From Erythrobacter sp. (GTDB taxonomy: Bacteria; Pseudomonadota; Alphaproteobacteria; Sphingomonadales; Sphingomonadaceae): a DNA stretch of 64,000 nt. The position numbers and the translations under genes are program-made. Of this stretch, positions 1 to 64,000 are shown one piece after another. Below the pieces are notes generated by a model. The model made no database searches, had not been told where the DNA came from, and worked only from the letters and a program-made list of their open reading frames with translations. Where the stretch lies: positions 2,016 through 66,015 of the forward strand of contig JBMSNZ010000001.1 in assembly GCA_049421965.1 (NCBI GenBank). Reading direction: 5' to 3'. Every line of letters starts with the position of its first letter. Positions within the stretch are counted from its first letter, which is position 1.

Positions 1-1
1 T

Positions 2-574
2 CGCGTGACACTGGACGGTGACACCCATGCCCTGCCCGAGCGCTTCATGGTAATCGCAACGCAGAACCCGATCGAGAACCAGGGTGTCTATCCACTGCCT
101 GAAGCGCAGCTCGACCGCTTCCTGTTCAAGCTGCTGGTACCCTATCCATCCGAAGCGGAGGAAACTGCAATTGTCACACGCTATGGCCAGCACCAGGGGC
201 CGCCACGCCCGGCTGAGCTAGGCGTGAGCGCGGTGGCCGATGTGGCGCAGCTCAACCGGGCCGGACAGGTGCTGGAAAGCGTGACCGTGGCGCAGGAAAT
301 CACCGATTATGTGGTGCGGCTGGTGCGAGCGACCCGCCAGCATGCCGATCTTGTGGTGGGCGCAAGCCCACGCGCCGCAGTGCTGCTCGCACATGCTGCA
401 CGGGCACGCGCGGCGCTCGACGGGCGCGGCTATGTCATCCCTGACGACGTCAAGGCGCTGGCTGTGCCGGTGCTGCGCCACCGCCTCACTCTAAGCCCGG
501 CGGCCGAGATCGAAGGCCGCGACCTGGAAGTGCTGGTCAGCGAACTCGTCACCGCGACCGAGGCACCGCGCTGA
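2..574 (+). CDS. MoxR-family AAA+ ATPase, C-terminal part (5' end outside window)
   Basis: MVIATQNPIENQGVYPLPEAQLDRF and GASPRA motifs and the VLRHRL lid segment typical of MoxR; followed by a DUF58 gene. Confidence 0.92.
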   Translation, partial: RVTLDGDTHALPERFMVIATQNPIENQGVYPLPEAQLDRFLFKLLVPYPSEAEETAIVTRYGQHQGPPRPAELGVSAVADVAQLNRAGQVLESVTVAQEITDYVVRLVRATRQHADLVVGASPRAAVLLAHAARARAALDGRGYVIPDDVKALAVPVLRHRLTLSPAAEIEGRDLEVLVSELVTATEAPR

Positions 575-578
575 GCCA

Positions 579-1913
579 ATGCGCACCGGCCTGCCCTTCG
601 TGCCCACGGCAAGAGCCGCCTGGCTCGCTGCATTGGCGGCACCGCTGGCGCTGGCGATCGCGGCAACTGCACCGGGCGCTTGGGTAATCGCGCCGGTCGG
701 GGCCGTGGCGCTGCTGCTGCTGGTTACGCTCGACGCAGCGATGGCTGGGCGGATCGACGACTGGCAGGTTACCGCTCCTGGCGATGCCGAAGTGGGTGAA
801 ACGCTCGAAATTGCGGTCTCCGCCCAGTTCGGCGGCGCTACGTTGCTGCGGCGGATCGAGGCAGCGCTGGAGTTCGATGCGCGGCTGGGGAGCGAGGGCC
901 GGAGCGTGGTGGCGCTGGCGCCGGACATTGCTGCAGGCGATTTCTCAGGCGTGGCCCAGACTGTGCCGGTGCGGCGCGGCACCGGGCGGGTCAGCGGTGC
1001 CTGGCTGCGCTGGCAGGGGCCGCTGGGCCTGGGCGCACGGCAGGTGCAACAACCGCTCGAACTCGAAGTGCGAGTCTGGCCCGATCTCTCGCCGGTGCGC
1101 AGCCAGGACCTGCAGACCTTCCTGCGCGATGCGCAGCTGGGCATGATCGCGCGTCGGCTGCGCGGCGAAGGCAGCCAGTTCGAGGCGCTGAGCGAGTACC
1201 AGCCCGGTATGGACCGGCGCTGGATCGACTGGAAAGCGAGCGCGCGCCACACTCGGCTCTATGCGCGCGAGAACGAGGCCGAACGAAACAACCAGATCCT
1301 GTTCGCTTTCGATTGCGGCCAGGCGATGTGCGAGCCGGTCGACGGCCTGCCACGGATCGACAGGGCCGTTTCTGCCGCGCTCACCTGCGCCTATGTCGCG
1401 CTCAAAGGCGGTGACCGGGTGGCGCTTTACGGCTTTGCCCAGCGGCCCGGCCTGATGACTCCGTTCATCGCCGAGACGCGGGCGTTCCACCGTCTGCAGA
1501 GCGCGGCTGCCTCTCTCGAATACCTTCCCGCCGAAGCCAATTTCACGCTGGCGCTGGCGCATCTGACCGCGCGGCTCAAGCGCCGCTCGCTGGTTGTGCT
1601 GTTTTCCGATTTCACCGATCCGACCGCCGCCGAACTGATGATCGAAAGCCTGGGGCGGCTGGTGCGACACCACCTGGTGCTGTTCGTGACGATTGCCGAC
1701 AGCGAAATCGAGCAACTCGTCGCTGCCGAGCCGGCGGACCTCGCCACGCTGGCCCGCAGCGTCACCGCCGACACGCTGGCACGCCAGCGCACGCTGGTGC
1801 TCGAACGGCTGCGGCGGCTGGGGATCGATGTGGTCGAAGCACCGTGGGACCAGATCGGACCACGCATGATCGACCGCTATTTCGCGATCAAACGACACGA
1901 GGCGATTGGATGA
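579..1913 (+). CDS. DUF58 domain protein (VWA-like MoxR partner)
   Basis: N-terminal TM segments; GSQFEALSEYQPGMDRRWIDWKASAR and FAFDCGQAM motifs; directly downstream of moxR. Confidence 0.88.
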   Translation: MRTGLPFVPTARAAWLAALAAPLALAIAATAPGAWVIAPVGAVALLLLVTLDAAMAGRIDDWQVTAPGDAEVGETLEIAVSAQFGGATLLRRIEAALEFDARLGSEGRSVVALAPDIAAGDFSGVAQTVPVRRGTGRVSGAWLRWQGPLGLGARQVQQPLELEVRVWPDLSPVRSQDLQTFLRDAQLGMIARRLRGEGSQFEALSEYQPGMDRRWIDWKASARHTRLYARENEAERNNQILFAFDCGQAMCEPVDGLPRIDRAVSAALTCAYVALKGGDRVALYGFAQRPGLMTPFIAETRAFHRLQSAAASLEYLPAEANFTLALAHLTARLKRRSLVVLFSDFTDPTAAELMIESLGRLVRHHLVLFVTIADSEIEQLVAAEPADLATLARSVTADTLARQRTLVLERLRRLGIDVVEAPWDQIGPRMIDRYFAIKRHEAIG

Positions 1914-2983
1914 AGGCGCCGCTGCTCGCACGCTGGTTCGGCCCTGGCGAAGCCGAGGTTCTGCCCGACGCCGGCAGCGCGACGCTGCGTTCGGACCGGT
2001 TCAGGCTCGAACGCGAGGCCGAGTGGCTGCGGCTGGACGATATCGTTACGCAGATGGAGCGCGGATCGCTGCGCCGGATAAGCGACGAGGACCTGCTAGC
2101 GCTGCCTGCGCTCTATCGCACTGCTGCGTCCAGCCTTGCGGTGGCGCGCGAGACTTCGCTCGATGCTGCGACACTCGGCTATCTCGAAGCGCTGGTGCAG
2201 CGCGGCTGGTTCCAGGTCTATGGCCCGCGCACGGGGCTATGGGGCTGGCTACGCAATTTCGTGCTGGGCGGCTGGAGCAGCGCTGTGCGAGAGATCTGGC
2301 TCGATCTGTGTATCGCGCTGGCCGTGATGGTGACCGGCGCGCTGGCCGGCTGGATGTTGGTCGCACGTGACAGCGATTGGTTCTACGCCCTCGTTCCGAC
2401 TGGAATGGCGGGGCCGCGCGCGCCGGGTGCAAGCCGCGAGCAATTGCTCGAGTCGTTGGGCACCGAACAAACTTCAAACGGGCTTTCGATGTTCGCCGCT
2501 TCGTTGTTCAGCAACAATGCCGGCGTCGCGATACTGGCCTTCGCGCTGGGCTTTGCCTTCGGCATCCCCTCGCTGATGCTCCTGATGCACAACATGGCGT
2601 TGCTCGGCGCAATGCTATGGCTCTTCGCCGGGCAGGGACTGACCTGGGAATTCGCCGCCTGGCTGAGCGTGCACGGCACCACCGAGCTTTTCGCGATCCT
2701 GCTGGCGGGCGCAGCGGGGCTGCATATCGGGCGCTCGATGGCCTTTCCGGGCGATCGCTCGGTGCTGGCAGCGGCACAGGCGAGCGGGCGGCGCTCTGCA
2801 GTGGTGATGACAGGTGTGGTGTTGATGCTGGTCATCGCCGCCTTGCTTGAAGCCTTTCCTCGCCAGCTGGTGTCCGCCAGCCTCGATCGCCTGGTCATCG
2901 GCGGGAGCATGCTGGTGCTGTGGCTGGTCTATTTCTTCGCCTATCGTCCGCGCCGGATCGAAGGCGACGGGGCCCAGTCATGA
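1910..2983 (+). CDS. Stage II sporulation protein M (SpoIIM)-like membrane protein
   Basis: ATGA overlap with the DUF58 stop; FRLEREAEW N-terminus, LFSNNAGVA and HGTTELFAI motifs, multiple TM helices. Confidence 0.82.
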   Translation: MKAPLLARWFGPGEAEVLPDAGSATLRSDRFRLEREAEWLRLDDIVTQMERGSLRRISDEDLLALPALYRTAASSLAVARETSLDAATLGYLEALVQRGWFQVYGPRTGLWGWLRNFVLGGWSSAVREIWLDLCIALAVMVTGALAGWMLVARDSDWFYALVPTGMAGPRAPGASREQLLESLGTEQTSNGLSMFAASLFSNNAGVAILAFALGFAFGIPSLMLLMHNMALLGAMLWLFAGQGLTWEFAAWLSVHGTTELFAILLAGAAGLHIGRSMAFPGDRSVLAAAQASGRRSAVVMTGVVLMLVIAALLEAFPRQLVSASLDRLVIGGSMLVLWLVYFFAYRPRRIEGDGAQS

Positions 2984-3906
2984 GCCGCTCCGCTTCAGTC
3001 GCGCGACCGGCTGACCCACTGCAGCGGCGGCAACGCCAGCTGATTACGCCCGAAGGCGTCGCATTGTCGGTGACAGTCGCCTCGCGCGGTGCACGGATCG
3101 GGGCGCTGCTGCTCGATTTCGTGATTATGACGCTGGCTAGCCTGCTGGTGATGCTGGTGCTCTTCTGGACGCTGGGTGGGCTGATGGAGCAACTGTTCGG
3201 AGGCAATAACGACGATGTGAGCGGCGCGGCCGAACTGGTTGTGGTGGTGCTGGTGATCTTCGCTTTCCTTGCCCGATACGGCTATTTTCTTGCGTTCGAG
3301 CTGGGTCCACGAGGCGCGACACCGGGCAAGCGCCTGATCGGCATCAGGGTAGCCTCGCGCGATGGCGGCAGACTCACCGCCGAAGCGGTGATCGCACGAA
3401 ACTTGCTGCGCGACATCGAACTGTTCTTGCCGCTCGCCTTCATACAGGTTGCACCCACCGGCGAAGCAGGCAGCGCCGGGATTGCCGGCCTGATCTGGTT
3501 CATGATCTTCATGGCCTTTCCCTTCTTCAACCGCGACGCGATGCGCGCCGGCGATGTGATCGCGGGCACCTGGGTGGTAGAAGCGCCACGCGCGCGGCTG
3601 GCAGCGACCCTTTCGACCCAGGGCGGCGCGAAGGGCGCGAGCGAGCTCACAGGCGTTAGCTATCGTTTCGGCGAGGCCGAATTGTCGGTCTATGGCGAAC
3701 AGGAACTTCAAACACTCGAGCGCGTGCTGCGTGAAGACCGGCCCGATGCGATCGCCGCAGTACATGCCGCGATCTGTCGCAAGATCGGCTGGGAGCCAGG
3801 AGAAGGTGACGAGCGCGCCTTCCTGGAAGCCTTCTATGCTCAGCTACGCGCGCGGCTGGAAGCCAACATGCGCTTCGGCAAGCGCAAGAAGGACAAATTC
3901 GCGTGA
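2980..3906 (+). CDS. RDD family membrane protein with C-terminal soluble extension
   Basis: ATGA overlap; ITPEGV..ASRGARIGALLLD, GATPGKR and RAGDVIAGTWVV motifs. Confidence 0.87.
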   Translation: MSRSASVARPADPLQRRQRQLITPEGVALSVTVASRGARIGALLLDFVIMTLASLLVMLVLFWTLGGLMEQLFGGNNDDVSGAAELVVVVLVIFAFLARYGYFLAFELGPRGATPGKRLIGIRVASRDGGRLTAEAVIARNLLRDIELFLPLAFIQVAPTGEAGSAGIAGLIWFMIFMAFPFFNRDAMRAGDVIAGTWVVEAPRARLAATLSTQGGAKGASELTGVSYRFGEAELSVYGEQELQTLERVLREDRPDAIAAVHAAICRKIGWEPGEGDERAFLEAFYAQLRARLEANMRFGKRKKDKFA

Positions 3907-4367
3907 GTTCCTACATTATCCTGCCTGACGATCTGAACGATCCGCGCGTGCTCGACCTGTTGCGCCTGCACCTTGAAGAAATGCACAGCTGGTCACCGCC
4001 CGAATCCGTTCATGCCTTGCCGCCGGAGAAGCTGCGCGCCGATGACGTGGCGTTCTTTGCGGCGTGGGAAGGCGAGCGGTTGGCCGCGGTCGGCGCGCTC
4101 AAGGCACTTGGCGCGGATTGCGGCGAACTCAAATCGATGCGCGCTGCGCCCGAGTATCGCGGCAAGGGCGCCGGCGAAGCGATACTGCACCATCTGCTGG
4201 CCGAGGCACGGGCACGGGGATACCGCTGGGTCGGACTTGAAACGGGACGACCCGCGCCGTTCCAGCCGGCGCAGTCGCTCTACCGCAAGCATGGCTTTGC
4301 CGAATGCGCCCCATTCGGCAATTACGTGTCCGACGGTTTCAGCCTGTGCATGGAGAAGCATCTGTGA
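3903..4367 (+). CDS. GNAT N-acetyltransferase
   Basis: GTGA overlap; GELKSMR..PEYRGKGAG acetyl-CoA motif; LETG..AQSLYRKHGF. Confidence 0.88.
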   Translation: MSSYIILPDDLNDPRVLDLLRLHLEEMHSWSPPESVHALPPEKLRADDVAFFAAWEGERLAAVGALKALGADCGELKSMRAAPEYRGKGAGEAILHHLLAEARARGYRWVGLETGRPAPFQPAQSLYRKHGFAECAPFGNYVSDGFSLCMEKHL

Positions 4368-5260
4368 CGATAACTCGCCGCCTCGCCATGGCTGGATCGC
4401 TTGTCGCGCTGGCCGGTGCCTGCGTGCCGATCGATCCTTCGCCAAAGGGACGGCTGTCAGCGCGGCTGCGGATCCTTGAAGCCGCATCGGGCGGCACGCT
4501 GGGTGTGGCGCTGCTCAATACTGCCAGCGGTGAAATGATCGGGCATAACCGCACCCTGCGTTTTGGCCACTGTTCCTCGTTCAAGCTTTCGTTGGCGGCG
4601 ATGGTGCTATGGCTCGAGCAAATTGGCGAACTCGATTCAATCGAATCGCTGCGCTGGAAAGAAGCTGACCTGCTCCCGGTCTCGCCGTTCACCTCCGCCC
4701 GATTGCAGGAAGGCGCCACACTGCGGGAACTGGCGCAGGCAGCACAGATGCTGAGCGACAACACCGCTGCGAACCTCTTGCTCGCCCGGATTGGCGGGCC
4801 TGAGCGGCTCAATACCTTCTGGCGGCAAATCGGCGACAACGTTAGCCGGCTCGACCGGATTGAGCCCGAGCTCAACCAAGTGCCTGTGGGCGAGCTGCGC
4901 GACAGCACCACGCCCGAGGCAATGTGCCGCACGGTCGCGGCTCTCTGCTTCGGCGATGTGCTGGGCCCCGCAGCGCAAGCCGAGCTGCGACAGTGGCTGG
5001 CAGGCACGCAGACCGGCTTGCGACGCGTGCGTGCCGGGCTGCCGGCGGGCTGGCAGGCGGGCGACAAGACCGGCACCTCGCTTTGGCCCGGCATGGGCAG
5101 TCTCTATGTCGATATTGGCTTTGCGCAACCGCCCGATCGTGCCCCGCTTGCCTTCGCGACCTATTTCCGGGCGGGCGCGGCGCATGAGGCGATGGACCCT
5201 GCTGCCGAGGCGGTGCTGGCAGAGGTTGGCCGGGTGCTGGCCGCTTTCGCAGAGTCCTAG
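4364..5260 (+). CDS. Class A beta-lactamase-like serine hydrolase with a predicted Tat/lipoprotein signal
   Basis: SxxK (CSSFK), SDN, omega-loop Glu (RIEPELN) and KTG motifs all present; N-terminal TRR...LAGAC; GTG start overlaps the GNAT stop. Confidence 0.88.
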   Translation: MTITRRLAMAGSLVALAGACVPIDPSPKGRLSARLRILEAASGGTLGVALLNTASGEMIGHNRTLRFGHCSSFKLSLAAMVLWLEQIGELDSIESLRWKEADLLPVSPFTSARLQEGATLRELAQAAQMLSDNTAANLLLARIGGPERLNTFWRQIGDNVSRLDRIEPELNQVPVGELRDSTTPEAMCRTVAALCFGDVLGPAAQAELRQWLAGTQTGLRRVRAGLPAGWQAGDKTGTSLWPGMGSLYVDIGFAQPPDRAPLAFATYFRAGAAHEAMDPAAEAVLAEVGRVLAAFAES

Positions 5261-5263
5261 AGG

Positions 5264-6274
5264 TTAATGGCTGGGCGCGTTGGATGATGCGCCGACACCA
5301 CCAAAGATCGCCACTTCGTTGATCCCGCCGCTGGTGGCGCGGCCGCGATACATCCCGCTGGTGTTGAAACTGAACACCGCGTCGCCAGCCGGGGTTACCA
5401 GGATGACCCCTCCGTCACCGCCCAGGGCTTTCACGTCGTCCATCACAGCATCCGCCACAGCTTGCGGAGGTGCCTCGCGCAGACGCAGTCGCGTGCAGAT
5501 TTCATGAGCAACCCCCACGCGGATGAAGTACTCGCCCCAACCGGTGGCCGACACTGCGCAGCTGCGATTGTCGGCATAAGTGCCCGCGCCTATCACCGGT
5601 GCATCGCCGATCCGGCCCCAGCGCTTGCCGGTCATCCCGCCGGTCGAGGTGCCCGCTGCGAGATTGCCCTGCGCGTCCTTTGCCACCGCACCCACCGTGC
5701 CGAACTTGAGATCGACATCGAGCGCCGAAAGCTCGGGTTCGGCCTTCATCTTTTCGAGCGCTCGGCGGCGCGGCTCGGTAGCGAACCATTCGGGTGGCGC
5801 GGTCTCGATCCCGCGTTCTTGCGCGAATTCCTCGGCGCCCTTGCCGCTCAGGAACACATGGCGGCCATCCCGCCGCACCGCTTCAGCCAGCCGGATCGGG
5901 TTCCGTATCGACTTCACCCCCGTCACCGCCCCGGCGCTGCGGTCGCGCCCGTCCATGATCGCGGCGTCGAGTTCGTTCTCGCCTTCCCAGGTGAACACCG
6001 CCCCACGTCCGGCGTTGAAGCGCGGATCGTCTTCCAGCACCATGATCGCGGCCTCAATCGCTTCCATCGCCCTGCCACCGCGCTTGAGCACGACCGCGCC
6101 GGCATCAAGCGCCTGCTGCAGCGCGGCCTCATACTGTTTTTCGAGCTCGGGCGTCATCTGAGCACGGTCGAGCGTGCCTGCTCCGCCATGGATGGCGATC
6201 GACCAGTCCTGTGCAAGTGCGGGGGTGGCAGTGGTCATGAGGAGGGCGAACAGCGAAAGCGTGAGAGTTTTCAT
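5264..6274 (-). CDS. Isoaspartyl peptidase/L-asparaginase (Ntn hydrolase) with signal peptide
   Basis: IAIHGGAG, FNAGRGAV, nucleophile FGTVGAVA, TSTGG, GRIGD motifs; start set at MKTLTLSLF. Confidence 0.92.
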   Translation of the reverse strand: MKTLTLSLFALLMTTATPALAQDWSIAIHGGAGTLDRAQMTPELEKQYEAALQQALDAGAVVLKRGGRAMEAIEAAIMVLEDDPRFNAGRGAVFTWEGENELDAAIMDGRDRSAGAVTGVKSIRNPIRLAEAVRRDGRHVFLSGKGAEEFAQERGIETAPPEWFATEPRRRALEKMKAEPELSALDVDLKFGTVGAVAKDAQGNLAAGTSTGGMTGKRWGRIGDAPVIGAGTYADNRSCAVSATGWGEYFIRVGVAHEICTRLRLREAPPQAVADAVMDDVKALGGDGGVILVTPAGDAVFSFNTSGMYRGRATSGGINEVAIFGGVGASSNAPSH

Positions 6275-6388
6275 CGCCACCGCATAACACACCCGGCTCG
6301 AAGCGGGAGAGGCTTTCGCCCCTACCCTATCGAATTCGGGCAGATGCGAAGGCTTAACAGGCAAGCAGCAAGGCGATAGAGCCGCATC

Positions 6389-6919
6389 ATGATCCTGCGC
6401 CCCGCCACGCCAGCCGATGTCCCCGCCCTCGCACGCCTAGGTCGCGACAGCTTTGTCGCGACTTTCGGCGATCTCTATCGCCCGGAGGACCTCGCCGCCT
6501 TTCTTGAGGCGGTCCATTCCGAACCGGCGGTCCTGGAAGAGGTGAACGGCGAAGAGTGCCGCTATCGCCTCGCAGAGGCTGAAGGGGAACTCATCGGCTA
6601 TTGCAAGTTGCGCTATCCCGGCAGCTTTGCGGGTCGTTCGGATGCACGAAATCCAATCACGCTCGGCCAACTCTACACTGCCCCGGGCAGCACCGGCAGG
6701 GGAATTGGCACAGCGCTGATGGACTGGGCGATCGGCGAGGCCCTCGCGCTCGGCTGCGATGCGATCCAGCTGTCGGTTTATGCCGAGAACTTCGGTGCGC
6801 AGCGGTTCTACCAGCGTTATGGCTTTGCCAAGATCGCCGACATTACCTTCCAGGTGGGTGACCACGTCGACCCCGAATTCCTTTATGAGCTGCGGCTTGA
6901 TCAGGAGAAGATGCTATGA
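6389..6919 (+). CDS. GNAT N-acetyltransferase (PaiA-like)
   Basis: QLYTAPGSTGRGIGTALM; LSVYAENFGAQRFYQRYGF. Confidence 0.85.
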   Translation: MILRPATPADVPALARLGRDSFVATFGDLYRPEDLAAFLEAVHSEPAVLEEVNGEECRYRLAEAEGELIGYCKLRYPGSFAGRSDARNPITLGQLYTAPGSTGRGIGTALMDWAIGEALALGCDAIQLSVYAENFGAQRFYQRYGFAKIADITFQVGDHVDPEFLYELRLDQEKML

Positions 6920-7866
6920 GCGGATTTGGCGCGCATTCCACCACCGACGAAGTTCTGGCGGGGAAAGACCTCTCCGGCATGACGGTGTTCATTACGGGCG
7001 GGGCTTCGGGTATCGGGCAGGAGACGGCGCGGGCAATGGCCACGCGCAGCGCCCATGTCGTGATCGCAGCGCGCGATCCGGCCAAGCTTGAGGCCGCCGC
7101 CGCCGAAATCCGGCAAGCGAGCGGCAACAGCAAGGTGGAAACGATCCTCCTCGACCTTGCCTCGCTGGCCAGTGTGCGTGCCTGCGCCGCCGAAGCGCGC
7201 GAGCGCTTTCAGAAGATCGACCTCCTGATCAACAATGCCGGGGTCATGGCCTGCCCATTGGGCCGCACAGCCGACGGTTTCGAAATGCAGTTTGGCACCA
7301 ACCATCTCGGGCATTTCGTGCTGACGCTGCACCTGCTGCCGTTGCTGGAACGTGGCAAGGGCAAGCGGATCGTCAACCTCTCCAGCCGCGCGCATCACAT
7401 GGATGAAGTGCATTTCGACGATCCCAACTACGCGAGCCGACCATACGACAAATGGGAAAGCTACGGCCAGTCGAAGACCGCCAATGTCCTGTTCAGCGTA
7501 GCGCTCGACCAGCGTCTCAAAGCAAAGGGGATCGATGTCTTTGCGGTGCACCCAGGCGGTATCATGACCAACCTTGGCCGCCATTTGAGCGAGGCGGATG
7601 TCGCGGCGCTGATGGCCCGCGTCACCGAGGGAGACCGCAGTTTCTCCTGGAAAACCGTCGAGCAGGGGGCGGCGACCAGCTGCTGGGCAGCAACCGCTTC
7701 CGAACTGGCAGGCCATGGCGGTGTCTACTGCGAAGATTGCCACGTCGCCCCAGTCGACGATCTGTCAGCTGATGGCGGTGTGCGCAGCTATGCGATCGAT
7801 CCCGCCAAGGCAGAACGATTGTGGGCACTGAGCGAGGAACTGGTTGGGGAACGTTTCGCGCTCTAG
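6916..7866 (+). CDS. SDR oxidoreductase (retinol dehydrogenase/WWOX-like subfamily)
   Basis: TGGASGIG, LINNAG, FGTNHLGHF and catalytic YGQSK. Confidence 0.92.
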   Translation: MSGFGAHSTTDEVLAGKDLSGMTVFITGGASGIGQETARAMATRSAHVVIAARDPAKLEAAAAEIRQASGNSKVETILLDLASLASVRACAAEARERFQKIDLLINNAGVMACPLGRTADGFEMQFGTNHLGHFVLTLHLLPLLERGKGKRIVNLSSRAHHMDEVHFDDPNYASRPYDKWESYGQSKTANVLFSVALDQRLKAKGIDVFAVHPGGIMTNLGRHLSEADVAALMARVTEGDRSFSWKTVEQGAATSCWAATASELAGHGGVYCEDCHVAPVDDLSADGGVRSYAIDPAKAERLWALSEELVGERFAL

Positions 7867-8663
7867 CGCATCACACCAAGCCCCTCGATCAGACCATCTG
7901 CCAGCCACCGGCCCAGCATCGCGCCGACGCGCAACGCCGCTTCGTCAGCCAGCGCATCGGTCGGGTCGTCACCAGCCAAAATCATACAAAGCTCACCAAA
8001 GCCCATGCCTGACTGCATGGCGAGGAGGGCATGGCACTCCTCCGCTTCACGCAGCGCAAATGTCGCGCGCTCGCCTTCGCGCCAGACCAGCACCGCCTGC
8101 GACGCAGCTAGCCTTGCTTCAGGGTGCTGCAGAGTGTCCTGCCCAAGCGCATGCCAGATCATCGCCAGATCGTGCGCCACTTCGCGCGTTGCGACGCCGG
8201 GGACAAACTCAAGGCGCAGCATGGCCCACTGATCCTCGCTGAAATCGGCCGTCGCTGCGGCAAAGCCGTCTGCGTCAAGCGGCTGCGTATCGGCGGCGGT
8301 AAAGGCATGCAGCATCGCCCATTCGAGCCATGCCAGTTCTGCCACTTCGGGATCATTGGCGAACAGCTCAGCGCAGGTTTCAGAGAAGCCCGCTCCGGCG
8401 GCATCGATCGTCCAGCTATGCGGAGGATGCAGAATCACGTGATGCGCCGCAGCGGCGCGAAATGCTTCCTCGCCCACCCAACGTGCTGTCTTGTCGTAGG
8501 TATCCCGCAGTGCTTCGACCAGCGCCGCGCGAAAGTTCCCACGATAGACAGCCATGCCCGCTGCATGCCGCCTGGACCACCCTGCGGGCATAGGCGCGTC
8601 TTCGTCCAGCACTTGCGCCATGAAGGCCGCTTGCGCCTGGGCAAGGCTGCTTAGCGAGCTCAT
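7863..8663 (-). CDS. DUF2063 (BufC/HvfC-type) RiPP recognition partner of the MNIO
   Basis: AQAQAAF..GMAVYRGN, ELAWLEWA motifs; ATGA overlap with the DUF692 stop. Confidence 0.85.
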   Translation of the reverse strand: MSSLSSLAQAQAAFMAQVLDEDAPMPAGWSRRHAAGMAVYRGNFRAALVEALRDTYDKTARWVGEEAFRAAAAHHVILHPPHSWTIDAAGAGFSETCAELFANDPEVAELAWLEWAMLHAFTAADTQPLDADGFAAATADFSEDQWAMLRLEFVPGVATREVAHDLAMIWHALGQDTLQHPEARLAASQAVLVWREGERATFALREAEECHALLAMQSGMGFGELCMILAGDDPTDALADEAALRVGAMLGRWLADGLIEGLGVMR

Positions 8664-9502
8664 GCCGTTGCGCGGGCCATAGCCCGTAGCCCGATGCTGC
8701 GTGCCAGGTCGAGTTCGGCGAGCAGTTCGGGCAGCCGCGGGATCCGGTCGTCGCGTTCGATCATGGTGGCGACCGGCTGCGCGATCATGCCCATCGCCTG
8801 CGCGTAAAGCGCCCAAACCTCAGCGCACACCTCGCGGTCATGCGTGTCGATTACGATTTCGCCCGGCGTGTGCCCGGCCAGATGGATCTGGCGCACCCGA
8901 TCGAGCGGCAGACCTGCCAGATAGTCCCGATTAGCGAAGCCATGGTTGCACGCACTTACATGTATGTTGTTGACGTCGAGCAGCAGGTAGCAGTCGGTGC
9001 GCCGCACCATTTCGGCCAGGAATTCCCATTCTGTCAGCTCGTCTTCGGGAAAAGTAAGATAGCTCGAGGGGTTCTCGAACAGCATGGCGCGACCGAGATG
9101 ATCTTGAGCCACCGCAATGTTGGCGCAGACCACGCCGAGTGCTTCCTCGGTCAGCGGCAGAGGCAAGAGGTCGTGGCTGTTGTGCGCGCTGGTGCGGGTC
9201 CAGCATAAATGGTCCGACACCCAAAGCGGCTCGACTCGCCGAACAAGCCGTTTGAGCCGGTCGAGATAGGCCCGGTCGAGCCCGCCCACCGATCCGATCG
9301 ACATCGAGACGCCGTGCAGTGCGACGGGATGGCGTTCGCGCACCTCGTCAAGGATGCGCAAGGGCCGCCCGCCGTCGACCATGTAGTTCTCGCTGATCAC
9401 CTCGACGAAATCGACCGGCACGTCGCCTTCAACGAAATCGGCGTAATGTTCACGGCGCAAGCCCAGCCCGAAACCGCCGAACGGCGTGATCGCTTGTGTC
9501 AT
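8660..9502 (-). CDS. DUF692 multinuclear non-heme iron oxidase (MNIO, BufB-type)
   Basis: GLGLRREH, EVISENY, HGVSMSIG, VSDHLCW, ENPSSY, LLDVNN, QIHLAGH, IDTH, MIERD motifs. Confidence 0.95.
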   Translation of the reverse strand: MTQAITPFGGFGLGLRREHYADFVEGDVPVDFVEVISENYMVDGGRPLRILDEVRERHPVALHGVSMSIGSVGGLDRAYLDRLKRLVRRVEPLWVSDHLCWTRTSAHNSHDLLPLPLTEEALGVVCANIAVAQDHLGRAMLFENPSSYLTFPEDELTEWEFLAEMVRRTDCYLLLDVNNIHVSACNHGFANRDYLAGLPLDRVRQIHLAGHTPGEIVIDTHDREVCAEVWALYAQAMGMIAQPVATMIERDDRIPRLPELLAELDLARSIGLRAMARATA

Positions 9503-9524
9503 ACGCTCGCTCCGCAGCGAGTGG

Positions 9525-9584
9525 TGATGGCCCGACCCCTGGCTGAGAGGGGGTGGGGGTCAGTGGCAAGGGGCCGGACCATCA
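9525..9584. other. Strong intergenic stem-loop between precursor and MNIO genes
   Basis: TGATGGCCCGACCCCT pairs with AGGGGCCGGACCATCA (14 of 16 positions pair); inner CTGA/TCAG helix. Confidence 0.6.
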
Positions 9585-9601
9585 TTGCGTGAGGCAGCCG
9601 A

Positions 9602-9889
9602 TCAGCGAAGATCGCCGATTGTGCCGCCCTTGCTGAGGCATTCGCCCGCCTTCATTGCCTTGAAGCCATGGCCCTTACAGGCATTCTGACCCTTGCAGGC
9701 GTTCTCGCTGGTCGCGCAATCCGAATTGCCCTTGCAAGAATGCACGCCGTAGCAATGCACCATATCATCGGCGCCGATTGCCTTGCCACTGCTGCCGGCG
9801 GGTGGCTCGGCACCAAATGCGGCGGCAGACGACAATGCGATGGCACCGGCCAAGGCGGCCAGTGCGGTCTTGCGGGTATCGATTTTCAT
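9602..9889 (-). CDS. BufA2-type bufferin precursor (signal peptide plus 6-Cys core with CKG repeats)
   Basis: 95 aa; signal peptide; CYGVHSCKGNSDCATSENACKGQNACKGHGF..ECL; GGAG RBS; first gene of the DUF692 operon. Confidence 0.85.
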   Translation of the reverse strand: MKIDTRKTALAALAGAIALSSAAAFGAEPPAGSSGKAIGADDMVHCYGVHSCKGNSDCATSENACKGQNACKGHGFKAMKAGECLSKGGTIGDLR

Positions 9890-9937
9890 GAAGCTCTCCA
9901 TCCAAATGCGGCTAGTCCGGGAACGGACAGCAGGTAA

Positions 9938-9963
9938 TTCGGCCAAAGCTGGCAAGCGGTTAC
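9938..9963 (-). promoter_or_regulatory. SigF (ECF16)-type promoter for bufA2-bufB-bufC
   Basis: Minus strand GTAACC (9963-9958), N16, CGAA (9941-9938): exact match to the Caulobacter SigF consensus as I recall it. Confidence 0.85.
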
Positions 9964-9986
9964 CGAATTGCGCGAGAAAGTTTGTT

Positions 9987-10012
9987 GTAACCGGTCGTGG
10001 ACGGGCAGCGAA
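9987..10012 (+). promoter_or_regulatory. SigF (ECF16)-type promoter for bufA1-doxX-sigF-nrsF
   Basis: GTAACC (9987-9992), N16, CGAA (10009-10012): exact match. Confidence 0.85.
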
Positions 10013-10082
10013 CCAGCGGACAGTTCCGGCCCCTCGGCCCGGATCCCGCTGACCCCTACTCTTCAATTTCGGAGACTCCTTC

Positions 10083-10367
10083 ATGACCGAACGACCGATC
10101 GCCCGCATGGCTGGCCTCGCCATTGCCGCCGGTATTGCCGCCAGCTTCGCGACCAGCCCCGCCGCCGCGCAGAAGCAACCGATGGAAAAGTGCTACGGCA
10201 TTTCAAAGGCCGGGCAGAACGACTGCGCCGCCGGGCCGGGCACCAGCTGCGCCGGAACCTCCACCCGCGATTACCAGGGCGATGCCTGGAAGCTTGTTGC
10301 AAAGGGCACATGCGTGAAGACCAATACGCCCAAGGGCAAGGGATCGCTCACGCCGGTCAAGCGCTGA
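10083..10367 (+). CDS. BufA1-type bufferin precursor (DUF2282)
   Basis: Signal peptide; [37 protein letters not shown] with 4 Cys. Confidence 0.9.
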
Positions 10368-10395
10368 ACCGGCCAAAGCGCGGGAAACAGGATCG

Positions 10396-10854
10396 ATGCA
10401 AACGCTCACGTTGATCTATGAACGTCTCGTCGGACTTGCATCGGGCAGGTTCGGTGAAGGGCTCGCTCTGCTTGTAGTTCGCGTCGCCCTCGCAGGTATC
10501 TTCTGGCGATCGGGCCGGACCAAAGTGGTGGAGGGAAGCTGGCTGACGATCAGCGACACGACCCACTTCCTGTTCGAAACCGATTACTCGGCAGTGCCAC
10601 TTCCGCCTGCGCTTGCGGCGCCTATGGCAACCTATGCCGAGCATCTGTTTCCGCTCCTGTTGGTGCTCGGCCTCGCCACTCGCTTTTCCGCACTGGCGCT
10701 GATCGGGATGACATTGATGATCCAGTTCTTCGTCTATCCCGAGGCGTGGTGGAGCGTACACATGTTGTGGGTGGCGCTCGCGGGCACGCTGGTGTGCCGC
10801 GGCGCGGGGGTGTTCTCACTCGATGAAGGCCTTGCTAGTCTACGCAAGCCATGA
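10396..10854 (+). CDS. DoxX family membrane protein (BufD-type)
   Basis: LVVRVALAGIFWRSG, EHLFPLLLVLGLATRFSA, QFFVYP..H, GAGVFSLD. Confidence 0.88.
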   Translation: MQTLTLIYERLVGLASGRFGEGLALLVVRVALAGIFWRSGRTKVVEGSWLTISDTTHFLFETDYSAVPLPPALAAPMATYAEHLFPLLLVLGLATRFSALALIGMTLMIQFFVYPEAWWSVHMLWVALAGTLVCRGAGVFSLDEGLASLRKP

Positions 10855-11381
10855 TCGCTGATGAGGCTACGCTTGCCCGCCTGATGGCGCTGGCACAGAT
10901 AGGTGACCGATCCGCCTATCGCGTACTGCTGGCAGAAACCGGCATGTGGCTGGAGCGCTATTTCCGTCGGCGCGTCCCGCCGCATGAGTTGGACGATCTG
11001 GTTCAGGATGTCCTGATGGCGCTGCACGCAAAACGCGCCAGTTATGATCCGGCCCGTCCGTTCCTGCCGTGGCTGGCGGCGATTGCCCGCTACCGCTGGG
11101 TCGATCATTTGCGCAAGGTCTATCGGCATGAGGCAGAACTGCTCGAAGATGGCGACGCATCGGTTGAGAGCGAAGAGGAAGTGGTCGAGGCGCGTGTGAG
11201 CCTCGAACGCCTGTTCGTGCATTTGCCGGAGCGCCAGACCAAGGTGATCGAGCTGGTCAAGATCGAGGGCCGATCAATCGAAGAAGCGGCGGCGATTACC
11301 GGCCAGAGCGAGAGCCTGGTGAAAGTGAATATCCATCGCGGACTCAAGCGATTGTCCGCGCTAATTGAGAAGGCTGATTAG
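10851..11381 (+). CDS. sigF: ECF sigma-70 factor, SigF/ECF16-like
   Basis: DDLVQDVLMALH, FLPWLAAIARYRWVD, VKVNIHRG; followed by nrsF; cognate promoters upstream. Confidence 0.82.
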   Translation: MIADEATLARLMALAQIGDRSAYRVLLAETGMWLERYFRRRVPPHELDDLVQDVLMALHAKRASYDPARPFLPWLAAIARYRWVDHLRKVYRHEAELLEDGDASVESEEEVVEARVSLERLFVHLPERQTKVIELVKIEGRSIEEAAAITGQSESLVKVNIHRGLKRLSALIEKAD

Positions 11382-11383
11382 AA

Positions 11384-12028
11384 ATGAACCAGAACCGCGA
11401 CAATCTGATCGCCGGTCTGACCGAGGAACTTTCCGCCGTGCGTGTGTTCCGCAAACGCGACGGGATTGCGCTGCTCGCAGTTTCCGCTTTGGCAACGCTG
11501 GTGGGCGTCGAGCTGTCCGAAGGTCTGTGGCGCGGAATTCTCACCGGCGAGCCAGCGCCGTTTTTCTGGGTTACAAGCGGCCTGTTGCTAGGCCTTGGGC
11601 TTGCCGCCAGCGGCGTGGTGATCGCCATGGCTTCGCCAAGCGTCGGACAACGTCACGATGCACCTCGATGGGCCAGCGCGATGCTGGGCGTGCTGCCGTT
11701 GGCAGCGCTGGTCAGCGCCTTGTCCGGCCCCGAGGGAGTCACTGCATTGACCCTTGATGACCATGCCAGCCACTGCCTGCAGGCCTCGCTGGTTGCGTCC
11801 TTGGCCAGCGGTGCAGCCCTGGTGCTGTGGCTAAGGCGCGGCGCGCCGGTTTCACTCGAAAAGGCAGGCTGGCTTGCCGGGATTGCTGCCGGATCGCTGG
11901 GGACTCTCGCTTATGGCATATCCTGCACGGTGGATTCGGTCACGCATCTGGGCATCTGGCACGTTGCTCCGGTAGCGCTCACGGCATTCGTCGGCCGGTT
12001 GGTGGTTCCTCCACTCGTGCGCTGGTGA
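11384..12028 (+). CDS. nrsF: NrsF (DUF1109) membrane anti-sigma factor
   Basis: About six TM helices; LRRGAP motif; two Cys (SHCL, ISCT..HLGIWH). Confidence 0.85.
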   Translation: MNQNRDNLIAGLTEELSAVRVFRKRDGIALLAVSALATLVGVELSEGLWRGILTGEPAPFFWVTSGLLLGLGLAASGVVIAMASPSVGQRHDAPRWASAMLGVLPLAALVSALSGPEGVTALTLDDHASHCLQASLVASLASGAALVLWLRRGAPVSLEKAGWLAGIAAGSLGTLAYGISCTVDSVTHLGIWHVAPVALTAFVGRLVVPPLVRW

Positions 12029-12035
12029 CCAGGCT

Positions 12036-13034
12036 CTAAAGCCAACGTAGCCGCCAGAAGATCCCGAGGATCATCGCGGTAGCCAGTCCGCAGACTCCGA
12101 CCACGCCCCAGAACGCCCACGGCTCCTCGGCGAAGGGAATGCCAACCACATTGCTGCCGAGCAGGCCGGTAAGGAAAGTCAGCGGCAGGAACACGCCCGC
12201 CATCACTCCCAGCTTGTAGGTTGCCTCCTGCGAGATCGCCTGTGCCCGGGCGCGCAACTCGTCTTGCAGCACCACCGCGCTTTCCTTGCTGATATTGATA
12301 TCGTCGAGATGCCGGCGCAGCCGCGCGATCGCTTCCACCATTTCGCGCCGGTCATGCGCTTCGAACCATTCGGGCGCTTCAAGCCCGATATGCTCGAGTG
12401 CCTCGTGCTGCGGCGAAAGGTGGCGCTGCAGTGCCAGGCAATCACGCCGGATGCGCGAGATCTCGCCCGCGGTTTCCTGCACACTCTGCATGCCGTCATC
12501 GGCGTCGATCCGGTCGATGGTCTGGTTTATTTCGACCACCGCAGCGCTCAAGTGATCGATCATCAGTTTCACGATCTGTGTCACCATCGCCCCCGCGTCG
12601 CGCGGGCCAGTGCCCTGGTCGATCTGGTCGCGCACTTCGTTTGGGCTTTGCTGCGGCACCCGGCGCAGCGTCAGGATGCGCTGGCCATCGCTCCACAGCT
12701 GCATCGAGATCATGTCCTCAGGCTCTGATCCTGGATTGAAATTGAGATCGCGCAACGTCGCTACAAGCGTATTGCCTTCGCGGAATGCGCGCGGCCTGGT
12801 CTGGTCCGAAGTCAGCAGTTCGGCGGTAGGTTCCGGGATCGGGAAGGTCTGCTGCAGCCAGTCGCGCACGCCTGGCACCGTTCGGCTGAGATGCAGCCAC
12901 AGCACTTCATTATCGTTGCCGGGATGCCATTGGCAGGCCTCGTCCCACGTCACATCGCGCCCGCCACCCGTGCCATCAAGCACGCGCCCGATCAGCAATG
13001 CCCCCGCCAATTCGCCGTCCGCCGTTCCATCCAT
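12036..13034 (-). CDS. CorA/ZntB family divalent cation transporter
   Basis: [37 protein letters not shown] (GxN signature with Ser); alternative start 13052. Confidence 0.85.
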
Positions 13035-13108
13035 GGCCGTTTCATGCCGCATTTTCCTGGCGCTGTCATGTCATTGCCCCGTCACGCGCACCGCCCTATA
13101 TGCGAGAC

Positions 13109-14248
13109 ATGTCTTCCATCCGCCCCTGGCGCGAAATCATGCGCCGCAAGAGCCGTCAGATCATGGTCGGGAACGTGCCGGTTGGCGGCGATGCGCCGAT
13201 CACGGTGCAGACCATGACCAATACGCCCACCGAAGATGCGGTGGCGACGATCGACCAAATCCGCCGCTGCGAGGAGGCCGGGGCAGATATCATCCGCGTT
13301 TCGTGCCCGACCGAGGAAGCCACTGCGGCGTTCAGCAAGATCACGAAGGCGGCGCGGGTGCCGATCGTGGCTGACATCCATTTTCATTACAAGCGCGCGC
13401 TCGAAGCGGCCGACGCGGGCGCGGCGTGCCTCCGCATCAACCCCGGCAATATCGGTTCGTCCGAACGTGTTGCCGAAGTCGTGCGGGCGGCAAAGGCCAA
13501 TGGCTGCGCCATCCGGATCGGGGTGAACGCAGGCAGCCTCGAGAAGGACCTGCTGGAAAAGTACGGCGAACCCTGCCCAGAAGCGCTGATCGAAAGCGCG
13601 CTCGACCATATCAAGCTGCTGCAGGACCACGATTTCCACGAATACAAGGTAGCGGTGAAAGCCTCGGACGTGTTCCTCGCCGTGGCCGCATACCACGGCC
13701 TTGCCGATGCAGTTGATTGCCCATTGCACCTGGGGATCACTGAAGCCGGCGGGTTGATCGGCGGAACCGTCAAATCGTCAATCGGGATTGGCTCACTGCT
13801 ATGGGCCGGGATCGGCGACACGATCCGCGTTTCGCTTTCGGCCGAGCCGGAACAGGAAGTGAAGGTAGGCTTCGAGATCCTCAAGGCGTTGGGCCTGCGC
13901 ACCCGCGGCGTGCGCATCGTTTCCTGCCCCAGCTGCTCGCGCCAGGGCTTCGACGTGATCCGCACAGTCGAAGCGCTGGAGAAGCGGCTCGAACACATCA
14001 AGACACCGATGAGCCTTTCGGTTCTGGGCTGCGTGGTCAATGGCCCGGGCGAAGCGCGCGAAACCGATATCGGCCTGACCGGCGGCGGCGCGGGCAAGCA
14101 CATGGTCTATCTGCGCGGCGTGACCGACCACCATGTGCAAAGCGAGGCCATGCTTGACCACATCGTGGGATTGGTGGAGCAGAAAGCGGCAGAGATCGAG
14201 GCTGGCGAAGCAGTCGCTTTCGACCCGCATGCCGAGCCCGCGCAGTAA
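13109..14248 (+). CDS. ispG: Flavodoxin-dependent (E)-4-hydroxy-3-methylbut-2-enyl-diphosphate synthase
   Basis: [30 protein letters not shown] and GCVVNGPGE 4Fe-4S ligands. Confidence 0.97.
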
Positions 14249-14260
14249 CACCAGGTCCCC

Positions 14261-14806
14261 ATGTTCGCTGCACTGGCCCTGGCCCTCGCACTGGCGATGG
14301 ATGCCTTCGCGGTCGCGCTGACACAGGGAGCGCGGTTCCGCCATGATTGGCGCAGTATCGCTGCCATATCGCTCGCCTTTGGGCTGTTCCAAGGCGGAAT
14401 GCCGCTCGCCGGATGGCAGCTCGGCAACTTGGCACTGCCCCTGGTTGCAGCCTGGGATCACTGGATCGCCGGCGGACTGCTGGCCTTTCTCGGCACGCAG
14501 ATGATCTGGATTGGTGAAGCCGAAGATGAAGGTCCGCCCAGGCTGTCGGGCCTTGCGCTTGGCGCAGCGGCGCTGGCGACCAGCATCGACGCTTTTGCGG
14601 CGGGCATTACCTTGCCCACGCTCGGCATTGCGCCACTGGTATCGTGCACACTGATCGCTGTGGTGACCGCTGCCCTCTCAGCCCTCGCTATCCTGCTCGG
14701 CCAGCGCGCAGGTGATCGCTTTGGCCGCCACGCAGAGGTGGCCGGCGGCGTGGTGCTGATCGCACTGGGTGTCAAAATCGCGTTCGAGCACGTTTTCGCG
14801 TTCTGA
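14261..14806 (+). CDS. mntP: Manganese efflux pump MntP family
   Basis: Duplicated LAMDAFAV / [10 protein letters not shown] motifs; six TM helices. Confidence 0.85.
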
Positions 14807-14807
14807 C

Positions 14808-15725
14808 ATGCTGCATGTCGTGCACCATCGCGACTACATGGTGCCGCGCCCGGAAGGCAGCAGCTTTCGTTTCGACAAATACTATCTGGTTATGGAAGCG
14901 CTGCGTGAAAGCGGCGCGGAGATAACCGAACATGCGCCTGATCCCATGCCGCGCGAGTGGCTAGAGGCGGTCCATTGTCCATCCTATGTCGACGAAGTGC
15001 TGCGCGCTGAAGTGCCGCGCGACAAGGAGCGGCGGATTGGCTTTCCGGTGACGCCGCAGATCGCTGCGCGGGTGCGCCACACCAATGGCGGCACCTGGCT
15101 GGCCGCGCGGCTCGCACTTCGCCACGGCTACGCCGCCAATTCCGCCGCAGGTAGCCACCACGCGCTGCACGATACCGGTGCCGGCTATTGTGTGTTCAAC
15201 GACCTGGCCGTTGCCGCCAACCGCCTGATTGCGGAGGGCGATGCCAGGCGTGTGCTGATTGTCGATCTCGATGTCCACCAGGGTGATGGGACCGCCAGCC
15301 TTACCGCAGGGCGCGAGGACATCTTCACACTTTCGCTCCATGCGGAGAAGAACTTCCCGGCGCGCAAGGCGCGTTCCAGCCTCGACATTGCCTTGCCTGA
15401 CGGTTTGAACGACGACGGCTATATGGCGTCGCTGAAGCAGCATCTACCGCAAGTGATGGCCCAGTTCGGGCCTGATCTGGTGCTTTACCAGGCAGGGGTC
15501 GATCCGCACGCAGACGACCGGCTTGGCCGACTGGCACTGACAGATGCGGGGCTGGAGGCGCGCGACCGCTTCGTGATCCGCCTCGTCCGCCAGCACGGCG
15601 TGCCAGTCGCCAGCGCGCTGGGCGGCGGATATAGCGACGATCCACGCGAAGTTGCGTATCGGCATGCCCGCTCGATGCTGGCCATGGCAGACGAAAACCT
15701 CCGGGTGGACGCAGCAACCCAATAG
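14808..15725 (+). CDS. Zn-dependent histone deacetylase-family (AcuC/HDAC-like) protein
   Basis: [25 protein letters not shown] and GGGY motifs. Confidence 0.9.
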
Positions 15726-15778
15726 GCTATCTTTGCATTGCTGCCGCGTCGTCCATCTGCGGCCAGGAGATCACCGAC

Positions 15779-17215
15779 ATGGCACAGTTCGAGACCGACT
15801 ACCTTATCGTCGGTGCAGGTGCCGTCGGCCTCGCGTTTGCCGATACGCTGATCGATGAGGATCCCGATTGCCACATCACCATCGTCGACAAGCACGCACG
15901 CCCGGGCGGGCACTGGAACGATGCCTATTCCTTCGTGAAGCTGCATCAGCCGAGCGCCACCTACGGCGTGAATTCAATGGAGTTGTGCCCCAACCGGGTC
16001 GACCTGCATGGTCATAACAAGGGCATGTATCCGTTGGCCACCCGATCCGAGATCCTGGCCTATTACGAGCGGCTGATGAACGACCGGCTGATCCCGAGCG
16101 GGCGGGTGCGCTATGTTCCTTTGGCCGAGTATCGCGAGCCGCACCGAATCAGGCAGATCTTCTCGGGGGAGGAAACCCCCGTGACAGTGCGCCGCAAGCT
16201 GGTGGACGCCACCTGGTTCCAGACCTCGGTGCCGTCCACCCACACGCCGGGTTTCTCGGTGGGCGAAGGCGCAAGGCTCGCTATTCCCGGCGATTTGCCG
16301 AAGCTGTGGCGCGAAGCCGGCAATCTGCCTGACCATTATGTCGTGCTAGGGGGCGGCAAGACCGCGATGGACACCGTGGTGTGGCTGATCGAGGCGGGTG
16401 TCGATCCGGACCGCATCGGGTGGGTCAGGCCGCGCGATTCCTGGATGTTCAACCGTCGCTTCCTTCAGCCGGCGCATGCCGCGCTTGAGGGTCTCCTCGA
16501 TTACCAGGAAGCGCTGGTTTTGGCCGCAGCCTCGTCTGCCAGCGGCGATGAGATGTTCGGCAAGCTGGAGCAGCAGGAGATCGTGCTCAGGATCGATCCT
16601 GAGGTCACACCCTCGATGTTCCACTATGCCGTGATCTCCGAAGGTGAGGTCGAAATGCTGCGGCAGGTGCGCAGCGTCTATCGCGGCGGAAGGGTGACGC
16701 GGATCGAGCCGGGCCGGTTGCTGTTCGGCGAGCAGGCCGAAAAGGTCCCGGCCAATACTCTGTTCGTTGATTGCACCGCCACTGCCGTGCCCTTCTCTCA
16801 GCGCAAGGAAACGGGGCCTATCTTCAATGGCGACCGGATCACTCTGCAGCTGGCGATGGTGCCGTTCGTTCCATATAGCGCGGCGCTGGCAGCATTCCTC
16901 GAGGCCAATTTCGACAACGATCAGGAAAGGAACGCCCTGTCGCCTTCAGCCCCGCTGACCGACACCACCGCGACCTATCCGGCCGCGGTCATGGCCAATC
17001 TGATCAGCACCGGCATCCTCGGGCAAAACCCCAAGACCAATGCCTTTAACGCCCGCAGCCGGCTGCACCCGACCGGGCCGGAAATCGCGCAACTGGTCGC
17101 GCAGGGCAGCCCGAAGCTGGCGCGGCTGCAGCAGGTCGGCAAGATCATTGCAGACAACATGCCAGGCGTGATCCGGCTGGGTATGCAGGCGCGGGCCTTG
17201 CACGAGGCAAGCTAA
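15779..17215 (+). CDS. FAD/NAD(P)-dependent oxidoreductase of unknown substrate
   Basis: IVGAGAVG FAD-binding motif; PGGHWNDAY; second GGGKTAMD dinucleotide motif. Confidence 0.75.
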   Translation: MAQFETDYLIVGAGAVGLAFADTLIDEDPDCHITIVDKHARPGGHWNDAYSFVKLHQPSATYGVNSMELCPNRVDLHGHNKGMYPLATRSEILAYYERLMNDRLIPSGRVRYVPLAEYREPHRIRQIFSGEETPVTVRRKLVDATWFQTSVPSTHTPGFSVGEGARLAIPGDLPKLWREAGNLPDHYVVLGGGKTAMDTVVWLIEAGVDPDRIGWVRPRDSWMFNRRFLQPAHAALEGLLDYQEALVLAAASSASGDEMFGKLEQQEIVLRIDPEVTPSMFHYAVISEGEVEMLRQVRSVYRGGRVTRIEPGRLLFGEQAEKVPANTLFVDCTATAVPFSQRKETGPIFNGDRITLQLAMVPFVPYSAALAAFLEANFDNDQERNALSPSAPLTDTTATYPAAVMANLISTGILGQNPKTNAFNARSRLHPTGPEIAQLVAQGSPKLARLQQVGKIIADNMPGVIRLGMQARALHEAS

Positions 17216-17422
17216 AGTCGGGATCGGCCAAGCGGTTGGTCGCCGCATTTTGTTGCGCGAACCGCCCCGTCGGCCGTCTCGGGATGGCGAGAAAACACTC
17301 TAAGCGATGCATTTGCTGCAATTCATCGCGCAAACAAGCCACCTCGGCTCATGCGCCTGATGGACCACGGCCCTAAACGCTATTCACCGGAACATAAGAG
17401 TTGCATTATACATTCTGGTGAC

Positions 17423-18124
17423 ATGAACCGACGCGAACTGATCAAGGGCGGATTGATCGCAGGCGCCGCGCTGGCCATGCCTGCGTGCGCCTTTGCCGCG
17501 CCGCAAAAGGGTTCGCTGCGCGACCGCGAGTTGTTTGCCATTGCCAAGCGCGAGCTTGACCGGGCCGGCAATGCGATCTGGAAGCGCGACATTGTCGGCA
17601 TCGCCGACTTCGGCCTGCACTCGGCTGAGCGCCGCTTCCACTTCGTCAATCTCGAGCGCGAGGAGGTGCAGAGCTACCATGTCAGCCATGGTTCGGGCTC
17701 GGATCCCGAGCATGACGGTTTCCTGAAGCGCTATTCCAACGTCGAGGGATCGCTCGCCACCAGTCGCGGTGCCTATGTCACTTGGGAATGGTATCAGGGG
17801 CGCTATGGCACCTCGGTGCGCCTCGGCGGGCTTGACCCGACCAATGACGCGGCGCTGCGCCGCTATATCGTGATGCACCGTGCCGATTATGCCGAACCGA
17901 GCCAGATCGAACGGTTCGGGCGGCTGGGGCGTTCGAATGGCTGCTTTGCCATGGGTACCGACCAGTTCCGCATCGCGCTGACCAATCTTTCGGGCGGTCG
18001 CTTGCTGTTTGCCGACAGCCTGGGCCTGGCCCAGGAAGGCGAGCGGCTGGCGGCCAATTCGATCGAACTGCTGCAGCCGGACCGGCCCACTGCGATGCAG
18101 CGCTACAATCCAGGCAGCTATTGA
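17423..18124 (+). CDS. Murein L,D-transpeptidase catalytic-domain protein (YkuD_2-like) with Tat-type signal
   Basis: MNRRELIKGG signal; VSHGSGSD, IVMHRADY, GRSNGC catalytic His/Cys. Confidence 0.85.
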   Translation: MNRRELIKGGLIAGAALAMPACAFAAPQKGSLRDRELFAIAKRELDRAGNAIWKRDIVGIADFGLHSAERRFHFVNLEREEVQSYHVSHGSGSDPEHDGFLKRYSNVEGSLATSRGAYVTWEWYQGRYGTSVRLGGLDPTNDAALRRYIVMHRADYAEPSQIERFGRLGRSNGCFAMGTDQFRIALTNLSGGRLLFADSLGLAQEGERLAANSIELLQPDRPTAMQRYNPGSY

Positions 18125-18139
18125 CGCGAGGGCTGCGGT

Positions 18140-19555
18140 TCAGGCAGCGTCCTGAAGGTCGTCCTCAATCACGATCACTTCCTCGTCGGTTGTCCGGGCG
18201 CGGTTCTGAACCCGCGGCTGATCGAGACTGGCGAGCACCGGCGCATCGCGCTCGTAAAGGTCGCCAAAGGTCGACAGTTGGCCATTGATGTCGGTCGCCA
18301 TGGTGAAATAGGTGATATAGACCGGCAGCCGCTTCTGGATCGGGACCAGCTTGTACTTGCCCGCAGTGGCAATTTCGACCGCTTCCTCCTTGGTCGCGCC
18401 CTTGCCCAGGATCGCCATTGTGATCGCCAGTTCGAGCGCGCGCTCGGTGCGGATGCAGCCGTGGCTGAGCGCACGCTGTTCCTGCGCGAAGAGGTGCCGC
18501 GAAGGCGTGTCATGCAGAAAAATCGCGTGTTCGTTAGGCATTTCGAGCTTCATCCGGCCCAGCGAGTTGCCCGGGCCGGGCTGCTGCACCACCGTGATCC
18601 AGCCGTTCGCTCCCTTGGTGGCCTTGTAGCCATTGGCGCGTGCCCAGGCCGGATTGCCGAGCACCTTGGCGCCCAGCCCCTCGCCCTTCACGATCGATTG
18701 CGGCACGGTCCAGGTCGGATTGAACACCACGCCTTCGACGACTTCGGCCAGCTGCGGGGTGGCGGTGCGGCCCGGCTTGCCCACAATCGTGCGATAGGTG
18801 CTGATGATCTTGTCGTTGACCGTCAGGCGCAGCTGGAATTCGGGCACATTGGTGATGAGGTACTGGCTACCAAGGTCGCGCGCGAGCCAGCGCCAGCGAT
18901 CCATATTCGCGCGGATCAGCCTACGCTTTGCGGGATCGCTCGTCTCTGCGAGCGCGCGGCGCAGCTGGGCATAATCGGGGTGGGTCGGATGGAGCGACGC
19001 CAGCGTACCGGCGATATCGCCGCTGGCCAGCGCGTCGCGCATGAGTTCGCCCGATCGGAACAGATCGCGGTCCGGGTCAACCACGAACCACTGCTTGCGC
19101 GCATCCATCGGCGTGCGCCCGTCGCGCAGGTCTTCGACCAGCCATACAAATGCGCGGCTCGCCACTTCGTTGAGCGCATCGGACGGGCCACGGCCAATTT
19201 CGGCCAGCAGCGCTTCAAGCTGGTAATCCTTGGGATCGAGACCTTCCGCCCCGATGCCGCGGATTACCACAGCAAGTGCAGAGGCCTGCTGCGGAGTCCA
19301 TGACTGGACCAGCGGCACAACCTCCCCATTGAATTCGCCTTGCACCTGCGGATCGGAAACCATCCGCGGAAAGGCCTCTTCCATGCTGCGCGGGGTTTCA
19401 GCCGGCCGTGCCTGCAGCTCGGTACGCGCGGGGGCCGGCTGCTTGGCCGCCTGGGCCAGCAGATCCTCGGGCGCAGCCTGCTGTGCCGCGAGCGGGCCCG
19501 CCACACACACAGCAGCACCCGCCGCCAACAGCCATTTACCCGATCGCAAATTCAT
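18140..19555 (-). CDS. L,D-transpeptidase, YcbB/LdtD family
   Basis: NMDRWRW, NVPEFQL, NPTWTVP, IFLHDTP..RALSHGCIR. Confidence 0.9.
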   Translation of the reverse strand: MNLRSGKWLLAAGAAVCVAGPLAAQQAAPEDLLAQAAKQPAPARTELQARPAETPRSMEEAFPRMVSDPQVQGEFNGEVVPLVQSWTPQQASALAVVIRGIGAEGLDPKDYQLEALLAEIGRGPSDALNEVASRAFVWLVEDLRDGRTPMDARKQWFVVDPDRDLFRSGELMRDALASGDIAGTLASLHPTHPDYAQLRRALAETSDPAKRRLIRANMDRWRWLARDLGSQYLITNVPEFQLRLTVNDKIISTYRTIVGKPGRTATPQLAEVVEGVVFNPTWTVPQSIVKGEGLGAKVLGNPAWARANGYKATKGANGWITVVQQPGPGNSLGRMKLEMPNEHAIFLHDTPSRHLFAQEQRALSHGCIRTERALELAITMAILGKGATKEEAVEIATAGKYKLVPIQKRLPVYITYFTMATDINGQLSTFGDLYERDAPVLASLDQPRVQNRARTTDEEVIVIEDDLQDAA

Positions 19556-19710
19556 TTCTTGGCTCAACCCTTTGGCGCGCTGCAAAGCGCATAGATTTCC
19601 GAAAAAGACACTAGTGCGTCTGACCCGCACTATCAATCACCGCAGCTTTCCCACCGCTGAATCAACGGGGATAGATGACGCCGCGGCGCGAGCCAATTAT
19701 CCGGCCTGTC

Positions 19711-20595
19711 ATGTCCCGCCAGCATCCGATCCTGTTGCCGATGGCAGCGGCCTTGCTTGGCGTCGGTTTCCTGTCGCTGATGGATGCCTTCATGAAAGGC
19801 GCTGCGCTCGCGGCTGGGGCCTATAGCGCATCGGTGCTACGTTCGGCCTTCGGCACCGCGCTTATAGCTCCGGTCTGGCTCGCCACAGGTGGTCGCTGGC
19901 CGCAGCGCCATGTGCTGCGGATCCACTTGCTGCGCGGCACGGTGTCGGGCTTCATGGCGCTGAGCTTCTTCTACTCGCTCACCAAGCTGCCCATCGCCGA
20001 AGCGATCGCAATTTCGTTCATAGCCCCCCTGATCGCTCTCTATCTTGCTGCGATCTTGCTGGGGGAGACGATCCGGCGCGAGGCAGTGGCCGCCTCGATT
20101 ATGGGGCTGATCGGCACGCTGGTGATCGTCGGCGGGCGGCTCGGCGAGGCGGAGTATGACGGCGATACCCTGAAAGGGCTGGCAGCTGTCCTATTCTCCG
20201 CCGCTCTCTATGCCTGGAACTTCATCATCATCCGCAAGCAGGCTCTGGTCTCGAGCCCCGCCGAAGCGACAACCTTCCACAGCGCGGTGGCCGGCCTGGT
20301 GCTGCTGTTGTTCGCGCCATGGTTCTTCATCTTCCCCGAGGCCGGTGCCCTTGTCGACATCGCGATCTCGGCCGTGCTGACTGTGGCTGGCGCTTTCGCG
20401 CTGACGTGGGCCTATGCCCGAGCCGAGGCACAGGTGCTGGTGCCGATGGAATATTCAGGCTTCTTGTGGGCGGCGTTGTTCGGCTGGGTGTTCTTCCGCG
20501 AGGAGCTAACCGCCAGCACGCTGGCAGGCGCGGCGTTGATCGTGATCGGCTGCTGGATTGCCGCCCGCGCACGGCCCGAACAAAGCGCAATTTAG
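19711..20595 (+). CDS. DMT/EamA family transporter
   Basis: Ten hydrophobic segments in two EamA repeats; alternative start 19675. Confidence 0.85.
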
Positions 20596-20714
20596 GCCAG
20601 AGACCGCCGCCCAGCCCCTTGACCTCGCGCCTGCGAAAGAGCAGTGCCGCGGCAGATTTTCGGCCCGCCCGTTTCCGGCGCGGGCGATCCATTAGCGCGA
20701 TGAAAGGACCCCTG

Positions 20715-23392
<2,678 letters not shown>

Positions 23393-23393
<1 letters not shown>

Positions 23394-23812
23394 TGCGCGG
23401 GGCTGCGCTTGCGGTGATGGCGCTGGAGCTGGCCGCCTGCTCCCCTGCCATCGCAACCGAGGATGCGGCGAACGAGGTTGCCGCGGCGCCTGCCGCCGAG
23501 GTCGTGGCGGTCACTCCGGCCGAGCTTTCCGCGCTGCTCGATCAAGGCAATATCCGCCTGATTGATGTGCGGACCTACGAGGAAGTGGCGCAAGGGATGA
23601 TCGCGGGTGCCGAACACATTCCGCTCGATCGCTTCGATCCGGCCACGCTTGACCGTTCGGACGGGCGTGAAGTGGTGCTCTATTGCTGGTCCGGCCGCCG
23701 CAGCGGGATCGCAGCCGAAAAGCTCGCCGCCGAGACGGGTGAGCCCGTCCGCCATCTCGAAGGCGGCATCCTGGCTTGGGAAGCGGCGGATCTGCCCGTT
23801 GCCGCCCGCTAA
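23393..23812 (+). CDS. Rhodanese-like lipoprotein
   Basis: TGATG overlap with acnA; LAAC lipobox; LIDVR, LYCWSGRRS, HLEGGILAW. Confidence 0.82.
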
Positions 23813-23824
23813 GCCACTGTAAGC

Positions 23825-24058
23825 GAAAAGAGAGGGCGGCATCACCACCGGGGTGAGCCGCCCTTTGACCAGGGAATATGCCCGCAGCCGAAGCAGGAGA
23901 CTGGCGCTTCGAAGCGGGACTTGCCTTGACCTGCCCCACGGGTCGCAAGGGAGCAGGCCAGTCACAAGCGGGTACCGGGCGGCTGCGACATCAACCCCCC
24001 GTTGGAGCCGCAGCCGCCGCGACGCTCGGGCCAGGAGGCCGTCTCGCTTGCCCATGAT
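23825..24058 (-). ncRNA. Candidate structured small RNA (no known family recognised)
   Basis: No credible ORF; nested helices (24007-17/23979-89, 24045-50/23965-70, 23957-63/23899-905, 23924-50); terminator at the 3' end; a G-U pair favours the minus strand. Confidence 0.4.
23833..23864. terminator. Intrinsic terminator, probably bidirectional
   Basis: AGGGCGGC-A-TCACC/GGTGA-GCCGCCCT hairpin; CTCTTTT tail on minus, TTT on plus. Confidence 0.7.
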
Positions 24059-24212
24059 CAAACACCCTGGGCCGATTCGTCTCAATCGCGTTAACCATAT
24101 GCTGGGCTCATCGCGTGTGCGCCAGAGCCCAAATCTTACTGGCCTTGCCGGGCCTCGTCCCAAAGCGGGACCGGGCAGTGCCCGCCCCTTAACGGAACGG
24201 GCGCTTGTGCCC

Positions 24213-25256
24213 CTATTTGCCCGCTTCGAACAGCCCGCCTTGCGAATCGCCGGACGGTTTGCGCGGCGGCGCCATGTCCAGATGCGTCCAGCCATCATCG
24301 TTGAGCATCCGCCCGCGCGCCGTGCGCGCAATCAGGCCAAGCTGGATCAGATAGGGCTCGATCACGTCCTCCACCGTGTCGCGCGGCTCGGCCAAGCCCG
24401 CCGCCAGCGTCTCCACCCCCACCGGGCCGCCCTTGTAGGTGGTCGCGATCATAGCAAGATAGCGCCGGTCCATCGCATCAAGCCCCAGGCTGTCGATCTC
24501 GAGCCGGGTCAGCGCGTCATCGGCAATCGCGCGGGTGACGGTGCCCTGCCCTGCGACATGCGCGAAATCGCGTACCCGGCGCAGCAACCGGCCGGCAACA
24601 CGCGGCGTACCGCGCGAACGGCGGGCGATCTCGCGCGCGCCAGCGCGGTCAATCGCCAGGCCCAGCAGCCGCGCCGCACGCGTCACCACCAGCTCCAGTT
24701 CGGCATGGGTGTAGAAATTGAGCCGCACCGGAATGCCGAACCGGTCGCGCAGCGGCGTCGTCAGCAGGCCCTGCCGCGTCGTCGCGCCGATCAGCGTGAA
24801 CGGCGGCAGATCGATCCGCACGCTGCGCGCCGCCGGCCCCTCGCCGATGATGATGTCGAGCGCGCGGTCTTCCATCGCCGGATAGAGCACTTCCTCGACC
24901 ACCGGATTGAGCCGGTGGATCTCGTCAATGAACAGCACGTCATGCGGTTCGAGATTGGTCAGCAGCGCGGCCAGGTCACCCGCTTTGGCGATCACCGGGC
25001 CGCTGGTGGCACGAAAGCCCACACCCAGTTCCTTGGCCACGATCTGCGCCAGCGTGGTCTTGCCCAAACCCGGCGGGCCGAAGAACAGCGTGTGGTCCAT
25101 CGCTTCGCGGCGCGAGCGTGCGCTTTCGATGAAGACGCGCAGATTGTCACGCGCAGCCTCCTGCCCCACGAATTCGGCAAGCGACTTCGGGCGCAGCGCC
25201 GCATCGGGATCATCCGGCTGCCGTTCGGGCGAATGGAGGGGAACGGGATCAGTCAT
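24213..25256 (-). CDS. ruvB: Holliday junction branch migration helicase RuvB
   Basis: [38 protein letters not shown]. Confidence 0.97.
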
Positions 25257-25322
25257 CTGGCAACGCACTTGAACGGACAATAGGCCCGAAAACAAGCTCG
25301 CAGGTCCGGTTGACACGCCGCA

Positions 25323-25928
25323 TCACCCTGCCGCCTTCTTCAGCGCCACGCGGATCAGCTCGCTTTCGCTCGCGCCCTCGCCCAGCTCGGCCTGTGCCCG
25401 GGCGACGGCCTGCGCCGCCACCGCAGGCTTGAAGCCGAGGTTCTCGAGCGCGCTCGTGGCATCGGCGCTGGCGCTTCCCGCCGGGCTCGCGGCGAAGGGC
25501 ACCCCGGCCACCCCGCCACCGGGAAGCGCTCCCGCCCGGTCCTTCAGCTCGTTGACGATTCGGCCCGCCAGCTTGGGCCCCACGCCCTGCGCGCGTGCCA
25601 CCATGGCGGCATCGCCGCGCCCGCAGGCATCGCGCAGTTCGCCCGGGCTGAGCGCCGAGAGGATCGCGAGGCCCACCTTGCTGCCCACGCCCTGCACCTG
25701 CGTGAGCAGGCGGAACCAGTCCCGTTCGGCGGCATCGGCAAAGCCCAACAGGCGCATGTCGTTCTCGCTCACCTGGAGATCAGTATAGACCGTGCAGCCC
25801 TCGCCGCGTTCGCCAAGCGCAGCGAGTGTCTTGGCCGAACAATGGACCAGATAGCCCACGCCTGCCACGTCGATCACCGCCCAGTCAGCGCCGGTCTCGT
25901 CAAGCAGGCCCTTCAGCTTCGCAATCAT
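25323..25928 (-). CDS. ruvA: Holliday junction branch migration protein RuvA
   Basis: MIAKLKG, GVGYLV, VQGVGSK, GVGPKLA, ALENLGF. Confidence 0.96.
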   Translation of the reverse strand: MIAKLKGLLDETGADWAVIDVAGVGYLVHCSAKTLAALGERGEGCTVYTDLQVSENDMRLLGFADAAERDWFRLLTQVQGVGSKVGLAILSALSPGELRDACGRGDAAMVARAQGVGPKLAGRIVNELKDRAGALPGGGVAGVPFAASPAGSASADATSALENLGFKPAVAAQAVARAQAELGEGASESELIRVALKKAAG

Positions 25929-25940
25929 GCGTTTCCTCTT

Positions 25941-25975
25941 GCGCTACCGCTTCGCTGCTTGAGCGCGTTTTGTTC
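25941..25975 (-). repeat. REP-like dispersed repeat, copy 1
   Basis: Minus strand GAACAAAACGCGCTCAAGCAGCGAAGCGGTAGCGC, matching the copies at 27268-27329. Confidence 0.75.
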
Positions 25976-26214
25976 TTGCAGCAGTTGACCGGCAAATGCC
26001 AGAGGCGCGCCCTGTATTGTCCGCAAGGCTAAGGCCGGCACGCACCGCCTGCACCACAGTCCTGAAGCAGAAAAGCCCGTCTGGGATTCGCCCCCCACAA
26101 GATTTGCGCAAGCTGATGCAATGGCGACCATGAGCAGGCTGTGGCAGATTATGGCCATGTAGGAAAATCCGGTGCTGCTCGACAGTCCCGGCTTTTGCGC
26201 TATGAAGCGGCGCC

Positions 26215-27285
26215 ATGAGCTGGAACACTTTCGGACGCGTGCTGCGCTTTACCACCTGGGGCGAAAGCCATGGCCCGGCGCTGGGTGCGGTGGTCGATGG
26301 CTGCCCGCCGCGGCTCGCGCTGAGCGAGGCCGACATCCAGCCTTTTCTCGATGCGCGCAAGCCCGGCCAGAACCGCTTCACCACGCAGCGGCAGGAGGCT
26401 GATCTGGTGCGGATCCTGTCGGGCACATTCGAGGGCCAGACCACCGGTACACCGATCAGCCTGATGATCGAGAACACCGACCAGCGCAGCAAGGACTATT
26501 CGGAGATCGCCAAGGCCTATCGCCCGGGCCATGCCGATTACGCCTATGACGCGAAATACGGCATCCGCGACTATCGTGGCGGCGGGCGCAGCAGTGCTCG
26601 TGAGACCGCGGCACGGGTGGCGGCAGGCGCGGTGGCCCGGCTGATCATCCCCGAAGTGCGGATCACGGCCTATGTCTGCGAACTGGGCGGCGACCCGATT
26701 GACCGCGCTGCGGCGGATTTCGCCGAGATCGGCAACAACCCCTTTTTCTGCCCCGATCCTGCCGCCGCACAGCGCTGGGAAGCGATGGTCGATGCCGCGC
26801 GCAAGGCGGGCTCGTCGCTCGGCGCGGTGGTCGAATGCGTGGCCGAGGGCGTTCCGGCCGGCTGGGGCGCGCCGATCTATGCCAAGCTCGACAGCGACCT
26901 GGCCGCCGCGATGATGAGCATCAATGCGGTGAAGGGTGTCGAGATCGGCGACGGTTTCGCCGCGGCGCGGCTGAGCGGCGAGCAGAACGCCGATGCAATG
27001 CGTCCGGGCGATGACGGCCGCCCACGCTTCGAGGCGAACCATGCTGGCGGCACCGCGGGCGGCATCTCGACCGGCCAGCCGGTGGTGTGCCGGGTGGCGT
27101 TCAAGCCGACCAGTTCGATCCTGACCCCGGTCGAGACGATCACTGCCGATGGCGAGGCGACCGAGATCCGCACCAAGGGGCGCCACGACCCTTGCGTGGG
27201 TATTCGCGGGACCCCGGTGGTCGAGGCGATGATGGCGCTGGTGCTGGCGGACCACAAGCTGCTCCACCGCGCTCAAACAGCGTAG
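26215..27285 (+). CDS. aroC: Chorismate synthase
   Basis: [34 protein letters not shown]. Confidence 0.97.
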
Positions 27286-27329
27286 CGGTAGCGCGGACAA
27301 CACGCGCTCAAGCAGCGCAGCGGCGGCCC
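27268..27329 (+). repeat. REP-like dispersed repeat, copies 2 and 3 (tandem, 35-bp period)
   Basis: CGCGCTCAAACAGCGTAGCGGTAGCGC (27268) and CGCGCTCAAGCAGCGCAGCGGCGGCCC (27303). Confidence 0.75.
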
Positions 27330-27332
27330 GCG

Positions 27333-27386
27333 ATTGACCGCTTTTTTCGATCAATAAGCACGTATTAATCGATTGGACAGCTTATC
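27333..27386 (+). promoter_or_regulatory. AT-rich katG upstream region, possible OxyR/LysR site
   Basis: ATTG..CAAT and TCGAT..ATCGA dyads plus ATAA-N7-TTAA; only a partial match to the OxyR tetranucleotide spacing. Confidence 0.3.
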
Positions 27387-27457
27387 ACGCGAGCGTCATT
27401 ATTCGCGTTCAAGACTCGTCTCCCCGAGTCCCCCCGCTATTCGCAAGGAGATCCCAA

Positions 27458-29653
27458 ATGGACGCAAAAACCGGAGATATCAGCGGCTGCCCGTTCAGCG
27501 GCACCAACCGCCCGCTGTTCGGCCGCACCAATCGTGACTGGTGGCCCGATGCCCTTCAGCTCGACATCCTGACGCAGGGCGGCACCAGCGCCGACCCGCT
27601 GGGCGACGATTTCGACTATTGCGAAGCCTTCAACGCGATCGCCTACAAGGCGCTGAAGGCCGATCTCACCGCGCTGATGACCGACAGCCAGGAATGGTGG
27701 CCGGCCGACTATGGCCACTACGGCCCCTTCTTCATCCGCATGGCGTGGCACGCAGCCGGCACCTACCGCACCGGCGACGGGCGCGGCGGCGCAGGCAGCG
27801 GGCAGCAGCGCTTTGCCCCGCTCAACAGCTGGCCCGATAACGGCAACCTCGACAAGGCACGCCGCCTGCTGTGGCCGATCAAGCAGAAGTATGGCCGCCA
27901 CATCAGCTGGGCCGACCTGTTCATCCTGGCCGGCAATGTCGCGATCGAATCGATGGGCGGCCCGGTGTTCGGCTTCGGCGGCGGCCGCAAGGACGTCTAC
28001 GAGCCCGAGACGGTGTACTGGGGCATGGAAGACATCTGGGTCAACGAAGGCGCAGCCACCCGCATCCAGCCCGACAAGGGCATGGCGCTGGAAGGCCCGC
28101 TGGCGGCGATCCAGATGGGCCTCATCTACGTCAATCCGGAAGGCCCGGGCGGCGTGGCCGATCCGCTGCTGGCAGCGCGCGACATGCGCGAGACCTTCGC
28201 CCGCATGGCGATGAACGACGAGGAAACCGTTGCGCTTACCGCCGGTGGCCACGCCTTCGGCAAGGCGCATGGCGCCGCGCCGTCGGACACCTTCAGCGGC
28301 TCACCCGAGAGCGAGGCGCTGGCGCTGCAGGGCTTCGGCTGGCTGACCGATCAGAGCGAGATCGCCAAGGGCAACATCACTACTTCGGGCATCGAAGGTT
28401 CGTGGTCGAACAATCCCACCCAGTGGGGCGGCGACTACTTCCGCCTGCTGTTCAAGTATGACTACGAGCTGGTGCATTCGCCCGCTGGTGCCCAGCAGTG
28501 GACCCCGATCAATCCGGACCCGGCCGACATGGCGCCCGATGCGCGCGATCCGTCGAAGAAGGTCCCGACGATCATGACCACTGCCGACATGGCGCTGAAG
28601 ATGGATCCGGAATATCGCAAGATTTCCGAACGCTTCCGCGACGACCAGGCGGCGCTTGACGATGCCTTCGCTCGCGCGTGGTTCAAGCTGTGCCATCGCG
28701 ACATGGGCCCCAAGGTCCGCTACATGGGCCCCGAAGTCCCAGCTGAAGACCTGATCTGGCAGGATCCGGTTCCCGCCGGCACCAAGCCGTCGGACGCCGC
28801 CGTGGCCGAATTCAAGGCCAAGGTGCTGGCGAGCGGCCTCACGGTCAGCGAACTGGTCAAGGCGGCCTGGGCCTCGGCCTCGACCTACCGCAATTCGGAC
28901 CATCGCGGCGGCGCCAACGGTGCCCGCGTGCGGCTGGCTCCGCAGAAGGACTGGAAGGCCAACGATCCGGCCGAACTGGGCAAGGTGCTGGCCAAGCTCG
29001 ACGAGCTGCGCGGCAGCCTCTCGATGGCCGATGCGATCGTCCTCGCCGGTACGGCAGCGGTTGAGAAGGCGGCCAAGGACGGCGGCTTCAGCGTCAGCGT
29101 GGCAGTCACCACCGGCCGCGGCGACGCGACCGAGGCGCAGACCGACGCTGCCAGCTTCGAGCCGCTCGAGCCCTTCGCCGATGGTTTCCGCAACTACCTG
29201 AAGGCAAAGTCCGTGGTGAAGACCGAAGACATGCTGGTTGACCGCGCCCAGCTGCTTGGCCTGTCGATCCCCGAAATGACCGCGCTGGTCGGCGGGCTGC
29301 GGGCGCTTGGCGCTGTCAGCGGCAACACCGGCCACGGCGTGTTCACCGACCGCGCCGGGGTGTTGAGCAACGACTTCTTCGTCAACCTGCTCGACATGTC
29401 GACCGAATGGTCGCCGGTCGATGGCAGCGATGACGAGGAGTTCGTCGGCAAGTGCCGCAAGACGGGCAAGGAAAATTATCGCGCCACCCGCGCCGACCTG
29501 GTGTTCGGCTCGAACTCGCAGCTGCGTGCGCAGGCCGAAGTCTTTGCCGAAAGCGGGGGTGAGAAGACCTTCGTCGAGACCTTCGTGAAGGCCTGGACCA
29601 AGGTGATGGATGCGGATCGCTTCGATCTGACCCACGCCCGCTATCACGGCTAA
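27458..29653 (+). CDS. katG: Catalase-peroxidase
   Basis: [31 protein letters not shown], duplicated peroxidase domain; AAGGAG RBS. Confidence 0.98.
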
Positions 29654-29678
29654 CAGCATCCCTCCCTTGAGGGTCGCA

Positions 29679-29722
29679 GAGAACCCCGGCGGGCCATTTA
29701 GGCTCGTCGGGGTTTCTTATTC
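29679..29722 (+). terminator. katG intrinsic terminator
   Basis: AGAACCCCGGCGGGCC / GGCTCGTCGGGGTTTCT stem followed by TATT. Confidence 0.7.
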
Positions 29723-29783
29723 ATGCGGCCGCGATAGACCCAGCCTGTCGACGGTCATTCGCCACCGGCTACAAGGGAAGCAG

Positions 29784-31613
29784 ATGACAGCCAGAATTCA
29801 TGCCTTGGCAGCCGCTGTTCTCGCTGCATTGCTGGCGTGCTGCGCTGCCCCGGCTGCCGCGCAGGGCGAAGGTGCGGCAAATGATTTGCGTAGCTTTGCA
29901 TGCCCGCTAGGCGGCAAGACCTTCCGTCAGGATGTCGGCTATTTCGCCTTGCCGCTGGTGATCATGCCCGATGGAAGCTGGCTGGGCGACACCGAGATCG
30001 GGGTGCAAGTCCCCGTTTGCCCGGACAACGGCCTGGTGATCCTGCCCGATCTCGACGATGCCGGGGGGGATGAGGCTGATGGCAGCCAGCGCTTGGCCTA
30101 CCGCACCTATACGGCTGCAGAGCTGGCAGCACTTCCTGCACTGGTCGCGGACCCGCAGTATCGTGCGCTCAAGGCTGATGGTCCCTACGCACAAGCCTGG
30201 TGGATTGCCGACCAACTTGGGCATTCGCCGGCAAGCCGGTTTGCTCTCTTGCAGCGTTCGACCTGGGCTACGCGCGACCCGGCCCTGCGCAAGCGGCTAG
30301 TAGCTCGCTTCGTCGAGCATGGGGCGGCGCTGATAGCCCGGTTCCCGGAAACTGACCGGCGGAAAAGCTATTCCCAACTGCTTATCGTGAACGCCTTGCG
30401 GGAACTGGGTCGGTTTGACGAAGCTTTGGCCAGGCTCGATGCATTTGATCTTGAGTTGACGGCCAACGATCCGATCGGGCCCGACTACGATTATGCAGCG
30501 AAACTTCGCCTCGCCATAACCCAGCACGATGACGGCCGCTTTGCCGTTGAAACCTTGCCGGATCGGATGGTCGGCGTGATTTGCGGCGGCGAGATGACGG
30601 CCGCATACGGCAGTACCACCCAGGCAACCAAGGCTTCATGCAAGATCAGGCGCGACCGTGAAGCGCAGGAACAGCGCGACCGAGCAGCGGCCTATGCATT
30701 GCGCGATGACTCCACCGCGCTGGCGCGTTCATGCGCCGATACGGCGCCAGCTAAGCGCAGCGCTGCGCTCGCCCAGGCCTGCGAGATGCTGCAGGACGAG
30801 CTCGACGAACTGGCTGCCAATGAACTGACGCGGGACGGCCCCGGCCTCGCTGCGAAATGCGATGCGATAAAGGGCGAGATTCACGAAGCGGTGATGGGGC
30901 ATGCTTGCCGGAAATACGGCATGGCGCTTTCGAGCGCGCTGGCCGAACAGCTGGCGGCCGACGCCGATGCCTTCGCCCTGTTCTGCCCTGATGTGGCGGC
31001 GGACAGCTGGGCAGAAGCCGGATCGCGAGTTTCGTTCGCCTGTGTCGATGCAGAACTCAAACTCAAGAGGCAGGCGGAACAGCGCCTGCTGGCCGATCCT
31101 GCCAAACTGGCCGGGTTGTGTGCCCGACAGGAAGAGGCGCCCGAAGGCAGCATGCGCGACTATGAGATACTGCTACGCGCCTGTTCCAGCTATGAAATGG
31201 ATCAGGAAATGGCTGCTGTTACCCGCCTCGCAGGCGATGCTGCAGCGTTCGACAGTGACTGCGGCCGCTTTCAGCAGACCAACAGTGCCGGCAACGAGGT
31301 TTTCGACCTGACTGAAGGACAGGAACGGTGTCGCAAGGCCTGGCGCCAGCGTGAAAATGGCAAGTTCCGGGCTTCAGCCGAGGCAAAGGGCCTCAAATGT
31401 TTCAGCGATGCCATTTACAGCCCCGATCGGCCGCGGTGTGTCAGCCCTGAGGAATACGCAGTTGAAATGGCTCCGGCCAAGCCGAATGGTCCTGATCGGT
31501 ATGACCTTTCCTACCTTGAGGATGGCTCAAGCCTGATGCAGGCGGCCCATTCCCGCGCTGCCTCCATTATCGCAGACGCCAAACGTTTGCGGCGCAGACC
31601 CGATGAAATCTGA
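29784..31613 (+). CDS. Exported Cys-rich hypothetical protein with five helical Cys-pair repeats
   Basis: Signal peptide (AAA-Q or LLAC); N-terminal CPLGG..CPDNG domain; TPR-like ALRELGRFDEA; five LxxD-x7-C..x(15-22)..C units. Confidence 0.75.
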   Translation: MTARIHALAAAVLAALLACCAAPAAAQGEGAANDLRSFACPLGGKTFRQDVGYFALPLVIMPDGSWLGDTEIGVQVPVCPDNGLVILPDLDDAGGDEADGSQRLAYRTYTAAELAALPALVADPQYRALKADGPYAQAWWIADQLGHSPASRFALLQRSTWATRDPALRKRLVARFVEHGAALIARFPETDRRKSYSQLLIVNALRELGRFDEALARLDAFDLELTANDPIGPDYDYAAKLRLAITQHDDGRFAVETLPDRMVGVICGGEMTAAYGSTTQATKASCKIRRDREAQEQRDRAAAYALRDDSTALARSCADTAPAKRSAALAQACEMLQDELDELAANELTRDGPGLAAKCDAIKGEIHEAVMGHACRKYGMALSSALAEQLAADADAFALFCPDVAADSWAEAGSRVSFACVDAELKLKRQAEQRLLADPAKLAGLCARQEEAPEGSMRDYEILLRACSSYEMDQEMAAVTRLAGDAAAFDSDCGRFQQTNSAGNEVFDLTEGQERCRKAWRQRENGKFRASAEAKGLKCFSDAIYSPDRPRCVSPEEYAVEMAPAKPNGPDRYDLSYLEDGSSLMQAAHSRAASIIADAKRLRRRPDEI

Positions 31614-31722
31614 CCTCGTCACCTAGAGTCATCCCTTCGGCTGGCTGACAAGCCGGTCCTGCGCAGAAAGTAGGATTGCCCGGCAGCTAGGCGATCGCGA
31701 CCTTCATCGCTATGGCACGGAG

Positions 31723-32340
31723 ATGCTCGTGCCTTTTTCACCTTTCGCTCGCGCCATCGCAGGCGGGATAGCTATCCTCGCGCTTGTTTCGCTGGCGCTG
31801 CAGACCACGATCAACCTCGACCGTGACGGGTCGCCGCTGATCTCCTTCGCACTGCTGCTGCGCTACTTCACGATCTGGAGCAATCTCGCCGCGGGGCTGA
31901 TCCTCCTGTGGGTCGCATCGGGGCGCCATGCCGGCGAAAGGGTGCTGTTCGCGCTGGCGACCGCGCTGTCAGTGGTGGCGCTGGTCTATCATGCGTTGCT
32001 GGCGGCCGACCACGATCCGGTCGGGCTCGACTGGTGGACCAACCTTGCCTTCCACACCGTTATCCCGGGTGGCGCGATCGCCTGGTGGATCGCCTGGTCC
32101 GATCGCGCGCATCTCACCTGGCGCTCGCTGCCGCTCGTCACCCCTGCCCCTGTGGCCTACACGCTGTTCGCGCTGGCGAACGGGGCGGTGACGGGTTTCT
32201 ACCCCTATTTCTTCCTCGACCTGCCTGCACTGGGCTGGGCGCAGCTGCTGCTCAATATCACGGGGCTGGCGCTTTTCTTCGTCGTGATGGGGGCGCTGCT
32301 GCTGGGCCTGCGCCGGATCATGCCGAGCGCGCGCGCTTGA
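31723..32340 (+). CDS. Pr6Pr / FAR-17a-AIG1-like membrane protein
   Basis: RYFTIWSN, AFHTVIP, FYPYFFLD; six TM helices. Confidence 0.75.
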   Translation: MLVPFSPFARAIAGGIAILALVSLALQTTINLDRDGSPLISFALLLRYFTIWSNLAAGLILLWVASGRHAGERVLFALATALSVVALVYHALLAADHDPVGLDWWTNLAFHTVIPGGAIAWWIAWSDRAHLTWRSLPLVTPAPVAYTLFALANGAVTGFYPYFFLDLPALGWAQLLLNITGLALFFVVMGALLLGLRRIMPSARA

Positions 32341-32884
32341 GCACGACGTAGAGCGCGCCTTCGCCGCCGTGGCGGATATGCGCCTTGCGCACCGCCGAAA
32401 TCGCCGCAGCGTGGCGGCTCGCAGCCAGCCAGTCGAGCAGCTTCGCCCGGATCGCGCCTCGCCGTTCGGCGCGATCAGCCGGATCGACCGGGCGCGAGCG
32501 TCCGGCAATCAGCAGCACCACCCGCGCATCCATCGCCCGTGCCTGGTCGAGCCCGGCTATCAGCCGGTCATAGGCCGTGTCGAGCGTGTGGCCGTGCAGA
32601 TCGAGCGTAAAGTCGGGCTGCACGATCCCGGCCTTGAACCTGCGATCCCAATGCGAATCGAGCCCCGGGCCCGGAGGTGGCGGAACTCGCGCGGCGATGC
32701 CCGGCCTGGCGGCGGGCATGACCGGGCGCGCCACAGCGCGAACCACTTGTGTTTCGGTCGGACCGTCAATCTGGACCGGCCTGGTCGCCTTGGGAACCTT
32801 GCGCCCCGGCAGCGGTGTCACGCTGGCCGCGAGCCGCGCCCAGGCAGCGGCTTCCTCGCTGCTGAGGCCGCGCGGAACGCTCAC
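32318..32884 (-). CDS. Smr/MutS2 domain protein
   Basis: EEAAAW, LDLHG, VLLIAGR, HGGEGALYVVL; GTGA overlap with the mltA stop. Confidence 0.87.
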   Translation of the reverse strand: MSVPRGLSSEEAAAWARLAASVTPLPGRKVPKATRPVQIDGPTETQVVRAVARPVMPAARPGIAARVPPPPGPGLDSHWDRRFKAGIVQPDFTLDLHGHTLDTAYDRLIAGLDQARAMDARVVLLIAGRSRPVDPADRAERRGAIRAKLLDWLAASRHAAAISAVRKAHIRHGGEGALYVVLKRARSA

Positions 32885-34071
32885 TGCTGACTTGCCAGTC
32901 GTGCTGCCGCACCCGTGGGCCGCCGCCCCAGTGCCCTTCCGCGCGCGCTCATGCCGCCGGCAATCTCGCGCGCATCCGCGCCTGCGCCCCAGAAGGTGTC
33001 GAAGCGGTTGGCGCCCTTGATCGCACCGCCGGTGTCCTGCGCGATCCATAAGCCGTCAGCCTCGTCGCGTTCCATGTCGAGCCACACCGGCGCGCCCAGC
33101 GGCACGAAACGCGGGTCGGCCGCAACCGAGCTTTCGCGCCGCACCGGCACGCCCAGCGCACCCAGCGGCCCATCGCCCTTCAACTCGCGGAAGAACACCC
33201 AGCTGGGGTTCATCCGCATGATCTCGCGGCCTTCCTCAGGGTGGTCCCGCAACCAGGCAACAATGCCCTGCATCGAGGTGGGATACTGCCCTGGCTCGCT
33301 GCCCAGATGGCCACGCTCGCGCAGCACGCGGCCGATCGCGACATATTCATGGCCGTTTTGCCCGGCATAGCCGATCCGGATCACTTCGCCCTCTGGCGTC
33401 ACCAGCCGTCCCGAGCCCTGGATCTGGAGAAAGAAGAATTCCACCGGATCCGCCGCCCAGGCCAGTTCCAGCCCGCGCCCGGCTAGCGCGCCCTGTTCGA
33501 TCTCGGCACGGCTGTAATAGGGCACATGCGCGCCGCTCGCATCGGTCCGGCCGAGCGGCGCGCGGCCGGTGCGCTGATCTTCGGGCACAGTGGCGGGCCA
33601 GGCGCGCACAAGATCATCCGGCAGGCCATAAACCGGCACGTCACAGCCGGGCCGCGGCGTGCGGCAGCCCGCGATTTCCGGCTCGAAATAGCCGGTGGCA
33701 AAGGCTGCACCCGTACCCACGCGCACCGCCTCGAAATGCGCCTTGAAGAATTCGGAGGCCTGTTCGGGCTGCCAGCCCGGCGCCGCTGCGCAGGCCACTT
33801 GCCAATCGTCGCGCGTGGTCAGACCGCTCTGGTCGTCCCTGGCCAGCAGCTTGGGGCAGGATTCCACAAAACCCGCCAATGCCGAGCGGGCATCGGCACC
33901 GGAGAACGACAAGTCAGCCAGCGCCGGGCCGGCAGCGACACCGGCCATCAACGCGCTGGTGATTTCAGGCGCTGCGGGAGGAACTGCTGGCGGAACGACC
34001 GCTTGCGCGCAGCCGCCGAGCGCCAGCACAGCGAGCAGGATCGACGCAGAGCGGCCACGGCGGCGGATCAT
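32881..34071 (-). CDS. mltA: Membrane-bound lytic murein transglycosylase A
   Basis: LGGC lipobox; ATGYFEP, IQGSG, NPSWVFF, AQDTGGAIKG..RFDTFWG (3D motif). Confidence 0.92.
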   Translation of the reverse strand: MIRRRGRSASILLAVLALGGCAQAVVPPAVPPAAPEITSALMAGVAAGPALADLSFSGADARSALAGFVESCPKLLARDDQSGLTTRDDWQVACAAAPGWQPEQASEFFKAHFEAVRVGTGAAFATGYFEPEIAGCRTPRPGCDVPVYGLPDDLVRAWPATVPEDQRTGRAPLGRTDASGAHVPYYSRAEIEQGALAGRGLELAWAADPVEFFFLQIQGSGRLVTPEGEVIRIGYAGQNGHEYVAIGRVLRERGHLGSEPGQYPTSMQGIVAWLRDHPEEGREIMRMNPSWVFFRELKGDGPLGALGVPVRRESSVAADPRFVPLGAPVWLDMERDEADGLWIAQDTGGAIKGANRFDTFWGAGADAREIAGGMSARGRALGRRPTGAAARLASQQ

Positions 34072-34103
34072 GCCGTGTCTCCCGCTGGCAGCCTTTGGAA
34101 GGG

Positions 34104-34766
34104 TCAGCCTTCGTCGGTTTCGTCGAGCAGCCAGTCAGGCCGCGCCGAAGTGACATCGCGCGAGAAGGTCCAGATGTCGCGGCTCTCGATCGCGTCGTTG
34201 AGCGATCCGGCGATCACGGCACCATTGGCATCGCGGGTGACGGCAGCGATGTCCGAAACGAACAGCACAGCAACGCGCGCAATCCGCCCGTCGAGCACCG
34301 CCGAATGGATGCGGGTTTCCTCGATCCGGATCAGCTTGTTGTCGAGCGTCTGACCGGCCGCCTCGCGCGCGTCGATCGCCGAGGTAAAGCTGGCGTAGAC
34401 GTCGGTGTCGCACAGTTCGCGCAGGGTCTCGCGGTCGCCCCGCCAGTATGCTTCCAGCACCATTTCATAGGCGCCCTTGGCGCCTTCGAGGAAGGCGATC
34501 AGATCGAACCGCGGATCAGCCGCAGCGATATCGCGCACGCCGCGCTCGACAGCAGGCATCAGGCCATCGATCCGCGGCTGCGGCTTGGCGGCCGCGGCCT
34601 GCGAAACCGCCTTGGGCGCCAGCGGCGCGCCACGCTCGTCCTCGCCGGCGTCGAAGCGATGCGGGATCACTTCCTCTTCATGCTCGGCCCGCTGGCCCAG
34701 CACGGAATAGAGGCGCAGGCCCAGAAAGGCCGCGATCATGGCGAGAATGACGATTTCGACTATCAC
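34104..34766 (-). CDS. Tim44/TimA family protein
   Basis: GTG start; N-terminal TM ILAMIAAFLGLRL; FLEGAKGAYEMV, DIWTFSR..PDWLL. Confidence 0.85.
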   Translation of the reverse strand: MIVEIVILAMIAAFLGLRLYSVLGQRAEHEEEVIPHRFDAGEDERGAPLAPKAVSQAAAAKPQPRIDGLMPAVERGVRDIAAADPRFDLIAFLEGAKGAYEMVLEAYWRGDRETLRELCDTDVYASFTSAIDAREAAGQTLDNKLIRIEETRIHSAVLDGRIARVAVLFVSDIAAVTRDANGAVIAGSLNDAIESRDIWTFSRDVTSARPDWLLDETDEG

Positions 34767-35015
34767 TGCGTATGTTCCAGCCTCGGTGCGGGGCATGCGT
34801 CCCGCGATTGATGTACCCCCTGAACCGTTAAATAGGCTTTTAGGAGCCCAATCACAACGCCGCAGGGCTATTGCGGGTTCCTTTTTTCTTTGGGGCTGGC
34901 TTTGCAGCATCGGTTGCGAGCGCGCGACATGAGTGCTAGGCGGCGCGCCGTCCCGCTCCAAGGCGGCTTCACCACCGAATTCTACCTTGCATCCAAGACG
35001 CGAAAGTACCTGATC

Positions 35016-35543
35016 ATGGCCGAAGAAGGCGACGTCCTTACCAATCTCGACACCAACCCCGCCGCAGGCAACGGCGCCGACACGCTGCCGGCCGCCGGGA
35101 TCATCACGCAGTATGTGAAGGACCTTTCGGTCGAGAACCCCAATTCGCCGGCGGTCTATCAGTGGACCGAACAGCCGCAGATCGACCTGCAGTTCAATAT
35201 CGGCGCGAACAAGGTCAATGACGAAGTGAGCGAGGTCGAACTCAAGGTCAACGTGGTGGCCAAGACCTCGCAGGGCAATGCCTATCTGGTCGAGCTGGTC
35301 TATTGCGGGCTGATCGGCATCCGCAACGTGCCCGATGACCAGGCGCATGCCTTCCTGTTTGCCGAAGCCCCGCGGCTGCTGTTTCCCTTTGCGCGGCAGG
35401 TCGTGGCCGACGCCGTCCGCAACGCCGGTTTCCAGCCGCTGATGATCGATCCGATCGATTTCAACGGGCTCTACTTCCAGCAGCTGCAAGCCAAGCGCGA
35501 GCAGGAAGCGGCCATGGCTGCCGCGCCTGCGGGCGAGGCGTGA
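35016..35543 (+). CDS. secB: Protein-export chaperone SecB
   Basis: QYVKDLSVENP, LLFPFARQ, IDPIDF. Confidence 0.93.
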   Translation: MAEEGDVLTNLDTNPAAGNGADTLPAAGIITQYVKDLSVENPNSPAVYQWTEQPQIDLQFNIGANKVNDEVSEVELKVNVVAKTSQGNAYLVELVYCGLIGIRNVPDDQAHAFLFAEAPRLLFPFARQVVADAVRNAGFQPLMIDPIDFNGLYFQQLQAKREQEAAMAAAPAGEA

Positions 35544-35572
35544 TCCGGCACGCATGAACGAACGGCTCTGAC

Positions 35573-37138
35573 ATGAGCCTTATAAGGAACGTCGGGACGA
35601 TCGGCGGGCTGACCGCGATCAGCCGCGTATTCGGCTTCGCGCGCGACATCATGCTGGCACGCGTGCTAGGCGCTGGCGGCGTGGCCGATGCCTGGCAGCT
35701 GGCGTTCCAGCTGCCCAATCTGTTTCGGCGGCTGTTTGCCGAAGGCGCCTTTGCCAGCGCCTTCGTGCCGCTGTTCAATCGCCATATGACCGAAGGCGAA
35801 AGCGAGGCGCGGCGCTTCGCGGGCGAAGTGCTCGCCGTGCTGCTGCCGATCCTGGTGATGTTCGGCGCGCTGATGATGCTGGCGATGCCATGGGTGCTGT
35901 GGCTGTTCGCCAATGCCGATCTGCGTGCGGATAGCGGCACCTATGCGCTGGCCGTGCTGATGGGCCAGATCGCCTTTCCCTATCTGCTGTTCATGAGCCT
36001 TGCGACATTGACCGCTGCGGTGCTCAATTCGCTCTCGCGCTTCGCTGCGGCAGCCGCCGCGCCGATCCTGCTCAACATCTGCCTGCTGGCGGCGCTGGTC
36101 TGGGGGGCGCTTCAGCCCGATGGCGAGGCAACGCGCCAGGCGACCGGTTTCTTTCTGGCGATTTCTGTATCGGTCAGCGGGCTGCTCCAATTGCTGTGGC
36201 TGCGCTACTGGATGCGCCGGGCCGGCTTCACCATCCCGCTGGGTCGCCCGCGGCTGACCACGCGGGTCAAGGAAATGGGCGTGCTGATCGTGCCCGCTGT
36301 ATTCGGCGCCGGCGTCTACCAGATCAGCCGCTTCATCGACCTCGCCTTCATGCGCCAGCTGCCCGACGGCAGCCTGACCTATATGGCGATGGCCGATCGC
36401 TGGAACCAGCTGCCTCTGGGCATCATCGGCATCGCCCTGGGCACAGCAATCCTTCCTTCGCTGAGCCGTTTCATTGCGCGCGAAGAGGCCGATGAGGCGC
36501 AGCGCCTCCAATCCAATGCGATCGAGCTCGCCATGCTGCTCACCGTGCCAGCGGCGGTCGCACTGTTCGTAACCGGCAGCGCCTTTGTGCGCGTGTTCAT
36601 GCAGGCGGGCGAATTCACTGCCGAAGATGCGGCGATCACCGGCTCGCTGGTCTCGGCGCTGGTCGTTGGCCTGCCCGCCTATGTTCTCGTGAAGGTGCTG
36701 ACCCCCAATTTCTTCGCGCGCAAGGATACCCGCACACCGGTGTATACGGCAGCCGCGAGTTTGGTGGTCACCGTGGTGCTCAATGTCCTGCTGGTGCCAC
36801 AGATCGGGGTACTCTCGCTGGCTTTGGCAGGCGCGATCGGCGCCTGGGTCAACACCATGCTGCTTTACCTGATCCTGGCGAGGCGCGGGCAGTTCCAGCT
36901 GGCCGGCCGCGTTATCGGCCGGCTGGCGCGGATCGTGCTGGCAGCGGTGCCGATGGGCGCTGCACTGTGGCTGGCGATGATTGAGGGTGATCCCTACTTC
37001 ACCGGCAGCACGCTGGAGCGGATGGCGTCGATCGCGGCGCTGATCGTGATCGGTCTGGTCAGCTATGCGATCTTCGCAGTGCTGCTGGGGGTTCTCGACA
37101 AGGCTACAATCCAGCGCCTAAGGCGTCGCCAGGCTTAA
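35573..37138 (+). CDS. murJ: Lipid II flippase MurJ (MviN)
   Basis: [30 protein letters not shown]. Confidence 0.95.
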
Positions 37139-37157
37139 GCTGACAGGAAATCCATCC

Positions 37158-38177
37158 ATGCGTGTCGTCTCCGGAATCCAGCCCACCGGCAAGCCGCATC
37201 TCGGCAATTACCTGGGCGCGATCCGCAATTACGTGAAGCTGCAGGACGATGCAGCTGCGGCGGGTGGCGATTGCCTGATCTTCCTGGCCGATCTGCATGC
37301 GATCTCGATGCCGCATGACCCGCAGGAGCTGCACGACAGCACGCTCGAACTGGTCGCCACGCTGGTTGCCTGCGGGCTCGATACGGACAAGACGATCCTG
37401 TTCAACCAGGCGCAGGTCCCGGCGCATGCCGAACTCCAATGGCTGCTCAACGGCACCGCCCGGATGGGGTGGCTCAACCGGATGACGCAGTGGAAGGACA
37501 AGGCCGGCAAGAACCGCGAGGGCGCCAGCATTGCACTGTTCACCTATCCGGTGCTGCAGGCGGCTGACGTATTGCTGTACCAGGCGACGCATGTCCCGGT
37601 GGGCGAGGACCAGAAGCAGCATCTGGAGCTGGCGCGCGACATCGCGCAGAAGTTCAACAACGATTTCGCCGCGCCCGATGCGCCGGTGTTCACCCTGCCC
37701 GATCCGATCATTCCGCCCGAAGCCGCGCGGATAATGAGCCTGCGCGACGGCAGCGCCAAGATGTCGAAATCCGACCCCAGCGATATGAGCCGCATCAATC
37801 TGGCAGACGACGCCGATGCGATCATGCAGAAGGTGCGCAAGGCCAAGACCGATCCGGAGCCGCTGCCGAGCGAAGCCGCCGGGCTCGAAGGGCGGCCTGA
37901 AGCGCTGAATCTGGTCGGCATCTACGCCGCATTGGCGGGCAAGAGCACCGAGGCCGTGCTGGCCGAATTCGGTGGCCAGGGCTTTGGCGCGTTCAAGCCG
38001 GCGCTGGGCGAATTGCTGGTCGAAACGCTGGCACCCATCGGGGCGCGGTTCCGCGAGCTGAAGGAAGATCGCGAAGCGCTCGACGCCATCCTCGCGCGCG
38101 GGGCGCTGCGTGCCCGCGAACTGGGGCGCCCGACGCTTGATGCCGCCTATCGGGCGCTCGGGCTGGTGCGCGGCTGA
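37158..38177 (+). CDS. trpS: Tryptophan--tRNA ligase
   Basis: [31 protein letters not shown]. Confidence 0.97.
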
Positions 38178-38307
38178 CGCCAAGCCTGCGACATTCAATT
38201 CCTATTCAGCACTGCGGCTTTACAAGCATCGCGGTGAATGACAGCCTGCCATCTTCCGGCAGGTCGATCGCGGGACTGGCCCTGCGGTCTGCAATAGGGG
38301 TAGGTTT

Positions 38308-38997
38308 ATGAGCTTGAAACAACCGCTTCGCGCTCGCGCGCTCAAGCTTGCTGCGGTGCCGTTGCTGCTGGCCGGGCTTGCCGCCTGCGCTTCGCCGGGC
38401 TTCAAGGCCGATGTCTCGCGCTTCCAGGCGCAGCTGCCGGCCCCGGCTGGCGAGAGCTTTGCGGTGGTGGCAGACGATCCGGCGCTGGCCGGCGGCCTCG
38501 AATTCGCGCGCTATGCCGATCTGGTCGAAGCGCAGATGGAGCGGCTCGGCTACAAGCAAGCCGCCGAGCCCGGCCAGGCCAGCCTGCTGGTGCGGTTCGA
38601 TTACGGTATCGACAATGGCCGCGAGAAAGTGCGCACCACCGATACCGGCTTCTACGATCCGTTCTGGGACCCGTGGTATCGCGGCTATTATCGCAGCCGC
38701 TATTACCGGCCGCGCGGGCTGTGGGGCTATGGCTTCTATGATCCCTGGTTCGGCGGCCCCGAAATTCGCAGCTACACGGTCTATACCAGCGAGATCGACC
38801 TCAAGATCGACCGGGCCGGCAGCGGCGAGCGGCTGTTCGAAGGCAAGGCCCAGGCGGTATCGACCTCCAACCGGCTGCAGCACCTCGTGCCCAACCTGGT
38901 CGAGGCGATGTTTGTCGACTTCCCCGGCAATTCGGGTGAGACCCTGCGCATCACGATCCGGCCCGAGGAAACCAAGGTCAAGCGGATCGAGAACTGA
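38308..38997 (+). CDS. DUF4136 domain lipoprotein
   Basis: LAAC lipobox; aromatic/Gly-rich middle segment; RLFEGKA..LVEAMFVDFPG. Confidence 0.78.
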   Translation: MSLKQPLRARALKLAAVPLLLAGLAACASPGFKADVSRFQAQLPAPAGESFAVVADDPALAGGLEFARYADLVEAQMERLGYKQAAEPGQASLLVRFDYGIDNGREKVRTTDTGFYDPFWDPWYRGYYRSRYYRPRGLWGYGFYDPWFGGPEIRSYTVYTSEIDLKIDRAGSGERLFEGKAQAVSTSNRLQHLVPNLVEAMFVDFPGNSGETLRITIRPEETKVKRIEN

Positions 38998-39018
38998 TTT
39001 CGCTGCCATCGCAAAATG

Positions 39019-39050
39019 GAAAGGGCGGCACCGCAAGGAGCCGCCCTTTC
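39019..39050. terminator. Bidirectional terminator between DUF4136 and yjhX
   Basis: GAAAGGGCGGC / GCCGCCCTTTC perfect 11-bp stem between convergent genes. Confidence 0.75.
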
Positions 39051-39060
39051 GCTTTGTGGT

Positions 39061-39318
39061 TCAGCGGTTGTCGAGCTGCGCCCGGACCGCCAGCAAACCT
39101 TCGCGCGTGATGCGATAGGCCGTGCCGTTCTGGCTGCGGATCAGCCGCCGCTTGCGCAGGCGTGCGAACACGCCAAGCGAGCAATCCACCAGCCGGAATC
39201 CATCGCGGTTGTAACAGTCGACCGTGATTATGCGGCCCCGTTCATCGCGCTGGTATTCGATCCGTCCACCCTGCGCGAGCACATGCAGCACGCGCTGCTC
39301 ATGTTTCGAAATATTCAT
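39061..39318 (-). CDS. yjhX: YjhX/TopAI family (UPF0386) protein
   Basis: 85 aa [51 protein letters not shown] matches the family as I recall it. Confidence 0.85.
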
Positions 39319-39322
39319 GGGA

Positions 39323-39450
39323 AGAGACTTCCATAACGCTGAGGTCAATGACCACGCGCCCACGGTGCCGAACTGTCCGGCACGAGGCGCGACGCTGCCC
39401 ATTGCCCACGAGATTTCGCGGGGCCGGGCGCTCAGCGGATGGCAGTCTCT
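39323..39450 (-). promoter_or_regulatory. Structured 5' leader (translational attenuator) of yjhX
   Basis: AGAGACT-G-CCAT-C-CGCTGAG pairs with CTCAGCG-TT-ATGG-A-AGTCTCT (18 bp); inner hairpins GTGCCG/CGGCAC and CGCGCC/GGCGCG. Confidence 0.65.
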
Positions 39451-39455
39451 GACAT
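39432..39455 (-). CDS. Candidate leader peptide (uORF) MSETAIR, toiL-like
   Basis: GGGGAA RBS then ATG TCA GAG ACT GCC ATC CGC TGA; sequence complementary to the yjhX RBS region. Confidence 0.6.
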
Positions 39456-39526
39456 AATTCCCCGACCGGAAACGGAAGCGCGATCTAGGAGCAAGGCAGC
39501 GCTACGGTCAAGCGCCGCATAGGTTA

Positions 39527-39991
39527 TCAGCCCAGCAGCCTTTCGTGCCCGCCAGTCGATCCGAACCCGCCCGCGCCGCGTGCGGTCTCGTCGAGTTCTT
39601 CAACCTCGTGCCAGGCCGCCTGAGTGACGGGTGCGAGCACCAGTTGCGCCACGCGGTCCCCGCGCGCGATCGGAAAGGGATCCGCACCATGATTGATGAG
39701 GATCACCTTCAATTCACCCCGATAATCGCTGTCGATCGTACCTGGCGTGTTGGGCACCGTGATGCCGTGCTTGAGCGCCAGCCCGCTGCGGGGGCGGACC
39801 TGGATTTCATATCCTTGCGGGATCGCCACGGCGAAACCGGTTGCGACTGCATGGCGCGCACCGGGAGCAATGGTAACCGTTTCGGCCGCGACAATGTCCA
39901 TCCCGGCGGCACCGGCGGTGGCATAATGCGGCAGCGCCAGCCCTGCACCATGCGGCAGGCGCTTGATCTCCACCCCCACCGGTTCAGCCAT
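39527..39991 (-). CDS. dut: dUTP diphosphatase
   Basis: [38 protein letters not shown]. Confidence 0.97.
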
Positions 39992-41711
39992 TGGCTTGCT
40001 TCACCGCCAGCGCGTCAGCCATCTTCTGCACCAGTGCCATGGCCACTTCGAGCTTGGGCATTTCCTCGAGGCTTTCGACCCCGTCTTCGTTGACGATGTG
40101 GACGCGGTTCATGTCACCGCCCATCACATTGCCCGAGACATCGTTGGCCACGATCCAGTCAGCCGCCTTGCGCTTGCGCTTCTTCTTGGCGTTCTCGATC
40201 ACGTCTTCGGTTTCGGCAGCGAAGCCCACCACCAGTGCCGGGCGCTTGCTGCCGGCGGCGACATTGGTCAGGATGTCCGGATTCTCGGTCAGCACCAGGG
40301 CCGGCGGAGCGGATCCGCGCTTCTTCATCTTCTCGGGCTTGTAATCCTTTGGACGCCAGTCAGCGACGGCCGCGACCATCACGGCCACATCGGCCGGCAA
40401 GGCCTTCTTCACCGCTTCCGACATCTGCATGGCGCTTTCGACGTCGACCCGGTCGACACCTTCGGGCGTGCGGAGCGAGACCGGCCCGGCCACCAGCGTC
40501 ACCTTGGCACCCAGTGCCGCGGCCGCGGCGGCGATGGTGAAGCCCTGCTTGCCCGACGAACGATTGGCAATGTAGCGCACCGGATCGATCGCTTCCCAGG
40601 TCGGCCCGGCGGTGACCAGCACATGCTTGCCTGCGAGCGGACGGTGCCCGTCCTCGACCGCAAATGTTTCGCCCGCCAATGCGTCGTCGTCGGTAGCGAT
40701 GACGTCTTGTGGCACGATCGGCTGGCCCTCTGCAGGCGCGGCGCCCTCCTCGAAAGGCTCCGGCAAGGCATCGCCCGCACCGGTTTTCACCGTGTGGTTG
40801 ATTGCGTCCGGATCGGTTGGCGGCGCGGAACTGGCCGCGCCCTTCTTGGCCAGGATCGGCCCGTCGGCGGCAGGTGCCGCTTCCGGCTCCTCGCCTTCGC
40901 CATCTTCGGCCGCATCGCCTTCGGCAAGCTCGGCCAGCGGCGCAGCCTCTTCCTCGGTGAGATACTCCGCCTCGATTTCCTGAGCTGTACGCTTGGGCGT
41001 CGAGCGCGGGATCAGTGACGACAGCAGGCCGCCCAGCCCGCCGCCCTTCGGCGCCACTTCGGGCTCCAGCGCTTCGACGATATCATCGCCGCCGCTATCC
41101 TCTTCTGCCTGATCTTCGGGTTCAACCGCTTGCGGAACAGCCTTCGGTGCGGGCGCTTCGACCACTATGCCGAAATGTGCGGCAATCTCGGCCCAGATCG
41201 CTTCGGGTTCCGGCAGGCGGCCATAACCGAATTCGCCGCATGCCATGGCTCCCTCGTCAGGATCGAGCACCTTTACGCCGGCCTGGCGCAGCCATGCAAG
41301 ATTGCGCTGAGTCGCCTCGTGCTCCCACATCCGCACATTCATGGCGGGCACGGCCATTACCGGCTTGTCGGTGGCGAGGATCAGCGTGGTCGCCAGGTCA
41401 TCGGCAATGCCTGCGGCCATCTTCGCCATGAGATCGGCCGTAGCCGGGCAAACCACCACCAGATCAGCCTCGCGGCTCAGCTGGATATGCCCCATCTCGG
41501 CTTCGTTCTTGAGGTCCCACAGCGTGGTGTGGACCTGGTTCTCGCTCAAGGCCGCGAGCGCCATGGGCGTGACGAATTGCTGCCCGCCCGCGGTCAGCAC
41601 GCAGGTGACATCGCCTCCGCCCTTGCGGATCAGCCTGACCAGCTCGCACGACTTGTAGGCGGCGATCCCGCCACCCACCACGAGCAGTATCTTCGGACCT
41701 GCGCCCTTCAC
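39984..41711 (-). CDS. coaBC: Bifunctional phosphopantothenoylcysteine decarboxylase/synthase with a long acidic insert
   Basis: [31 protein letters not shown]; then [27 protein letters not shown]; GTG start inferred. Confidence 0.93.
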
Positions 41712-41900
41712 GAGCCCGTTCCCGTGCCCGCGCGCTGCGACACACACATGATAGCGATGAGCTCCCCTGGTTCGAACCGATGGCCCAAGCCTAGCCGCAT
41801 AGCCAGCCCGCGCCAACCCTGCGACATAGTGGTTAAGTTTTACCTAGCGCTTTCCTAACAAGCAGCTAACCTTAGGCGGGGACTGGGAGGGGAATTGGCC

Positions 41901-42320
41901 ATGATCCTGATGCTGCGCGCGCTCTTGCTGCTGGGCGGGTTGTTCTATGTACTGATGGGGATCGGCTTCCTGCTCGATCCGACCAGCTCGGGCGCCGATT
42001 TCGGCCTCATACCGCAAGGCACGCTGGGGCTTGCTTCGATCCGCGCTGACATGACCGCTTTCTTCGTCGTGGCCGGTGGCTGCCTGCTATGGGGTGCCTG
42101 GGCGCGCAAGGGCGATCCGCTGCTGGTTTCAGCGGCGCTGATGGCGATCGCGCTGACCGGGCGGCTGGTCACGCTGTTCGTCAATGGCCCGCACGAAGCC
42201 TTCTGGATGCCGATGCTGGTCGAAGCGATCACCGTGATGGTGGCGCTGGTCTGCTTCCGGGTGCTGCCACACCATGCCTTCGACGAGGAAGAGGAAGGCG
42301 ACAGCGCCGAGCTGGCCTAG
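41901..42320 (+). CDS. Small four-TM membrane protein (DUF4345-like)
   Basis: GGAGG RBS; IRAD..F and GRLV motifs; four hydrophobic helices; acidic tail. Confidence 0.65.
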   Translation: MILMLRALLLLGGLFYVLMGIGFLLDPTSSGADFGLIPQGTLGLASIRADMTAFFVVAGGCLLWGAWARKGDPLLVSAALMAIALTGRLVTLFVNGPHEAFWMPMLVEAITVMVALVCFRVLPHHAFDEEEEGDSAELA

Positions 42321-42330
42321 GATTCTGACC

Positions 42331-43890
42331 CTAGCCGATCCAGCCTAGCGCGAAAGCAGCGTAGGCGAGCCCCGCACCGGCTGCCGCCGCGACGAGATGG
42401 CCCGGCCAGTTACGGCGTGGCCGGGCGCCAGGCCCTGCAACCAGTTCGATTTCGGGCAGTGGCGGCGGCTCGGGCGCGCCGCCCTTGGCCGGGAACCTGT
42501 CTTCCACCCGACGTAGCAGGTCCGGCAACCGCAGCAGCGTTTTCACATTCTCGCGGATCGCATCGGCCAGTGCGGCTTCCGGGCCCAGTTCGTCGCGCAC
42601 CCAGTTGCGGACATAGGGTGCCGAAGTGTCCCACATATTGATCTGCGGGTTCAGCTGGGTGGCAATGCCTTCGACCATCACCATGGTCTTCTGCAGCAGC
42701 AGCAGGTGCGGCTGCGTCTGCATGTCGAAATCGCGGGTGATCGCGAACAGCCCGTCGAGCATCTGGCCGACGCTGAGTTCGCTCACCGGCTTGCCGCGCA
42801 TCGGCTCGCCCACCGCACGCAGCGCAGTCGCGAATTCGTCAACCGAATGGTAGCTCGGCACATATTGTGCTTCGAAATGGATTTCGGCGACGCGGCGGTA
42901 ATTGCCGGTGGTGAGGCCATAAAGGATCTCGGCCAGCCACATTCGCGCGCGGCGGTCGATCCGCCCCATGATGCCGAAATCGATCGCGACGATCGTGCCG
43001 TCATCCTCCACGAACAGATTGCCCTGGTGCATGTCGGCGTGGAAATAGCCGCCGGCGATCGCCTGAGTCAGGAAGGCAAGCACCAGCCGTTCGGCCAGCG
43101 CGGACAAATCGTGGCCCTTGGCCTTGAGTTCATCGACCCGGCTGATCTTGATGCCGTCGATCCATTCGATCGTCATCACGCGGCCGTTGGTCCGGTCCCA
43201 ATCGACTTCGGGCACGCGATATCCGGCGAAACCCTTCATCATCTCGGCCAGTTCCGAAGCCGAAGCCGCCTCGCGCCGCAGGTCAAGCTCGCGGTTGGTC
43301 CAGCGCTTGAAATTGGCGATCGTCAGCTGCGGGCGAAGTCGCCGCGCCTCGTCGCTGCCCAGCGCTTCGAGATGCGCTGCGGCCCATTCATAGGTGGCGA
43401 TGTCGCTGGCAAAGCGCTCGCGGATGCCGGGACGCAGCACCTTGACCGCGACCTGCCGCCCGTCACTGGTCACCGCGCGATGCACCTGCGCAATCGAGGC
43501 GGCACCGACCGGCTCGGGGTCGATCGACTGGAACAGTTGCGCGATCGGCTTGTCGAAGGCAGCGACAATGGATGCCTCGATCTCGCGAAATGGGACCGGC
43601 GGCAGGCTATCCTGCAGTGTCAGCAGATTGTTGGCCGCTTCTTCGCCGACGAGATCGGGCCGAGTGGCCAGCGTCTGGCCCAGCTTGATGGCGGCCGGAC
43701 CGATATCCTTGAAGGCGCCGGCATAATCCGGAACCCTGGGTTGGAAGGTGCCGAGGCGTGCCAGCCGCGCCAGCCGCTTGACTGGCAGCGGCGTGTTGGG
43801 ATCCTGCTCGATTCCGCGCAGCGCGCCGTGCCGCGCCAGCGTGCGGCCCCACTTCAGGAGCCGGAAGATATGCGTGCTCGGTCGTGGCAC
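42331..43890 (-). CDS. ubiB: Ubiquinone biosynthesis kinase-like protein UbiB
   Basis: IKLGQ, ASIAQVH, VAVKV, FHADMHQGN, IDFGIMG. Confidence 0.95.
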   Translation of the reverse strand: MPRPSTHIFRLLKWGRTLARHGALRGIEQDPNTPLPVKRLARLARLGTFQPRVPDYAGAFKDIGPAAIKLGQTLATRPDLVGEEAANNLLTLQDSLPPVPFREIEASIVAAFDKPIAQLFQSIDPEPVGAASIAQVHRAVTSDGRQVAVKVLRPGIRERFASDIATYEWAAAHLEALGSDEARRLRPQLTIANFKRWTNRELDLRREAASASELAEMMKGFAGYRVPEVDWDRTNGRVMTIEWIDGIKISRVDELKAKGHDLSALAERLVLAFLTQAIAGGYFHADMHQGNLFVEDDGTIVAIDFGIMGRIDRRARMWLAEILYGLTTGNYRRVAEIHFEAQYVPSYHSVDEFATALRAVGEPMRGKPVSELSVGQMLDGLFAITRDFDMQTQPHLLLLQKTMVMVEGIATQLNPQINMWDTSAPYVRNWVRDELGPEAALADAIRENVKTLLRLPDLLRRVEDRFPAKGGAPEPPPLPEIELVAGPGARPRRNWPGHLVAAAAGAGLAYAAFALGWIG

Positions 43891-43891
43891 G

Positions 43892-44623
43892 CTAGATCTT
43901 CCACCCCGAATGGATCGCGACGAGGCCGCCCATGATCGGCTCAACCCGCGTGTTCACGAAACCCGCCGCGCGGATCATCCGTTCGAATTCGGGCATGGTG
44001 GGGAAGCGGCGGATCGATTCGATCAGGTAGCGATAGGAATCCGCATCATCGGCGATCGCCTTGCCGATCGCCGGGACCAGCTTGTGCGAATAGAGATCGT
44101 AGACTTCCTTGAAGCCCGGCCACTCGGTGGTCGAGAATTCAAGGCAGTAGAACCGGCCGCCAGGCTTCAGCACCCGCTGCGCCTCGCGCAGCGCCTTGGG
44201 AATGTCCGTCACATTGCGGATGCCGAAGGCGATCGTATTGGCGTCGAAGGTATTAGCGGGATAAGACAGCTGCTCGGCGTTCTGGCAGCTCCAGACCAAC
44301 CCATCGATCCCGCGCTCCATGGCGCGTTCGACCCCGACATCGAGCATGTCCTGGTTGATGTCCGCCACAGTGACTTCGGCACCGCGCGCCGCCAGACGGA
44401 AGGCGATGTCACCGGTGCCCCCGGCCATGTCGAGAATGGCCTCGTGCGGCTGCGGCTTGACCCGGCGGACGAAGCGATCTTTCCACAGCCGGTGCATCCC
44501 GCCTGACATGGCATCGTTCATCACATCGTATTTGCGCGCGACATTGGAAAAGACCGCACCGACGCGGCGGGTCTTCTCATCGGGGGCCACTTCCTCGTAG
44601 CCGAAGGAAACCTTCTCACTCAT
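43892..44623 (-). CDS. ubiE: Ubiquinone/menaquinone C-methyltransferase UbiE
   Basis: SFGYEEV, YDVMNDAMSGG, LDMAGGTGD, CLEFS, YLIESI. Confidence 0.95.
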   Translation of the reverse strand: MSEKVSFGYEEVAPDEKTRRVGAVFSNVARKYDVMNDAMSGGMHRLWKDRFVRRVKPQPHEAILDMAGGTGDIAFRLAARGAEVTVADINQDMLDVGVERAMERGIDGLVWSCQNAEQLSYPANTFDANTIAFGIRNVTDIPKALREAQRVLKPGGRFYCLEFSTTEWPGFKEVYDLYSHKLVPAIGKAIADDADSYRYLIESIRRFPTMPEFERMIRAAGFVNTRVEPIMGGLVAIHSGWKI

Positions 44624-44679
44624 GGCCTTGCGCCTTAGATGGAATTGTCAGCGGGTCAAAGGGTGATAAGAGCCACCCC

Positions 44680-45495
44680 ATGCCCGAGCTTCCTGAAGTC
44701 GAAACAACGGTGCGCGGCCTCGCGCGGTTCCTCGAAGGGGCGCAGATTACCCGCGTCACGCTCAACCGGCCCGACTTGCGCCGCCCCTTTCCGGCAGGGC
44801 TGGTCCAGCTGCTGACCGGTGCGAGGATCACCAGCCTCGGCCGCCGCGCGAAATATGGACTGATCCACACCGACCGCGAGCAGACCATGGTGTTCCATCT
44901 CGGCATGAGCGGGCGATGGCGGATCGATCCGGCAGAAGCCGACCGGCACGATCACCTCGTGATCGAGACTGCTGAGCACCGCTTCGCATTATGCGATCCG
45001 CGCCGTTTCGGTTCGGTCGACCTGGTTGCCACAGGCGAACTTGCGGCCTGGCCGCCGTTTGCCGCGCTTGGCCCCGAGCCGCTGGGGCAAGAGCTTGATC
45101 CGCGCCGGCTCAAGGCCGCGCTGGCTGGCCGCAGCCAGTCGATCAAGCTGTGCCTGCTCGACCAGCGAATCGTCGCCGGGCTCGGCAACATCTATGTCTG
45201 CGAGGCGCTGTGGCGCGCGGGCATCCACCCGCGCCGCGCCGCGGGCAAGGTTACGCGCCCGCAGCTCGAACGGCTGGTGCCTGCGATCCGCGACGTGCTC
45301 GAACAATCGATCCGCGACGGCGGATCGACCTTGCGCGATTACGCCCAGCCCGATGGCGAGCTGGGATATTTCGCGACGCGCTTCGATGTCTACGGGCGCG
45401 ATGGCGAGGCCTGCCGACGCGCCGATGGCAGCACAATCCAGCGCATCGCCCAGGGCGGGCGCAGCAGCTGGTTCTGCCCGCGCTGCCAGAAGTAA
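44680..45495 (+). CDS. mutM: Formamidopyrimidine-DNA glycosylase
   Basis: [31 protein letters not shown]. Confidence 0.97.
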
Positions 45496-45516
45496 GGCCG
45501 GGGACTCATGCTGTTC

Positions 45517-45545
45517 TTGACGATTGGCCTGCCCGCGACTATGTG
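45517..45545 (+). promoter_or_regulatory. Probable sigma70 promoter of rpsT
   Basis: TTGACG-N17-TATGTG about 90 nt upstream of the rpsT ATG. Confidence 0.5.
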
Positions 45546-45635
45546 GCCCGCTTTCCGGCGAGGAATCGCCGCCTTTCGTGCAACCTAACAGCAATTTATC
45601 CGGCCGCATCGGGCGGTCGAGAGACAAGGACGAAC

Positions 45636-45896
45636 ATGGCCAATACGCCGCAAGCCAAGAAGCGCATCCGCCGCAACGACCGCCGCGCCGAAGTGAACGG
45701 TGCGCGCATGAGCCGCATCCGCACTTTCGTGAAGAAGGTGGAAAGCGCGATCGAAGGCGGAGACAAGGCCGCAGCCGCCGAAGCGCTTAAGGCCGCACAG
45801 CCCGAACTGGCGCGCGGCGTGGCGCGCGGCGTGCTCCACAAGAACACCGTCGCACGCAAGATGAGCCGCCTGACCAAGCGAGTCGCGGCGCTCTGA
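45636..45896 (+). CDS. rpsT: 30S ribosomal protein S20
   Basis: [24 protein letters not shown]; AAGGA RBS. Confidence 0.97.
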
Positions 45897-45932
45897 TTCG
45901 CTGTTTCGGGCCGCTCGGATGCGGCCTTGAAG

Positions 45933-45969
45933 GCAAAGGGCCGGCCCTTTCGGGGGCTGGCCCTTTTGC
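45933..45969 (+). terminator. rpsT intrinsic terminator
   Basis: GCAAAGGGCCGGCCC-TTTC-GGGGGCTGGCCCTTTTGC then TTTT. Confidence 0.8.
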
Positions 45970-46319
45970 TTTTCCGGCCAGTGCAAACCTATGCATCCGC
46001 GAAACCCTAGGATTTTCCGCGATTCGCACGCAATAAGCAGGTGAAATCCATATTTTTCAGATAGTTCAACGCAAGCCTGCGGGTTTGCGGCGAGTCAACC
46101 GAATTATTTCTGTTTTTTTACGTGCCGCCCCCTTGCGTCTGCGGAGAAGGCGTAGATAAACCGGAAATGCCTGGGGCTGGACAGCTCGGGTTTTTACAAG
46201 CTGAAGCGATGGGGGGACGCACGGAATCTCGTTTCCGGGCGGCAGTGAAGCTGTGCCATCGTGCGTGGATTTCAATGACCCCGGCAGCAGTCCGGGGAAG
46301 TGTCAGGATTGGTTGGGGA

Positions 46320-47786
46320 ATGGTCCAGAATAATGACAAGGCACGGGTGGCAAAACGCGCGATCGACGAAGACCTGATGGAGGACGCGGAAGCCGTAAAT
46401 CTCGCTGCCGACTGGGCCGATATCAGCCAGGGCTTGCGCAAGGATCTGGGCAACCAGCTGCACAGCCAGTGGATCAAGCCGATCCAGCTTGGCTCGCTGT
46501 GCAAGGAATCAGGCACGCTCGACCTTTTTCTGCCGACCGAATTCTCCGCCAACTGGGTCAAGGATCGTTTCCACGATCGGCTGCAACTGGCGTGGAAGAT
46601 CATGCGCAGCGAAGTGCGCAATGTGCGCATCTCGGTTCATCCGGGTCGGCGCCAGCTGCCCGATCTGATGCTGGGTTCGGGGCGGCGCCCGGCGAATGAC
46701 GGTGCGGAAACCAGCGCGATCGCGGTGGCCGCAGGCACGCTGGGCGATGCCGGCTTCACCAGCTCGGTCGGGCTCGACCCCTCGCTCACCTTCGCCGCCT
46801 TCGTGACTGGCGAAACCAATGTGCTGGCCTGCAACGCGGCGCAGCGCATGGCCGCAACCGAACCGCCGCAGTTCTCGCCGCTCTACCTCAAGGCAGCGAC
46901 CGGCCAGGGCAAGACCCACCTGCTGCATGCAATCGGCCATGGCTATCTGATGGCGCATCCGCGGGCGCGGATTTTCTACTGCTCGGCCGAACGCTTCATG
47001 GTCGAATTCGTCCAGGCTCTCAAAGCCAACCAGATGATCGAGTTCAAGGCGCGGCTGCGCAGCTTCGACCTGCTGCTGGTGGACGATATCCAATTCATCA
47101 TCGGCAAGGCGAGCGCGCAGGAAGAGCTGCTTTACACGATCGATGCGCTGCTGGCCGAAGGCAAGCGGCTGGTGTTCGCCGCCGATCGCGCGCCGCAAGC
47201 GCTCGATGGCGTCGAACCGCGCCTGCTCAGCCGCCTGTCGATGGGGCTGGTTGCCGATATCCAGCCGGCCGATATCGAATTGCGCCGCTCGATCCTCGAA
47301 TCTAAGCTCACGCGCTTTGCGCCGCTCGATGTGCCCGAGGATGTGGTCGATTTCCTCGCCCGCACGATCACCCGCAATGTTCGTGAACTGGTGGGCGGCC
47401 TCAACAAGCTGATCGCCTATGCCCAGCTGACCGGTCAGGAAGTGTCGCTCCAGCTGGCCGAGGAACAGCTGACCGATATCCTTTCGGCCAACCGCCGCCG
47501 GATCACGATCGACGAGATCCAGCGCACCGTGTGCCAGTTCTACCGCAGCGACCGCGCGGAAATGTCGTCGAAGCGCCGCGCCCGTGCCGTGGTGCGCCCG
47601 CGCCAGGTGGCAATGTATCTGGCCAAGGTGCTGACCCCGCGCAGCTACCCCGAGATCGGGCGCAAGTTCGGCGGGCGTGACCATTCGACCGTGATCCACG
47701 CCGTGCGGCTGATCGAGGACCTGCGCAAGCGCGACGCGGATATGGACGGCGATGTGCGCAGCCTGCTGCGGCAACTGGAAAGCTGA
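46320..47786 (+). CDS. dnaA: Chromosomal replication initiator DnaA
   Basis: SQWIKPI, TFAAFVTG, TGQGKTHLL, LLVDDIQF, RSYPEIG..FGGRDHSTVIHA; start 46320 or 46377. Confidence 0.97.
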   Translation: MVQNNDKARVAKRAIDEDLMEDAEAVNLAADWADISQGLRKDLGNQLHSQWIKPIQLGSLCKESGTLDLFLPTEFSANWVKDRFHDRLQLAWKIMRSEVRNVRISVHPGRRQLPDLMLGSGRRPANDGAETSAIAVAAGTLGDAGFTSSVGLDPSLTFAAFVTGETNVLACNAAQRMAATEPPQFSPLYLKAATGQGKTHLLHAIGHGYLMAHPRARIFYCSAERFMVEFVQALKANQMIEFKARLRSFDLLLVDDIQFIIGKASAQEELLYTIDALLAEGKRLVFAADRAPQALDGVEPRLLSRLSMGLVADIQPADIELRRSILESKLTRFAPLDVPEDVVDFLARTITRNVRELVGGLNKLIAYAQLTGQEVSLQLAEEQLTDILSANRRRITIDEIQRTVCQFYRSDRAEMSSKRRARAVVRPRQVAMYLAKVLTPRSYPEIGRKFGGRDHSTVIHAVRLIEDLRKRDADMDGDVRSLLRQLES

Positions 47787-47817
47787 GCCGCGCCGCCTCA
47801 GGACCTACCGCAACCTG

Positions 47818-47861
47818 TTACCCACTGCTGATCGACAGGCCTGTCCACAGGCTTGTCGACA
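47818..47861 (+). promoter_or_regulatory. Array of four phased degenerate DnaA boxes
   Basis: TTACCCACT, TGATCGACA, CTGTCCACA, TTGTCGACA at 47818, 47829, 47841 and 47853. Confidence 0.5.
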
Positions 47862-47891
47862 GCGCGTGAACGGCGTGTAAACAGCTTGTCC

Positions 47892-48674
47892 ATGGCTTCT
47901 GCACCGCTTTCTCCCCAGCGCCTTGACCGGTTCGCCCGGCATATCGTGCTGCCCGAGATCGGCGGTGCCGGTCAGGTGGCGCTGAGCAAGCGGCACATTG
48001 CGCTGATCGGCCTTGGCGGGATCGGCTCGCCCGCGCTGCAATATCTCGCCGCCGCCGGGGTCGGGCGGTTGACGCTGGTCGATGACGATACGGTCGATGC
48101 CAGCAATCTGCAGCGGCAGACGATCTTCACCGCGCGTGACGTGGGCCATGGCAAGGCGGTGAGCGCGCGCCGCTGGCTCGCCAATTTCGACGAAGCGCTG
48201 GCGGTCGAGATCAGCGATGCGCGGATCACATCCGACAATGCCGCACAGCTGCTTGGCGGAGCCGACCTTGTACTCGACGGGACCGACAATTTCGCGACGA
48301 GGCTGGCGGTTTCCGACGCCTGTGTGGCGGCAGGTATCCCGCTTCTGTCGGCGGCAGTCGGCCGGTTCCAGGGCCAAGTGGGGGCCTTCGCCGGGCATCG
48401 GCCCGGCCACTCGTGCTATCGCTGCGTTGTTGGTGATGCCTTCGATGCCGAGGATTGCGACACCTGCGCCGAAGACGGCATGCTGGGCGCCATGGCGGGC
48501 TGGACCGGCGCCTTTGCCGCGATGCAGGCGGTGCGCGTGCTGCTGGATGGCGTCAGCGCCTTTGGCGATGCGCAGTGGGGCAAGCTGCATGTGCTCGACG
48601 GGATGGCTCCGGGAATGCGGACACTGACGATCGCCAAGGATCCGGCCTGCAAGGCCTGCGGCTCAGAGCGCTAG
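47892..48674 (+). CDS. moeB: HesA/MoeB/ThiF family adenylyltransferase
   Basis: RFARHIVLPEIG, GLGGIG, SNLQRQ, DGTDNF, CYRC and CKAC Zn sites. Confidence 0.85.
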   Translation: MASAPLSPQRLDRFARHIVLPEIGGAGQVALSKRHIALIGLGGIGSPALQYLAAAGVGRLTLVDDDTVDASNLQRQTIFTARDVGHGKAVSARRWLANFDEALAVEISDARITSDNAAQLLGGADLVLDGTDNFATRLAVSDACVAAGIPLLSAAVGRFQGQVGAFAGHRPGHSCYRCVVGDAFDAEDCDTCAEDGMLGAMAGWTGAFAAMQAVRVLLDGVSAFGDAQWGKLHVLDGMAPGMRTLTIAKDPACKACGSER

Positions 48675-49373
48675 CATCTCGTCCACCCAGGCAGGCACAA
48701 GTTCGCCCGCCCTGCCCAGCCGGGATTCGTAGAACCAGCCGGAGCCTTCGCTCCGTTCGAGGTTGATCTCGAGCGTGCGTGCGCCCAGTTCCCTCGCGTC
48801 GCGCACGAACCCCGCCGCCGGATAGACCGCTCCGGATGTGCCGATGCTGACGAACAGATCGGCCTCGCGCAGCGCACGGTAGATGCGATCCATCTCGTAT
48901 GGCATTTCGCCGAACCAGACGACGTCGGGCCGCAGCATCGGCGCGCCGCACACCGGGCATGGCGGGCGGTCGATCATCGGCGCATCCCACCGGCTGCGCA
49001 CCTCGCAGGCGCGGCACAGCGCACTTTTCAGCTCGCCATGCATATGCAGCACCCGGCGCGCGCCCGCACGCTCGTGCAGATCATCGACATTCTGAGTCAC
49101 GATCAGGAGCGAACCGCGCTTCCAGCCACGATCGAGCCGCGCCAGCGCGTCGTGGGCGGGATTGGGCAGCACCTTGCCCAACGCCTCGCGCCGCAGGTCG
49201 TAGAAGCGCAGCACCAGATCGGGATCGCAGGCGAACCCTTCGGGCGTGGCGACATCCTCGACGCGGTGCTGCTCCCACAGCCCGCCCGCGGCCCGGAAGG
49301 TGTCGATCCCGCTTTCGGCGGATATTCCCGCGCCGGTCAGGATCACGAGGTTGCGAATATCATCCATTGCCAT
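48663..49373 (-). CDS. cobB: NAD-dependent deacylase (sirtuin)
   Basis: TGAGISAESG, VTQNVDDLHE, HMHG, CRAC/CPVC, GTSGAVYPAA. Confidence 0.93.
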   Translation of the reverse strand: MAMDDIRNLVILTGAGISAESGIDTFRAAGGLWEQHRVEDVATPEGFACDPDLVLRFYDLRREALGKVLPNPAHDALARLDRGWKRGSLLIVTQNVDDLHERAGARRVLHMHGELKSALCRACEVRSRWDAPMIDRPPCPVCGAPMLRPDVVWFGEMPYEMDRIYRALREADLFVSIGTSGAVYPAAGFVRDARELGARTLEINLERSEGSGWFYESRLGRAGELVPAWVDEMLAL

Positions 49374-49440
49374 CAAGTAGCATGACGTTAAGGCGGCAAG
49401 AACTCCGCGTCGCGAGACAATGGGGGATCGGAGAGACGCA

Positions 49441-50169
49441 ATGGCTCAGTTCGGGATCATCGGGCACAAGGGCCGGATGGGGCAGGCGCTGCTGAAGGCG
49501 GTGGCCGATGCCGGGCACGAGGTTGCAGGCGGCGTGGACGCCGGCGACCAGCCAGGTCCGCTGGCAACCCGCTGCGACGCGCTGATCGATTTTTCCGCTC
49601 CAGCGGCGCTCGCGGCCAACCTCGGCGCCGCGCGGGTGGCTGGCGTGGCCCTCCAGCTCGGCCCCACCCGCCGTGGCGCCCAACATCACCGCATGATCGA
49701 CGAGGCAGCGCAGGGCATTGCGGTGCTCCAGACCGGTAACACTTCGCTGGGCGTCACGCTGCTGGCGCATCTCGTCCATGAGGCTGCGCAGCGCCTTGGC
49801 CCCGAGTGGGATATCGAGATCGTCGAGATGCATCACCGCATGAAGGTCGATGCCCCGTCAGGCACCGCCAGGCTGCTCGGCGAAGCCGCAGCGGAAGGGC
49901 GCGGGATCGAGCTTGCCGCCCACAGCGAACGTGGCCGCGATGGCAACACCGGCGCGCGCCAGCGCGGTGCTATCGGCTTTGCCAGCCTGCGCGGTGGCAC
50001 GGTTGCAGGCGATCACAGCGTGATCTTTGCCGGCGATGAGGAGCGCATCACGCTGTCGCACCTGGCCGAGAACCGGATGATTTTCGCCCGCGGCGCGGTG
50101 AAGGCTGCTGCCTGGCTGATCGGCAAGCCACCCGGCCGCTACACCATGGCGCAAGTGCTGGAGCTGTGA
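49441..50169 (+). CDS. dapB: 4-hydroxy-tetrahydrodipicolinate reductase
   Basis: GRMG, IDFS, EMHHRMKVDAPSGTA, RGGTVAGDH, FARGA; the GTTG region is divergent (possible sequence error). Confidence 0.92.
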   Translation: MAQFGIIGHKGRMGQALLKAVADAGHEVAGGVDAGDQPGPLATRCDALIDFSAPAALAANLGAARVAGVALQLGPTRRGAQHHRMIDEAAQGIAVLQTGNTSLGVTLLAHLVHEAAQRLGPEWDIEIVEMHHRMKVDAPSGTARLLGEAAAEGRGIELAAHSERGRDGNTGARQRGAIGFASLRGGTVAGDHSVIFAGDEERITLSHLAENRMIFARGAVKAAAWLIGKPPGRYTMAQVLEL

Positions 50170-51005
50170 ATGCCATGATGCTGCGACGGTTCCTCTACCA
50201 GCAACTTCACGTCGGTTCGGAACGCGACGGGCGGCTGACGCCGCTCAACAAGCTGCTGGTGTGCGTGATCGTGGCGGCAGTCATAACCGCCATCATGGCG
50301 ACCGAGGTCGAGTTTGACCGGATTTGGCATGACGAGATCCTGATGGTCGAATTCGGTTTCGGCCTGATCTTCCTCGCCGAGTATATCGCGCGGGTTTACT
50401 CGGTGGTGGAGACGCCCGGACCCGGGTCAAATCTCTCGAAACGCCTGCGCTTTGTCGTTTCGCCCTTGGGCCTGATCGACCTCGCGGTTGTCGCGCTCAC
50501 CTTTGCCCCGCTGTTCATCTCGCATCCCGAAGTGCTGCGGGTGGCGCGTTTGCTGCGTGTCATCTCGATCATGAAGTTTGGCCGGTTTACGGTGGCAACC
50601 CGCGAGATGGCCATGGCGATCCGTGAGCGAAGTTACGACCTCCTGGTCTGCCTCGGCTTCGCCTTTGTGTTCCTGCTGGCTGGCGCGAGCGCGCTCTATT
50701 GGATCGAAGGTGACCTGCAGCCGGAAGCCTTTGGCAGCATACCGCGCGCGCTGTGGTGGGCGGTGATCACCTTTACCACGGTGGGATATGGCGATGCCTA
50801 TCCGATCACTGCGGCGGGCCGCATCGTTGGCTCGGCGGTGGCCATCACCGGCGTACTGCTGGTCGCCCTGCCGACCGGAATTGTCGCGGCAGCGTTCAGC
50901 GACGCGATGCAGCATCGCCGCGAAGAGATCGCCAAGGCACTGCGCGAGCTTGAACTCGAAGAGGAACGGGCGGTGCCGGACGAGGAAGCAAGCGACATCA
51001 CGTGA
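50166..51005 (+). CDS. Six-TM potassium channel (ion transport protein)
   Basis: S4-like LRVARLLRVISIMK; selectivity filter TTVGYGD. Confidence 0.88.
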   Translation: MNAMMLRRFLYQQLHVGSERDGRLTPLNKLLVCVIVAAVITAIMATEVEFDRIWHDEILMVEFGFGLIFLAEYIARVYSVVETPGPGSNLSKRLRFVVSPLGLIDLAVVALTFAPLFISHPEVLRVARLLRVISIMKFGRFTVATREMAMAIRERSYDLLVCLGFAFVFLLAGASALYWIEGDLQPEAFGSIPRALWWAVITFTTVGYGDAYPITAAGRIVGSAVAITGVLLVALPTGIVAAAFSDAMQHRREEIAKALRELELEEERAVPDEEASDIT

Positions 51006-51751
51006 CGCAGGACTTCGCTCCCGACCAAGGCCGCAACCGCCCGGCCGAGTATGCTGCTAGGTCCTGGAACGGCGATCGCGCAACCCGGTTCTACCCGCGC
51101 GCCGCAGCGTTCGCTATCGCTGTGGCGCTGGCCGGATTCTTTCTCACCTATCTTCGGCCCATGGCGCTCGGGCGCTTCGACGGCCCGGCCATGTCGCATC
51201 TGCACGGCGCGTTGCTGTTTTCATGGCTGCTGCTGGTCATGGTCCAGAGCCTGCGACTGCGGTCGCACCGGAAGCTGGGCTGGATCGCGCTTGCGCTGGC
51301 ACTCGCAATAGCCGCCAGCACAATGGCGATCGGAGTTGAGGCGACGCGGCGGGACCTGGCCAATGGCATCGTCACCGGAATGGCCGGCAACGTCACCGCC
51401 CCGCTGGTGTTCTGCGGGCTTGTCGGCGCGGCCATCTGGCTGCGCGGGCAACCGCAGTGGCACAAGCGCCTGATCCTGATCGCAACTGTGGTGATGCTAT
51501 GGCCAGCCTGGTTCCGCTGGCGCCACTTCCTGCCGTGGATGCCTCGCCCCGATGTCAGCCTCGGCCTGATCGTGGCGAACCTGCCGATTGCCATTGCCAT
51601 GCTGCGCGATCGCCTGCGCTTTGGCGCGGTGCATCCGGCCTACTGGCTGGTCGGTGTCCCCGTTTTCCTGTGGCAAGCTTTCGAAGTCGCCGCCTTCGGC
51701 AGTCCAGGATGGACAGCGTTCGGCATGTGGCTCTACCGGCTGATGGCATGA
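51002..51751 (+). CDS. Uncharacterised multi-TM membrane protein
   Basis: About seven hydrophobic helices; HLHG, HRKLG, WHKRL; overlaps both neighbours by 4 nt. Confidence 0.65.
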   Translation: MTQDFAPDQGRNRPAEYAARSWNGDRATRFYPRAAAFAIAVALAGFFLTYLRPMALGRFDGPAMSHLHGALLFSWLLLVMVQSLRLRSHRKLGWIALALALAIAASTMAIGVEATRRDLANGIVTGMAGNVTAPLVFCGLVGAAIWLRGQPQWHKRLILIATVVMLWPAWFRWRHFLPWMPRPDVSLGLIVANLPIAIAMLRDRLRFGAVHPAYWLVGVPVFLWQAFEVAAFGSPGWTAFGMWLYRLMA

Positions 51752-52395
51752 CGAAAGACCAGATCTTCGAATTCTTCCGCCGGTTGGCAGAAGACAATCC
51801 CGCGCCGGAAACCGAGCTCGAATATGGCAATGCCTACCAGCTGGTTGTGGCGGTGGCGCTGAGCGCGCAGGCCACCGACGTGGGCGTGAACAAGGCGACC
51901 CGCGCGCTGTTCCGCAAGGTCGAGACACCGCAGCAGATGCTCGATCTGGGCGAAGACGGCCTTAAGGAGCACATCAAGACAATCGGCCTGTTCAATTCCA
52001 AAGCCAAGAACGTGATCGCCCTGAGCCAGCTCCTGGTCGATCAATACGGCGGCGAGGTCCCATCCACCCGCGAAGAACTGGTCAAACTCCCCGGAGTGGG
52101 CCGGAAAACCGCCAATGTCGTGCTCAATTGCTGGTTCGGCCAGGAAACCTTTGCGGTCGATACCCACATCTTCCGTGTCGGCAACCGCACCGGGCTGGCG
52201 AAGGGCAAGACACCGGAGCAGGTCGAAGCGAAACTGGAAAAGCGGGTGCCCCAGCCGTTTCGCCTCCATGCGCACCACTGGCTGATCCTGCACGGGCGCT
52301 ATGTCTGCAAGGCGCGAACGCCCGAATGCTGGCGCTGCAAGGTGGCAGACCTGTGCAGCTTCAAGAAGAAGGTGCCGGAGAAGGGCAAGGGCTGA
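51748..52395 (+). CDS. nth: Endonuclease III
   Basis: LSAQATD, HhH LPGVGRKTANVV, VDTH, CxxxxxxCxxCxxxxxC cluster. Confidence 0.97.
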   Translation: MTKDQIFEFFRRLAEDNPAPETELEYGNAYQLVVAVALSAQATDVGVNKATRALFRKVETPQQMLDLGEDGLKEHIKTIGLFNSKAKNVIALSQLLVDQYGGEVPSTREELVKLPGVGRKTANVVLNCWFGQETFAVDTHIFRVGNRTGLAKGKTPEQVEAKLEKRVPQPFRLHAHHWLILHGRYVCKARTPECWRCKVADLCSFKKKVPEKGKG

Positions 52396-52457
52396 GCAGC
52401 TTGCCAAGCGCGCAGGTGCGGCGCATGTTCTCCCCATCTCAGGTGGAGGACAGGTCC

Positions 52458-52889
52458 ATGCAGATGAAGTTGATTGCAGCAGCAGCAGCAGCAGCGCTTG
52501 CGATCGCTCCGCCGGCATTTGCCCAGGATGCCGCCGAATCCGCTGCGATCCTGGCCGGGACCGGCAGCGCGCAGGCCAAGGCGCAGCGTTCGCTTGGCGG
52601 CGCCATACGCGGCAGCATCAATGGCGCTGCTGCCACAGTGCGGAGCGCGGTCCGCTCCGACGGGCGGACCTCCAGCCAAGCGCGGTCGCGCAGCGGCGTG
52701 ACTGTTGCCGGCGCCGCCATCGCGGCCGACGTCGATCCGCTCGAAAAGACCGATGCGCCGGCCTATCGGCTGGGCAATGGCGCAACTATCCGGGTCAGCG
52801 GGCGGATGAACCCCTCGGCCAGCACGAGCTGCGTCAAGAATTGCAGCGCGCAGCCTGCCTCCAGCGAAGGCGACGCGCCGCAGCCTTGA
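52458..52889 (+). CDS. Secreted hypothetical protein
   Basis: GGAGG RBS; poly-Ala signal peptide (AFA-Q); C-terminal CVKNC. Confidence 0.6.
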   Translation: MQMKLIAAAAAAALAIAPPAFAQDAAESAAILAGTGSAQAKAQRSLGGAIRGSINGAAATVRSAVRSDGRTSSQARSRSGVTVAGAAIAADVDPLEKTDAPAYRLGNGATIRVSGRMNPSASTSCVKNCSAQPASSEGDAPQP

Positions 52890-52891
52890 CG

Positions 52892-54220
52892 CTAGCCCTT
52901 CTGGTCGAAGTTCGATTCGTCCAGTTCAAGACCAGCCCGGCCGCCCGCCGCAGTGTGTGCGGGGGCATGCGGGTGTTCGACAAACTCGGGCTCTTCGACT
53001 TCCAGCATGCCTTCCCACTTGGTGATCACGCTCGTCGCCACGGCATTGCCCACCACATTGGTGGCGGTCCGGCCCATGTCGAGGAACTGGTCGATCGCCA
53101 GAATGATGGCCACGCCTTCGACCGGCAGGCCGAACATGGCCAGCGTGCCGGTGATTACCACCAGGCTGGCGCGCGGCACGGCGGCAATGCCCTTCGAACT
53201 GATCATCAGTGTCAGCAGGATCATCACTTGGGTGCCGATGCTGAGATCGATGCCATAGGCCTGCGCGATGAAGATCGTCGCAAAGCTCATATACATCATC
53301 GAACCGTCGAGGTTGAACGAATAGCCCAGCGGCAGCATGAAGCCCGAGATCCGGCGCGGCACGCCAAACCGGTCAAGCTGCTCGAACATCTTGGGCAGCG
53401 CGGCCTCGCTGCTGGCGGTCGAGAATGCAATCATGAGCGGCTGGCGGATATAGCGGATCAGGGTCCAGATCCGCTGCCGAAGGAAAACCGCGCCAACTGA
53501 CAGCAGAATGACCCACAACAGGACCAGCGAGAGATAGAACTCCACCAGCAGCTCAAGATAGGTCTTGAGGATTTCAAGGCCGCTCGCCGCCACCACATTG
53601 GCAATCGCCCCGAACACCGCAACGGGCGCATAGCGCATAACATAGCCGGTGATCTGCAGCATCATTTCCGCCAGCGCGTCCGAACCTCGCACCAGCGCCG
53701 CGCCCTTCTCGCCGATGGCGGACAGTGCCACACCGGCGAAGATCGAGAACACCAGGATCTGCAGGATATTGTTGGTCGCCATCGCTTCGATGGCATTCTT
53801 CGGGAAGATCGAGAGGATGAACTCGGTCGCCTTCAAATCCTTCACTTCACCCACCGCGGCAGCGGCAGCGGCAGAATCGGGGATCGGTGCGCCCACACCA
53901 GGCTGGAACAGATTGACCATCACGAGGCCAAGCCCGATCGATATCAGGCTGGCGGTGATGAACCAGGCCAGCGCGCGAAATCCAATCCGGCCAAGCGCGG
54001 TGCTGTCGCCCATATGCGCAATGCCCACAACGATGGTCGAGAGCACCAGCGGCGCCACCAGCAGCTTGATCAGGTTCAGGAAGATATCGGAAAGCAGCTT
54101 GAGCCAGGGTGCGATCTGCTCTTTCACCAGAACCGGGTCGAGCGCGACATGCATGATCTGCCCGACCACGACCCCCAGCACCATGCCGATCAGGATGTAG
54201 AGCGTCAGCTTGCGATCCAT
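52892..54220 (-). CDS. Dicarboxylate/amino acid:cation symporter (DAACS)
   Basis: FSTASSEA, LPLGYSFNLDG, SKGIAAVP, DMGRTATNV. Confidence 0.93.
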   Translation of the reverse strand: MDRKLTLYILIGMVLGVVVGQIMHVALDPVLVKEQIAPWLKLLSDIFLNLIKLLVAPLVLSTIVVGIAHMGDSTALGRIGFRALAWFITASLISIGLGLVMVNLFQPGVGAPIPDSAAAAAAVGEVKDLKATEFILSIFPKNAIEAMATNNILQILVFSIFAGVALSAIGEKGAALVRGSDALAEMMLQITGYVMRYAPVAVFGAIANVVAASGLEILKTYLELLVEFYLSLVLLWVILLSVGAVFLRQRIWTLIRYIRQPLMIAFSTASSEAALPKMFEQLDRFGVPRRISGFMLPLGYSFNLDGSMMYMSFATIFIAQAYGIDLSIGTQVMILLTLMISSKGIAAVPRASLVVITGTLAMFGLPVEGVAIILAIDQFLDMGRTATNVVGNAVATSVITKWEGMLEVEEPEFVEHPHAPAHTAAGGRAGLELDESNFDQKG

Positions 54221-54282
54221 CAGGATCCCCTCTCAATCATTACTTTAGGCCTTGGCCTATCAGCCAGAAGTGCCAAGGGCAA

Positions 54283-55422
54283 TCAGCCACACCTGAGCGC
54301 GGCAAGGGCCACCCGCACATAGATCCGGCTGAGTGTCTCGAGGTCGGCCAGCGCGACTGCCTCGTCGCGCTTGTGCATCGTCGCATTGCACAGGCCGAAC
54401 TCGATCACCGGGCAGACACTGCGCAGGAAGCGCGCATCGGATGTGCCGCCCGTGGTCGAAGCCTCGGGCACGAGCCCGGTTTCCGCTTCGACTGCCTCGG
54501 CGATGATGCGCGAGAATTCGCCCGGCGGAGTCAGGAAGGGTTCGCCCGAGATCACAGGGCGGGCCTTGCCACCATGTCGTTCGGCGATCTCCACGACCTG
54601 ACGCGCCAGCGAAGCGCCGCTGTGCAGATCGTTGAAGCGGATCGAGATGCGCGCCTTGGCCCGGGCGGGAATGACATTGGTGGCAGGATTGCCAACCTCG
54701 ATATCGGTGATCTCGAGATTGCTCGGCTGGAACCATTCGGTCCCGTCATCGAGATGCAGCGCATTCAGCTCGGCCAGCATCGCCACCATCCGCGGCAACG
54801 GATTATCGGCATTATGCGGGTAGGCGACATGGCCCTGGGCGCCTTCGACCTCGAGCCAGACGTTGAGCGAGCCGCGCCGGCCGATCTTCATCATGTCGCC
54901 CAGCCGGTGCACGCTGGTCGGCTCGCCCACCAGGCACAGATCGGGCTGGAAGCCATGTTCGCGCATGAAATCGATCAGCGCGCGGGTGCCGTGCAGCGCA
55001 GGCCCCTCCTCATCGCCGGTGATGATGAGGCTTACAGTGCCAGCTGCGGACGGGATTTCCGCGACGGCCGCTACCATTGCGGCGATCGCGCCCTTCATGT
55101 CGACCGCGCCCCGCCCGTGCAGCAAGTCGCCGCGCACTTCGGGCACGAACGGCGCGCTGGTCCAGCCCTCGCCGGGAGGCACCACATCGAGGTGGCCGGC
55201 AAAGGCGAAGTGCCGCGATCCTTCTGGCCCGCGCCGGATCGCAAACAGGTTCTCGACCGGTGCTTCTTCGGTGCCTGGCGCACCGTCGCCGCGAAAGAAA
55301 CGGTGGACCTCGAAGCCCAGCGGGGAAAGCATCGCTTCGAGTTCGTCGAACACCGGCCCGCTTGCCGGGGTCACGCTGGGCGCGGCGATCAGGCGGTTGG
55401 CGAGCTGCGCGGTATCGTTCAT
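54283..55422 (-). CDS. dapE: Succinyl-diaminopimelate desuccinylase
   Basis: AGHLDVVP, GRGAVDMKG, TGDEEG, GRRGS, GHVAYP, GGTSDARF, MHKRDE. Confidence 0.95.
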   Translation of the reverse strand: MNDTAQLANRLIAAPSVTPASGPVFDELEAMLSPLGFEVHRFFRGDGAPGTEEAPVENLFAIRRGPEGSRHFAFAGHLDVVPPGEGWTSAPFVPEVRGDLLHGRGAVDMKGAIAAMVAAVAEIPSAAGTVSLIITGDEEGPALHGTRALIDFMREHGFQPDLCLVGEPTSVHRLGDMMKIGRRGSLNVWLEVEGAQGHVAYPHNADNPLPRMVAMLAELNALHLDDGTEWFQPSNLEITDIEVGNPATNVIPARAKARISIRFNDLHSGASLARQVVEIAERHGGKARPVISGEPFLTPPGEFSRIIAEAVEAETGLVPEASTTGGTSDARFLRSVCPVIEFGLCNATMHKRDEAVALADLETLSRIYVRVALAALRCG

Positions 55423-55451
55423 GATCGACCGGTTAGCAGGAGTGCGCGCCA

Positions 55452-55919
55452 ATGCCCAAGCTCGATCTCGCAGCCATCCCCCAAACCAATGCGACCGGAT
55501 ATCCCGCTCCGTTCGACCAAGCAGTCGAAGGGCGCTGGTACCGACGGCTGGCGCCACCTGCGGGCCTGACGCTGATGGGCGCGAGCCATGTGGTGTTGAA
55601 GCCCGGGGCATGGTCGAGCCAGCGGCACTGGCACGCGGGGCAGGACGAGCTTTTGGTGATGATTGCCGGCGAAGCCGTGCTGGTCGAGGATAGCGGCGAA
55701 ACGCTTGTGCGCGCGGGTGATGTGCTGGCTTGGCCGGCAGGGGTGCGCAACGGGCATCATTTGCAGAATCGCTCCGCCAGCGACTGCGTGTTCGTGGCGA
55801 TCAGTGCGGGCGCGCGCGAGGGCGACAGCGGCGAATATTCCGATATCGACATGGTGTTCGATCCCGAAGGCTACGCACGCAAGGACGGCACCAGATACGA
55901 GACCAGCCGCGTGCCCTAG
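55452..55919 (+). CDS. Cupin domain protein
   Basis: SQRHWH..QDE and NGHH cupin metal motifs. Confidence 0.85.
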   Translation: MPKLDLAAIPQTNATGYPAPFDQAVEGRWYRRLAPPAGLTLMGASHVVLKPGAWSSQRHWHAGQDELLVMIAGEAVLVEDSGETLVRAGDVLAWPAGVRNGHHLQNRSASDCVFVAISAGAREGDSGEYSDIDMVFDPEGYARKDGTRYETSRVP

Positions 55920-55927
55920 CGCGGAGC

Positions 55928-56812
55928 CTACCGCGGTGCCCGTTCCGGCAGCGGCAGCGGCCCCGGGGCAAAGGCGCTTTCGAGCAGTTCGGCGATGCGG
56001 ATGCCCGATTGGCGTACGCGCTGGCGCACGACAGGCAGCGCCTCGACAATATCGTCCTGCGTCAAAGCGGTCTCGCTGGGCAGCTGCGCCGGGCAGGCGG
56101 CCTGGTCGAATGCGTTCGGATAGACGAAATCGCGCGCGATCTGCCAGCTTTCGCGGCCCCAATCGGCGGGCGTGCCTCCGCCCAGCGTGGCGCGCTCCTC
56201 GGCCGAATAGCGCCGCACCAGCGGATCCTCGCTGCTGCTGATCGCGCGCTCGGCCAGCGGCCCGTCCCAGATCCAGTGCAGGTTGAGCCCGGGGGCGATG
56301 CCGTAAGCAGCTTCGCGGTCGTTGCCGCCGCGGTCGTCCTTGTCGCCCGAATGGAGCGGCATATGCAGATCGCCCGCGAAATGGACCAGGAAGGCCAGCG
56401 CCTCGAGCCGGACATGCGCAGGCAGGCGTTCGTCGGCGAGCACGCGATGGCTGCGTTCGATCTGCGCGGTCACGCAATTGCCGCCCGAACAGTTGGCGCG
56501 TGGATTGTATTCCTCGCAGATCGGCGTCTTGCGGTAATGCCACGCGAAGGTATAGCCCCAGCGCCAGCCATCGCGCCGGATGCAGTCTGGCCAGACCGAG
56601 GCCTCGGCCAGAGTGCGCACGCGGCAATCGGGCGTGCCCAGCAGCGCCTCTGAACCCAGCAGCCGCGCAATCTCGCGCCTGGCCTGTGGGCTGATGTTCG
56701 CTTCGGCGATCTCGGCGGTCACGCCATGCGCGTAGAAGCCCCAGGCGCGCGCTGGCCCCGGTTGCAGGGCGACGGCTGCCAGCAGCAGCGCCAGCGCAAG
56801 AAAACGCCCCAT
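55928..56812 (-). CDS. S1/P1 nuclease (secreted)
   Basis: Signal peptide then WGFYAH; WPD, WHY, HFAGDLHMPLH, NLHWIWD Zn ligands. Confidence 0.9.
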   Translation of the reverse strand: MGRFLALALLLAAVALQPGPARAWGFYAHGVTAEIAEANISPQARREIARLLGSEALLGTPDCRVRTLAEASVWPDCIRRDGWRWGYTFAWHYRKTPICEEYNPRANCSGGNCVTAQIERSHRVLADERLPAHVRLEALAFLVHFAGDLHMPLHSGDKDDRGGNDREAAYGIAPGLNLHWIWDGPLAERAISSSEDPLVRRYSAEERATLGGGTPADWGRESWQIARDFVYPNAFDQAACPAQLPSETALTQDDIVEALPVVRQRVRQSGIRIAELLESAFAPGPLPLPERAPR

Positions 56813-56826
56813 GCCGGCGAGCCCGC

Positions 56827-57492
56827 TCAGCTTGCCGGAAGTTCGTATTGCTCGATCACCCACTCTTCGTTCTCCGCCGCAGCGATCCATTCGCGCATCC
56901 AGTCATGCTCCCAGATCGCCTGCATATAGGCCTGGGCAAAGCCGGGCACGCCGACGCCATAGGTCACGAAGCGGCTAACGACCGGAGCGAAGAAAATATC
57001 CGCCGCGCCGAACGTGCCGAACAGGAACGGGCCGCTGCCGCCGAAACGCGCGCGCGCCTCCGCCCACAATGTCAGGATACGCATCACATCGGCCCGCGCC
57101 GCCTCGGTGAGGCCTTCGATCTCGAACCGGCGGCGCACATTCATCGGCAGCTCGCGCCGCAGCGGCAGGAAGCCGCTGTGCATTTCCGCCACCATCGCCC
57201 GCGCCATGCCGCGCGCGTCGTCTTCCTTCGGCCAGTAACGCTCGCGCCCGACCTTGTCGGCCAGGTACTCGAGGATCGCCAGGCTGTCCCACACCACGAT
57301 GTCGCCGTCCCACAGGATCGGCACCTTGCCGTGGCTGGGCTGGACTTCGCCCATCGCCTGCTTGCGCGCGCCCCATTCGTCTCCGTCGATATTGACGGTC
57401 AATTCCTCGAAGTGGAGGCCGGATTGCCTGGCGGCCAGCCAGCCGCGCATTGACCAGCTCGAATAGTTCTTGTTGCCGATGATCAGCTTCAT
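56827..57492 (-). CDS. Glutathione S-transferase family protein
   Basis: NKNYSSWSMRGW, GKVPIL, DSLAILEY, AEMHSGF. Confidence 0.9.
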   Translation of the reverse strand: MKLIIGNKNYSSWSMRGWLAARQSGLHFEELTVNIDGDEWGARKQAMGEVQPSHGKVPILWDGDIVVWDSLAILEYLADKVGRERYWPKEDDARGMARAMVAEMHSGFLPLRRELPMNVRRRFEIEGLTEAARADVMRILTLWAEARARFGGSGPFLFGTFGAADIFFAPVVSRFVTYGVGVPGFAQAYMQAIWEHDWMREWIAAAENEEWVIEQYELPAS

Positions 57493-57607
57493 GCCGCGTG
57501 CTCCACCGTGGTTGCGCGCCCGCCCTAGGCGTTCATCAATGTGCTGTCGAGACTGAACGGGGTGGAAGCCGATTGCACGCGGGAAAATGCACGATAGATA
57601 GCTTTGC

Positions 57608-58027
57608 ATGAGCCTGCGCCCGTTCCACCTTGCCTTCCCGGTCGATGATCTCGACGCTGCCCGCGCCTTCTACCGCGGCGTGATGGGCTGCGGTGAAGGG
57701 CGATCCTCCGATGAATGGATCGACTTCGATTTCTTCGGTCACCAGATCGTGGCCCATCTCGCCCCCGACAATGCCGGCGATCGCGCCAGCAACCATGTCG
57801 ACGGGCACGGTGTGCCGGTGCCACATTTCGGGATCGTGCTGGCGATGCAGGACTGGCAGAACCTGGCCGATCGGCTGCGCGCAGCGGGGACGGAGTTCGT
57901 GATCGAGCCGACCATCCGTTTCAAGGGGCAGCCGGGCGAACAGGCGACGATGTTCTTCCGCGATCCCGCCGGCAATGCGATCGAGATGAAAGCCTTCGAG
58001 AACCTCGACAGCCTGTTTGCGACCTGA
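57608..58027 (+). CDS. VOC/glyoxalase-family protein
   Basis: [29 protein letters not shown]. Confidence 0.85.
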
Positions 58028-58082
58028 TGGCCTGCCCGGCGCGAAGGCCGGGTTCAGGCTGCAGGTCACGCAATGCCGGGCT

Positions 58083-59621
58083 TCACCTTGAGAGATGCTC
58101 GTTGAGCAGCTGGTGGAAATGGCGGATCTTGGTTTCGCCGTAATTGGCGAAAACGATCTCCTTTGATTTAATCGACTTCATGCCTTTCTGGACATGCGGA
58201 AGGTTCACAACATCCTGGTTGAACACCTTGGCCAGCATGCCAAGCTCAGGCGCGTCGCAATAGTCATCGTCGAAATCGAGCCAGTGGACCTTGGCCGGTG
58301 CAGGACGCATCTCGCCCTTGGCCACCGGCAGCATGAACATGATCTCGTGGATGCATTCCTCCGGATTGTCGCCATATGGCCGGAACCGGTAGAAGATCGG
58401 ATCGAAGCAGCCCCACGGGCTGATGTTCGGGAAAAGGTTGTAATAGATCGTGTCGACCAATTCGGCATCGCTGATCTCGTCAACCTCATCACCCAGCGTC
58501 TCGCGCCATTTCTCGCGCATCTGGTGCGCCATTGCCTTGCGCCGCTCGGGTACCGGGCCGGTCGTCGTGGGATCCGGCTCGTCTTCCCAGCCAGCGGGAA
58601 GCTTGCCGCCGACCCAGTCGCACAACTGGATATCGGCATGGTCGAGTTCGCCCTCCAGGTGATGGGCCTGGTGGTCGAAGATGCCGGTCCGGCCATCGCG
58701 CGCCGTCACTTTCACCCGGTCTTCGCCCAGCCGTTCGTAGACATTGCCTGACAGCGCATGGCGCACCTTGCCATATGTCCTGGCGCCTTCGAGCGGCTCT
58801 GCGACCAGCGCCGGATTGACATGCGGGCTAAGCAGGCCGTTGGGCGAAATCGCCCGCGACAGGTTGCCGAACACATCGTACTTCGAATTCGCATCGCCCA
58901 TCACGTCGAGCAGTGTCGGGTGCGTGGCCACAACGTGATAGGCCTCCATGAAGGCTTCCTGCGCCACCTTCCAGTTGCACCGCAGCTTCTTCGCCACATG
59001 GACCGCCTTGTAGCGGCGTTCGAACGGGATCGGCTGGAAATGCCGGTCGATATCGCCGAGGAAATCCTTGAACGGTTCGGCCTTGTCATCGGGGTTGATG
59101 AAGACCCAGCCGCCCCATCGCCCGACGTTGACCGGCGGAAGGCTGTGGGTTTTGGCGCTGACGCTGGGGAAGTCCCACTGGCAAGGCACTTCCTTCAGCG
59201 TACCGTCGATCTTCCAGCCCCAGCCATGGAACGGGCAGCGGAACTCGTGTAGCGCCTTGGCATCTTCGGTCAGCAGCGCGCGGCCACGGTGGAGGCAGGC
59301 ATTGGGGAACGCCTTGATCTCGTCCGGGCCGGTGCGCACCACGATGTAGGACAGATGGGCAATGTCATAGACATGGCTATCGCCGACATTGGGGATGTCA
59401 TCCTCGTGGCAGGCCATCTGCCACACGCGCTTCCACAGCCGTTCGACCTCGAGATCGAAGAAGTCTCGCGAGTAATAGATGCTCGGATCGACTATGGTTG
59501 GCCCCGGCTCGATCGGACTGTCTTCACGGAACCTCGGCGGCACGCGATGCGTGTCCATGTCCAGCAGTTCGTTATAGCTGATCCCCTTCGAACGGTTGGT
59601 GCCTGTGAGTGTCTCGACCAT
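58083..59621 (-). CDS. Rieske non-heme iron oxygenase, alpha subunit
   Basis: CLHRG..CPFHGW Rieske site; EAYHVVATH and NQD mononuclear Fe ligands; GGGAAG RBS. Confidence 0.92.
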   Translation of the reverse strand: MVETLTGTNRSKGISYNELLDMDTHRVPPRFREDSPIEPGPTIVDPSIYYSRDFFDLEVERLWKRVWQMACHEDDIPNVGDSHVYDIAHLSYIVVRTGPDEIKAFPNACLHRGRALLTEDAKALHEFRCPFHGWGWKIDGTLKEVPCQWDFPSVSAKTHSLPPVNVGRWGGWVFINPDDKAEPFKDFLGDIDRHFQPIPFERRYKAVHVAKKLRCNWKVAQEAFMEAYHVVATHPTLLDVMGDANSKYDVFGNLSRAISPNGLLSPHVNPALVAEPLEGARTYGKVRHALSGNVYERLGEDRVKVTARDGRTGIFDHQAHHLEGELDHADIQLCDWVGGKLPAGWEDEPDPTTTGPVPERRKAMAHQMREKWRETLGDEVDEISDAELVDTIYYNLFPNISPWGCFDPIFYRFRPYGDNPEECIHEIMFMLPVAKGEMRPAPAKVHWLDFDDDYCDAPELGMLAKVFNQDVVNLPHVQKGMKSIKSKEIVFANYGETKIRHFHQLLNEHLSR

Positions 59622-59668
59622 CTTCCCTCTCCCCTTCGGATTGATCCGGATCGGCCCGCCGGGCCGTC

Positions 59669-60919
59669 TCAGGCCGGATCGAACTTGAGCCGCAGTGACT
59701 GCATCCCACGCAGGATGTGGCTTGCGGCGAACTGGAACGGATTGTCCGGATCGGCGAACCGCAGGTTGGGCAGGCGCTGCAGCACGATCGGCAGTGCGGT
59801 CGCCATTTCCAGCCTGGCGAGATGCATGCCCAGGCAGGTGTGCACGCCCGCACCGAAAGCAATGTGCTCTCGCGCGTTTTCGCGCTTCACGTCGAACCGG
59901 TCGGCCTCGGCGAACTTCGTGCCATCGCGATTGGCCGAACCATAGCGCAGCAGCATCGGCTCGCCGGCCTTGAGCTCCACGCCGCCCAGCACGGTGTCTT
60001 CTTTCACGATGCGCCACATGTTGTGCGAAGGCGAAAGGTGCCGCGCGGTCTCCTCGACCCAGTTCGGTACCAGACTCGGGTCCGCCAGGATGGCCTGCAG
60101 TTGCCTGGGATTGGCGAGCAGCTGGGCAATGGCATAGGCAAGCGCATGAGCGGTGGCTTCCTGCCCGGCCGTGAAGATCTGCTGGACGATCGAGTAGACC
60201 TCCGCATCTTCAAGGGGGCGATCGCCTTCGTCGGTCGGAAGCCGTGCGGCGATCAGATCAGACACGACATCGTCACCCGGATTGCGCCGCCGCTCAGCCA
60301 TGATCGCGCGGAAGTACTCCTGCATTGCAATTTCGCTGCGGGCGAGATCGGTGCGCTGTTCCGGCTTCGCATTGCCATTGAGCCGCAGGATCGCGGCGCG
60401 CACCCATTCCTGGAACATCGGCAGGTCCGCGCGGGGAACGCCTAGCACGTCGGCGATCACTATTCCCGGCAGCATTTCGGCGAATTGCGACTTGAACTCG
60501 ACCTGGCCCGCCTCAGCGAAGCGGTCGATCAGCGCATGGGTCACCTCCGCGATATAGGGCGCCATGCCCATGATCCTGGTATGCGGCAGCGCGTGCATGG
60601 CGATCCGCTTGTAGCGCGTGTGCAGCGGCGGATCGGCAGTGAGCAATGTGTCGCGCCGCTCCAGCCCCTGCGCGAGGATCGCTTCTTCGGCGGGATCGAT
60701 ACTGCCCGATCCGCCAGAACTCAGCAGCGAAGAGAAATTGCTGGAGAAGATCTTGGGCTTCTTGTTGACTTCAAGCACCAGATCATAGGTCGAAACCGAG
60801 ACGATCCCTGTCTTCGGATCCCGGAATACGGGGGCCTCCTGCCGCAGGCGATCGTAATAGGGATAGGGATTCTGCAGATTCTCCGAACTGGTGGCGTCAA
60901 TCTTTTCAAGCGCTTCCAT
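59669..60919 (-). CDS. Cytochrome P450
   Basis: Heme motif AFGAGVHTCLG, K-helix EETAR, I-helix AGQEAT; GGGAGG RBS supports the 60919 start (alternative 60985). Confidence 0.95.
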   Translation of the reverse strand: MEALEKIDATSSENLQNPYPYYDRLRQEAPVFRDPKTGIVSVSTYDLVLEVNKKPKIFSSNFSSLLSSGGSGSIDPAEEAILAQGLERRDTLLTADPPLHTRYKRIAMHALPHTRIMGMAPYIAEVTHALIDRFAEAGQVEFKSQFAEMLPGIVIADVLGVPRADLPMFQEWVRAAILRLNGNAKPEQRTDLARSEIAMQEYFRAIMAERRRNPGDDVVSDLIAARLPTDEGDRPLEDAEVYSIVQQIFTAGQEATAHALAYAIAQLLANPRQLQAILADPSLVPNWVEETARHLSPSHNMWRIVKEDTVLGGVELKAGEPMLLRYGSANRDGTKFAEADRFDVKRENAREHIAFGAGVHTCLGMHLARLEMATALPIVLQRLPNLRFADPDNPFQFAASHILRGMQSLRLKFDPA

Positions 60920-61014
60920 CAGGATCCTCCCGCCAAATGTTGACACATCGGACCCGCGAACCGGCGGCGCCGCAATGTCAGCCATCTTCTGGAGGAACGG
61001 ACGGGATCCTGGCC

Positions 61015-61028
61015 TTGACCTGGATCAA
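61015..61028. promoter_or_regulatory. FNR/FixK-like box upstream of the P450
   Basis: TTGAC-CTGG-ATCAA, one mismatch to TTGAT-N4-ATCAA. Confidence 0.45.
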
Positions 61029-61092
61029 AAAGGCATCCTGTCAAAATTATGAGCTAGCGAGGGAGAGCCAGCCATCGGGGGGTACATACGGC

Positions 61093-61758
61093 CTAGAGTG
61101 CTTCGGGCCCCAGCGCATCCTCGATCACCGCCGCGCGCAGCGCCGCGATCCCCATGCCCTTCTCGCTGCTGGTGACATGCAGCACCGGAAAGGCGGCAGA
61201 GTGCTTGCGCGCTTCCTCGGCCACTCGGGCCGCAGTCGCGTCCAGTTCACTCGCCTTTACCTTGTCGGCCTTGGTGAGGACGATGCGATAGCCCACCGCA
61301 GCCTCGTCGAGCATCTTCATCATGTCGCGATCGACCTGCTTCAGCCCGTGGCGGCTGTCGACCAGCACCAGCGTGCGGGTGAGCACCTGCCGCCCGCGCA
61401 GATAATCGCGCACCAGCTTCTTCCAGTTATCGACCACCTTGAGCGGCGCCTTGGCGAAGCCATAGCCCGGCATGTCGACCAGCCGGAAAAGCGTTGGGTC
61501 GCCCACTTCGAAGAAGTTGAGCTCCTGCGTGCGGCCGGGCGTGACCGAGGCCCGCGCGATCGCCCGCCGGCCAGTGAGCGCGTTGAGCAACGAGCTCTTG
61601 CCGACATTTGATCGCCCGCAAAAGGCGATCTCCGGTACGGTCGGGTCCGGCAGGAACTTGAGCTGCGGCGCCGAGCGCAGGAACTCGACGCGGCCCGAGA
61701 ACAGCTTGGACGCTGCTTCCTCGCGCGCGGACTGCGCCAGTTCCTCCTCGGGCGTCAT
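61093..61758 (-). CDS. engB: Ribosome biogenesis GTPase YsxC/YihA
   Basis: GRSNVGKS, PGRTQ, DMPGYG, TKADK. Confidence 0.96.
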   Translation of the reverse strand: MTPEEELAQSAREEAASKLFSGRVEFLRSAPQLKFLPDPTVPEIAFCGRSNVGKSSLLNALTGRRAIARASVTPGRTQELNFFEVGDPTLFRLVDMPGYGFAKAPLKVVDNWKKLVRDYLRGRQVLTRTLVLVDSRHGLKQVDRDMMKMLDEAAVGYRIVLTKADKVKASELDATAARVAEEARKHSAAFPVLHVTSSEKGMGIAALRAAVIEDALGPEAL

Positions 61759-61762
61759 GGTG

Positions 61763-63526
61763 TCAGCCCTTGCGCTTTTCAGCCAGGGCCTGATCTGCCT
61801 TCTGCTTCTCCGCCGCCGCGCGCAATTGCGGGTGCTTCGAATAGAGATAGCTCTGCTGCGCCAGGGTCAGGATGTTCGATGTGACCCAGTACAGCAGCAA
61901 GCCCGCTGCAAACGGCGCCATCACGAACATGAGGATCCATGGCATGAAAGCAAACACCTGCTGCTGCACCGGATCCATCGCGGTGGGGTTGAGCCGGAAG
62001 GTCAGCCACATGGTGATACCCAGCAGCAGCGCCAGCACGCCGATGCCGAGGAAGCCCGGCGGATCGAACGGCAGCAGGCCGAACAGGTTGAGGATCTTCG
62101 CCGGATCGGGCGCGGAAAGGTCTTCGATCCACAGATAGAACGGCTTGTGGCGCATCTCGATCGCAAGGATCAGCGCCTTGTAGAGCGCGAAGAAGATCGG
62201 GATCTGGATCAGGATCGGCAGGCAGCCCGCAAGCGGGTTCACCTTCTCTTCCTGATACAGCTTCATGATCTCCTGTTGCTGCTTCTGCTTGTCATCCTTG
62301 TAGCGTTCCTGGATCGCCTTCATCTTGGGCTGGACCGCTTTCATGGCAGCCATGCTGGCAAATTGCCGCTGAGCGATCGGGAACATGAGGCCGCGGATGA
62401 TCACGGTCAGCAATATGATCGCCACGCCGAAATTGCCGGCGAATTCGTAGAGCGTGCGCAGCAGCCACACCATCGGCTTGACGAACCATTCGAACCAGCC
62501 CCAGTCGATCGCTTTCTCGAAATTCTCGATCCCGCCGTCCTGGTACTGGCCCAGCACCACGCTTTCCTTGGCCCCGGCAAATAGGCGGGTGGTGCGACTG
62601 ATCTGCGTGCCAGGCGCCAGCGTTTGCGGCGCATAGATCAGGTCGGCACGAAACAGGTCGCTGCCGAGCGAACGGAAGCCCGCAGTGGCATCCTGCTGGT
62701 CGCCAGGGATCAGCGCCGCCAGCCAGTAGGTATCGGTGAAGCCGAACCAGTCGGGTGCTCCGCCTTCAGGCGTATGCGAACCGGTCTCGGCCAGATCGTG
62801 GTAATCCGGCCCGTACTCTACCGTTTCGCCAAACGCGCCCATCGGCCCCGAATGCGCATTGAATGTGCTGGGGCTGGCATTTTTCGACGTGCGCTTGATC
62901 AGCGCAAACGGCTGCACAACCGCCGCGTTGGTGCCGCGGTTGGCAACGGTCTGAACCGCTTCGATCATGTACTGGTCGTCGATCGACAGCTTGATCGTAT
63001 AGGTCAGGCCGTCCTGGCCCTGCCGGGTAAGCGTGAGCGGACTGGACGGCGTCAGTGAACCGCCGCTTGCCTGCCACACCGCGTTTTCCGGCAGGCGCTG
63101 GCCATTGGCGAGGAAGCCGAACTCGGCAAAATACTGCCCTGGCGTGCCATCGGGCGAGAACAGCTGTACCGGGCGGCTGTCCTTCTTCACCGTGTCGCGG
63201 TGATCCTTGAGTTCGATATCGTCGATCCGCGCGCCGACCAGGTTGATCGTGCCCTCGACCCGCGGCGCATCAATCTTCACCCGCTCGGGCGAGGCCAGCG
63301 CACGGGCCAGGTCTACCGCTGCGGCTCCGCTGGGCGGCGTCGCGCCGATCGCATTGCCAGGGATCGCGGCCTGCGAGGGCGCTGCAGCTGGCGTGGCTGT
63401 GGCAGTCGCGGACGGATGGCGCGAGAGTGACGCTTGCGGATAGAAATACCGCATCGCCATGTCCCATCCGAGGATGAGCAGGCCCGAGAGCGCGACGGCG
63501 AGCAGTAAGTTGCGCTGGTTGTCCAA
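61763..63526 (-). CDS. yidC: Membrane protein insertase YidC
   Basis: TTG start; IDWGWF, GNFGVAII, NPLAGCLP, LLLYWVTSN. Confidence 0.96.
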   Translation of the reverse strand: MDNQRNLLLAVALSGLLILGWDMAMRYFYPQASLSRHPSATATATPAAAPSQAAIPGNAIGATPPSGAAAVDLARALASPERVKIDAPRVEGTINLVGARIDDIELKDHRDTVKKDSRPVQLFSPDGTPGQYFAEFGFLANGQRLPENAVWQASGGSLTPSSPLTLTRQGQDGLTYTIKLSIDDQYMIEAVQTVANRGTNAAVVQPFALIKRTSKNASPSTFNAHSGPMGAFGETVEYGPDYHDLAETGSHTPEGGAPDWFGFTDTYWLAALIPGDQQDATAGFRSLGSDLFRADLIYAPQTLAPGTQISRTTRLFAGAKESVVLGQYQDGGIENFEKAIDWGWFEWFVKPMVWLLRTLYEFAGNFGVAIILLTVIIRGLMFPIAQRQFASMAAMKAVQPKMKAIQERYKDDKQKQQQEIMKLYQEEKVNPLAGCLPILIQIPIFFALYKALILAIEMRHKPFYLWIEDLSAPDPAKILNLFGLLPFDPPGFLGIGVLALLLGITMWLTFRLNPTAMDPVQQQVFAFMPWILMFVMAPFAAGLLLYWVTSNILTLAQQSYLYSKHPQLRAAAEKQKADQALAEKRKG

Positions 63527-63589
63527 GGTGAGGTCTCTTCGCGTTTCGATCTATCTGGGAAGGTGTATTATAATATCAAGACACTAGGG

Positions 63590-63799
63590 TCAGGGAACCG
63601 GATCATAACCGTGCCCGCCCCAGGGGTGGCAGCGCATTAGCCGCTTAATTGCCATCCATCCACCCTTGATCGCGCCATGTTTGCCGAGCGCCTCGACCGC
63701 ATATTCGCTGCAGGACGGCGCATAGCGACAGGTCGGCGGCAGGATCCGGCTTGGGCCCCATTGCCACAGGCGTGCGACAAAGATCAGCACGTGCTTCAT
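63590..63799 (-). CDS. yidD: Membrane protein insertion efficiency factor YidD
   Basis: [28 protein letters not shown]. Confidence 0.95.
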
Positions 63800-63999
63800 C
63801 GTGCCGCTCCGCGATCCGCTGCACCGGCTGGATTGCCGCGCCTCGGGCGCCGGCCACGTGAGCCCCGCGGCGGATCGCCCTTGCCTGCCCCCGCGCGGGC
63901 CAGCGCTTCGGCCAGATCGCCTTGCAGCGCTGCGAAGTCGCGCGTGGCCGCACCGTCGCGCGCGATCAGCACGTGATCATGGTCGGGCAGGCCTTGCTC
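63796..63999 (-). CDS. rnpA: Ribonuclease P protein, C-terminal part (5' end outside window)
   Basis: Reads ..[26 protein letters not shown]..; stop overlaps the yidD ATG; canonical position. Confidence 0.85.
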
Positions 64000-64000
64000 G

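Follow-up and report, generated by a model that had tools for sequence, protein, structure and literature searches.

[quoted passage not shown] A copper-stress locus from an Erythrobacter sp. puts this question in a compact form: two precursor classes adjoin one modifying-enzyme pair, and one has to ask which enzyme, if any, matures the second precursor. The locus occupies positions 7863-12028 of the window, i.e. of the whole 64-kb stretch of DNA analysed here; since this contig comes from a metagenome, our count of MNIO genes refers to this window rather than to the whole genome. A first-pass annotation had recognized the locus as bufferin-type, had noted its two classes of precursor and single MNIO/DUF2063 pair, and had offered three options for the DUF2282 precursor, namely a shared enzyme, function without modification, or maturation in trans.

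Two divergent operons and one enzyme pair

The features of the locus are as follows.

8663..7863, minus strand: bufC, MNIO partner protein, RRE-type, PME-type 1 (DUF2063, PF09836, 66 bits; weak match to the HvfC NCBIfam model)
9502..8660, minus strand: bufB, DUF692 MNIO (PF05114, 351 bits; MNIO_BufB NF050167, 367 bits against a cut-off of 310)
9889..9602, minus strand: bufA2, Buf2-class precursor (NF050166, 99 bits against a cut-off of 60)
9938..9963, minus strand: predicted sigma-F-type promoter facing bufA2-bufB-bufC (exact GTAACC-N16-CGAA)
9987..10012, plus strand: predicted sigma-F-type promoter facing bufA1-doxX-sigF-nrsF (exact GTAACC-N16-CGAA)
10083..10367, plus strand: bufA1, Buf1-class precursor (DUF2282, PF10048, 87 bits)
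10396..10854, plus strand: doxX, bufD-like membrane protein (PF07681, 66 bits)
10851..11381, plus strand: sigF, ECF sigma factor (Sigma70_r2/r4_2)
11384..12028, plus strand: nrsF, membrane anti-sigma-F factor of 214 aa (PF06532, 133 bits)

Family matches and coordinates bear out all seven genes of the first-pass annotation, with a 6-Cys CKG-repeat precursor, DUF692 and DUF2063 proteins in the leftward operon and a 4-Cys DUF2282 precursor, DoxX, SigF and NrsF in the rightward one. The leftward operon has the composition of a Buf2-type cluster (precursor family, BufB equivalog and DUF2063 partner) in the order bufABC, with the DUF2063 gene directly downstream and the bufC ATG overlapping the bufB stop codon (ATGA). 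The rightward operon has the DUF2282 4-Cys precursor, the doxX gene and the nearby sigma and NrsF genes of a Buf1-type cluster, but not an MNIO and a DUF2063 gene of its own directly after the precursor. The earlier observation that the DUF2282 precursor has no adjacent MNIO therefore holds: doxX comes directly after bufA1, which breaks the strict bufABC order, and because the gap is only 28 nt there is no enzyme-gene remnant between them. DoxX does lie on the BufA1 side, as had been noted, and so do SigF and NrsF, with sigF and nrsF translationally coupled downstream; the stop codon of doxX and the first codon of sigF share an ATGA. A search for further DUF692 genes, which the first-pass annotation had proposed, was run on the 64-kb window and returned a single MNIO gene; in phmmer searches of all six-frame ORFs of the window, no second MNIO, DUF2063, BufA1, BufA2 or DoxX was found.

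We counted exact matches to GTAACC-N16-CGAA, the Caulobacter sigma-F promoter motif taken from PMC3511200. Only two occur in the 64 kb, against 0.03 expected, and both fall in the 193-bp spacer between bufA2 and bufA1, where they stand back to back, one toward each precursor gene. The minus-strand motif precedes the bufA2 ATG by about 45 nt and the plus-strand motif precedes the bufA1 ATG by 70 nt, the latter spacing being similar to that of Caulobacter CC3254, where transcription starts at -61. The motifs are conserved before bufA2 and before bufA1 in related loci. Both operons thus carry observed motifs of predicted sigma-F promoters, which are probably active. No sigma-70-type promoters and no convincing terminators were found in the locus. 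The window NrsF has exactly two Cys residues, at positions 131 and 181, and the conserved pair of Caulobacter NrsF is C131/C181 (PMC3511200). Because the sigma-F motifs are confined to the spacer and the layout recurs in dozens of genomes, the gene arrangement is not a chance juxtaposition.

Precursors, related loci and the class of BufB

BufA2 has a Sec-type signal (assigned by eye) and six Cys, at 46, 52, 58, 65, 71 and 84, of which three lie within CKG motifs and all align with those of about 60 orthologues; members of the BufA2 family carry either 6 or 12 conserved Cys. BufA1 also has a Sec-type signal and carries four Cys, at 37, 48, 56 and 77; in an alignment of about 60 loci its core is nearly invariant and its four Cys are invariant, whether or not the locus has a Buf1-type enzyme. 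The two cores had been taken to be unrelated, which is not borne out. Profile-profile comparison gives 95.8% probability (E 7e-9) and brings the disulphide Cys and two modified Cys into register, many BufA2-type proteins bear a precomputed PF10048 match, and the predicted structures of BufA1 and BufA2 are very similar (PMC11626156); judged by these profiles, the precursors are remote homologues.

The layout of the window, with both precursors and one enzyme pair (the shared layout), is found in about 35 of 80 GTDB species-level loci, mostly from Sphingomonadales, and also in A. ishigakiensis and A. arenosus (complete chromosome CP121106.1). Another 18 loci of Erythrobacter type, among them Erythrobacter sp. 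GH1-10, have bufA1 divergent from bufB-bufC and have lost bufA2 (bufA1-only loci). None of the 18 contains a bufA2 remnant or another Cys-rich ORF, and the idea that such an ORF lies concealed ahead of bufB, after its promoter, was rejected on inspection of these loci. In a BufA2 search for relocated copies the bufA1-only genomes fell outside the best 120 matches listed, as did positive-control genomes. The bufA1-only loci keep a sigma-F-like promoter before bufBC, and dN/dS values of about 0.10 for bufB and 0.22 for bufC, rough estimates with dS saturated, indicate purifying selection. Divergent double buf1|buf2 operons are extant in Asticcacaulis, some Sphingomonas and some Luteibacter. By parsimony, the shared layout would have arisen when such a double operon lost bufB1-bufC1, and a later loss of bufA2 in an Erythrobacter sub-lineage would have left BufA1 as the one substrate encoded next to the Buf2-type enzyme. 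Three natural states occur among these genomes (two classes with two pairs, two classes with one pair, and a Buf1 precursor with a Buf2-type pair only), which make a ready comparison for mapping the residues that set precursor-class specificity and point to specific sites.

The window BufB retains all metal-ligand motifs (HGVS, SDHL, ENPS, DVNN, HLAGH, DTHD, ERDD). Its placement among buf1 and buf2 enzymes, suggested in the first-pass annotation, gave the same answer by tree, scores and identities: on sequence grounds it is a member of the Buf2-type clade. Six enzymes adjoining their own bufA1 form a clade with 100% bootstrap support, outside which the window BufB falls; its scores are 330-500 bits with bufA2-linked enzymes but about 180-215 bits with those of Buf1 type, and it shares at least 54% identity with enzymes adjoining bufA2, compared with 38-48% for Buf1-type enzymes (best 120 listed). 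R16-R17 and D250-D251 occupy the published specificity sites, and R15/R16 and D249/F250 of FonB can be mapped onto them. Arg16 of FonB contacts the substrate, and its equivalent is BufB position 17, the most class-discriminating column: a basic residue stands there in 91% of enzymes from shared and bufA1-only loci versus 0% from bufA2-only and dual loci, a signature that is confounded by phylogeny and absent from native Buf1-type enzymes. The window BufB also keeps Asp251, the "Cys-Lys" determinant typical of Buf2 enzymes, which is a counterpoint to a shared maturase. A change at Asp251 was considered as a clean marker of a substrate switch and rejected, as D-to-E replacements occur in only 6 of 17 bufA1-only enzymes.

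Possible routes to a mature BufA1

The three options of the first-pass annotation are still the right set. We lean, at a little better than even confidence, toward one Buf2-type BufBC pair that matures both precursors in a streamlined, sigma-F-controlled bufferin locus. Comparative genomics suggests a shared enzyme without proving it, in particular through lineages that lost bufA2 yet kept BufBC beside bufA1. Metal or oxidative stress would, by analogy with Caulobacter, inactivate the membrane protein NrsF via its two periplasmic Cys, and the freed sigma-F would fire both observed promoter motifs, one driving bufA2-bufB-bufC and the other bufA1-doxX-sigF-nrsF, with positive feedback; in the Caulobacter-type regulon, copper, chromate or cadmium induces by releasing sigma-F. 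In the cytoplasm, a BufBC heterodimer would turn four central Cys of BufA2 and two of BufA1 into 5-thiooxazoles, if the chemistry follows that of Caulobacter Buf1 and Buf2, the only bufferins for which 5-thiooxazoles and copper binding are known. Both peptides would then be exported via Sec, lose their signal peptides, close a disulphide between the first and last Cys, and buffer copper in the periplasm. Precursor recognition in Caulobacter proceeds through the core and not the signal peptide. Set against a shared maturase, FonBC is selective around the Cys in a family-specific way, and the dual-operon genomes (L047, L050, L053, L056, L065 and L080) keep both enzyme pairs, which suggests that cross-processing is not general. 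For this organism the support for sharing comes from sequence.

More tentatively, at somewhat less than even chances, we suggest that a Sphingomonadales lineage of Buf2-type BufBC broadened to the Buf1 (DUF2282) precursor after the loss of BufB1C1, with a complete switch in some Erythrobacter. Candidate determinants would be the basic residue acquired at BufB position 17, together with changes at 103-107 and at 142. If true, this would be an example, both natural and datable, of a RiPP maturase that has moved to another precursor class.

That a dedicated Buf1-type BufB1C1, encoded at another site in the genome, matures BufA1 in trans while the local BufBC serves BufA2 only appears unlikely to us. 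PMC12452194 proposes such maturation for orphan precursor genes, and it suits both the selectivity of family enzymes around the target Cys and the incomplete gene content of a metagenome contig. One locus with the shared layout, from Novosphingobium aquiterrae (L033), does have a second bufA1 followed by an MNIO gene 9 kb downstream; it is the exception, since the other 53 of 54 shared or bufA1-only loci have no second MNIO within 10 kb on either side, just as none was found in the 64-kb window. Among the best 120 Buf1-type enzymes listed, of which few are named, the named matches come from Sphingomonas, Caulobacter, Brevundimonas and Phenylobacterium and none from Erythrobacteraceae, which is a weak negative; a comparison of the bufA1-only isolate X22 with a dual locus (80% likeness) matched the control bufB2 over 139 bp only and is too insensitive to establish that a Buf1-type gene is absent. 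Maturation in trans also leaves unexplained the purifying selection and the sigma-F-like promoter on bufBC in loci that have no bufA2.

That BufA1 works unmodified, as a periplasmic Cys protein that binds metal by its thiols or acts with DoxX while BufBC acts on BufA2 only, we consider quite improbable. The operon structure is compatible with it, as bufA1 shares its transcription unit with doxX rather than the enzyme genes, and "not modified" is among the possibilities that PMC12452194 lists for orphan precursors. In Caulobacter, however, protection is lost when CysII or CysIII is substituted, and copper is bound only if the heterocycles are present; moreover, the 15 residues around these two Cys in BufA1 show the same degree of conservation in loci that encode a BufB1C1 of their own and in the shared and bufA1-only loci. 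It is very rare for a complete genome to have DUF2282 genes and no MNIO at all (21 of 4072; PMC12452194), from which we argue that DUF2282 precursors need an MNIO; the retention of bufBC in bufA1-only loci likewise speaks against an unmodified BufA1. Finally, the loss of the buf1 enzyme genes might mark bufA1-doxX as a decaying, functionless remnant of a former buf1 operon, which is scarcely credible given that bufA1 is intact with all four Cys in about 60 loci, dN/dS is 0.11-0.21 for bufA1 and about 0.16-0.26 for doxX (rough values, dS saturated), the sigma-F promoter is exact, and sigF and nrsF are translationally coupled downstream.

Relation to known bufferin systems

The first-pass annotation held that an earlier description of this layout would lower its novelty. 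This applies to the general idea, since PMC12452194 has raised, in broad outline, both orphan precursors and MNIOs that act on several substrates. Like the tandem and orphan precursor clusters of that paper, the window has one MNIO with possibly more than one substrate and a precursor without an adjacent MNIO; a conserved mixed-class cluster like the present one, and a Buf2-type enzyme alone with a Buf1 precursor as in its relatives, are not described in the text searched. The same paper places sigma and NrsF genes in Buf1 clusters and not in Buf2 clusters. When such clusters are classed according to whichever precursor gene lies closest, the substrates of an enzyme can be wrongly assigned.

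Caulobacter was described in the first-pass annotation as having a separate BufBC pair for each precursor class, which PMC11626156 confirms. The leftward operon resembles Caulobacter vibrioides buf2 (bufA2B2C2, CCNA_03001-02999) in its 6-Cys Sec precursor, MNIO and DUF2063 protein in the order bufABC, in the sigma-F promoter motif, in having no doxX, and in a BufB that groups with bufA2-linked enzymes; unlike buf2, which is a separate locus, it stands back to back with an enzyme-less Buf1-class precursor operon. The rightward operon shares with Caulobacter vibrioides buf1 (bufA1B1C1D1, CCNA_03363-03366, with sigF-nrsF adjacent) the DUF2282 4-Cys precursor, DoxX, SigF, NrsF with C131/C181, and a GTAACC-N16-CGAA promoter followed by some 60 nt of 5' leader, but lacks bufB1 and bufC1, and its sigF-nrsF is joined to the same operon through the ATGA overlap. 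Double buf1|buf2 loci (Asticcacaulis GCF_000175215.2 and the six dual-operon genomes named above), some of them divergent and with sigF-nrsF, likewise have both precursor classes in one locus, but there each precursor keeps its own BufBC, compared with which the window looks like a clean loss of bufB1C1. FonABC and HvfABC (fontiphorin and oxazolin, "captophorins") also combine an MNIO with a DUF2063 partner and install 5-thiooxazoles on Cys of Sec-signal precursors; unlike in the window, their precursors are of another class, with EGKCG repeats, and their MNIO belongs to a different subgroup; for the HvfB model, which has a cut-off of 360 bits, the window BufB scores 241.

The seven genes and their predicted promoters

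The seven-gene bufferin locus at 7863-12028 stands as the first-pass annotation described it, in coordinates and families, and the gene order confirms that doxX, sigF and nrsF lie on the bufA1 side and bufB and bufC on the bufA2 side:

8663..7863, minus strand: bufC, encoding the DUF2063 partner protein
9502..8660, minus strand: bufB, encoding the MNIO; 367 bits on NCBIfam MNIO_BufB (cut-off 310)
9889..9602, minus strand: bufA2, Buf2-class precursor with six Cys; 99 bits on the BufA2 model (cut-off 60)
9938-9963, minus strand: sigma-F-type motif facing bufA2
9987-10012, plus strand: sigma-F-type motif facing bufA1
10083..10367, plus strand: bufA1, Buf1-class precursor with four Cys; DUF2282 match
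10396..10854, plus strand: doxX
10851..11381, plus strand: sigF
11384..12028, plus strand: nrsF; PF06532 match

The curated family cut-offs are exceeded by both key proteins, BufB and BufA2. The gene junctions, with ATGA overlaps at bufB/bufC and at doxX/sigF, indicate two compact operons, and since only 28 nt separate bufA1 from doxX, no decayed enzyme gene lies between them. No further gene for an MNIO, a DUF2063 protein or a precursor came up when all six-frame ORFs in the 64 kb were searched with phmmer. The true start of bufA2 is the ATG at 9889 (MKIDTRK...), which has GGAGAG upstream and agrees with the N-termini of orthologues; the mechanical ORF at this place (9602-10123, minus strand, 173 aa) is longer. 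Convergent to nrsF lies a gene for a CorA-family transporter (12036-13052, minus strand), and two genes further on one for MntP-type manganese efflux (14261-14806, plus strand). The CorA gene occupies the same place in Erythrobacter sp. GH1-10; Altererythrobacter arenosus has a peptidase S41 gene instead, and A. ishigakiensis has no CorA gene.

The Caulobacter sigma-F binding motif, GTAACC-N16-CGAA (PMC3511200), has exactly two exact matches in the window (0.03 expected by shuffling), both inside the 193-bp spacer between the precursor genes. Allowing one mismatch adds only two sites, elsewhere and unrelated, and most of the related loci have the motif at equivalent positions. NrsF (214 aa) contains exactly two Cys residues, 131 and 181, at the positions shown to matter in the Caulobacter protein. 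Both operons are very likely co-induced by sigma-F from these predicted promoters, whose activity we infer from the motifs; as sigF and nrsF lie inside the bufA1 operon, its induction by sigma-F would feed back positively.

The class of BufB and the kinship of the precursors

Among 80 species-level buf loci (about 20 kb each) that we annotated from a genome collection, six encode an additional BufB immediately after its own bufA1. In the placement among buf1 and buf2 enzymes that the first-pass annotation had proposed, these six form one clade (100% bootstrap) with the window BufB outside it. Compared with the window BufB, they reach about 180-215 bits, versus 330-500 bits for bufA2-adjacent enzymes. 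The window BufB shares 38-48% identity with Buf1-type enzymes (the best 120 from a profile search) and at least 54% with each sampled bufA2-linked enzyme. By its position outside the bufA1-adjacent clade and these higher scores and identities, the window BufB is classified as Buf2-type.

In FonB, the MNIO of the fontiphorin system, the substrate is contacted by Arg15/Arg16 and by the residue after the catalytic Asp, which is Phe in Lys-Cys, Asp in Cys-Lys (Buf2) and variable in DUF2282 enzymes (PMC13097082). The window BufB shows the Buf2 state, D250-D251, and has R-R at positions 16-17; in Buf1-type enzymes this pair begins with K and continues with P, A, L, S or T. Position 17 is the most class-discriminating column of the alignment (followed by 142, 103 and 105-107): it is basic in 91% of enzymes from loci where one bufBC pair accompanies both precursor genes or bufA1 alone, and in 0 of 23 from loci with bufA2 only or with a pair for each class. 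As a candidate specificity determinant it is only a lead, because common descent confounds the pattern and the basic residue is dispensable in native Buf1 enzymes. Of the 17 enzymes whose loci lack bufA2, six (L007, L008, L012, L017, L024 and L026) have Glu instead of Asp at position 251; none of the 69 remaining enzymes of that alignment does. An 18.7-kb contig of X22, an isolate with the bufA1-only layout, shares two matches of 22-24 nt with L050 (7316-7337 and 10640-10663), 7 kb apart on the same contig; they fall on codons of the conserved MNIO motifs GCELLLD and GKTLLIDT and are probably due to chance in GC-rich Leu codons.

The two precursor cores, considered unrelated in the first-pass annotation, turned out to be homologous in profile-profile comparison (95.8% probability, E 7e-9, 90 columns), and on this similarity we regard the two classes as related. 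The first and last Cys of BufA1 align with those of BufA2, and CysII and CysIII of BufA1 with CysIII and CysIV of BufA2; CysII and CysV of BufA2 have no equivalents. Many BufA2-type proteins also carry a precomputed PF10048 match. In Caulobacter, both classes follow a common chemical logic, in which the outer Cys form a disulphide and the central ones become thiooxazoles. Their folds are predicted to be closely alike, and they are recognized via the core, not the signal peptide.

Loci with a single enzyme pair

The arrangement nrsF-sigF-doxX-bufA1 divergent from bufA2-bufB-bufC recurs in A. ishigakiensis and on the complete chromosome of A. arenosus. Of the 80 annotated loci about 35 have it, from Qipengyuania, Pontixanthobacter, Croceicoccus, Novosphingobium, Sphingomonas, Sphingosinicella and a few contigs labelled as gammaproteobacteria. 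Copies of the Sphingomonadales-type locus with 68-74% BufB identity are found on four contigs labelled otherwise, namely Prosthecochloris (L021, MAG), Congregibacter (L031, MAG), Halopseudomonas salina (L037, isolate) and Luteimonas kalidii (L039, isolate); these labels could result from mis-binning, from contamination or from horizontal transfer.

In 18 Erythrobacter-type loci, among them that of Erythrobacter sp. GH1-10 (on a 2.86-Mb contig), bufA1-doxX-sigF-nrsF is divergent from bufB-bufC and bufA2 is missing: tblastn found neither the gene nor a remnant in the 20-kb loci, and the leader ahead of bufB contains no Cys-rich ORF. Both enzyme genes are intact, with dN/dS of about 0.10 (bufB) and 0.22 (bufC), no higher than in two-precursor loci, dS being saturated, and bufB is still preceded by a sigma-F-like motif pointing towards it, in most cases one mismatch off. 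In the BufB tree these enzymes are interleaved with those of two-precursor loci (for example, that of A. ishigakiensis is placed with L002 and L003 at 82%). As the pair is retained, co-regulated and adjoins only a Buf1-class precursor, its persistence is hard to explain unless the Buf2-type BufBC acts on BufA1, or unless these genomes carry a bufA2 at some other, unseen place.

For the window, maturation of BufA1 in trans by a Buf1-type pair encoded at another genomic place is unlikely but the strongest competitor of a shared enzyme pair: the window comes from a metagenome contig, and Novosphingobium aquiterrae (L033) combines the shared layout with a second bufA1-MNIO pair about 9 kb downstream (bufA1 and then the MNIO gene at 19846-20808, cut by the locus end), so that one genome can have both an orphan bufA1 and a complete buf1 operon. 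We disfavour the still less probable idea that BufA1 works unmodified, given that the central Cys residues are required in Caulobacter genetics, that the modification-site sequence is conserved (the core and four Cys are essentially invariant with or without a Buf1-type enzyme) and that few genomes with DUF2282 lack an MNIO altogether (21/4072; PMC12452194). That the bufA1 side is an inert remnant is highly improbable, being contradicted by purifying selection and the retained sigma-F promoter.

Relation to known bufferin clusters

It has been noted that many precursor genes do not adjoin an MNIO gene, that precursor genes in tandem point to "more than one substrate", and that Buf1 clusters have sigma and NrsF genes and Buf2 clusters do not (PMC12452194); the general idea of orphan precursors and multi-substrate MNIOs is already put forward there. 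In the searched text of this and other literature, we found no description of a conserved mixed-class locus with a single Buf2-type pair, nor of the derived form in which such a pair accompanies only a Buf1 precursor. Among our loci, L075 has two tandem bufA2 genes (9035-9846) ahead of a single bufBC pair, and the Lysobacter-type L077 and L078 encode a 12-Cys BufA2 composed of two 6-Cys domains.

A different two-class cluster, in Massilia polaris (L042, 8301-13781), lies on a single strand in the order bufA1, alpha/beta hydrolase, bufA2, bufB, bufC, second hydrolase, unknown ORF, doxX, whereas the two classes of the window are divergent. In this 20.8-kb locus neither sigF nor nrsF was found, and none of its loose sigma-F motif matches immediately precedes a buf gene. 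Six of the 80 loci (L047, L050, L053, L056, L065 and L080) possess an enzyme pair for each class and, according to published per-genome identifiers, Asticcacaulis carries complete buf1 and buf2 operons as a divergent pair. The window layout equals this double locus minus bufB1C1, and because the bufABC order is otherwise nearly universal, its derivation from such a double locus by loss of bufB1C1 would be the parsimonious explanation.

Follow-up and report, generated by a model that had tools for sequence, protein, structure and literature searches.

Small RNAs (sRNAs) encoded at the 3′-ends of genes, such as DapZ and MicL of enterobacteria, have promoters of their own and a shared terminator, and two further sRNA families, cuckoo/alpha-r14 and AbcR, have been modelled in Rfam. 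The cuckoo/alpha-r14 family (NfeR1 and CcsR1–4) is marked by a repeated loop motif, CCUCCUCCC (PMC4615179). CcnA of Caulobacter crescentus is 182 nt long, has a CtrA box in its promoter and is located inside the replication origin, and its C-rich hairpin loop pairs with the G-rich ribosome-binding sites of ctrA and gcrA mRNAs (PMC8959179).

Here we describe a locus in a 64-kb stretch of Erythrobacter DNA (the window), in which a 400-nt gap (23813–24212) separates a rhodanese gene on the plus strand from a convergent ruvB gene on the minus strand. A sequence-only reading had proposed a novel multi-junction sRNA on the minus strand of this gap. Our data indicate that the gap very probably holds a real RNA gene and, judged by comparison with related loci and known families, the RNA is a new, previously uncatalogued family of a familiar kind, with a lineage-specific range. 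As with DapZ and MicL, it lies on the same strand as a protein gene, at or just past its end, and is preceded by a conserved promoter-like block. Unlike in DapZ and MicL, this block is in the intergenic spacer and not inside the coding sequence.

The locus and its coding potential

The ruvB gene (24213–25256, minus strand), recognized from its translation, lies upstream of the RNA element on the same strand, with ruvA directly upstream of it in the window. Its product is 62–86% identical to RuvB across Alphaproteobacteria, and the Pfam domains RuvB_N, AAA and WHD_RuvB were matched in syntenic RuvB homologues. The gene for a rhodanese-domain lipoprotein (23393–23812, plus strand; PF00581) is convergent with the element, and its stop codon is ~13 nt from the 3′-end of the RNA. 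The conserved RNA core (23825–24050, minus strand), whose 5′-end is putative, measures about 226 nt in the window and 214–223 nt in relatives. At two related loci, ruvA and ruvB are separated by two inserted genes, one of the DsrE family and one that encodes 124 aa and belongs to no known family (L084:4840–5777 and L086:4864–5789); together with the adjoining rhodanese gene, the DsrE-family insertion gives both loci a sulfur-transfer flavour.

That no credible ORF occupies the gap, as the sequence-only reading had stated, was borne out by base composition: GC content by codon position is flat, at 0.62–0.68 in all six frames, compared with 0.74/0.48/0.81 in ruvB. Two long antisense-type ORFs run through the gap. 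A 35-aa small ORF (23991–24098, minus strand) was rejected, as indels of 1–2 nt break its frame in relatives and substitutions show no third-position bias.

The same reading had seen no match to tmRNA, RNase P RNA, 6S or SRP, and the window as a whole likewise gave 0 matches at gathering score to Rfam 15, which covers tmRNA, RNase P, 6S, SRP, alpha-proteobacterial sRNA families, riboswitches and ribozymes. Matches of the gap to Rfam 15 were at chance level (E 0.7–7, far below gathering score, with none at that score even at E ≤ 10), and eight homologous loci returned nothing at E ≤ 1. A full-text literature search found no description of this RNA. Two weak covariance-model matches were discarded as copies: an apparent paralogue at 39014–39211 of the window reflects only the similar terminator of yjhX, and a match in L054 is only a look-alike terminator. 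An origin from a mobile element was also rejected, as the window holds no repeats and plasmid and phage collections gave no matches.

Relatives and distribution

A first search for relatives through RuvB, with one genome per GTDB species, retrieved 80 loci, from Sphingomonadales as well as from other Alphaproteobacteria (best identity 86%). In these 80 loci a different gene follows ruvB, and the gap had no homologue by blastn, by nhmmer or by the covariance model. Retrieval through the less conserved rhodanese neighbour yielded loci that bear the element. In the rhodanese-anchored contigs (proteins 66–80% identical), the gene order is aconitase–rhodanese facing ruvB with a gap of 380–400 nt, and in six relatives, all metagenomic, the gap is clearly homologous to that of the window (nhmmer E 1e-22 to 1e-82). 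Our comparative set hence consists of seven distinct sequences, the window and these six, and covariance model R1 made full-length matches in 7 distinct sequences with 150–217 bits. Both nhmmer and the covariance model recovered the element in every syntenic carrier. RuvB of L084, L086 and L100, the only carriers complete enough to compare, is 91–92% identical to that of the window.

In L097, the most divergent carrier, about 547 extra nt (L097:1463–2059) lie between ruvB and the upstream block of the element; a called ORF of 114 aa in this extra stretch belongs to no known family, and the RNA and its upstream block are still kept. A natural empty site was found in L095 (L095:3424–3460, GCA_947495555.1), where RuvB is 88.7% identical and the aconitase–rhodanese/ruvB synteny is the same: only 37 nt separate the convergent genes, and there is no terminator hairpin. 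In Erythrobacter sp. NE805 and E. oryzae other genes follow ruvB and the element is absent.

A more divergent form occupies the same ruvB/rhodanese locus in Altererythrobacter sp. GH1-8 (L090:3433–3723, CP171690.1) and in the metagenomic L098 (L098:946–1235), each with a gap of 290 nt. These two gaps resemble the element in the 3′ part only, with an H4-like hairpin, CCUUGGUC and a terminator with an identical CCCGGUG loop, and their covariance-model scores are 15–16 bits (E about 0.01). They also have a covarying hairpin of their own (GGAUG/CAUCU in one form and GGACG/CGUCC in the other, loop AUACUUCGAGC). This different structured element is probably a sister small RNA, found in one case in a cultured strain (GH1-8).

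The covariance model detected no further copies among the 100 loci examined. A metagenome scan with three invariant motifs gave two matches, both by chance and within an unrelated coding gene. Within the reach of these searches, the RNA occurs only in a single clade of about genus rank, made up of uncultured, Erythrobacteraceae-like bacteria from fresh water.

Conservation along the gap and strain-level variants

Conservation is distributed unevenly between the two genes. Identity of the core to relatives is 0.53–0.87, compared with 0.60–0.75 for rhodanese coding DNA and comparable values for ruvB coding DNA. A 50-nt block just upstream of the core retains 0.49–0.82 identity. The spacer of about 100 nt between ruvB and this block is at 0.10–0.59 identity to the window.

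This poorly conserved spacer 3′ of the ruvB stop codon (24099–24212, minus strand) has two exceptions, a conserved CGTTAA (TTAACG at 24189–24194) and an invariant GTCCC-N5-GGGAC (24157–24171). The latter is a hairpin or palindrome ~45 nt past the ruvB stop codon, in which the stem is invariant, the loop varies and no U-tract follows. It is found at the same position in L081, L084, L086, L096, L097 and L100, as well as in the divergent L090 and L098, and the 64 kb contain no second site of this kind (0.09 expected). It could bind a protein or act as an RNA hairpin in the processing or stability of the ruvB 3′-end.

Strain-level variants were drawn from eight metagenomes. The 162 nt upstream of the core showed 11 distinct variant sites and one indel, with 1 SNP falling in the promoter-like block and 9 sites and an indel in the spacer. 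In the 226-nt core we counted about 12 distinct sites and a deletion of 1 nt; one contig of run X9, ~90% identical, accounts for the deletion and for seven of the sites. Base pairs are kept, restored or compensated by four of the core variants, and four others are located in unpaired segments. Variant 24025 C>A turns an A–G mismatch of the window in H1 into an A–U pair; in a strain contig the H4 pair U139–G163 becomes G–C (23912 A>C with 23888 C>G); and variants at 23909 and 23916 retain wobble pairs. Several others are in unpaired linkers or internal-loop positions, and 23904 alters a variable base of the H4 loop.

Overall fold and strand

Aligning related gaps downstream of ruvB, a check proposed together with the sequence-only reading, revealed compensatory covariation in five hairpins. 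In a MAFFT alignment of the seven cores, 85% of the cells of the five-hairpin model are paired, compared with 35–53% when the 3′ partners are slid by 1–3 columns. Two-sided changes occur in 17 of 56 pairs vs 8.6±2.1 in shuffles (0/500 reach 17), in a set of seven sequences from one narrow clade whose relatedness inflates the statistics. Most of this covariation support is carried by H2 and H3, with double changes in 4/12 and 8/10 pairs. The 226-nt core of the window folds with a z-score of −3.7 (0/200 shuffles), and two relatives gave −5.3 and −4.3. Moreover, unconstrained MFE folds of L086 and L100 each contain all five hairpins. In the minus-strand reading, consensus pairs comprise 34 G–U cells vs 9 A–C cells, and this bias and the U-tail fix the RNA on the minus strand, in agreement with the original assignment. 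A conserved, structured non-coding RNA of about 220 nt with an intrinsic terminator was thus confirmed on this strand, with compensatory changes in seven sequences.

However, the branched architecture that had been proposed with it did not hold, and the comparative data favour an RNA of five hairpins in series. The two helices that were to close the junctions, CAAGCG/CGCTTG and GACTGGC/GCCAGTC, are present in the window, but changes in relatives almost only break them: 10 of 13 pairs depart only through unpaired cells, with one two-sided change among the six relatives, and their covariation score is no better than that of shuffles. In the serial fold CAAGCG is the foot of H1 and GCCAGUC is in the loop of H4. 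The branched fold was rejected on this covariation test. The supposed cUUCGg-type hairpin was also not supported and is really the 3′ strand of H4. In contrast to these elements, the GGCC-UCCU-GGCC hairpin was found at its proposed place, the long stem with a G-rich loop is present with 12 bp, and a terminator scan confirmed the terminator with its U-tail on the minus strand.

Hairpins and linkers

From the 5′-end, H1 (24022–24047, minus strand, as for all features of the core) has a stem GCGA.../...UCGU of 8–10 bp with 2 pairs changed on both sides, and an apical loop with CUCCUGG, of which CCUGG is invariant. H2 (23978–24018) is a stem of 12–14 bp with invariant GGGG(G) in its loop (23995–24000); 95% of its cells are paired, and double changes include GGCGGCUGC/GCAGCCGCC vs GGUAGCUAC/GUAGCUAC. 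A single-stranded linker, GUACCCG (23969–23975), follows, in which GUACCC is kept in all seven sequences and the final G in six (A in L096). Neither the consensus nor the folds of L086 and L100 pair this linker.

P3a and H3 together span 23921–23967. P3a pairs UUG (23965–23967) with CAA (23921–23923) and has the weaker support, with 81% of cells paired and zero double changes. H3 (23928–23959) carries the loop UUGCGACCCGUG, with GCGACCC (23940–23946) invariant, on stems that vary among relatives (GGCCUGC, CUGGCGG, CUGGUUC and AAUUGGCU).

H4 (23881–23918) is two-tiered, with an outer CCCGC/GCGGG and an inner CGAAGC/GCUUCG stem below the loop GCCAGUCUCCU (23895–23905), in which AGUCUCC is invariant. 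MAFFT misaligns H4 in two sequences, and its shape was judged from single folds. Folded singly, all seven sequences give the same two-tier shape although the stems differ, for example CCCGC.CGAAGC, GAUG.CUCAGGC (L086) and GAUGCAA.GGCG (L097), and all seven present CCAGUCUCC in a loop of 9–11 nt. Of the anti-Shine-Dalgarno-like tracts that had been pointed out earlier, UCUCCU is conserved and located in this invariant loop, but CUCCCU is not conserved. In folds of several relatives the H1 loop is able to close to 3 nt, and hence only H4 is convincing as an open seed.

The linker CCUGGUCAAA (23864–23873) has CCUGGUC identical in six of seven sequences, followed by an A-run of 1–3 A. The AAA of this linker may act, as UUU on the other strand, as the tract that terminates the convergent rhodanese transcript. 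H5 (23825–23863), the intrinsic terminator, consists of GGGCGGC...GCCGCCC (23834–23863) and a U-rich tail (23825–23833). It is conserved with its U-tail in all seven sequences and shows compensatory changes in the upper stem.

The upstream block

The conserved, putatively promoter-bearing block (24051–24098, minus strand) aligns as ATGGTTAAC, TTGArrCGAATCG and a GTG, with ATnGTT, TTGA and the CG after TTGA invariant in all seven sequences. A sigma-70 consensus promoter scan found no site in this block. With TTGArr as −35 (TTGAGA in the window, 24080–24085), a spacing of 17 nt leads to a hexamer that makes a poor −10 (for example TTTGAT or GTCCAA), and a better nAnnAT hexamer is 20 nt away; the candidates in the window are TTTGAT (24057–24062) and GATCAT (24054–24059). 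Either of these would place the start at about 24047–24051, at the foot of H1. Readings of the block as an EcfG, sigma-54, SigF-type or LexA-box site were rejected on inspection of the alignment, in which spacing or core bases did not fit.

Two motifs that the sequence-only reading had linked to the cell cycle are indeed present. Depletion of GANTC accompanies CcrM methylation in Caulobacter work. In the window GANTC is four-fold depleted, with 65 sites vs 262±14 in dinucleotide-preserving shuffles. The GANTC of the upstream block (24074–24078; GATTC on the plus strand) is part of CGAATCG (24073–24079, minus strand; CGATTCG on plus). It is kept in six of seven sequences, as CGATTCG in five and as CGAGTCG in L096, where the substitution GAATC to GACTC preserves GANTC; it is absent in L097. 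The site also falls within an inverted repeat, CGATT-N6-AATCG (24068–24087), that is kept or G–U-compatible in four of seven sequences. This repeat might be the operator of another protein or a small 5′ hairpin, instead of or besides a methylation site.

The other motif, ATGGTTAA (24091–24098, minus strand; TTAACCAT on the plus strand), has the ungapped form associated with CtrA, is the sole copy in 64 kb and lies 5 nt upstream of the putative −35. It is exact in five of seven sequences, one base off in L097 (TTAACTAT) and partly deleted in L096. A full TTAA-N7-TTAA CtrA site is not present in the block. CtrA activation sites are found near −35 (PMC6180460), and GcrA prefers YGAKTCK, a methylatable GANTC ≤40 bp from the start and typically at about −20 or +2 to +30 (PMC4647560). 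CGATTCG and CGAGTCG both fit YGAKTCK, and the centre of the GANTC is near −26 to −29 from the putative start, compared with the clustering of GcrA promoters near −20. The combination of TTAACCAT with a YGAKTCK-type GANTC suggests, at the level of motifs, CtrA and GcrA/CcrM input. Since both are conserved in most relatives, cell-cycle input is a reasonable hypothesis.

Discussion

On balance, the comparative data speak for an independently transcribed, lineage-specific sRNA, which would be a trans-acting anti-Shine-Dalgarno regulator and possibly cell-cycle-controlled. According to this model, the conserved 50-nt block would hold a promoter dedicated to the RNA, with TTGArr as −35 and a start near 24047–24051, and read-through from ruvB may add to the supply of the RNA. 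The RNA would pair in trans with mRNAs at their Shine-Dalgarno regions through the H4 loop, which is invariant and C/U-rich (complement GGAGACU), and perhaps also through the H1 loop CUCCUGG, and would so block translation; Hfq would bind at the U-tail of the terminator. Two properties of trans-acting Hfq-type sRNAs were found here, a 3′ Rho-independent terminator with U-tail and a conserved accessible seed, AGUCUCC in the H4 loop, in seven folds. Pairing of the H4 loop with Shine-Dalgarno-like targets, as in the alphaproteobacterial anti-Shine-Dalgarno sRNAs and in CcnA, has roughly even chances of being the mechanism. Within the 64-kb window, target-like sites for GGAGACUGG with ≤2 mismatches numbered 12 vs 19 expected, and a duplex scan for targets in the same window was dominated by GC-rich noise.

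The element follows ruvB immediately and shares its strand, in a locus that is fixed beside ruvB in every carrier, and this position would also suit a structured 3′ UTR of the ruvAB mRNA. In that case the RNA would arise by read-through only, and would either act in cis on stability or termination or be processed into an sRNA without its own promoter. The terminator scan found no terminator-type U-tail between ruvB and the element, the GTCCC-N5-GGGAC hairpin lacks a U-tract, and a canonical promoter was not found, all in keeping with such a 3′ UTR. We nevertheless consider it unlikely, because the 50 nt before H1 are conserved but the 100 nt to ruvB are not, which is the pattern of a promoter. 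Moreover, L097 keeps the element and its upstream block despite about 547 extra nt with a called ORF, and a relative whose ruvB and rhodanese genes are just 37 nt apart does without the element. The conserved loops and linkers of the RNA may make tertiary contacts or bind protein, as in a sponge, scaffold or catalytic RNA, instead of pairing with mRNAs. About 220 nt and five helices make the RNA longer and more ordered than most seed-type sRNAs, its folding z-scores are very low, and several invariant motifs are complementary to each other (the GGGGG loop with CUCCU or ACCC, ACCCG occurring twice, and CCUGG with CCAG). However, the candidate partners are all invariant, and covariation therefore cannot support them; no ribozyme or protein-binding RNA in Rfam resembles the element, and so narrow a distribution is unusual for catalytic RNAs. 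Such a structural role seems to us quite improbable.

A gap without any RNA gene is much harder to reconcile with the data. Conserved palindromes upstream (GTCCC-N5-GGGAC and CGATT-N6-AATCG) could be operators, H5 probably terminates both convergent genes and could be a bidirectional terminator, the 35-aa ORF in the window could be a small protein gene, and the whole might be a decayed mobile element. But compensatory changes are seen in four internal hairpins together with the G–U vs A–C strand bias, the frame of the ORF is broken by indels, the window is free of repeats, and the element matched nothing in plasmid or phage collections or elsewhere in the 100 loci. We consider these non-RNA explanations very remote.

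For the sRNA reading, the upstream motifs raise a more specific idea, which we put forward as speculative and rather doubtful: the RNA may be a functional, not a sequence, counterpart of Caulobacter CcnA in sphingomonads, with a promoter that integrates CtrA (TTAACCAT) and GcrA/CcrM methylation (the YGAKTCK-type GANTC). If so, the C/U-rich and G-rich loops would tie the phase of the cell cycle to the translation of a set of mRNAs, and the site after the recombination-repair gene ruvB would let read-through also feed the RNA. If both upstream motifs are functional, the RNA would be among the very few sRNAs outside Caulobacter tied to the CtrA/GcrA/CcrM circuit. Otherwise it would be one more lineage-specific regulatory RNA, of use for annotation and unsurprising. 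Hardly any sRNAs of Sphingomonadales have been charted, and Rfam does not contain this one. A comparative model is ready, built on seven members, with support for five helices and with loops that are clearly invariant. In addition, the empty-site genome offers a natural control, and a divergent variant is available in the cultured Altererythrobacter sp. GH1-8.

The C/U-rich anti-Shine-Dalgarno motifs in hairpin loops and the intrinsic terminator at the end are shared with cuckoo/alpha-r14 and AbcR1/2, which are trans-acting RNAs. However, those RNAs are shorter, whereas the RNA of the window has about 220 nt, five hairpins and no Rfam match. Moreover, CCUCCUCCC is absent from the 226-nt core, whose loops carry CUCCUGG and GCCAGUCUCCU, and the RNA is accordingly not a member of the cuckoo/alpha-r14/CcsR group. 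With CcnA it has in common an alphaproteobacterial host, a similar size, a CtrA-associated motif upstream and a hairpin loop that is C-rich in CcnA and C/U-rich here. Compared by description, CcnA is located in the origin and presents a CCCC loop, whereas the RNA of the window follows ruvB, presents the loop GCCAGUCUCCU and has only the half-type motif TTAACCAT upstream.

Follow-up and report, generated by a model that had tools for sequence, protein, structure and literature searches.

To our knowledge, among the bacterial upstream open reading frames (uORFs) described so far, toiL of Escherichia coli is the only one for which sensing of several unrelated ribosome-inhibitor classes has been demonstrated, all studies of it having been made in E. 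coli. The toiL-topAI switch was established experimentally (Baniulyte & Wade, eLife 2025, PMC12121999). Ribosome-targeting antibiotics induce topAI via stalling on toiL, which frees the topAI ribosome-binding site, and topAI that is left untranslated undergoes Rho-dependent termination inside the gene (PMC12121999). Induction was also observed with 23S rRNA mutations that slow the ribosomes; chloramphenicol fails to induce topAI, for which the authors suggest the lack of Ala, Ser and Thr codons in toiL as the cause (PMC12121999). As read from the MG1655 sequence, toiL (ATG CTG GAG AAT GTA ATC ATC CGA TAA, that is MLENVIIR*) lies 139 nt before topAI; its peptide does end in Ile-Arg, as stated in an earlier reading of the locus described below, made from its sequence only. 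As for distribution, the conservation figure of the preprint (bioRxiv 10.1101/682021, Figure 4 supplement 1) presents ToiL for Enterobacteriaceae species only, the eLife text refers to bacteria encoding topAI-yjhQP (PMC12121999), and no report on alpha- or betaproteobacterial yjhX leaders was found in the literature searched.

The yjhX locus and its leader in Erythrobacter sp.

The window analyzed here is a 64,000-nt stretch of Erythrobacter sp. DNA (GenBank assembly GCA_049421965.1, contig JBMSNZ010000001.1, positions 2,016 to 66,015), and all coordinates below are those of the window unless a locus is named. Its yjhX gene (Table 1) encodes a protein that matches the YjhX_toxin profile (PF09857) over its full length (positions 1-85 of 85; 135.8 bits at a cut-off of 27, E 5e-40), which, together with the identity to TopAI, confirms the name given to the gene in the sequence-only reading. 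The closest YjhX relatives belong to Erythrobacteraceae and other Sphingomonadales. A longer ORF of 113 aa beginning at an in-frame ATG at 39402 (39061-39402, minus strand) was rejected as the yjhX frame, because MNISK, at 39318, is where both the Pfam model and all of the homologs begin; gene callers could report this extended ORF as yjhX, which is a point of warning for annotation.

Table 1. Features of the yjhX leader and its surroundings in the window (all on the minus strand; positions are given from the lower to the higher coordinate).
Feature	Position	Strand	Description and basis
toiL-like uORF	39432..39455	-	ATG TCA GAG ACT GCC ATC CGC TGA = MSETAIR*; sequence reading and homology to E. 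coli toiL
uORF Shine-Dalgarno-like GGGGA	39459..39463	-	sequence; pairs with UCCC 39322-39319 in the full-length fold
Repressing helix, 5' arm	39431..39450	-	within the uORF, from codon 2 to the stop plus 1 nt; folds and repeat finder
Repressing helix, 3' arm	39323..39343	-	CUCAGCG-UU-AUGG-A-AGUCUCU; holds the yjhX Shine-Dalgarno-like GGAAG (39332-39328)
Leader interior, three hairpins	39343..39429	-	39429-39397, 39391-39355 and 39353-39343; minimum free energy (MFE) fold
yjhX/topAI homolog	39061..39318	-	85 aa, MNISKHEQ...QLDNR; Pfam YjhX_toxin, 54% identity to E. coli TopAI
Predicted leader-yjhX promoter	39483..39511	-	TTGACC 39511-39506, 17-nt spacer, CTAGAT 39488-39483
Terminator-like hairpin	39013..39049	-	AAAGGGCGGC-loop-GCCGCCCUUU, then CCAUUUU; fold of -36.5 kcal/mol

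The gene order, all on the minus strand, is coaBC (41816-39984), dut (39991-39527), a 208-nt spacer and yjhX, and dut lies immediately 5' also in several of the closest relatives of this yjhX. The coaBC stop overlaps the dut start at 39984-39991 (ATGGCTGA), which suggests translational coupling of these two genes. On the other side, the stem-loop of the terminator-like hairpin occupies 39049-39020, with a U-rich tail behind it, and the next gene after yjhX, encoding a DUF4136 protein (38308-38997; ORF list and Pfam), is convergent; hairpin and convergent neighbor together indicate that yjhX stands alone. A promoter for the leader and yjhX was proposed on the basis of the TTGACC-N17-CTAGAT arrangement and of a cTTGAC box which is kept 51-65 nt 5' of the uORF ATG in about 40 of the 81 leaders compared below. 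Such a promoter would place the transcription start near 39476, although a strict E. coli-type scan of the leader called none. Searches of sequencing runs brought up metagenome DNA only, besides two runs of low share and unspecified type, and no RNA evidence. Judging from these predicted signals, yjhX appears to be monocistronic, with a promoter and a terminator of its own. Just past the dut stop, a hairpin GCGGCGCU...AGCGCUGC (39506-39518; flanks 39518-39496) holds the proposed -35 box; it may be a weak dut terminator or an insulator between two transcription units.

The partners of topAI in the E. coli operon were not found at this locus. Searches with YjhQ (tblastn) detected no yjhQ adjoining yjhX in the window and none in 80 related loci within flanks of 1.5 kb, and no GNAT antitoxin gene of the topAI-yjhQP type lies directly downstream of yjhX in the window. 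The sole YjhQ-like sequence in the window is a generic GNAT acetyltransferase ORF (6389-6919, plus strand, 176 aa) at a distance of 32 kb from yjhX; its match is weak (26% identity over 104 aa, E 0.001), and nothing found points to a role as an antitoxin. Likewise, yjhP was not found next to yjhX in the window or in the related loci, except for one Rhodocyclus locus. There, in Rhodocyclus tenuis (L061:1821-2561), yjhX is followed directly by a homolog of yjhP (73% identity to the E. coli protein) and yjhQ is missing, so the three genes of the E. coli operon do not always occur together.

Upstream of yjhX, the sequence-only reading had noticed a ribosome-binding site and a seven-codon ORF at a distance of about 135 nt; both can be read directly (Table 1), with 137 nt from the uORF ATG (39455-39453) down to the yjhX ATG. 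The UCCC with which the GGGGA of the uORF pairs is situated immediately 5' of the yjhX ATG. MSETAIR agrees with MLENVIIR in Met1 and Glu3, in having a small hydrophobic residue at the fifth position and in the C-terminal Ile-Arg before the stop. Some of its codons are rare in the window, namely TCA (2 of 97 Ser codons) and ACT (8 of 113 Thr codons); ATT is avoided there as well (16 of 122 Ile codons).

The interrupted 18-bp helix between the uORF and the region before yjhX, proposed in that reading, was recovered at the same coordinates in MFE folds and by a repeat finder. The latter reported two inverted arm pairs, 39323-39334 with 39439-39450 (12 nt, 92%) and 39337-39343 with 39431-39437 (7 nt, 100%), and the MFE helix consists of the segments AGAGACU:AGUCUCU (7 bp), CCAU:AUGG (4 bp) and CGCUGAG:CUCAGCG (6-7 bp). 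The folds also agree with the remaining elements of the proposal, since they cover the GGAAG and enclose three further hairpins. The 231-nt leader has an MFE of -100.8 kcal/mol as compared with -83.1 +/- 4.8 kcal/mol for its dinucleotide-shuffled versions, none of 200 of which folded as well (z -3.68). In one fold the uORF Shine-Dalgarno sequence pairs with UCCC and the yjhX AUG (39322-39315), and in a fold of longer context the uORF AUG is paired with the yjhX AUG region; both ribosome-binding sites thus lie within the structure. A permissive scan of the leader against Rfam 15 returned noise only (best 12.7-14.6 bits against gathering scores of 55-200).

Conservation of the short ORF and of the pairing arms

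A genome scan with the window YjhX gave 332 relatives, 80 loci of which were kept, nearly all from alphaproteobacteria and a few from betaproteobacteria; 81 usable leaders were drawn from these loci, the window and E. coli. An uORF of 5-10 codons with ATG, frame and in-frame stop is present in 80 of the 81, starting 101-215 nt (median 126) 5' of yjhX. In the single exception, Tsuneonella rigui (L056:1378-1758), TTA stands in place of the TGA stop and the frame runs through the leader into yjhX (MKETAARL...VNVSKHEQ), a case of natural uORF-yjhX fusion or else of an error in the sequencing. A Shine-Dalgarno-like purine run is found at -15..-4 of the uORF in 64 of the 81 leaders. The arrangement occurs in Sphingomonadales, Caulobacterales/Hyphomonadaceae, Rhodobacterales, Hyphomicrobiales, Rhodospirillales-type MAGs and Rhodocyclales, hence the conservation expected earlier for Sphingomonadales turned out to be broader, extending to other alphaproteobacterial orders and to Rhodocyclales.

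The 81 leaders encode 60 distinct peptides. A core Glu-(Ile/Asn/Thr/Leu/Ser)-(Ala/Val/Cys), in nucleotides GAG-AnT-GyN, is present in 70 of them, and the length varies around it, with 1-4 residues before Glu and 0-5 after Ala/Val; the third base of the Ala/Val codon is free to vary, as it should be in a translated ORF. The peptides can be arranged as a chain from E. coli to the window: MLENVIIR, MLEIVAIR (Rhodocyclales), MSENVAIR (Thalassococcus, Rhodobacterales), MSENVIR, MSEIVIR and MSEIAIR (Erythrobacteraceae), MSETAIR. The peptides of clades farther away are different (MSTTSQSR, MFSSSETR, MSAPTA, MSPIAALARY), but the arrangement is kept. A regular expression for the mini-ORF matched 73 times in 634,940 scanned bases, 72 times at the yjhX leader position, and the remaining match likewise lies 5' of a yjhX. 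The shortness of such peptides precludes a statistical score of homology, and the case for homology rests on the position, the chain of intermediates and the 72 of 73 pattern matches at the leader; on these grounds the MSETAIR uORF is very probably a toiL homolog.

Two further observations concern the codons and the start of the uORF. The codon after the conserved Glu ends in T in all 57 unique uORF cores (ATT, AAT, ACT, CTT, TCT; in the window ACT, 39446-39444), and the genomes of these loci nevertheless avoid such T-ending codons. As this T is paired in only about 60% of the leaders, pairing alone does not explain it; it may make a slow, G:U-wobble-decoded codon ahead of the critical Ala/Val codon. 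In seven loci of Hyphomonadaceae/Caulobacterales type (L023, L031, L033, L037, L038, L055, L067) a TTGAC box stands only 37-39 nt before the uORF ATG and a Shine-Dalgarno sequence is absent. In these clades, translation of the six-codon uORF (M-x-x-E-I-A*) probably takes place on an mRNA that is leaderless or nearly so.

Alignment of the leaders had been suggested as a check, with a conserved short ORF ending in Ile-Arg and covarying stems as the expected outcome. The short ORF is indeed kept and the arms co-vary in swap tests; however, the C-terminal part of the peptide varies, Ile-Arg not being present in all clades, and the sequence-only alignment gave no consensus helix. MAFFT with RNAalifold yielded zero consensus pairs on 31 leaders and 11 on 10 leaders, because the pairing register, along with the interior hairpins, shifts between clades. 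For this reason per-sequence folds, swap and shuffle controls and a permutation of duplex energies were used instead; the evidence for co-variation comes from these folds, from the swap tests and from an alignment fitted to the structure, which has only 11 rows.

In the individual MFE folds, at least 8 nt of the uORF region were paired with the yjhX initiation region in 77 of the 81 leaders. The mean number of uORF:initiation pairs was 16.7 for the cognate combination, 9.9 for a swapped initiation region and 5.9 for a shuffled uORF arm. The arm duplex averaged -24.6 kcal/mol for cognate arms versus -19.8 for non-cognate arms and -17.3 for the reversed cognate arm, and after removal of row and column effects the cognate excess was -4.7 kcal/mol (z -12; 0 of 20,000 permutations), the arms of near-identical relatives acting as cognates in this test. 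Coding segments of the same locus gave -23.2 and -20.9 kcal/mol against the cognate mean; this control is a weak one given the higher GC content of coding DNA, and the reversed arm and the permutation provide cleaner ones. Complementary partners were found at the same uORF position (ATT/AAT, AAT/ATT, ACT/AGT and CTT/AAG), the ACT of the window pairing with AGT and the ATT of its relatives with AAT, and the middle base of the codon after Glu has its partner as U:A in 26, A:U in 8 and C:G in 3 cases.

A covariance model seeded with the single window leader collected 11 rows (9 true relatives and 2 probable false matches), in which 86% of the cells were paired, whereas shuffles gave 61% and slid controls no more than 44%, and 12 of the 17 uORF:RBS pairs changed on both sides. 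The interior hairpins (helices 4-7) also stay paired through two-sided changes in close relatives (90-96% of cells in this model-fitted alignment). Being fitted to the structure, the alignment serves as supporting evidence only. Across clades the leader interior differs in sequence, length and number of hairpins.

The proposed switch and its alternatives

According to the mechanism proposed here, the transcript would probably start about 20 nt 5' of the uORF, from its own promoter, and the ribosome-binding site, start codon and body of the uORF would pair with the Shine-Dalgarno/start region of yjhX about 110 nt downstream. Without stress, ribosomes would clear the uORF fast, the helix would re-form and yjhX would stay untranslated. 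A ribosome held on the uORF by ribosome-targeting compounds or by other translation stress, whether at initiation, within the Glu-x-Ala/Val core or upon reaching the stop codon, would cover the 5' arm and free the 3' arm, so that yjhX, the product of which is a putative topoisomerase I inhibitor, could be translated. Since the helix has the entire uORF as one of its arms, stalls at all three of these sites should be effective, as proposed for toiL.

To mimic the stall, the uORF was masked from 14 nt before its ATG to 10 nt past its stop, and the cost of opening yjhX from -18 to +12 was computed. In the window, the predicted ensemble cost was 16.7 kcal/mol without and 9.2 kcal/mol with the mask, the corresponding E. 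coli values being 16.1 and 9.7 kcal/mol; the mean of the 81 leaders fell from 13.1 to 8.9 kcal/mol, with a lower value in 69 of them. In the masked window leader a small GGAAG/CUUCC hairpin is still possible locally, and the predicted unpaired fraction of the initiation region rose only from 0.20 to 0.27.

Homology and anatomy support the toiL-like mechanism put forward in the sequence-only reading. There is good reason to regard the leader of the window as a translational attenuator homologous to that of E. coli toiL-topAI, for which the anatomy, homology, conservation and arm co-variation come from sequence, and the translation of the uORF, the stalling and the inducing stresses come from E. 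coli. That the uORF acts as a stalled-ribosome switch on yjhX translation is likewise likely. A signature of Rho loading was searched for in the leader and in the ORF, and no C-rich, G-poor segment was detected (C/G 0.72-1.18), a composition that by itself is uninformative as to a role of Rho.

The thermodynamic picture would fit equally well a constitutive coupling, in which the helix merely sets a low basal translation of yjhX and ordinary translation of the uORF opens it briefly, with no sensing, stalling or role in stress. We consider this unlikely, since the Glu-x-Ala/Val core is kept where the pairing register and the flanking codons differ, which suggests that the nascent peptide or its codons are under constraint, and not just the passage of a ribosome, and since in E. 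coli normal translation of toiL leaves topAI repressed and stalling is required (PMC12121999).

Another possibility is that the signal is a physiological one, i.e., that ribosomes pause at the rare uORF codons (TCA and ACT here, ATT in relatives) under a shortage of tRNA, amino acids or translation factors, as in leader-peptide attenuation. The use of these codons, the invariant T-ending codon after Glu and the induction of E. coli topAI by ribosome-slowing 23S rRNA mutations would suit such a reading. It is opposed by the absence of a run of one regulatory codon and of a terminator/antiterminator pair: MSETAIR contains no codon run, and a terminator scan gave no site in the leader on the yjhX strand and a single terminator-like site inside yjhX on the other strand, hence the leader does not correspond to a classical amino-acid transcription attenuator. 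Moreover, the T-ending codon may specify Ile, Asn, Thr, Leu or Ser, which leaves no one amino acid as the possible signal, and altogether this explanation seems quite improbable.

Least of all does a purely RNA-level element (a riboswitch, a thermometer or a leader binding an sRNA or a protein) with an untranslated small ORF deserve credence, for, in spite of the GAGAnTG nucleotides being conserved even at a wobble position and the interior hairpins co-varying in close relatives, ATG, frame, stop and a length of 5-10 codons are kept in all leaders but one, a Shine-Dalgarno or leaderless arrangement persists despite 60 different peptides, the interior diverges between clades, no Rfam family matches, and the E. 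coli homolog is translated.

Relation to described regulatory leaders

Taken together, the comparisons favor the stalled-ribosome switch and indicate, at the level of sequence, that the toiL-type leader is far more widespread than published, occurring in alpha-, beta- and gammaproteobacteria, and this in an antitoxin-less context. The sensor would accordingly be old and travel with yjhX rather than with the toxin-antitoxin operon. Some 60 natural peptide variants mark the constrained positions (Glu, the next, U-ending codon and Ala/Val), which offers a starting point for mutagenesis and structural studies of the way in which so short a nascent chain senses the condition of its ribosome. For annotation, a recurrent unannotated mini-ORF has been identified, and the question is raised of the role of an antitoxin-less TopAI homolog under translation stress. 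A more far-reaching reading, which we offer tentatively and hold to be possible rather than probable, is that toiL-yjhX forms an ancient module of Proteobacteria, with the Glu-x-Ala/Val core and its U-ending, G:U wobble-decoded codon as an intrinsic pausing sensor of general translation stress; YjhX would then be ancestrally a stand-alone topoisomerase I stress effector checked only by the uORF switch, to which the antitoxin pairing of E. coli was added later.

Among the described systems, the multi-drug-sensing uORFs of whiB7 in actinobacteria and of the vmlR, cplR and vga(A) leaders likewise couple ribosome inhibition to a downstream stress gene (PMC12121999), but they are unrelated to the window leader in sequence and host, several of them operate via transcription attenuation, and their targets are resistance factors or a regulator. 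The macrolide-inducible leader peptides of ermCL/ermBL type (translational attenuation) are similar in that the mRNA is remodeled when a drug stalls a ribosome on a short leader ORF, whereby a downstream ribosome-binding site is exposed. They are unrelated in sequence, however, and the Erm switch comprises two hairpins, responds to one drug class and controls a resistance gene, whereas in the window the uORF itself would be an arm of the repressing helix, so that stalling at any of its codons should be effective, and the regulated gene is not a resistance gene. With the type II toxin-antitoxin system TopAI-YjhQ of E. coli, the window shares the YjhX/TopAI family, its yjhX being without an adjoining YjhQ-like gene.

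The closest system is toiL-topAI itself, the peptide of which is the same as that of Salmonella Mia-127. The window uORF differs from toiL in having 7 rather than 8 codons and Thr4/Ala5 instead of Asn4/Val5; yjhX is not followed by yjhQ or yjhP and appears to be monocistronic beside dut, and its GC-rich leader shows no obvious site for the loading of Rho. Considering that toiL contains no Ala, Ser or Thr codons, the Thr and Ala of the window peptide imply that its spectrum of inducers may differ from that in E. coli. On the other hand, the two loci have in common the gene family (54% identity), the position of the uORF (137 versus 139 nt) and related tiny peptides, in both of them hairpins are enclosed by pairing between the body of the uORF and the Shine-Dalgarno/start region of the gene behind it, and the energy change predicted upon ribosome occupancy is nearly identical.
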